Below are positions 1 to 56,035 of a stretch of 56,035 bases of DNA, piece by piece. The notes below the pieces were generated by a model. The model was not told where the DNA came from. It worked only from the letters and a program-made list of their open reading frames with translations, and did no database searches. The stretch comes from a virus. Its lineage: Duplodnaviria > Heunggongvirae > Uroviricota > Caudoviricetes. Each line of letters opens with the position of its first letter. Position 1 is the stretch's first letter. Made by a program: the position numbers and the translations under genes. The DNA is taken from the IMG/VR virus record IMGVR_UViG_2740892233_000026. One strand, written 5' to 3'.

Positions 1-1986
1 ATCACGGATACTCACACAGCGGAACAGGCGCTGACGCAACGTCGGCAGCTTCAGCCCCCACACACTGTATTCTGCAACGCCGTCAGGAACCCGGTTCACT
101 TTCACCTTAAGTCCGTCGGTGACGGACTGAACCTCCACGCTGACCGGATTACCACTTCCGTCAACCAGGCTTATCAGCGTGGTACCGGAGGATGGCAGCG
201 TGATTTCACGGTCGAGCGTCAGCGTCCGGGTCTGGCTGTTCACCGCCAGCACGCGACCACCGGTGCTGATACCGGCATAGTCATCATCGAAGATTTCAAT
301 AACATCGCCCGGTACATGGCGAAGCCCTTCAGCACCCACGCTGAAATCCACGGTCTGCGTCTCCAGCAGTTCCGTTTTAATCAGCCACAGCCCGGCGCGG
401 TGTGCCTGCCCCCGGCTGGTACAGCCAAAGGCATCCATCTTCGTGACATTACGACCGTAACGGGCAATGGCCTGCGTATCTTCAACAAGCTCTGTCGCCG
501 TCTCCCAGCCGTTGTTCGGGTCAATCCAGTTCACCTCAACGGCATTATGGCGGTCCTTCAGGGCGCTGAAGCTGTAGCGGAACGGCGCGCCATCATCCGG
601 CATCACCACATTACTGCGGTTATAGGTCCACACCTTATCTGATGGTCGGTCCTGCACGAACGTCAGCGTCTGCCCGTTCCATACCGGCATACAGCGCATC
701 GCCGAGCAGAAATCACTGAGCACATCCCACGCCTTGCGCTGTGTGGTCAGGTACGCATTACAGGTGATGCGCAGCTCCGTGCCGCCAAAGCCGTCCGGCA
801 CTGACTGGTCGCAGTACTGGCCGATGACATACAGCGCCCATTTGTCCACATCCGCCGCACCAANNNNNNNNNNTGCATTACAGGTGATGCGCGGCTCCGT
901 GCCGCCAAAGCCGTCCGGTACTGACTGGTCGCAGTACTGGCCGATGACATACAGCGCCCATTTGTCCACATCCGCCGCACCAAGACGTTTCCCCATGCCG
1001 TAGCGCGGGTGGGTCAGCATATCCCACAGACACCAGGCCATGTTGTTGCTGTATGCTGGTTTTAACGTTCCGTCCCAGATACCGCTGTATTGTCGCGTCT
1101 GCGGGTTATAGTTCGACGGCACCTGCANNNNNNNNNNTGGATGGGTCAGCATATCCCACAGACACCAGGCCATGTTGTTGCTGTATGCCGGTTTAAACGT
1201 TCCGTCCCAGATACCGCTGTATTGTCGCGTCTGCGGGTTATAGTTCGACGGCACCTGCAGAATGCGCCCGCGAAGATGATAATTACGACTCACCTGCTGG
1301 CTGCCGAACTGCTCCAAGTCCACCTGTACGCCGACCAGTGCCGTGTTCGGGTAGCACTGTTTCACATCGATGATTTCGGTGTATGACGACCAGAGCGTTT
1401 TGTTCTGCAGCTGGTCTGTGGTGCTGTCCGGCGTCATCCTGCGCATCCGGATATTAAACGGGCGCGGAGGCAGGTTATCCACCACCACCGAGGCCAGATA
1501 CTGCGAGGTGGTTTTGCCCTTAATGGTGATGTCTTTTTCCGTCACCCAGCCACCGTTACGCTGTATCTGAACCAGCAGGCGGACTTCCGACGGATTCCGG
1601 TCCCCCTTTGAGGTGGTTTCCACCAGTGCCTGCACACCGAAGGTAAAGCGCAGACGGTCGATGTTTGCCGACGTGATGGTGCGGGTGATCGGCGTGTCAT
1701 ATTTCACTTCCGTACCCAGCACCGTCTCGGAGCCGGAGGATTCAAAACCTTCCGGCGGTGTCTGCTCCTGCTCACCTGCCCGGAACACCACCGTGACGCC
1801 GGAGATGTTGGTATTCCCCTCACTGTCCAGCACCGGCGTACTGTTCAGCAGCACGCTTTTTAATCCATCCACCGGACCTTCAATCGGCCCTTCGCTGATG
1901 GCATCAATCACACTCAGCAGCTGCGTGGATTTCAGGTTATCTTTCGCTTCGCGCGGGGTATGCCCCTTACTGCTGCCTTTACCCAT
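1..1986 (-). CDS. J: tail tip/host-specificity protein J, N-terminal ~2 kb (partial, continues beyond window start)
   Basis: Minus-strand ATG at 1986 preceded by GAGGA; translation begins MGKGSSKGHTPREAKDNLK as in lambda J; follows I in lambda order; interrupted by N-gaps 864-873 and 1128-1137. Confidence 0.85.
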   Translation of the reverse strand, partial: MGKGSSKGHTPREAKDNLKSTQLLSVIDAISEGPIEGPVDGLKSVLLNSTPVLDSEGNTNISGVTVVFRAGEQEQTPPEGFESSGSETVLGTEVKYDTPITRTITSANIDRLRFTFGVQALVETTSKGDRNPSEVRLLVQIQRNGGWVTEKDITIKGKTTSQYLASVVVDNLPPRPFNIRMRRMTPDSTTDQLQNKTLWSSYTEIIDVKQCYPNTALVGVQVDLEQFGSQQVSRNYHLRGRILQVPSNYNPQTRQYSGIWDGTFKPAYSNNMAWCLWDMLTHPXXXXQVPSNYNPQTRQYSGIWDGTLKPAYSNNMAWCLWDMLTHPRYGMGKRLGAADVDKWALYVIGQYCDQSVPDGFGGTEPRITCNAXXXXGAADVDKWALYVIGQYCDQSVPDGFGGTELRITCNAYLTTQRKAWDVLSDFCSAMRCMPVWNGQTLTFVQDRPSDKVWTYNRSNVVMPDDGAPFRYSFSALKDRHNAVEVNWIDPNNGWETATELVEDTQAIARYGRNVTKMDAFGCTSRGQAHRAGLWLIKTELLETQTVDFSVGAEGLRHVPGDVIEIFDDDYAGISTGGRVLAVNSQTRTLTLDREITLPSSGTTLISLVDGSGNPVSVEVQSVTDGLKVKVNRVPDGVAEYSVWGLKLPTLRQRLFRCVSIRD
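864..873. other. scaffold gap (10 N)
   Basis: Run of 10 N; ~110 bp on each side near-identical (754-863 vs 874-983, 2 mismatches). Confidence 0.95.
1128..1137. other. scaffold gap (10 N)
   Basis: Run of 10 N; ~118 bp flanking direct repeat with a few mismatches. Confidence 0.95.
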
Positions 1987-2046
1987 TCCTCACGCTCCAT
2001 AAACGACAAAACCGCCCGCAGGCGGTTTCACATAAAACATTTTGCA

Positions 2047-2718
2047 TCAGCGACCAATCACCACAACCTGACCACCGTCCCCTTCGTCTGCCGTGCTGAT
2101 CTCCTGAGAAACCACGCGAGACCCCACGCGCATTTCCCCGTACAGAACAGGCAGAACATTGCCCTGGGCAACCATGTTATCCAGTGAGGAGAAATAGGTG
2201 TTCTGCTTACCGTTATCCGTTGTCTGTGTACGGGGAGTTCTGGCTTTCGGTGCCAGCATCTGCGCCACACCACCGAGCACCATACTGGCACCGAGAGAAA
2301 ACAGGATGCCGGTCATACCACCGGCCCCAATGGCTGCCCCCCATGCTGCAAGGGTGGCTCCGGCGGTAAAGAATGATCCGGCAATGGCTGCAGCCCCCAG
2401 GACAATCTGGAATACGCCACCTGACTTGGCCCCGGCGACTCTGGGAACAATATGAATCACAGCGCCATCAGGCAGAGTCTCATGTAACTGCGCCGTTAAC
2501 CCGGACGCGCTGACGTCCCGCCCGGCAATCCGTACCTGATACCAGCCGTCGCTCAGTTTCTGACGAAACGCCGGGAGCTGTGTGGCCAGTGCGCGGATGG
2601 CTTCAGCCCCCGTTTTCACACGAAGGTCGATGCGGCGGCCAAATCGTTGCAAATCCCCGTAAAGGCAGATGCGTGCCATTCCCGGTGACGCCAGAGGGAG
2701 TGTGTGCGTCGCTGCCAT
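2047..2718 (-). CDS. I: tail tip assembly protein I
   Basis: 223-aa ORF MAATHTLPLASPGMARICLYGDLQRFGRR..., near-identical to remembered lambda I; position between K and J. Confidence 0.9.
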   Translation of the reverse strand: MAATHTLPLASPGMARICLYGDLQRFGRRIDLRVKTGAEAIRALATQLPAFRQKLSDGWYQVRIAGRDVSASGLTAQLHETLPDGAVIHIVPRVAGAKSGGVFQIVLGAAAIAGSFFTAGATLAAWGAAIGAGGMTGILFSLGASMVLGGVAQMLAPKARTPRTQTTDNGKQNTYFSSLDNMVAQGNVLPVLYGEMRVGSRVVSQEISTADEGDGGQVVVIGR

Positions 2719-3359
2719 TTGTCGGTATACCTCTCCCGTTTACTCAGTTGTTCAGGAATATGGTGCAGCAGCTCGCCGTCACCACAGTAAATAGCGGCGT
2801 GATTCGGCACCGATGAACCAAAACAGCACAGCAGCACATCGCCCGGCTGCGCCGCTGACAACGGCACCTGATACAGCCCTGTGGCCTCCAGATTATCCAG
2901 ATAGAGATTCTGACCGTTACGCCACCAGTCATCCTCACGCACAAAATCCGGCATCTCAATCTCCGCCAGATGATAAGCATCCCGGAACAGTGTGTAACAG
3001 TCCGTCACACCGTGCTCAAAGCGCCGCCCGGTGAGATGCGGCACACAGCGGAACTTATGAATCTCACCCCGGCAGACCAGCCACCACGGCAAATCACTCT
3101 GCACCTGCAGCCGCCGGTCGGCCTCACTCAGCCAGGGCAGACCACCGGGGTGGCTGTGGACCAGTGCCACAATCTCCCCCTGCATTTCTGCCTGCAGCCA
3201 GTCTTCCGGCGACATACGGAAATACGCCTCCGGCTCACCGGAGATATTCACGCAGGGGAAATATCTTTCCCCCTCCGGCGTGCTTACCACGAAGCCGCAC
3301 GACTCCGCTGGCGCACATCGCCGGGCGTGCGCCAGAATCGCTGATTCTGTCTGTGTCAT
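2616..3359 (-). CDS. K: tail tip assembly protein K (JAMM/MPN plus NlpC/P60 type)
   Basis: ORF MTQTESAILAHARRC... with HSHPGG...SEAD motif; long form starts 3 nt after L stop; a shorter 199-aa form from internal Met at 3215 is the classical annotation. Confidence 0.85.
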   Translation of the reverse strand: MTQTESAILAHARRCAPAESCGFVVSTPEGERYFPCVNISGEPEAYFRMSPEDWLQAEMQGEIVALVHSHPGGLPWLSEADRRLQVQSDLPWWLVCRGEIHKFRCVPHLTGRRFEHGVTDCYTLFRDAYHLAEIEMPDFVREDDWWRNGQNLYLDNLEATGLYQVPLSAAQPGDVLLCCFGSSVPNHAAIYCGDGELLHHIPEQLSKRERYTDKWQRRTHSLWRHREWHASAFTGICNDLAAASTFV

Positions 3360-3364
3360 GGGAT

Positions 3365-4063
3365 TTACTGCGAAAGTTTGTTAATGGAAAGGAAGCCGCC
3401 AAAGTTGCCGACGTTATTGTGGAACTTACAACCGCTCAGGCATTTGCTGCATTTATCCTTCGTGATATCGGACGTTGGCTGGTCATATTCATCCGCGACA
3501 GCCGGACCGCTATAACCGCACTCGTCACCGCGATAGGTCCAGGTGCAGGTGTTGGCCAGCATGATACGTCCCGGAAAAACAGCGCCATCCGTTTCCGTCG
3601 GCGTGGACAGTACAAAGGAGGCACTCACCGCGCTCAGTTCGCTGCACTGCTCAATGCGCCAGCGGCTGATCACCTCCTGCTCCGGATCGGCGTAACTGTT
3701 TCCGTTGACGAAGTTCACCGCATCCAGAAAACGGGCGTAAACCTTACGCCGGACCACCGTTCCGCCGACCAGACTCTGCAGATCTTCCGCCATCCCGGTG
3801 ACCATACCGTACAGGTTAGAAACCGTCAGCGTGGGGCGCGTACTGGTGCCTTTGCCATTCAGTTCAAAACCGCTCCCCTGAATGGGATACGGCTGATACT
3901 GTCGCCCCTGCCAGGTGACCGGCTCACCTTTTTCGTTCTGCTCATTACAGAAAAAATAACGTTCTCCACCGACCTCTGTCAGGTCGATTTCCCAGAGCAC
4001 CACGCTGGCCGACTGCTCCGCACGGGTGCATTCATTCAGTGTTTCCTGCCGGATATCCTGCAT
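3365..4063 (-). CDS. L: minor tail protein L
   Basis: 232-aa ORF MQDIRQETLNECTRAEQSASVVLWEIDLTEVGGERYFFCNEQNEKGEPVTWQGRQYQPYPIQGSGFELNGKG..., lambda L-like, synteny. Confidence 0.9.
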   Translation of the reverse strand: MQDIRQETLNECTRAEQSASVVLWEIDLTEVGGERYFFCNEQNEKGEPVTWQGRQYQPYPIQGSGFELNGKGTSTRPTLTVSNLYGMVTGMAEDLQSLVGGTVVRRKVYARFLDAVNFVNGNSYADPEQEVISRWRIEQCSELSAVSASFVLSTPTETDGAVFPGRIMLANTCTWTYRGDECGYSGPAVADEYDQPTSDITKDKCSKCLSGCKFHNNVGNFGGFLSINKLSQ

Positions 4064-4392
4064 CAGTTCACCACCTGTTTAAACTCTGCGCTGAACTCAA
4101 CACGCAACATACTGACCTGCGACGACCATTTTGCGCAGGTCACCTTTATCTGCCTGTAACCATAAGGCGGCGTCCACAGAAAGGCCTTCCAGCCCCCGTG
4201 CTCAGCCAGAAACGACTCCAGCGCCGTGGCCTCCTCACGGGAGACAGACAGCGTCACGCTGTACGTTTTCAGGTCAGCGTTCAGCCCGGCAGGCACACGC
4301 TGGGAATAGCCATCACCAAAGCGCACCTCCCTGACGGAAGGGGCCGATGTCACATCCATACCGGGTTTCACTTTCCAGCGGAAGGTTTTCAT
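4063..4392 (-). CDS. M: minor tail protein M
   Basis: 109-aa ORF MKTFRWKVKPGMDV...VEFSAEFKQVVN, lambda M-like. Confidence 0.9.
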   Translation of the reverse strand: MKTFRWKVKPGMDVTSAPSVREVRFGDGYSQRVPAGLNADLKTYSVTLSVSREEATALESFLAEHGGWKAFLWTPPYGYRQIKVTCAKWSSQVSMLRVEFSAEFKQVVN

Positions 4393-7300
4393 CGTCCACC
4401 TCCGGAGAACAGGCCACCATCACGCATCTGTGTCTGAATTTCATCACGGGCACCCTTGCGGGCCATGTCATACACCGCCTTCAGAGCAGCCGGACCTATC
4501 TGCCCGTTCGTGCCGTCGTTGTTAATCACCACATGGTTATTCTGCTCAAACGTCCCGGACGCCTGCGACCGGCTGTCAGCCAGACTGCCCGGTGTACCGA
4601 CATAACCACCGGTGGCATAGCCGCGCATCAGCCGGTAGAGATTCCCCACGCCAATCCGGCTGGTTGCCTCCTTCGTGAAGACAAATTCACCACGGTGAAC
4701 AATCCCCGCTGGCTCATATTTGCCGCCGGTTCCCGTAAATCCTCCGGTTGNNNNNNNNNNTGCCATGCTGCCCGGTGTACCGACATAACCGCCGGTGGCA
4801 TAGCCGCGCATCAGCCGGTAAAGATTCCCCACGCCAATCCGGCTGGTTGCCTCCTTCGTGAAGACAAACTCACCACGGTGAACAATCCCCGCTGGCTCAT
4901 ATTTGCCGCCGGTTCCCGTAAATCCTCCGGTTGCAAAATGGAATTTCGCCGCAGCGGCCTGAATGGCTGTACCGCCTGACGCGGATGCGCCGCCACCAAC
5001 AGCCCCGCCAATGGCGCTGCCGATACTCCCGACAATCCCCACCATTGCCTGCTTAAGCAGAATTTCTGTCATCATGGACAGCACGGAACGGGTGAAGCTG
5101 CGCCAGTTCTGCTCACTGCCGGTCAGCATCGCTGCCATATTCTGTGCAATACCATCAAAGGTCTGCGTGGCTGCACTTTTTACCTGCGACATACTGTCCG
5201 TGGCGCTCTCTTCCCACTCACTCCAGCCGGACTTCAGGCCTGCCATCCAGCTCCCGCGAAGCTGGTCTTCAGCCGCCCAGGTCTTTTTCTGCTCTGACAT
5301 GACGTTATTCAGCGCCAGCGGATTATCGCCATACTGTTCCTTCAGGCGCTGTTCCGTGGCTTCCCGTTCTGCCTGCCGGTCAGTCAGCCCCCGGCTTTTC
5401 GCATCAATGGCGGCCCGTTTTGCCCGTTGCTGCTGTGCGAATTTATCCGCCTGCTGCGCCAGCGCGTTCAGGCGCTCCTGATACGTAACCTTGTCGCCAA
5501 GTGCAGCCAGCTGGCGTTTGTACTCCAGCGTCTCATCTTTATGCGCCAGCAGGGATTTCTCCTGTGCGGACAGCTGGCGACGTTGTGCCGCCTCCTCCAG
5601 TACCGCGAACTGACTTTCTGCCTTCCACAAATCCCGGCGCTGCTGGCTGATTTTCTCATTCGCTCCGGCATGCTTCTCCAGCGTCCGGAGTTCTGCCTGA
5701 AGCGTCAGCAGGGCAGCATGAGCACTGTCTTCCTGACGATCGCCCGCAGACACCTTCACGCCGGACTGTTTCGGCTTTTTCAGCGTCGCTTCATAATCCT
5801 TTTTCGCCGCCGCCATCAGCGTGTTGTAATCCGCCTGCAGGATTTTCCCGTCTTTCAGTGCCTTGTTCAGTTCTTCCTGACGGGCGGTATATTTCTCCAG
5901 CGGCGTCTGCAGCCGTTCGTAAGCCTTCTGCGCCTCTTCGGTATATTTCAGCCGTGACGCTTCGGTATCGCTCTGCTGCTGCGCATTTTTGTCCTGTTGA
6001 GTCTGCTGCTCAGCCTTCTTTCGGGCGGCTTCAAGCGCAAGACGGGCCTTTTCACGATCATCCCAGTAACGCGCCCGCGCTTCATCGTTAACAAAATAAT
6101 CATCCTTGCGCAGATTCCAGATGTCGTCTGCTTTCTTAAACGCAGCCTCTGCCTTAATCAGCATCTCCTGCGCGGTATCAGGACGACCAATATCCAGCAC
6201 CGCATCCCACATGGATTTGAATGCCCGTGCAGTCCTGTCTGCCCAGGTCTCCAGCGTGCCCATGTTCTCTTTCAGGCGGCGGGTCTGCTCATCAAAGCCT
6301 TTCGTGGCGATATCGTTCGCCGCCTGTAAGGCCCCGGCCTCATCACCGGAACGCTGCAGCTGCGCAACATACGCAATCTGCTCTGCCGTCACGTTACGGA
6401 ACTGGCGCGCCATCGCAATCAGCCCCGACGTAGGGTCGGTGGTCAGTTTTCCGAAAGCCTCTGCAACCTTGTCCACCTCCACACCGGATGCAGAAGCAAA
6501 ACGCGCGACACTCTGGTTGATGGCATCAAACTGTTCACCACCACGCACACCGGCATTCANNNNNNNNNNGGCCCGCGCAGTCCTGTCTGCCCAGGTCTCC
6601 AGCGTGCCCATGTTCTCTTTCAGGCGGCGGGTCTGGTCATCAAACCCTTTCGTTGCGGCCTCGTTCGCCGCCTGCAATGCCCCGGCTTCATCGCCGGAAC
6701 GCTGCAACTGAGCAACATACGCAATCTGCTCCGCCGTCACGTTATGGAACTGGCGTGCCATCGCCGTCAGCCCCGACGTCGGGTCTGTGGTCAGCTTCCC
6801 GAAGGCTTCAGCGACCTTGTCCACCTCCACGCCGGATGCAGAGGAGAAACGCGCCACACTCTGGCTGATGGACGCAATCTGAGCCTCACCGCTTACCCCC
6901 GCCTTAACCAGTGCGCTGAGTGACTCGCTGGTCTGGTTAAACGTCAGCCCTGCCGCCTGCCCGGCTCTGGACAGGACCAGCATACGATCTGCCGTCAGTC
7001 CCGCCTGATTGCCGGAAAGGACCAGCGTTTTGTTGAAATCGGACAGGGTTGAGTTGCCCTGATACCAGGCATACGCCAGCGCACCGGTCGCCACCGCCAG
7101 CGAGGTGGCCCCCACCATCGGCAGGGTGATCGCACCGGCAAGCCCCCTGAACATGGGGATCATCCCGCCGAAGGAGTCCTTCACCTGCCCCCCCTGTTGC
7201 AGCAGGATCAGCCACGGACTTTGCCCGCCTGCAAGCTGCGTGGCCACGTCGGTGAACTGTGCAGGCAGCATACGCATGGCGGCTTTATACTGCCCGACGG

Positions 7301-7481
7301 AAATCCCCGCTTTCTGTGCAGCCAGCGCCTGTCGGCTCAGCGACTGTTCAACGACTGCCGCTGTTTTTTTCGCATCACTTTCCGTACCGGAAAAATGACG
7401 CCTGACTCTGGCCATCTGCTCGTCAAATCTGGCCGCATCCAGACTTAAATCAACGACCAGATCGCCTACCGGTTCAGCCAT
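4389..7481 (-). CDS. H: tail tape measure protein H (reading frame spans two scaffold gaps with duplicated segments)
   Basis: Long minus ORF with lambda H N- and C-terminal sequence (MAEPVGDLVVDLSLDAARF ... RDGGLFSGGGR); gaps at 4751-4760 and 6560-6569 flanked by ~170 and ~330 bp repeats inflate apparent length to 1030 codons. Confidence 0.85.
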   Translation of the reverse strand: MAEPVGDLVVDLSLDAARFDEQMARVRRHFSGTESDAKKTAAVVEQSLSRQALAAQKAGISVGQYKAAMRMLPAQFTDVATQLAGGQSPWLILLQQGGQVKDSFGGMIPMFRGLAGAITLPMVGATSLAVATGALAYAWYQGNSTLSDFNKTLVLSGNQAGLTADRMLVLSRAGQAAGLTFNQTSESLSALVKAGVSGEAQIASISQSVARFSSASGVEVDKVAEAFGKLTTDPTSGLTAMARQFHNVTAEQIAYVAQLQRSGDEAGALQAANEAATKGFDDQTRRLKENMGTLETWADRTARAXXXXNAGVRGGEQFDAINQSVARFASASGVEVDKVAEAFGKLTTDPTSGLIAMARQFRNVTAEQIAYVAQLQRSGDEAGALQAANDIATKGFDEQTRRLKENMGTLETWADRTARAFKSMWDAVLDIGRPDTAQEMLIKAEAAFKKADDIWNLRKDDYFVNDEARARYWDDREKARLALEAARKKAEQQTQQDKNAQQQSDTEASRLKYTEEAQKAYERLQTPLEKYTARQEELNKALKDGKILQADYNTLMAAAKKDYEATLKKPKQSGVKVSAGDRQEDSAHAALLTLQAELRTLEKHAGANEKISQQRRDLWKAESQFAVLEEAAQRRQLSAQEKSLLAHKDETLEYKRQLAALGDKVTYQERLNALAQQADKFAQQQRAKRAAIDAKSRGLTDRQAEREATEQRLKEQYGDNPLALNNVMSEQKKTWAAEDQLRGSWMAGLKSGWSEWEESATDSMSQVKSAATQTFDGIAQNMAAMLTGSEQNWRSFTRSVLSMMTEILLKQAMVGIVGSIGSAIGGAVGGGASASGGTAIQAAAAKFHFATGGFTGTGGKYEPAGIVHRGEFVFTKEATSRIGVGNLYRLMRGYATGGYVGTPGSMAXXXXTGGFTGTGGKYEPAGIVHRGEFVFTKEATSRIGVGNLYRLMRGYATGGYVGTPGSLADSRSQASGTFEQNNHVVINNDGTNGQIGPAALKAVYDMARKGARDEIQTQMRDGGLFSGGGR
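4751..4760. other. scaffold gap (10 N)
   Basis: 10 N inside H; ~170 bp near-identical flanks. Confidence 0.95.
6560..6569. other. scaffold gap (10 N)
   Basis: 10 N inside H; ~330 bp flanks repeated with several substitutions. Confidence 0.95.
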
Positions 7482-7908
7482 ACCGGACTCCTCCTGCGAT
7501 CCCTTCTGATACTGTCATCAGCATTACGTCATCCTCCGTCATGTCCGCCACATCCGGGGAAGCGGGGATAACTTCATTCCCGTCCGGGCCAAAGCGGACG
7601 CCTCCGGCAAGCCCTGCCGCTTTCTGCATCAGCACATCATCTTCAGGCTCTTCGTCAGCCTCACGCCGGTTCAGCAGACTGAAATCCAGCGGATGCATAT
7701 CCGGATCGCTGAAAAACAGGCTGAGCACGGTGTACGTCAGCCCGGAAAAGTGCATATCCAGCAGAACATCATGAAAATAATGGGTACTGTAAAAGCGGTG
7801 CCAGTCGGCATACTCCGTGGATGACATCCCGGCAAGCATGGCACGCCAGTCGGGTCGCCCCATCTCGCGCGCCAGTTTCAGGGCAAAACTCAGCTCACCG
7901 TCGAACAC
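7474..7908 (-). CDS. T: tail assembly protein T frame (expressed as G-T fusion by -1 frameshift)
   Basis: 144-codon ORF overlapping 3' end of G in the -1 frame; lambda T-like sequence; slippery heptamer at 7908-7914. Confidence 0.75.
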   Translation of the reverse strand: MFDGELSFALKLAREMGRPDWRAMLAGMSSTEYADWHRFYSTHYFHDVLLDMHFSGLTYTVLSLFFSDPDMHPLDFSLLNRREADEEPEDDVLMQKAAGLAGGVRFGPDGNEVIPASPDVADMTEDDVMLMTVSEGIAGGVRYG

Positions 7909-8312
7909 TTTCCCGCAGAAACAGGCTCTGCAGGCCCGGCGTCCTCTGCCTGTTCAGGGGCATCATTCACCACAAACTCATACATACCGGACAGCCGGTA
8001 CACCACGTTTTCAGCATGAGAAATTGCCTCTGTGGGCCAGGTGGTAAGCACTTCCTGCTCAATCTGTTTAACGGCTTCATTCATGGAAGGCTGCTTTGTC
8101 TTCTGCGGATGGTTATGCCACAGGGACATCGCCACCACAAAAGCACCGGTTCTGATGGCGTCTTCCACTGTAAACTTCCGGTTGCTGTCTGACTCCGCCT
8201 GTTCTGCCTGCCGTTTCATCAGGGCGAGATGCTCAATACGCTGCAGGGCTGAAAGTTCAGAAAGCGTGACGGTCACGCCGTTATGTTCAAATGATTCGGT
8301 TTTCAGGAACAT
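7890..8312 (-). CDS. G: tail assembly chaperone G
   Basis: 140-aa ORF MFLKTESFEHNGVTVTLSELSALQRIEHLALMKRQAEQAESDSNRKFTVEDAIRTGAFVVAMSLWHNHPQKTKQ..., lambda G-like, upstream of T. Confidence 0.85.
   Translation of the reverse strand: MFLKTESFEHNGVTVTLSELSALQRIEHLALMKRQAEQAESDSNRKFTVEDAIRTGAFVVAMSLWHNHPQKTKQPSMNEAVKQIEQEVLTTWPTEAISHAENVVYRLSGMYEFVVNDAPEQAEDAGPAEPVSAGKCSTVS
7908..7914 (-). promoter_or_regulatory. programmed -1 ribosomal frameshift slippery site GGGAAAG (G to G-T)
   Basis: Minus-strand GGGAAAG located in the G/T overlap, as in lambda. Confidence 0.7.
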
Positions 8313-8327
8313 CGCTGACTCTCCGGA

Positions 8328-9068
8328 TTAACTGTCGGTGACAGTGATTTCTGCAACCGCAGCAAGTTCACCATTACCGGATACGACCGGAATGTTGACC
8401 TTGCCTGCAGCAACACCTTTCACGGTGATGGTCATACCACTGACCGACACGGTGGCTTTTGTTTTATCCGCAGACACCGCACGGAAGCTCTTGTCGGTTG
8501 CGCCTTCCGGCTGGAATGCCACGGTCAGCGTGGTGCTCTGCCCTTTCACCACCGAGGTGCTGGCAGGCGTCACGGTCATGCCGGTTGCCGCTGTGACCGT
8601 GCTGCGATCTTCTGCCATCGACGGGCGTCCCACATTGGTGACCTTCACCGTGCGGGTGATCACTTCCTTCGCCGTCACCGCTTTACCGATACTGCTGACC
8701 CAGCCACGGAACACATCGACCGTGCCGTTCGGGAAGCGGATTTTATAGGCACGGGTATCACCTTCATTAAACCACGCCAGCAGCGCCTGCTGCCCCTGCT
8801 CTCCGGGCATCCACGCCAGCGTGAAGCTGGTATCTCCGGCTGATTTCTGCCCCTGCCCGGTCGCAGTCCAGTCCGCATCTTCATCATCGAGATAGCTGTC
8901 GTCATAGGACTCAGCGGTCAGTTCGCCGGGCGTCAGGTCTTTAACTTTTGCCAGACGCGACCAGTCAACGTCTGAAAGCGGATTCGCATAAGGGTCACCG
9001 CTCCCCTTATAAACCCACAGGGTGGTCCCGGCACCTTTCACCGGCATTACAGGATTTGGTACAGGCAT
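8328..9068 (-). CDS. V: major tail protein V
   Basis: 246 codons from internal ATG 9068 ([22 protein letters not shown]...), matches lambda V including C-terminal Ig-like domain; ORF-track start at 9098 is an upstream extension. Confidence 0.9.
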
Positions 9069-9075
9069 AGCGTCC

Positions 9076-9471
9076 TCACATTTCATAGGTAATGACATAA
9101 GTCAGATCGGCTGAACTCCACAGGCCCGCATCATCGTCGCGTCGGTAGTCATAGCCACTGGCCACCATACTGGTGATCAACTCTGACAGTGCCGGGATAT
9201 CGCTCATCACCGGATAAATCCGGGACTCCATCCACGCATCCAGCTCTGAATCCGGCACCTGAGCAGGCAGGAAAACTTCGATATGCAGCTCCGCCTGCCA
9301 GGTATCGCTGTCCAGCTCTTCGCCCGTGTATTCAGCGCCGGTGAGATAAACGGCAACTGCCGGAAAATCCGCCTCATCAAAAACAGCGGGGCGACCATCA
9401 AAAAGCGTCGCCCCGGTGTCATGCTTCTCCAGTGCATCCAGTACGGCTGCACGGAGTTCAGTATGTTTCAT
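9076..9471 (-). CDS. U: tail terminator protein U
   Basis: 131-aa [72 protein letters not shown]..., lambda U-like. Confidence 0.9.
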
Positions 9472-10046
9472 CGCTTTATTACCATTCTCAGTTGATGCTG
9501 CAGCGCATAGCCCAGCTCTTTCGGAAGACGTTCACGCCGTATCCGTTCAATATTCTGTTTAAACGCCGTGGTAAGCGGCACCGCCATCGGGATTTTCACC
9601 ACATCAATGGGGTAACGGTTTTTCCCGGCCACACGCTGCATAACATGCCACCGGCCATTTTTCAGTTGCTGAATAAACGCGCCGGGAATACGACGGTTAC
9701 CCACCACAAGCACGCTGCCGCCACCTTTCAGGGATGAACGCTGCCCCTTTTTACGACGCCTGCGGCGCGAAAGGACAACCCGCGCATTACCCAGCTTGAT
9801 TACGGGCAAATCCCCCCGGTTAACCTTGATTCTGGCCTGCGGATTTTTGACCGTGGCCCTTTTCAGCCTGGCCCTTTCCTTTACCAGTTTCCGGCGTACC
9901 TTTGTCTCACGGGCAACCTGTGACACCGACTGCGATATCGCGGATGAAGCAACGCGGTTAATGGCCATTGCGGCGGCACCGGGCACCGCCGTTCTGCTGA
10001 TACGGCTGAGGTTTTCAACGGCCTGCTCAAGACCTTTTATGGCCAT
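9468..10046 (-). CDS. Z: tail completion protein Z
   Basis: 192-aa ORF MAIKGLEQAVENLSRISRTAVPGAAAMAINRVASSAISQSVSQVARETKVRRKLVKERARLKRATVKNPQ..., lambda Z-like. Confidence 0.9.
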   Translation of the reverse strand: MAIKGLEQAVENLSRISRTAVPGAAAMAINRVASSAISQSVSQVARETKVRRKLVKERARLKRATVKNPQARIKVNRGDLPVIKLGNARVVLSRRRRRKKGQRSSLKGGGSVLVVGNRRIPGAFIQQLKNGRWHVMQRVAGKNRYPIDVVKIPMAVPLTTAFKQNIERIRRERLPKELGYALQHQLRMVIKR

Positions 10047-10411
10047 ACATCCCCCTTCCAGCGGCGACGGTTAACGGCAGGCGGTACGCCCCGCCCAAGC
10101 CAGAGATGACAGCTTCCGCCATCATCCGGCGAAATCCGGTCTATCCAGAAGTTTTCCTCACCGATGGTCAGCGTGTCTCCACGCCGCAGCTGCCGCACAT
10201 CATCAGTCCGGACAAACAGGGACGGGCTGGAGCCTTCAACGCGCACGCCCTGTCCGGCATAGCTGATATTTTCAGGGTCATCAAAAACACCACGTATCAC
10301 AGCACCGGACTGCTCACCGGATGTCATGGTGGCTGACGTTCCCATGTACCCGCGTATCGTTTCATCGGCGCAGGCAATGGCAGCATCGAACAGGTTATCG
10401 AAATCAGCCAC
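10037..10411 (-). CDS. FII: head-tail connector protein FII
   Basis: ORF VADFDNLFDAAIACADETIRGYMG... (GTG start, GGAGG 5 nt upstream), lambda FII-like. Confidence 0.85.
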   Translation of the reverse strand: MADFDNLFDAAIACADETIRGYMGTSATMTSGEQSGAVIRGVFDDPENISYAGQGVRVEGSSPSLFVRTDDVRQLRRGDTLTIGEENFWIDRISPDDGGSCHLWLGRGVPPAVNRRRWKGDVWP

Positions 10412-10422
10412 AGCGCCTCCCG

Positions 10423-10818
10423 TTATTGCATTCTGGCCAGGCCGCGCTCTGTCATTTCAGCTGCCACACCGGCAGAGACACGGAACGCCGTTCCCGGCAG
10501 CACAAATGCCACAGCCTCATCCCGCGTGGCGTGAAGTGCATCAGTATGCAGCGTCACCAGTGCCACAACCGTGACCAGATCAGCCGTATCAGTCACGGTA
10601 TCCGGCTGCGCTGATACAACCTCATTTTCATGTCCGGTCAGCGCATTTTCCGGGCTGACAGATGTGTCCTGACCGGCAGCGTCATCCGTGTCATCAAGCT
10701 CCTCTTCCAGCTCTGCCACACGGAGTGCCAGTTCTTCTTTCGTCCCCGTCAGGCTGACATCACGGTTCAGTTGCTCACCCAGCACCTGAAGACGGGCAAT
10801 CAGTTCATCTTTCGTCAT
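10423..10818 (-). CDS. FI: DNA packaging protein FI
   Basis: ATG 10818 with GGAGGAG upstream; MTKDELIARLQVLGEQLNRDVSLTGTKEELALRVAELEEELDD... lambda FI-like. Confidence 0.85.
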   Translation of the reverse strand: MTKDELIARLQVLGEQLNRDVSLTGTKEELALRVAELEEELDDTDDAAGQDTSVSPENALTGHENEVVSAQPDTVTDTADLVTVVALVTLHTDALHATRDEAVAFVLPGTAFRVSAGVAAEMTERGLARMQ

Positions 10819-10859
10819 GGACTCCTCCACAGAGAGAAAATGGCCCCGAAGGGCCATGA

Positions 10860-11891
10860 TTACGCCAGTTGTACGGACACGAACGCATCAGGGTCAGCCA
10901 GCAGCATCAGCGGTGCTGACTGAATCATGGTGAACTCACGCGCCGGATCGCCGGTGGTCACCCAGTTTTTCGGGTAGCGGGCAGAGGCGTTAATACCTTC
11001 GCGCTGTGCGTCCGCATCCTGAATGCAGCCATAGGTGCGCAGACCGCGTGCCTGAGTGTTCCCCAGCACCATCGTGTTGTCCGGAAGGAAGTTCTTTTTG
11101 ACGTCGTTTTCCACGTACTGTCCGGAATACACGACGATCGCCGTATCGCCATACATCCCCTTATAGGACACCGCTTCGCCCAGGTCTTTTACCGCTGTCT
11201 CCAGCTCGGAATGAGAGCCGCGACGGGTATCCAGCTTCTCCCTGACGGCTTTGAAGGAACGGAACAGCGCCCAGCCTTTCGGATCAAACACGATGATATT
11301 CACCACACCGCTGGCGTTCAGCGCGTAGGCTTCGATATCGTCGGTCGGGTCATACGTGGACTTGTCACGCTTGCTCCACTCCGTACCGCCGGACTGCGTG
11401 ATGTTGTTCGCCACACTGCGGCCCATATCCACTTCAACCGGATCGAAGGCTTCACCGGTCATGGTGTATTTGCCCTTAAGCACGGCAGAAACTGCCTGCA
11501 TCTCTTCGANNNNNNNNNNAGCAATGGCCAGCTCTTCGTCTCGCATGTTCTGCAGGATGATGCGACGGCGGCGGTAAGCCGGGTCCGCCAGATTCTGTGG
11601 ATCTTCATCCGGCAGGCGACGCAGGGTCATCTGCGGATTCACTTCATGCTTGGGTTTGACATATCCCGGCGTAAATTCAGAGGTGGAGCCGCCACGGGAG
11701 CGGATAACCTCACCGGAAACAATCGGCGAAACGTACAGCGCCATGTTTACCAGTCCCGGAATTTGTGAGAGATAGACTTTCTCCGTGGTGAAGGGATAGC
11801 TCTCACGGAAAAAGAGACGCAGAAACAGCGGATCAAACTTAAATTTCTGCTCATTTGCCGCCAGCAGCTGGGCGGTTGTGTACATCGACAT
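10860..11891 (-). CDS. E: major capsid protein E (scaffold gap inside)
   Basis: MSMYTTAQLLAANEQKFKFDPLFLRLFFRESYPFTTEKVYLSQIPGLVNMALYVSPIVSGEVIRSRGGSTSEF... lambda E-like; N-gap 11510-11519 replaces only ~4 nt relative to remembered lambda E. Confidence 0.9.
   Translation of the reverse strand: MSMYTTAQLLAANEQKFKFDPLFLRLFFRESYPFTTEKVYLSQIPGLVNMALYVSPIVSGEVIRSRGGSTSEFTPGYVKPKHEVNPQMTLRRLPDEDPQNLADPAYRRRRIILQNMRDEELAIAXXXXEEMQAVSAVLKGKYTMTGEAFDPVEVDMGRSVANNITQSGGTEWSKRDKSTYDPTDDIEAYALNASGVVNIIVFDPKGWALFRSFKAVREKLDTRRGSHSELETAVKDLGEAVSYKGMYGDTAIVVYSGQYVENDVKKNFLPDNTMVLGNTQARGLRTYGCIQDADAQREGINASARYPKNWVTTGDPAREFTMIQSAPLMLLADPDAFVSVQLA
11510..11519. other. scaffold gap (10 N)
   Basis: 10 N inside E without flanking duplication; shows N-runs are not size-true. 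Confidence 0.95.
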
Positions 11892-11946
11892 AAAAAAATC
11901 CCGTAAAAAAAGCCGCACAGGCGGCCTTTAGTGATGAAGGGTAAGG

Positions 11947-12279
11947 TTAAACGATGCTGATTGCCGTTCCGGCAAACGCGGTCCGTTTTTTCGTCTCATC
12001 GCTGGCAGCCTCCGGCCAGAGCACATCCTCATAACGGAACGTGCCGGACTTGTAGAACGTCAGCGTGGTGCTGGTCTGGTCAGCAGCAACCGCAAGAATG
12101 CCAACGGCAGCACCGTCGGTGGTGCCATCCCACGCAACCAGCTTACGGGTGGCGGTGTCCAGCATCAGCGGGGTCATTGCAGGCGCTTTCGCACTCAATC
12201 CGCCGGGCGCGGTTGCGGTATGAGCCGGGTCACTGTTGCCCAGCGGCTGGTAATGGGTAAAGGTTTCTTTGCTCGTCAT
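11947..12279 (-). CDS. D: head decoration protein D
   Basis: [52 protein letters not shown]... lambda D-like; ATG 12279. Confidence 0.9.
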
Positions 12280-12288
12280 AAACATCCC

Positions 12289-13985
12289 TTACACTGGTGT
12301 GTTCAGCAAATCGTTAACGGCATCAGATGCCGGGTTACCTGCAGCCAGCGGTGCCGGGGCACCCTGCATCAGACGATCCAGCGCAGTGTCACTGCGCGCC
12401 TGTGCACTCTGTGGTGCTGCGGCCAGAATGCGGCGGGCCGTTTCCACGGTCATACCGGGGGTTTCTGCCAGCACGCGTGCCTGTTCTTCGCGTCCGTGAG
12501 CCTCCTCACAGTTGAGGATCCCCATAATGCGGCTGTTTTCTGCCGCAACCGCAGCGGTGATCTGCGCGTTCACGTCCGGCTGCGCCGCGCTGGCGTTTTC
12601 GCCCTCCGTCGCTGGCACCACGTCAGTAACGTCAGCCTGCGAAGCAGTGGCTGAAACAGTTGTTGATTGAGTCTCTTTGGTCATTCGCCCTCCTGAGAGA
12701 CGGGATTTACGTGCATCCAGTGCATCACGCATGACGGTGATCGCATCGGTGCTGTTAACAAGTTCATCAGCCAGTCCGGCATCAATGGCCTCCTGACCGC
12801 TGTACACTGCAGCCTCGGTATCCAGCACAGCCTGCACGGACAGGCCGGTATATGCCGACACCTTCTGCGCAAACATCCGGCGGGTTGCATCCATCCGGGA
12901 CTGCAGTGTTTCCCGGACATCACCCGGTAGATGGCTGTAGGGGTTGCCATCCACCTTATGGCTGCCGCTGTAAATCAGCGTGATTTCCACGCCCTGTTTC
13001 TCCAGGGCAGCACCGTAATTACTGTGAGCCATCATGACGCCGATGGAGCCTGTCCGGGCGGTCTGCGTGACCAGACGCCGGGAGGCGGCGCTGGCAAGCA
13101 GCTGACCTGCACTGCAGTTCATGTCGTTGGCCAGCGCCCATACCGGTTTTATGTCACGCACACGGGCGATGATGTCAGCACAGTCAAATGCTCCCGCCAC
13201 CATTCCGCCCGGTGTGTCCATATCGAGCAGAATGCCGTCCACCATCGGGTCGCTGGCAGCCTGTTGCAGACGGGCGATAATGCCGTTGTAACCGGTCATC
13301 CCCGAATACGGCTGCAGCGCCCGCGTCCGGCTGACCAGCGTACCGGACACCGGCAGCACGGCGATGCCGTTCATGACCTGATAACTCCGGGCCTGTCGTG
13401 GTCCGTCATCATCACCGGATAACGCCAGCGCCGCGGGTGCCTCTCCGGCAGTCAGGCTGTCGCCGGATACTGCATCCGTCAGGCGGCTGATCCCAAGCTG
13501 GCCTGCAAGCGCACAAAAGAAAACCCGCGCATAGGNNNNNNNNNNTTATGTCACGCACACGGGCGATGATGTCAGCGCAGTCAAATGCCCCCGCCACCAT
13601 CCCGCCGGGCGTGTCCATATCGAGCAGAATGCCGTCCACCATCGGATCGCTGGCAGCCTGTTGCAGACGGGCGATAATGCCGTTGTAACCGGTCATCCCC
13701 GAGTACGGCTGCAGCGCCCGCGTCCGGCTGACCAGCGTGCCGGACACCGGCAGCACGGCGATGCCGTTCATGACCTGATAACTGCGGGCCTGTCGTGGTC
13801 CGTCATCATCACCGGATAATGCCAGCGTCGCGAGTGCCTCCTGGGCAGTCAGGCTGTCGCCGGACACCGCATCCGTCAGGCGGCTGATCCCAAGCTGGCC
13901 TGCAAGCGCACAAAAGAAAACCCGCGCATAGGCGGGTTCAAGCATCAGCGGCTCATTAAAAGCCATGCTGGCAATATGCGGGAGA

Positions 13986-14005
<20 letters not shown>
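12289..14005 (-). CDS. C: capsid assembly protease C with nested scaffolding protein Nu3 (frame spans a gap with ~0.39 kb duplicated flank)
   Basis: GTG start 14005 with GGAGGAG upstream (VTAELRNLPHIASMAFNEPLM...), C-terminus ...ASDAVNDLLNTPV as lambda C/Nu3; gap 13536-13545. Confidence 0.8.
13536..13545. other. scaffold gap (10 N)
   Basis: 10 N inside C; ~385 bp near-identical flanks. Confidence 0.95.
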
Positions 14006-16049
<2,044 letters not shown>

Positions 16050-16059
16050 NNNNNNNNNN
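16050..16059. other. scaffold gap (10 N)
   Basis: 10 N; ~420 bp on each side repeated (B start, W, A 3' end) with a few substitutions. Confidence 0.95.
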
Positions 16060-18595
<2,536 letters not shown>

Positions 18596-18621
<26 letters not shown>

Positions 18622-19141
18622 TCAGCAACCCCGGTATCAGTTCATCCAGCGCGGCTGCTTTGTTCATGGCTTTGATGATATCCCGTTTCAGGAAATCAAC
18701 ATGTCGGTTTTCCAGTTCCGGAAAACGCCGCTGCACCGACAGGGGGATCCCGTCGAGAATACTGGCAATTTCACCTGCGATCCGCGACAGCACGAAAGTA
18801 CAGAATGCGGTTTCCACCACTTCAGCGGAGTCTCTGGCATTTTTCAGCTCCTGTGCGTCGGCCTGCGCACGCGTAAGTCGATGGCGTTCGTACTCAATAG
18901 TCCCTGGCTGGAGATCTGTCTCGCTGGCCTGCCGCAGTTCTTCAACTTCCCGGCGCAGCTTTTCGTTCTCAATTTCAGCATCCCTTTCGGCATACCATTT
19001 TATGGCGGCGGCAGAGTCATAAAGCACTTCATTACCCTTGCCACCACCCCGCAGAACGGGCATTCCCTGCTCCTGCCAGTTCTGAATGGTACGGATACTC
19101 GCGCCGAAAATGTCAGCCAGCTGCTTTTTGTTGACTTCCAT
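18596..19141 (-). CDS. nu1: terminase small subunit Nu1
   Basis: 181-aa ORF MEVNKKQLADIFGASIRTIQNWQEQGMPVLRGGGKGNEVLYDSAAAIKWYAERDAEIENEKLRREVEEL... lambda Nu1-like. Confidence 0.9.
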
Positions 19142-19167
19142 TGTTCATTCCACGGACAAAAACAGAG

Positions 19168-19177
19168 NNNNNNNNNN
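19168..19177. other. scaffold gap (10 N)
   Basis: 10 N; ~165 bp flanking duplication of Nu1 5' end. Confidence 0.95.
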
Positions 19178-19314
19178 ACGGCGGCAGAGTCATAAAGCAC
19201 CTCATTACCCTTGCCACCGCCTCGCAGAACGGGCATTCCCTGTTCCTGCCAGTTCTGAATGGTACGGATACTCGCACCGAAAATGTCAGCCAGCTGCTTT
19301 TTGTTGACTTCCAT
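19178..19314 (-). CDS. nu1: Nu1 5' fragment (duplicate, truncated by gap)
   Basis: Minus-strand ATG 19314; MEVNKKQLADIFGASIRTIQNWQEQGMPVLRGGGKGNEVLYDSAA then gap. Confidence 0.6.
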
Positions 19315-19491
19315 TGTTCATTCCACGGACAAAAACAGAGAAAGGAAACGACAGAGGCCAAAAAGCCCGTTTTCAGCACCTGTCGTTTCCTTTCTTTTCA
19401 GGGGGTATTTTAAATAAAAACATTAAGTTACGACGAAGAAGAACGGAAACACCTTAAACCGGAAAATTTTCATAAATAGCGAAAACCCGCG

Positions 19492-19503
19492 AGGTCGCCG
19501 CCC
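19492..19503. other. cos: cos site cohesive-end sequence (cosN), with cosB toward Nu1
   Basis: AGGTCGCCGCCC (complement of lambda 12-nt cohesive end GGGCGGCGACCT) ~180 bp upstream of Nu1 start; flanking sequence matches remembered lambda left and right ends. Confidence 0.75.
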
Positions 19504-19709
19504 CGTAACCTGTCGGATCGCCGGAAAGGACCCGCAAAATGATAATAATTATCATCTACATGAGGTTTATCACGACATGTGTGTACGCCATCAAACCACG
19601 AGAAATAATCAATTATTACGCAGGTATCGTATTAATTGATCTGCATCAAATTAGCGTAAAAGCAACTTCAGATAATACAAATCAGCAACACTGAATACGG
19701 GGCAACATT

Positions 19710-19934
19710 ATGTCATCAAAGAACAGAACCCGCAGAACAACAACCCGCAACATCCGATTTCCAAACCAGATAATTGAACAAATTAACATCGCTCTTGACC
19801 TGAAAGGTTCAGGTAATTTTTCAGCGTGGGTTATTGAAGCCTGCAGAAGAAGATTAATTAATGAAAAATATTCTCAATTTGTACCCAACAAAGACAAACA
19901 CGACCAGAGCACCTGTTCAGACAGGTTTACTTAA
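19710..19934 (+). CDS. conserved lambdoid hypothetical protein (lambda right-arm terminal ORF homolog)
   Basis: 74-aa ORF MSSKNRTRRTTTRNIRFPNQIIEQINIALDLKGSGNFSAWVIEACRRRL...; resembles the ORF at the lambda right end; convergent with PerC-like gene. Confidence 0.65.
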   Translation: MSSKNRTRRTTTRNIRFPNQIIEQINIALDLKGSGNFSAWVIEACRRRLINEKYSQFVPNKDKHDQSTCSDRFT

Positions 19935-19950
19935 ACGACTTATATATGAC

Positions 19951-19979
19951 ACAAAAAGCGACCACTAAAGTCGCTTTTT
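19951..19979. terminator. bidirectional rho-independent terminator
   Basis: A-run, GCGAC-cactaaa-GTCGC hairpin, T-run between convergent ORFs. Confidence 0.5.
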
Positions 19980-20015
19980 CTTATGGTAACAGGCAATAAC
20001 TCTCTCAGATATTTT

Positions 20016-20330
20016 TTAGCATTTTTTTGACCGCGCGTTTCCGGACGTATTCTGTTCTCCTGTCCCTTTATATCGTCGGAATACCCGCCGCTCTTCAAAT
20101 CCCATTCCCAACTCAGAATGTAGTCTGTTGACCGCTTGTTTTATTTCGGTCAGGTTCACCGGTGAAACCGGAGTCCGGCGCGCCTTACGCAAACACTCTG
20201 CTCGTTTCTGTGCCGCCACTTTTCTTTTCTGGTCATCACTTAGCTGTACCATCACTTTTGCCCATCGTTCAGCTGCTCTCCGGTACAGTCCTTTTTTCTC
20301 CAGACATTCTGCCACGTGATCATGTAGCAT
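20016..20330 (-). CDS. PerC-family transcriptional regulator homolog
   Basis: 104-aa ORF with LEKKGLYRRAAERWAKV motif typical of PerC/Pch proteins; ATG with GGAGG 7 nt upstream. Confidence 0.7.
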   Translation of the reverse strand: MLHDHVAECLEKKGLYRRAAERWAKVMVQLSDDQKRKVAAQKRAECLRKARRTPVSPVNLTEIKQAVNRLHSELGMGFEERRVFRRYKGTGEQNTSGNARSKKC

Positions 20331-20795
20331 AAGTGACCTCCGATTATCTACAGACTGCCATCCTGAATTTACCTTCCCTTAATGAAATAACAATAAAAAA
20401 CAAACCACGCAAAAACAATAAAACAACACACAAAAAAAACTAAATAATAAACAAAAATAATCACCTTATTTTATTATTTTTTGAGGGGGCAATTACTGAA
20501 CAAAAAACGCTGACTATATACTCAAAACCAAACAACTATTCTGCCAATCAGGTATCATGGCAACACACGGAATTACCGTGTTTTTGCCTTCTCTGCCCAT
20601 ACAATACGGGCATATACTTCATACTCTATTGTAATATTTCTATCCATGCGCCCCACTCCATTTACCTGTAAATAATATTCAAAATATTTATCACAGAAAT
20701 CGTTTTTGGCCATGAACTGAGCACACTATAAAGTCCGGAACTGACTCTTTGTTAAATTACCTTAACGTTACCAGTAACATATTCATAACAAAACA

Positions 20796-21046
20796 TCACG
20801 GTATACACTGGGTACGGATATATTCCTGTGCTCCTTCCAGTTGCTTCTGCATTGCCATCAGCCGTTCTCTGAGGATGAAATAATCCCGTTCAGCGGCTTC
20901 TGCCAGTCGGGGACCGGTTGCATTACCCACGCCGGAGGTGATGGGGGCTTTACGCAAGGAGCCTGGACAGTTGGCGTTGATGCGCAGGCGCTTACGACCA
21001 GCGGCAACATCAGCACGCAGAGTTTCATTTTCAGCTCTCGCATCGG
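20796..21046 (-). CDS. Rz: i-spanin Rz, 3' fragment (truncated by gap)
   Basis: ...[23 protein letters not shown]...[31 protein letters not shown], Rz-like C-terminus. Confidence 0.75.
20858..21043 (-). CDS. Rz1: o-spanin Rz1 (embedded in Rz, +1 frame)
   Basis: [24 protein letters not shown]...[26 protein letters not shown]; lipobox and proline-rich, as lambda Rz1. Confidence 0.75.
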   Translation of the reverse strand: MRELKMKLCVLMLPLVVSACASTPTVQAPCVKPPSPPAWVMQPVPDWQKPLNGIISSSENG

Positions 21047-21056
21047 NNNNNNNNNN
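21047..21056. other. scaffold gap (10 N)
   Basis: 10 N; sequence before gap matches an internal part of the Rz copy at 22130-22175. Confidence 0.95.
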
Positions 21057-21251
21057 GAGAAGGCTGGCAACAGATGCAACGCATCTGCGTCCGGCCAGCA
21101 TGACAAATAACGAGAAATGAACGTTCGGTTACAGGAGCAGGTACCCACTGTCCTCCAACAATATTTCATCTTCATACCCGGCGGAACAAGACTTACCCAG
21201 CCGGAATGTACAGAATAACAACAGAGTGATAATTAATTTCTGATGAAATAA

Positions 21252-21584
21252 TCAGGGTGCAGAAGGACTAAAGATAAACGTTTTCTTCACGCCTTTACGC
21301 GGCCTGTCCTTCTCAAATCGCCATTTTGCCATCGCCTTTACAACCTGCTCATCAAACAGATGGTGCGGCTCTGAACGGATAAACTCAATTCGGGTGACAG
21401 TACCATCAGCACCAATATCAAACTTCACATCAACCCGTCCCTTTATATAATTTGCCGCTGCATAGGCCGGATATTGTGGTAATGCCTTAACCAACTGTCG
21501 GGGCATATCTGTTTTATGTTGCGTACAGCCCATAACCAGAGAAGACAACAAAATAATTAACGGAAGATTTCTTTTCATTTTCAT
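21252..21584 (-). CDS. lipoprotein with TonB C-terminal-like domain
   Basis: Signal peptide and lipobox MKMKRNLPLIILLSSLVMGC; LPQYPAYAAANYIKGRVDVKFDIGADGTVTRIEFIRSEPHHLFDEQVVKAMAKWRFE aligns motif-by-motif with E. coli TonB C-terminus (QPQYPARAQALRIEGQVKVKFDV..DGRV...AMRRWRYE); sits downstream of Rz/Rz1. Confidence 0.7.
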   Translation of the reverse strand: MKMKRNLPLIILLSSLVMGCTQHKTDMPRQLVKALPQYPAYAAANYIKGRVDVKFDIGADGTVTRIEFIRSEPHHLFDEQVVKAMAKWRFEKDRPRKGVKKTFIFSPSAP

Positions 21585-21598
21585 TCCCGGCACAGATA

Positions 21599-21615
21599 AG
21601 AATAAGTCTTATTCT
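21599..21615. promoter_or_regulatory. 17-bp palindrome AGAATAAG-T-CTTATTCT (operator-like, Fur-box-like) upstream of the lipoprotein gene
   Basis: Perfect 8-bp inverted repeat within GATAAGAATAAGTCTTATTCTAAC, 15-31 bp upstream of the ATG. Confidence 0.4.
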
Positions 21616-21916
21616 AACAATGCCACCCTGTCGGCCATCAATCCTCTGCTTAATGGCAACGACAATTATCCGACTTAAATCACAAATCAGACACATGACA
21701 TAACAGGTCTTGCGAGGTAACACATCGTCCGGTTTCTTCCACCATCGCACCGAACCAGCGACCATGAGGGGACAACGCCGCGCTCCGTTAACGCGGTAAA
21801 CCCCGGTGTGTATCGTTTTTGATTATCCCCGCACACTCGCGCAGAGGAGTCTCCCTGTCGGGCTGCGGTCTCTGTTAATGAGGGAATACAGCGACGATAC
21901 GGCGTATCAGCAAAAC

Positions 21917-22368
21917 TTAGTTCAGGCACTGAGTGCGGATATAGTCCTGTGCCCCTTCCAGCTGCTTCTGCATTGTCATCAACCGTTCTCTGAGGATGAA
22001 ATAATCCCGTTCAGCGGTGTCTGCCAGTCGGGGGCCGGTTGCATTATCCACGCCGGAGGTGCCGGTGGCTTCACGCACGGTACCGGAGCAGGTGGCGTTG
22101 ATCCGCAGGCGCTTACGACCAGCGGCAACATCAGCACGCAGAGTTTCATTTTCAGCTCTCGCATCGGCTAATTCCCTCGAGTATTTTGCATCGAGCTCAG
22201 CAACATCGCGCTGGCGCACCTGCATATCAGTAATGGTTGCGTTTGCCAGCTCCAGCTCTCTGGCTTTTTTATCGCGCTGCGCTTTGTAGGTGATGACGTT
22301 ATCGCGGTAATGATTCAGCCCCAGACTAAGCGCACCACAGACCACCAGCAGAATAACGGTAAACGCGG
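21917..22368 (-). CDS. Rz: i-spanin Rz (5' end cut by gap)
   Basis: ...[46 protein letters not shown]...[31 protein letters not shown]. Confidence 0.8.
21979..22164 (-). CDS. Rz1: o-spanin Rz1
   Basis: [61 protein letters not shown]. Confidence 0.8.
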
Positions 22369-22378
22369 NNNNNNNNNN
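22369..22378. other. scaffold gap (10 N)
   Basis: 10 N; sequence before gap recurs at ~22440-22488 after it. Confidence 0.95.
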
Positions 22379-22504
22379 TGCGATGATGGATGTGGCTTTA
22401 TCGCGCTGCTCTTTGTAAGCGATGGCGTTATCACGGTAATGATTCAGCCCCAGACTAAGCGCACCACAGACCACCAGCAGAATAACGGTAAACGCGGAAA
22501 GCAT
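22379..22504 (-). CDS. Rz: Rz 5' fragment (variant matching the Rz 3' part at 34674-35019)
   Basis: ATG 22504; [42 protein letters not shown] then gap; overlaps in sequence with start of the Rz piece at 34674. Confidence 0.6.
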
Positions 22505-22515
22505 TCGGTTTATGC

Positions 22516-22665
22516 TCACCCCACCAGCCCTGCCGAAGTCAACGCCATCCAGGTTATGGAAAGAAAAAGAACAACCAGCATTAGTGAAAATGAAATACCG
22601 ACGATTACACAAAGGCCCTTCGCCAGCGTTATGAGTTTATCCGATATCATTAGCCACCACTCCAT
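22516..22665 (-). CDS. small hydrophobic protein (49 aa), copy 1
   Basis: MEWWLMISDKLITLAKGLCVIVGISFSLMLVVLFLSITWMALTSAGLVG; ends 11 nt before Rz start; not in supplied ORF track (below length cutoff). Confidence 0.35.
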   Translation of the reverse strand: MEWWLMISDKLITLAKGLCVIVGISFSLMLVVLFLSITWMALTSAGLVG

Positions 22666-22681
22666 CAATCCGCCTTTGTTA

Positions 22682-22691
22682 NNNNNNNNNN
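22682..22691. other. scaffold gap (10 N)
   Basis: 10 N. Confidence 0.95.
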
Positions 22692-22772
22692 GCGGTAATG
22701 ATTCAGCCCCAGACTAAGTGCACCACAGGCTACCAGCAGGACAATAATCACCACACACAGAACACGGTTCAT
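22692..22772 (-). CDS. Rz: Rz 5' fragment (another variant)
   Basis: ATG 22772 preceded by [34 protein letters not shown] then gap. Confidence 0.55.
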
Positions 22773-22779
22773 CTCTCTT

Positions 22780-22929
22780 TCACCCCACCAGTCCCGATAA
22801 CGTCAGGACTCGCCAAGCGGTGGAAAAGAAAATGGCAACCAGAATGACTAAAAATGAAATGCCGACGATTACACAGAGGATCTTCGCCAGCGTTATGAGT
22901 TTATCCGATATCATTAGCCACCACTCCAT
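22780..22929 (-). CDS. small hydrophobic protein (49 aa), copy 2
   Basis: MEWWLMISDKLITLAKILCVIVGISFLVILVAIFFSTAWRVLTLSGLVG; start overlaps upstream stop (TGATG); conserved with copy 1. Confidence 0.35.
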   Translation of the reverse strand: MEWWLMISDKLITLAKILCVIVGISFLVILVAIFFSTAWRVLTLSGLVG

Positions 22930-23350
22930 CAATCCGCCTTTGTTATTTTCCCTTTGCCTGTATCAGCCAGGACAAAATCAATCAGCAGATTCGCTTCGTT
23001 TATCAATGTGCGGATTTTTGATACATGCGCGGATTTAACCTGTTTCCACTCATTCAGCCCGGTAGCAAACACACTGGCAATGTTTTTATCCCGTTTCATG
23101 TCAGCGCAGGCCTGATTGAGTTCTTCCATCACACTCATTCGACGGGGATTAACGACACCCCCCTTCGTCCAGTATTCATAGAGAACATCGTCGCACTCTT
23201 CCTGATACTGGATTACCTTGTCGCGGATTTCGGGTTTTACTTTGTTGGGATTGATGGTTTGTAACCAGCCTGCAAGTTTTCGAAGTGGCAGGGACACCAT
23301 ATTGCGTCGTTTCCCATCCTCAGCAACCATAACGATTTCCGTTATAGTTG
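22929..23350 (-). CDS. phage protein of unknown function, 3' part (possible antirepressor-like gene upstream of Rz; truncated by gap)
   Basis: In-frame ...SLPLRKLAGWLQTINPNKVKPEIRGKVIQYQEECDDVLYEYWTKG...ANLLIDFVLADTGKGKITKAD; a duplicated copy of part of it follows in 23361-23602. Confidence 0.4.
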
Positions 23351-23360
23351 NNNNNNNNNN
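23351..23360. other. scaffold gap (10 N)
   Basis: 10 N; ~240 bp near-identical flanks. Confidence 0.95.
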
Positions 23361-23602
23361 AGCCTGATTGAGTTCTTCCATCACACTCATTCGACGGGGA
23401 TTAACGACAAAACCCTTCGTCCAGTATTCATAGAGAACATCGTCACACTCTTCCTGATACTGGATTACCTTGCCGCGGATTTCGGGTTTTACTTTGTTGG
23501 GATTGATGGTTTGTAACCAGCCTGCAAGTTTTCGAAGCGGCAGGGACACCATATTGCGTCGTTTCCCATCCTCAGCAACCATAACGATTTCCGTTATAGT
23601 TG

Positions 23603-23612
23603 NNNNNNNNNN
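23603..23612. other. scaffold gap (10 N)
   Basis: 10 N. Confidence 0.95.
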
Positions 23613-23706
23613 CGATGGCGTTATCACGGTAATGATTAACAGCCCATGACTGGCAGGCGATAATGCAGATAACCAGAGCGGAGATAATAACGGTTACCCT
23701 GCTCAT
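23613..23706 (-). CDS. Rz: Rz 5' fragment (duplicate of the endolysin-Rz junction at 24720-24810)
   Basis: Minus ATG 23706; [31 protein letters not shown]... Confidence 0.5.
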
Positions 23707-23715
23707 TGTTGCCCC

Positions 23716-23725
23716 NNNNNNNNNN
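23716..23725. other. scaffold gap (10 N)
   Basis: 10 N. Confidence 0.95.
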
Positions 23726-23951
23726 CTTATTAAGGAAAAAAACAGCCAGCACTGACTTTCGGTGGAGAGGTGCTGGCTCAAAAGGATAGATGTACTTCAC
23801 ATGTTGCTTCTATATGGCAGTACATTTTCTGACAGACAGTGACGGATGTTGTCAAGATATTGTGTCATTTATAACCTGAATCAGGGGAGGCCGGAATGTT
23901 ATCTGGCATTTTTAGCAGAGCCTGAATGCCATAATCACGGCTCCCGGCGTT

Positions 23952-56035: not shown

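Follow-up and report, generated by a model that had tools for sequence, protein, structure and literature searches.

The stretch of DNA analysed here, the window (56,035 nucleotides; IMG/VR record IMGVR_UViG_2740892233_000026), carries a lambdoid E. coli prophage with a small lipoprotein gene, the mature part of whose product is a stand-alone TonB C-terminal domain. Because the scaffold is broken by N-gaps and the gene falls on a contig piece of 1312 bp (21057-22368), complete genomes were used to establish the gene context. The gene and its neighbours are as follows.

20016-20330: perC, in the same type of slot, post-lysis
21057..21120, plus strand: 3′ end of YlcI/YnfO (DUF3950), convergent and truncated by the scaffold gap; mapped from an annotated complete genome
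21252-21593, minus strand: open reading frame containing the lipoprotein gene
21252..21578 (stop included), minus strand: coding sequence of the 108-aa TonB_C lipoprotein precursor, identical to RefSeq WP_000828070.1
21267..21503, minus strand: TonB C-terminal domain, residues 26-104, corresponding to E. coli TonB 153-231
21525..21578, minus strand: signal peptide (residues 1-17) and lipobox Cys18 (LVMG/C), read from the sequence
21585..21588, minus strand: GGGA, Shine-Dalgarno-like, 6 nt before the ATG at 21578, read from the sequence
21917..22368, minus strand: Rz (i-spanin, PF03245, 169.5 bits), cut by an N-run; the upstream neighbour, in the late operon
21979-22164, minus strand: Rz1 (o-spanin, PF06085, 76.1 bits), embedded in Rz; from Pfam

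The likely start of the gene is the ATG at 21578 (MKRNLPL...), chosen by conservation and the same as the RefSeq call. The original prediction was of a 110-aa lipoprotein; the lipoprotein assignment holds, given the lipobox with Cys18, and the length is corrected to 108 aa, since the upstream ATG at 21584, which gives the longer version, is not conserved: phage 21 lacks it, and at least 14 E. coli copies carry it in mutated form. The Shine-Dalgarno-like site is kept in phage 21 as AGGAA. The gene is under purifying selection, with a dN/dS of 0.12 between the window allele and the phage 21 allele, both of them E. coli alleles. It is already known as an annotation, “TonB family protein” in RefSeq and “TonB C-terminal domain protein” in the phage 21 record. 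Full-text literature searches found no functional study of a phage-borne or lipoprotein TonB C-domain, and a 2024 review of superinfection exclusion includes Cor and nothing resembling the TonB_C lipoprotein. A paper on T11SS cargo that mentions TonB C-terminal domains proved irrelevant to it.

A location after the spanin genes, in the slot where bor is found, had been predicted and is confirmed by the presence of Rz and Rz1 upstream, 323 nt from the lipoprotein gene, which is co-oriented with them. The post-lysis, pre-terminase position is common to E. coli prophages, phage 21, a Sodalis prophage and a Klebsiella phage, and in other prophages bor or perC occupies it. The lambdoid morons of this Rz/Rz1-to-terminase/cos slot (bor of λ and phage 21; perC/pch of EHEC prophages) are likewise small accessory genes. 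Bor is also a lipoprotein, but the bor and perC/pch proteins are unrelated to the TonB_C lipoprotein, and bor runs counter to the late operon, with which the gene described here is co-oriented. The Sakai prophage Sp15 lacks the gene.

That the mature part is a TonB C-domain, as originally predicted, is borne out by profile, alignment and fold. In a profile search the protein matches Pfam TonB_C (PF03544) at E = 5.5e-15, its 56 bits lying well above the cutoff of 24.6, and the TIGR01352 profile with 56.5 bits (cutoff 27.1); TonB_C and TonB_2 are the sole Pfam families matched. A phmmer search of the PDB returns the E. coli TonB C-terminal domain (1u07) at E = 4.7e-16, and query residues 28-106 align with E. 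coli TonB 153-231 without gaps at 39% identity. The AF2 model has a pLDDT above 93 over the domain and the element order β-α-β-β-α-β. The superposition on TonB that had been proposed as a check gives, in Foldseek, an rmsd of 0.8 Å over 79 columns with the free domain 1u07_A (E = 3.7e-8), and a TM score of 0.91 and an rmsd of 1.1 Å with BtuB-bound TonB (2gsk_B). The lipoprotein thus shares both Pfam domain and fold with the E. coli TonB C-terminal domain as represented in PDB 1U07 and 1XX3 and in the complexes with BtuB (2GSK) and FhuA (2GRX). All significant PDB fold matches (E ≤ 0.001) are TonB-type C-terminal domains, TolA domain III appearing as a distant match in the fold searches; the BFVD viral fold library gave no match at E ≤ 0.001.

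Residues Y163, F180, G186, F202, W213, Y215 and F230 are functionally important in the TonB C-terminus (bioRxiv 10.1101/2021.12.08.471779). In the alignments, six of the seven are kept, both here and across the family, and Y215 is replaced conservatively by F. The lipoprotein also has the edge strand equivalent to β3 of TonB, at residues 94-104. In TonB, the β3 strand pairs with Ton boxes. Two further TonB residues, Q160 and R166, were reportedly implicated in Ton-box and FhuA contacts in the 2006 papers on the complexes; their equivalents here are L and Y, so that neither is conserved.

The difference from TonB lies in what precedes the domain. The transmembrane anchor and the proline-rich spacer are missing, as had been recognised at the outset, and a lipoprotein signal with an eight-residue tether replaces them together with the ExbB/ExbD coupling. 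Full-length TonB models (NCBIfam, PRK10819 equivalogs) score 49.5-73 bits against cutoffs of 265-448 (e.g. 73 against 315), and their matches are confined to model positions of about 152-240. With a cleavable lipoprotein signal as its N-terminus, no spacer and scores far under cutoff, the protein is not a full-length TonB energy transducer.

The N-terminal sequence, MKRNLPLIILLSSLVMG followed by CTQ, contains a lipobox with Cys18 and Thr at position +2. Of 14 aligned family members, 12 retain the lipobox Cys, and the +2 residue is T or S in all eight translated family genes, with Asp at +2 in none. Thr at +2 predicts sorting to the outer membrane, and we infer that the lipoprotein is located there. 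From Cys18 to the start of the domain the tether is only eight residues long (CTQHKTDM).

Upstream of the start lie a palindrome and elements that overlap it.

21595..21613, plus strand: GATAAGAATAAGTCTTATT, best 19-bp match to the Fur consensus, 13/19, from a consensus scan
21599..21615, no strand: AGAATAAGTCTTATTCT, perfect 17-bp palindrome (8-1-8), 21-37 nt upstream of the start
21611..21619, minus strand: TGTTAGAAT, possible extended -10 element, picked out by eye, overlapping the left arm of the palindrome

The palindrome is present as first described, and is nearly invariant among 80 E. coli copies. The window contains three perfect palindromes of this kind against a mean of 1.56 in block-wise composition shuffles, so that such a palindrome is not rare. 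Its resemblance to a Fur box was assessed against the 19-bp consensus GATAATGATAATCATTATC and also against the 7-1-7 form. GATAAGAATAAGTCTTATT reads as three (G/A)ATAAG hexamers in the arrangement forward-forward-N-reverse, and the palindrome would correspond to the hexamer-N-inverted-hexamer core of a degenerate, candidate Fur box. Matches of at least 13/19 occur at 19 of about 111,000 window positions; to the 7-1-7 form, the site has five mismatches. The best upstream Fur match of the chromosomal tonB in NZ_AP018802 is likewise 13/19. In the phage 21 allele the right arm of the palindrome is absent and the Fur-matching element is missing. A consensus scan found no promoter on the strand of the gene and no terminator, Rfam placed no family on the contig piece carrying the gene, and the RNA structure of the 352-nt upstream region is not unusual (z = -0.88). 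We also considered the palindrome as a repeated CI-type operator and rejected this, there being no second copy within three mismatches in the window.

Relatives outside the prophage bear on this site. The homologue searches, which included a genome scan with a six-sequence alignment, turned up chromosomal lipoproteins of Raoultella, Klebsiella, Serratia and Erwinia that share the architecture (lipobox plus TonB_C, about 110 aa) at 38-51% identity; these differ from the prophage gene in lying in non-phage loci and in having near-canonical Fur boxes. In several Raoultella and Klebsiella species the position beside lacI/lacZ is conserved. Literature searches found no characterisation of these chromosomal proteins. 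Upstream of the Klebsiella and Raoultella homologues is a putative Fur site with 0-1 mismatches to the 7-1-7 form, and upstream of the Serratia, Sodalis prophage and Erwinia homologues one with 2-3 mismatches to the 19-mer; within its locus, each ranks first or second among about 15,000-24,600 positions. Homologues from at least four independent lineages are immediately preceded by near-canonical Fur boxes. These lie in the same position as the window palindrome, which aligns with the boxes of the Sodalis and Erwinia homologues. These boxes did not figure in the earlier reading of the window.

Given the near-canonical boxes of the relatives, it is very likely that the TonB_C lipoprotein family is iron-regulated. 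For the window copy, the weak match (13/19), taken with the boxes of relatives at the same place, makes Fur control possible. In favour of the predicted Fur-box resemblance, the site coincides with the boxes of relatives; against it, its own match is weak and the element is missing in phage 21. Iron regulation, which had been suggested for this copy, is well supported at the level of the family.

What would such a protein do? In our best explanation, to which we give a probability of about 0.42, it is an outer-membrane-tethered, non-energised mimic of TonB that competes for the Ton boxes of transporters. The eight-residue tether would hold the stand-alone C-terminal domain at the outer membrane, where it most likely engages the same partners as the TonB C-terminus, the first candidates being the Ton boxes of FhuA, FepA, Cir, BtuB and others, by β-strand addition. 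Since there is neither an inner-membrane anchor nor a link to ExbB/ExbD, delivery of energy should be impossible, and the lipoprotein would act as a competitive, non-productive occupant of the Ton box. The outcome would be that fewer phages, colicins and microcins enter by TonB-dependent routes, and that the uptake of siderophores and B12 falls as well. The prophage would carry the gene as a moron in its post-lysis slot, expressed as part of the late transcript and perhaps, like the relatives, from an iron-responsive promoter of its own as well.

The binding of Ton boxes and the resulting inhibition are inferred from published precedents as well as from the domain itself. Exported periplasmic fragments of TonB, which present the same unanchored C-domain, inhibit TonB-dependent transport, including iron import through TonB-dependent transporters (Howard et al. 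2001 J Bacteriol 183:5885, as described in PMC9841981). Those fragments were soluble, overexpressed laboratory constructs, whereas the prophage protein is natural, mobile, under purifying selection and, by prediction, lipid-anchored. In addition, transporters compete for a limiting amount of TonB (bioRxiv 10.1101/2021.12.08.471779). A decoy, as originally proposed, is plausible: it would suit a domain whose functional residues are conserved, a predicted tether in the outer membrane and the published inhibition by a periplasmic TonB domain.

A further parallel is offered by Llp of T5 and Cor of φ80 and N15, likewise small phage lipoproteins, which sit in the inner leaflet of the outer membrane and act on the periplasmic face of FhuA, a TonB-dependent transporter, in an established strategy of phage exclusion. 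They are unrelated in fold and sequence to the TonB_C lipoprotein, for which the Pfam matches and the top fold matches are TonB-type only. Llp and Cor are moreover FhuA-specific and allosteric, whereas a TonB mimic would be expected to hit many transporters through the shared Ton box.

Several points speak against a decoy. An inhibitor of siderophore uptake that is induced by iron starvation is paradoxical, unless it is protective when the receptors are derepressed. Q160 and R166 are not conserved, and the tether, with its eight residues, may be too short to reach a TonB-like docking pose from the membrane. In this copy the Fur match is weak and the scan found no consensus promoter, and expression may be confined to late lytic growth, when exclusion counts less. 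The PADLOC anti-phage models, moreover, contain no family matching the lipoprotein at E ≤ 1. Since Fur-boxed homologues occur on chromosomes in non-phage contexts, an anti-phage function alone does not account for the family.

The same homologues are the starting point for an opposite reading, which we consider unlikely, though it survives best among the alternatives: the tethered domain would be a positive accessory of iron uptake that aids TonB-dependent transport under iron limitation and gives the lysogen an advantage in iron acquisition. It might bring the TonB C-terminus or periplasmic binding proteins to dock close to transporters, or it might maintain access to the Ton boxes. The chromosomal homologues have Fur boxes before them, as iron-acquisition genes do, their conserved position next to lacI/lacZ suggests a housekeeping benefit, and the aromatic residues that make TonB homodimer and ExbD contacts are conserved. 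On the other hand, the domain is unable to transmit energy, and the only experiments that offer a precedent, those with a free C-terminal domain of TonB, point to inhibition.

Less probable, in our estimate, is a TonB-like fold put to use on another ligand, such as peptidoglycan, an envelope protein or a host factor, the gene then being an envelope or virulence moron like Bor or Lom with Ton boxes uninvolved. The other tenants of the slot, bor in phage 21 and perC in the window, are in keeping with this, as are the lack of conservation at Q160 and R166 and the distant match to TolA domain III. What it leaves unexplained is the specific conservation of the residues on which TonB function depends, and the Fur boxes that link the family to iron.

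It is improbable that the protein is a helper of the lytic cycle or a spanin-like lysis factor, expressed from the late transcript only, with a role in disrupting the outer membrane or in the final stage of infection. This reading derives from PHROG 1267, labelled “Rz-like spanin”, which the protein matches at E = 1.9e-42; the gene is indeed co-oriented with Rz/Rz1 and immediately downstream of them, and the phage 21 allele, without a Fur box, lies behind a small ORF of the late operon. However, the prophage already has a complete Rz and Rz1, homologues occur in chromosomal non-phage loci, and the globular TonB_C domain has neither the C-terminal transmembrane segment nor the coiled coil nor the proline-rich character of an o-spanin. 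We therefore reject the label, which is most likely positional. A captured 3′ fragment of tonB persisting as a non-functional relic, a notion invited by an older annotation label (“partial tonB-like membrane protein”), by frameshifted variants and by one complete genome in which the prophage abuts chromosomal tonB, is largely refuted by purifying selection (the dN/dS given above, with intact alleles kept across genera), by the conserved lipoprotein architecture with its acquired signal peptide and lipobox, and by an identity to E. coli TonB of only 39%, and we regard it as very improbable.

Returning to the outer-membrane TonB mimic, it is tempting to extend it, more tentatively, to the family as a whole. 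A mobile, ancestrally Fur-controlled family of outer-membrane TonB C-domains might constitute a natural dominant-negative of TonB that lambdoid prophages have captured as a moron. By occupying the shared Ton box, its members would damp all TonB-dependent gates at once, broadly excluding TonB-dependent phages, colicins and siderophore-microcins at the very time when iron starvation derepresses the receptors.

TonB-dependent transporters are the entry for phages such as T1, φ80 and H8, for colicins and microcins and for siderophore-antibiotic conjugates. If the mimic is real, natural uncoupling from TonB would be a new and broad mechanism of exclusion and would represent a class of superinfection exclusion that does not depend on the receptor and is directed at energy coupling; the response of EHEC lysogens to competitors, to phage therapy and to “Trojan horse” antibiotics could change with it. 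Should the protein turn out to assist iron uptake instead, it would be a fitness factor supplied by the prophage. In both cases the chromosomal relatives with Fur boxes would add a hitherto unstudied member to the iron regulon of enterobacteria. As to the spread of the prophage gene, a scan of IMG/VR returned near-identical E. coli copies only, and a 701-bp query around the gene finds at least a partial match in about 28% of complete E. coli genomes, while in about 8% (414) the match covers 80% or more of the query.

The resemblance of the small prophage lipoprotein to the C-terminal domain of E. coli TonB, noticed from sequence motifs in the original prediction, is confirmed, with a secure domain assignment. 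Pfam TonB_C matches the protein with E=5.5e-15 and 56 bits (gathering score 24.6) and TIGR01352 with 56.5 bits (cutoff 27.1), and in a phmmer search of PDB sequences, residues 28-106 align without gaps to residues 153-231 of E. coli TonB (E=4.7e-16). Equivalog models of full-length TonB match only through their C-terminal ~80 positions, far under the cutoffs. The AlphaFold2 model, with a domain pLDDT >93 and a β-α-β-β-α-β order, superposes on the free TonB CTD (1u07_A) with an rmsd of 0.8 Å over 79 columns, and the superposition on BtuB-bound TonB (2gsk_B) gives a TM of 0.91 and an rmsd of 1.1 Å. Among the final 90 residues of TonB, the Postle laboratory has named seven that matter for function, Y163, F180, G186, F202, W213, Y215, and F230 (bioRxiv 10.1101/2021.12.08.471779); six of them are identical in the window protein, in TonB numbering, with Y215 replaced by Phe, and the family pattern is alike. 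TonB R166 is also replaced by Tyr, and Q160 by Leu (by Tyr in phage 21). Unlike TonB, the protein is a predicted lipoprotein that lacks, as had been proposed, both the transmembrane anchor and the Pro-rich spacer; the predicted tether between the lipidated Cys and the domain is only 8 residues.

The protein is encoded in this reading frame:

21252-21593, minus strand: open reading frame with a GTG followed by two in-frame ATGs

The ATG at 21584, which would give the 110 aa originally predicted, is not conserved, with ATA in its place in phage 21 and at least 14 E. coli copies; the ATG at 21578, by contrast, is kept, and GGGA stands 6 nt before it. The most likely product is therefore the 108-aa protein beginning MKRNLPLIILLSSLVMGCTQHK (RefSeq WP_000828070.1). 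The N-terminus has basic residues, a hydrophobic core, and a lipobox, LVMG|C18, followed by Thr at +2. In E. coli, lipoprotein sorting follows the +2 rule, by which this Thr predicts sorting to the outer membrane.

Short contigs derived from collapsed lambdoid-prophage repeats make up the window, joined into a scaffold by 20 runs of 10 N (864, 1128, 4751 and onward to 34664). It holds duplicated prophage fragments, such as Nu1-like 5′ ends and several 3′ ends of Rz, and gene neighborhoods read off it are unreliable. The piece carrying our gene is 1312 bp long (21057-22368), and Rz (PF03245), with the embedded Rz1 (PF06085), precedes the gene by 323 nt on the same strand. In the 100%-identical DNA of one complete genome, the genes run holin, YdfR, lysozyme, antirepressor, Rz, the TonB_C gene, YlcI/YnfO (DUF3950), HNH, TerS, TerL, capsid, and portal, all on one strand except the convergent ylcI; thus, the gene is part of the late operon or is read through by it. 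In phage 21, a 71%-identical allele follows bor, and the post-Rz slot in the adjacent scaffold piece is occupied by another gene:

20016-20330, minus strand: PerC-family transcriptional activator, 104 aa (Pfam PF06069, 149 bits)

This is probably a Pch-type regulator of EHEC, and it belongs to a different prophage fragment, in the equivalent slot. Given these two cases, the proposed placement in a bor/cor slot is a fair description. The noncoding interval that separates the gene from Rz or bor (window 21579-21930, against 3700-4006 of the phage 21 record) is ~80% identical, compared with 72% for the coding sequence; no Rfam family was found in it, its RNA fold is not unusual, and the 45-aa ORF annotated there in phage 21 is not kept in the window. 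Within the gene, a strong antisense sigma-70-like match, TTCACA-16-TATAAT (11/12; 21424-21451, plus strand), points toward Rz; it may be due to chance, since regional shuffles give 1.3 such sites.

An exhaustive HMMER search recovered a set of ~105-135-aa proteins sharing the lipobox-plus-TonB_C architecture, and a scan of one genome per species gave 13 loci with the gene. In Raoultella and Klebsiella it is chromosomal and adjoins lacZ/lacI; in Serratia grimesii it is flanked by a ycgN-like ORF and dsbB/nhaB/fadR-like ORFs (judged by eye from translations), and in Erwinia it adjoins an ABC transporter. A Sodalis sp. RH21 prophage has the order Q, holin, SAR endolysin, Rz, the family gene, TerS, TerL, and a Klebsiella phage likewise carries it after the lysis genes. 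This distribution, over chromosomes as well as the post-lysis slot of lambdoid phages, makes the family a mobile single-gene unit. In E. coli, the 701-bp region has at least a partial match in 1519 of 5426 complete genomes, with ≥80% query coverage in 414 and up to 6 places per genome. Only 15 of 50,697 phage records encode the protein, among them Stx1a-converting phages, JLK-2012, phage 21, ev017, Perceval, and one Klebsiella phage.

The similarity to TonB is already in public annotation and is not new as such: complete E. coli genomes have "TonB family protein", phage records have "TonB C-terminal domain protein" or "TonB fragment", and the old EDL933 label is [quoted passage not shown]. A full-text literature search found no functional study of the protein, PADLOC has no model for it, and the BFVD fold library gave no structural neighbor at E≤0.001. 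PHROG 1267 (phrog_1267), which is this family, is labeled "Rz-like spanin" in the lysis category. We reject that label, as the domain is a globular TonB_C, Rz and Rz1 are already present in the prophage, and homologues are also known from nonphage loci; it looks like a mislabel inherited from position, and it could spread into phage annotations. The predicted architecture is a TonB_C domain in a lipoprotein-only, mobile, and apparently Fur-linked form.

The family-level link to Fur is the main new result, and it was unexpected. The 17-bp perfect palindrome described upstream of the gene is present as an 8-1-8 palindrome, AGAATAAGTCTTATTCT, at 21599-21615, 21-37 nt upstream of the start codon. 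Taken alone, it is unexceptional: three 8-1-8 palindromes occur in the window against 1.56 expected from shuffles, and the best match to the 19-mer consensus GATAATGATAATCATTATC is 13/19 (6 mismatches), equaled or bettered at 19 window positions, with 5 mismatches to the 7-1-7 form. The relatives are another matter, with near-canonical Fur boxes immediately before the homologues. A box without mismatches to the 7-1-7 motif, TGATAATTATTATCA, lies upstream of the homologue in Raoultella lignicola and Klebsiella sp. R390, and one with a single mismatch, TGAGAATTATTATCA, in three other Raoultella/Klebsiella genomes; the Serratia (GATAATGATTTTCATTACC) and Sodalis prophage (GATAATGATTCTCATTAAC) boxes each have 2 mismatches to the 19-mer, and that of Erwinia (GAGAATGATTTTCATTATA) has 3. 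At each locus, the site ranks best or second-best among ~15,000-24,600 positions; the pooled background at ≤4 mismatches is ~1e-4 per position, a figure that includes the relatives' own sites. It is therefore very likely, at a probability of about 0.9, that the family is Fur-regulated.

For the window copy itself, the suggested iron regulation is weak, and we consider Fur control there rather doubtful. MAFFT aligns the palindrome with the relatives' boxes, and GATAAG-AATAAG-T-CTTATT can be read as three hexamers of the form (G/A)ATAAG, arranged forward-forward-N-reverse in the classical way, each with G in place of the consensus final T. Phage-borne boxes tend to be degraded: the window copy has 6 mismatches and that of the Klebsiella phage 7, while phage 21 shows no match, lacks the right arm, and has a 13-nt indel at that place; the Sodalis prophage has kept a good box. 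Upstream of chromosomal tonB in NZ_AP018802, the best match in 150 nt is also 13/19, although a recombinase fragment adjoins and the region may not be native. A consensus promoter scan found nothing on the strand of the gene, and one element was read by eye:

21611-21619: possible extended −10, TGTTAGAAT, overlapping the left arm of the palindrome

What would such a protein do? Tethered, as predicted, to the outer membrane's inner leaflet, the domain would sit at the place where Ton boxes emerge and could bind them by the β-strand addition reported for the BtuB–TonB and FhuA–TonB complexes by Shultis et al. 2006 and Pawelek et al. 2006. With no ExbBD coupling, it would block TonB-dependent transporters and not energize them. 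Periplasmic TonB fragments, which inhibit TonB-dependent transport according to the passage of PMC9841981 that cites Howard et al. 2001 and Tuckman and Osburne 1992, are a direct precedent; transporters compete for a limiting amount of TonB (bioRxiv 10.1101/2021.12.08.471779). Llp and Cor show that action of phage lipoproteins on the periplasmic face of FhuA is a genuine exclusion strategy. The stand-alone domain with its functionally important residues, the lipoprotein signal, purifying selection, the conserved phage slot, and the iron-regulatory signature of the family make a decoy the best-supported mechanism, albeit a tentative one. Against it, chromosomal homologues are apparently induced by iron starvation, when a block of siderophore uptake seems counter-productive, and the protein may instead aid uptake by docking TonB or binding proteins. 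On the other hand, protection may be worth most once the receptors have been derepressed, since colicins, siderophore-microcins, and phages all exploit them. A relic is rejected, given purifying selection (dN/dS of 0.12 overall and 0.11 in the domain, window against the phage 21 allele at 72% nucleotide identity without indels) and intact lipobox-plus-TonB_C proteins elsewhere. The decoy proposal is directly testable, and EHEC prophages commonly carry the gene.

Among E. coli variants of the phage 21-type allele, several (P0012, P0013, P0016, P0018, and others) have a frameshift just before the last β strand, one such cluster having 130 member sequences, which suggests recurrent inactivation in some cryptic prophages. 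In NZ_AP018802.1 (1681000-1712000), the prophage carrying the gene ends directly beside chromosomal tonB (1710191-1710910), following IS elements and genes for the effectors NleH, NleF, NleG, and EspM1; the integration site is probably coincidental, since the gene also lies in prophages elsewhere. Across the window, the Fur consensus is matched best at 19535-19559 (palindrome ATGATAATAATTATCAT, 19539-19555), where the 19-mer fits with 3 mismatches and the 7-1-7 motif perfectly. A cosQ-like GGGTCCT is 5 nt away and a lambda-type cohesive end ~40 nt away, and a DUF3950 (YlcI/YnfO) ORF (19710-19934) lies ~155 nt downstream; a related sequence adjoins the cosQ annotated in phage 21. The site could serve in packaging, as a Fur site for the ylcI-like gene, or in both roles.

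Follow-up and report, generated by a model that had tools for sequence, protein, structure and literature searches.

A small hydrophobic open reading frame upstream of the spanin gene Rz in Escherichia coli and Shigella prophages

We analyzed a short open reading frame (ORF) that is located just upstream of the i-spanin gene Rz in a stretch of viral DNA of 56,035 nt (hereafter, the window), in which it is present in two divergent copies. The ORF is very probably a real coding gene. Its conserved product, as deduced from the aligned start regions, would be a peptide of 43-44 aa that is modelled as a single membrane-spanning helix. We tentatively propose, with a probability of about 0.4, that the peptide has an accessory role in lysis; position and operon structure are the basis of this proposal. 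The operon in which the ORF lies governs host lysis and, through it, the release of Shiga toxin. If the peptide alters the timing or efficiency of lysis, it would offer a cheap genetic handle on toxin release and represent a new kind of lysis accessory. If it provides only translational coupling, it would illustrate how operon architecture can maintain a young orphan ORF.

Two copies of the ORF in the window

The first-pass annotation described a 49-codon ORF in two copies between an upstream phage gene and Rz. This arrangement was confirmed, and the upstream gene is an antirepressor gene (Ant; Table 1). Both copies and their neighbours are encoded on the minus strand. The window is composed of 21 short pieces joined by N10 runs, and the two copies are located on separate pieces; there was no third copy in the window. 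Ant was identified using Pfam on a full-length homologue (L125, 3432-4001) and by PHROG 524, and Rz was identified by PF03245 on full-length homologues.

The ATG of copy 2 shares one base with the Ant stop codon (TGATG), as had been noted, and the same junction precedes copy 1, where the 303-bp piece ends 16 nt upstream of the ATG. On the downstream side, the ORF stop is separated from the Rz ATG by 11 nt in copy 1 and by 7 nt in copy 2, in agreement with the distance of 7-11 nt given previously. The two Rz 5' ends are different alleles. An alternative GTG of the type-B Rz overlaps the stop of copy 1 as GTGA, and the ATG of the type-A Rz is preceded by AAGAGAG.

Between the copies, 29 of 150 nt and 13 of 49 aa are different, and 25 of the 29 nucleotide differences are located in the 3' half. 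Copy 1 has a type-B C-terminus (…LFLSITWMALTSAGLVG) and copy 2 a type-A C-terminus (…IFFSTAWRVLTLSGLVG). The GRAVY values of their hydrophobic parts were 2.18 and 2.19, and the earlier description of the copies as divergent yet uniformly hydrophobic was thus borne out. Both matched the PHROG 4906 HMM (49 positions), residues 1-49 aligning to positions 1-49 (E = 2.9e-31 for copy 1 and 1.7e-32 for copy 2).

Elsewhere in the window, at least three different lysis cassettes of lambdoid type are represented by fragments, which include an S21-type pinholin with an R21-type SAR endolysin and a lambda-type R transglycosylase. Where cassettes of the window have no inserted genes, the endolysin stop and the Rz ATG overlap (ATGA). 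The window looks like a draft EHEC-like assembly that is broken at repeated prophage DNA.

Table 1. Coordinates of features in the window and in the comparison loci.
Feature	Sequence	Position	Strand	Details
Piece carrying copy 1	window	22379..22681		
Piece carrying copy 2	window	22692..23350		
Small ORF copy 1	window	22516..22665	-	49 codons + TGA; ATG 22665..22663; stop TGA 22518..22516; conserved core from Met6, 22650..22648
Small ORF copy 2	window	22780..22929	-	49 codons + TGA; ATG 22929..22927; stop 22782..22780; conserved core from Met6, 22914..22912
Rz (i-spanin) 5' fragment, N-terminal type B	window	22379..22519	-	ATG 22504; alternative GTG 22519..22517; piece ends 22379; first 42 codons
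Rz 5' fragment, N-terminal type A (MNRVLCVVIIV…)	window	22692..22772	-	ATG 22772; first 27 codons
Ant gene, 3' part (P22_AR_N + ORF11CD3 type)	window	22929..23350	-	420 nt; stop TGA 22931..22929
Same kind of Ant gene, last 17 nt (…ITKAD*), ahead of copy 1	window	22665..22681	-	cut by piece end
Lysis cassette fragment	window	24034..24737	+	
ATGA overlap of endolysin stop and Rz ATG	window	24734..24737		
Lysis cassette fragment	window	24999..25475	-	
113-aa lipoprotein gene downstream of Rz	window	21252..21593	-	lipobox LVMGC
113-aa lipoprotein gene downstream of Rz	L100	4926..5267		lipobox LVMGC
P0070 allele of the ORF	L141	3749..3880		
Ant fused in frame to the ORF	L003	about 3950..4150		
Dam methyltransferase gene and short TM ORF	L091	4271..5038		between the ORF and Rz
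ORF homologue P0064 and lipobox protein	L139 (also L140)	4125..4322		GH108 cassette
Small hydrophobic ORF directly upstream of the ORF	L137	3777..3992		
Small hydrophobic ORF directly upstream of the ORF	L141	3468..3728		
Small hydrophobic ORF directly upstream of the ORF	L118	3861..3998		
Small hydrophobic ORF directly upstream of the ORF	L139	3861..3998		
Terminator-like hairpin	L020	3252..3274		just after the SAR endolysin gene
Terminator-like hairpin	L137	3744..3776		just after the SAR endolysin gene

Distribution, coding evidence and predicted structure

A 201-nt query was present in 1238 of the 5426 complete E. coli genomes searched, at a median of 2 places per genome and at up to 9. The 276 phage records that matched a 43-aa query were almost all of Stx-converting or related phages. 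The ORF is not unannotated: PGAP and RefSeq annotate it as "hypothetical protein," PHROGs contains it, and a 2017 RIBOseq study of O157:H7 Sakai lists it as XECs191 (Hücker et al., 2017; PMC5597208). In the Sakai prophage Sp5, the ORF is ECs_5707, located between ECs_1214 (antirepressor) and ECs_1215 (Rz). XECs191 and ECs_5707 are a 48-aa MGWLMISDK… variant, to which copy 2 is 88% identical. PHROG 4906, ECs_5707 and XECs191 belong to the same family as the ORF of the window and share its position between ant and Rz, and the copies in the window are two alleles. Thus, the ORF is not new, being preceded by PHROG 4906, RefSeq and the RIBOseq listing.

We found no paper that assigns a function to the family. 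A literature search for ECs5707 gave no match, and the ORF is not mentioned in the comparative-genomics papers on Stx phages or in the paper on Phi24B ant, which is a different gene located before qut. Neither copy matched a family in Pfam or NCBIfam. Remote homologues were sought by a profile search of 1.84 billion protein representatives, which returned 28 matches, all belonging to the family itself, and a word-indexed protein search returned E. coli proteins only. As judged from sequence searches, the family appears confined to prophages of E. coli and Shigella, and the ORF may therefore be a young gene of marginal effect. In a scan of GTDB species representatives, the sole match was a 328-bp contig labelled Xanthomonas pisi (L002, NZ_JPLE01000251.1), which is 96% identical to the E. 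coli ORF and is probably E. coli contamination.

We collected 139 instances of the ORF, comprising 135 IMG/VR loci fetched via the protein, the two copies of the window, an annotated phage record and a short genome contig. The reading frame was open in all of them (28 DNA alleles), and the 42-codon core was free of indels. Stops were present in the other two frames of the same strand in 28 of 28 and 14 of 28 alleles. When a 43-aa query was used in tblastn, all 276 matching phage records covered at least 80% of it, and all 40 matches listed spanned residues 1-43. The conservation check proposed in the first-pass annotation, in which tolerated frameshifts would have counted against the ORF, thus found the frame intact in every fetched locus. 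Frameshifted or extended variants are present in the protein database (P0055, P0058, P0061, and P0077). These disrupted variants are rare, with 1-12 member sequences each, compared with up to 66 members and up to 832 contigs for the main intact clusters.

The dN/dS ratio between copies 1 and 2 was 0.32 (Fisher p = 0.009). Among the five most different alleles, the ratio was 0.24-0.48 in 8 of 10 pairs; Fisher's exact test gave p = 0.0009-0.009 in 4 of the 5 pairs tested and p = 0.59 for typeC-P0070, these comparisons being non-independent. Counting along a minimum spanning tree gave 0.60. The P0070 allele differed from its nearest relative by 17 non-synonymous and 4 synonymous substitutions (dN/dS ~1.6) and stays hydrophobic, a pattern that could reflect relaxed or diversifying selection. 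Because the spanning-tree ratio was 0.60 and that of P0070 exceeded 1, selection on the exact peptide sequence is moderate.

Selection on the hydrophobic character is clearer than that on the exact sequence. Second codon positions are 54% T, and the GRAVY value of the hydrophobic part was 1.94-2.26 in every allele. When the 29 observed substitutions were placed at random, an open and equally hydrophobic frame with no extra polar residues was retained in only 0.5-2% of trials. Further, K10, K16, C19, F26, W39, and G49 are invariant in an alignment of 18 sequences.

The alleles are mosaic, with breakpoints within the conserved centre of the ORF, and the C-terminal half co-varies with the Rz type. 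P0070 combines a type-B-like C-terminus with a type-A-like Rz. Coevolution of the C-terminal half with the N-terminus of Rz was considered and rejected, because linkage explains the co-variation and P0070 breaks the pattern.

Translation of the ORF, the absence of which had likewise been named as evidence against it, was found in the published RIBOseq data, where XECs191 is among the translated intergenic ORFs and is classed as "real" (PMC5597208). In LB its RNA RPKM was 30.0, with a RIBOseq RPKM of 12.6, an RCV of 0.43 and a coverage of 0.55, and the values were weaker in BHI; the footprint RPKM values reported are 12.6, 1.7, and 0.8 (PMC5597208). The RIBOseq signal was weak, and the cultures were uninduced.

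A short ORF that has no Pfam or NCBIfam family and of which a few disrupted variants exist might be a chance open frame in a T-rich spacer rather than a gene. The 139 open frames, the dN/dS ratios, the retained hydrophobicity, the RIBOseq listing and the rarity of disrupted variants argue against this explanation, which we consider extremely improbable. We conclude that the 49-codon ORF is very probably a real coding gene.

The ORF occurs in three upstream contexts that have no upstream sequence in common, namely after a P22_AR_N-type Ant, after a KilAC-type ANT with a 31-45-aa hydrophobic ORF, and after a 71-aa membrane ORF. One start codon is kept in all three, with its own Shine-Dalgarno sequence (GGGAGG, AAGGGG or AAGAGG) located 6-8 nt ahead. 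In the KilAC-ANT context, the start reads ATG-TCA-GAC and is preceded by AAGGGG, and in the context of the 71-aa membrane ORF it is preceded by GGGAGG. In eight loci of the Ant context, representing three allele classes, the first ATG is out of frame or is followed by an in-frame stop (ATG GAG TGA…, ATG GAG TAG…), and the ATG at codon 6 is kept. The alignments indicate that the conserved start is Met6/7 (M(I)SDK) rather than Met1, and the conserved product would therefore be a 43-44-aa M(I)SDKLITLAK… peptide. The N-terminal extension (MEWWL or MGWL) appears optional, and with it the ORF reaches 48-49 codons in the Ant context. Accordingly, the extent of 49 codons given in the first-pass annotation stands as an open frame in both copies, but not as the conserved core. 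One IMG/VR contig (L003) has lost 1 nt from the A-rich end of ant (GGGAAAATAAC to GGGAAATAC), so that Ant and the small ORF form one continuous reading frame.

AlphaFold2, run with the 18-sequence alignment, predicted one continuous helix over residues 2-44 with a mean pLDDT of 89. Given this model, the peptide is in all likelihood a single-pass membrane helix. It is likely oriented in the inner membrane with its N-terminus in, where K10 and K16 are located, and its C-terminus out; one TM helix and an inner-membrane location were also predicted for XECs191 (PMC5597208). The C-terminus, …W(R/M)xL(T/S)xSGLVG, carries 0-1 charges and ends hydrophobic. Two small-xxx-small pairs are conserved, C19xxxG23 and S/A45xxxG49. 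With the frame conserved, dN/dS below 1, hydrophobicity retained and a model of one helix, the earlier suggestion of a selected single-pass membrane peptide in a lysis cassette was supported.

Gene order and expression signals

Gene order was determined in 92 loci with enough flanking sequence, in which neighbours were identified by Pfam. The most frequent order, found in 56 loci, is a pinholin (PF04971) followed by a SAR-type lysozyme, Ant, the ORF and Rz, and in four further loci, a Dam methylase separates the ORF from Rz in an otherwise identical order. In 13 loci, pinholin and lysozyme are followed by a 71-aa ORF, the ORF and Rz, and in 12 loci by KilAC-ANT, a 31-aa ORF, the ORF and Rz. 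Two loci contain Phage_holin_8 and holin_3_7, an M15 peptidase, Ant, the ORF and Rz. In two others the same holins are followed by GH108, KilAC-ANT, a small ORF, the ORF and a lipobox protein, and no Rz was called. The remaining three loci gave partial orders in which the upstream cassette was detected in part, all ending with the ORF and Rz.

Rz thus directly follows the ORF in 86 of the 92 loci and follows the Dam insert in four more. The cassettes around the ORF encode either of two holin sets (PF04971; PF16931 + PF05449) and one of three endolysin classes (SAR lysozyme, M15 peptidase, and GH108), and the ORF is therefore not tied to the pinholin. Rz is its most constant neighbour, and the link of the ORF to Rz is closer than that to any single type of holin or endolysin. 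An obligate partnership with Rz is not required, because L139 and L140 keep the ORF without a called Rz and L091 has Dam in between.

The ORF stop is always near the next start: 7 nt before the ATG of the type-A Rz, overlapping as GTGA in the type-B Rz, and 4 nt before the ATG of the lipoprotein in L139. In one allele class the ATG of the type-B Rz is mutated to ATT, and the GTG that overlaps the ORF stop is left as the start.

We also observed other accessory genes in this region. In L091 and three further loci, the insert comprises a short TM ORF and a gene for a D12-class Dam DNA methyltransferase (PF02086). In the GH108 cassette of L139 and L140, the gene of a 51-65-aa lipobox protein (LLVGC; PHROG 7528) begins 4 nt after the ORF homologue P0064 (44 aa), and no Rz/Rz1 was called ahead of the HNH and terminase genes. 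Two other families of small hydrophobic ORFs are located between the endolysin gene and Rz, directly upstream of the ORF; one comprises 60-86-aa products with a C-terminal TM segment (PHROG 1115), and the other 31-45-aa products (PHROG 6632). This interval seems to collect small membrane ORFs. Downstream of Rz, the 113-aa lipoprotein matches PHROG 1267, "Rz-like spanin"; by eye, it resembles a TonB-C-terminal-like lipoprotein moron, and the PHROG label may mislead.

Simple scans detected no sigma-70-like promoter on the strand of the ORF from the endolysin gene to the ORF in the three contexts. In two of the three contexts scanned, strong terminator-like hairpins with stems of 10-13 bp and a T-rich tail are located just after the SAR endolysin gene. 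The lack of a promoter and the upstream hairpins fit expression only from Q-modified late transcription. Further, since the accessory genes, the ORF and Rz all follow the hairpins, Rz/Rz1 would depend for their expression on Q-antiterminated read-through. The ORF is thus probably co-expressed and coupled with the late lysis operon.

Possible roles and comparison with known systems

In our proposal, the ORF belongs to the late lysis operon of Stx-type lambdoid prophages, which is subject to Q antitermination, and closes the series of accessory cistrons that separate the endolysin gene from Rz/Rz1. Translation would proceed in series, since the start overlaps or closely trails the upstream stop and the ORF stop is 7 nt before the type-A Rz ATG; in type B, the ORF stop overlaps the candidate GTG of Rz and is 11 nt before the ATG. 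The peptide would then be made at the time of lysis together with the i-spanin. Embedded in the membrane, it may modulate, without being essential, the final steps of lysis by contacting other helices; the two small-xxx-small pairs are candidate motifs for such contacts. Because Rz is the sole lysis component that is constant across the contexts, its transmembrane helix is the likeliest partner, rather than a particular holin or endolysin, although we hold even this assignment to be doubtful. It is likewise doubtful that the peptide represents a new class of lysis micro-protein, namely an inner-membrane helix that associates with the spanin or sets lysis timing in another way and that tunes the timing and completeness of the burst and hence the release of Stx and phage.

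The ORF may instead be a translational-coupling leader for Rz/Rz1 that replaces the lost ATGA coupling of R to Rz, its conserved 5' half being a recombination linker between mosaic modules and its peptide doing little. Such a leader would account for an ORF stop that is located 7 nt before the Rz ATG or overlaps the candidate GTG in two different relative frames. By eye, the type-B Rz ATG has no obvious Shine-Dalgarno sequence at the usual spacing, and the ATGA overlap of R and Rz in insert-free cassettes points in the same direction, as do the mosaic alleles with breakpoints in the conserved centre, the spanning-tree dN/dS of 0.60 and the lineage with a ratio above 1. However, a leader needs an open frame only, yet the synonymous excess was significant in four comparisons, and the hydrophobic character and six residues are conserved among 18 sequences. 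The ORF is also kept without an adjacent Rz in L139 and apart from Rz in L091, and the AAGAGAG before the type-A Rz could be a ribosome-binding site of its own. We therefore regard coupling as rather unlikely to be the main function of the ORF. A known RNA element as the actual conserved feature was rejected as well, since an Rfam scan of positions 22300-23700 for known RNA families, including antisense RNAs, gave no match at E ≤ 1.

The first-pass annotation favoured an antiholin, a lysis-timing peptide or a membrane-acting moron. As a moron expressed in the lysogen, for example a small inner-membrane peptide for superinfection exclusion or modification of the host membrane, the ORF would be located in the lysis region by chance. 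In Sakai, RNA and ribosome footprints were detected without induction, accessory genes (Ant, KilAC ANT, Dam, and lipoproteins) are concentrated in and around the R-Rz interval, and small single-pass exclusion proteins of the inner membrane such as HK97 gp15 and T4 Imm may serve as precedents. In contrast, the missing promoter and the terminator-like hairpins weaken this idea, and the ORF overlaps or abuts both neighbours and so has no independent expression signals. Further, the low footprint level fits spontaneous induction in a few cells, and the PADLOC defence-system models gave no match at E ≤ 1. We consider a moron unlikely.

We found nothing specific in favour of an antiholin. A role as antiholin or timing factor for the S21-type pinholin and SAR endolysin alone would fit the 85 of 92 loci that have a PF04971 pinholin and a SAR-type lysozyme; the small-xxx-small motifs could pack against holin helices, and P2 LysA may be a positional precedent. 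Nevertheless, the ORF is also present in the Phage_holin_8 and Phage_holin_3_7 cassettes with M15 or GH108, which have no Pfam match to a pinholin or SAR lysozyme, and these two holin sets are unrelated. The peptide is not similar to holin or antiholin families in Pfam, PHROGs or NCBIfam and has no charged soluble domain, and S21-type holins already make their own dual-start antiholin. Such a pinholin-specific factor is thus improbable.

Two further origins were tried and rejected. A duplication of the N-terminal TMD of Rz was not supported, since local protein alignments with four Rz N-termini gave shuffle P values of 0.015-0.9, which were not significant after 12 tests, and alignment at the DNA level gave P = 0.73-0.88. 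An N-terminally extended Rz is not the real gene, since upstream of Rz its frame stays open in type-B alleles alone (14 of 28 alleles contain stops) and type A has a different relative frame.

The proposed lysis accessory can be compared with several known systems. The Mu releasin gp25 (DUF2730) is a 99-aa protein with an N-out/C-in topology and an acidic cytoplasmic domain of 73 aa (PMC9239132). It resembles the ORF product in its small size, its single TMD and the location of its gene, which adjoins the spanin genes and follows a SAR endolysin gene at a distance of a few genes. The ORF product differs in having no DUF2730 match in Pfam and no soluble domain and in occurring also with M15 and GH108 endolysins. 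The dual-start antiholins (lambda S107 and phage 21 S71) and T4 RI are membrane-embedded, and the ORF product could, like them, modulate holin timing. However, the holin gene itself encodes the dual-start antiholins as isoforms, and T4 RI has a periplasmic domain, whereas the ORF is a separate cistron ~1.4 kb downstream of the holin gene and has no similarity to the PF04971 holin. The peptide has at least one TM helix, as holins do, but not the highly charged hydrophilic C-terminal tail; it did not match the holin family models in Pfam, PHROGs or NCBIfam, and its cassettes already encode PF04971 or PF16931 + PF05449 holins. Unlike the i-spanin Rz (PF03245), it has ~10 residues after the TMD, no periplasmic coiled-coil domain and no PF03245 match.

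Small hydrophobic type I toxins (Hok, TisB, and ZorO) and exclusion proteins (HK97 gp15 and T4 Imm) are of similar size, have a single hydrophobic helix and are prophage-borne. The ORF has no sequence similarity to them, and it sits in a late operon. A type I toxin gene would be expected to have its own promoter and a cognate antisense or overlapping sRNA; the scans gave neither a promoter-like site on the strand of the ORF nor an Rfam match, although an sRNA absent from Rfam would escape such a scan. P2 LysA, a proposed antiholin, is a non-essential membrane protein of ~141 aa with four TMDs, and its gene separates the endolysin gene K from the spanin genes lysB/lysC. The ORF product, with one helix and 43-49 aa, shows no sequence relationship to LysA in Pfam and PHROG scans. 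Nevertheless, both are membrane-embedded and occupy the same slot of the cassette, after the endolysin gene and just before the i-spanin gene, and P2 LysA is thus the closest positional analogue of the ORF.
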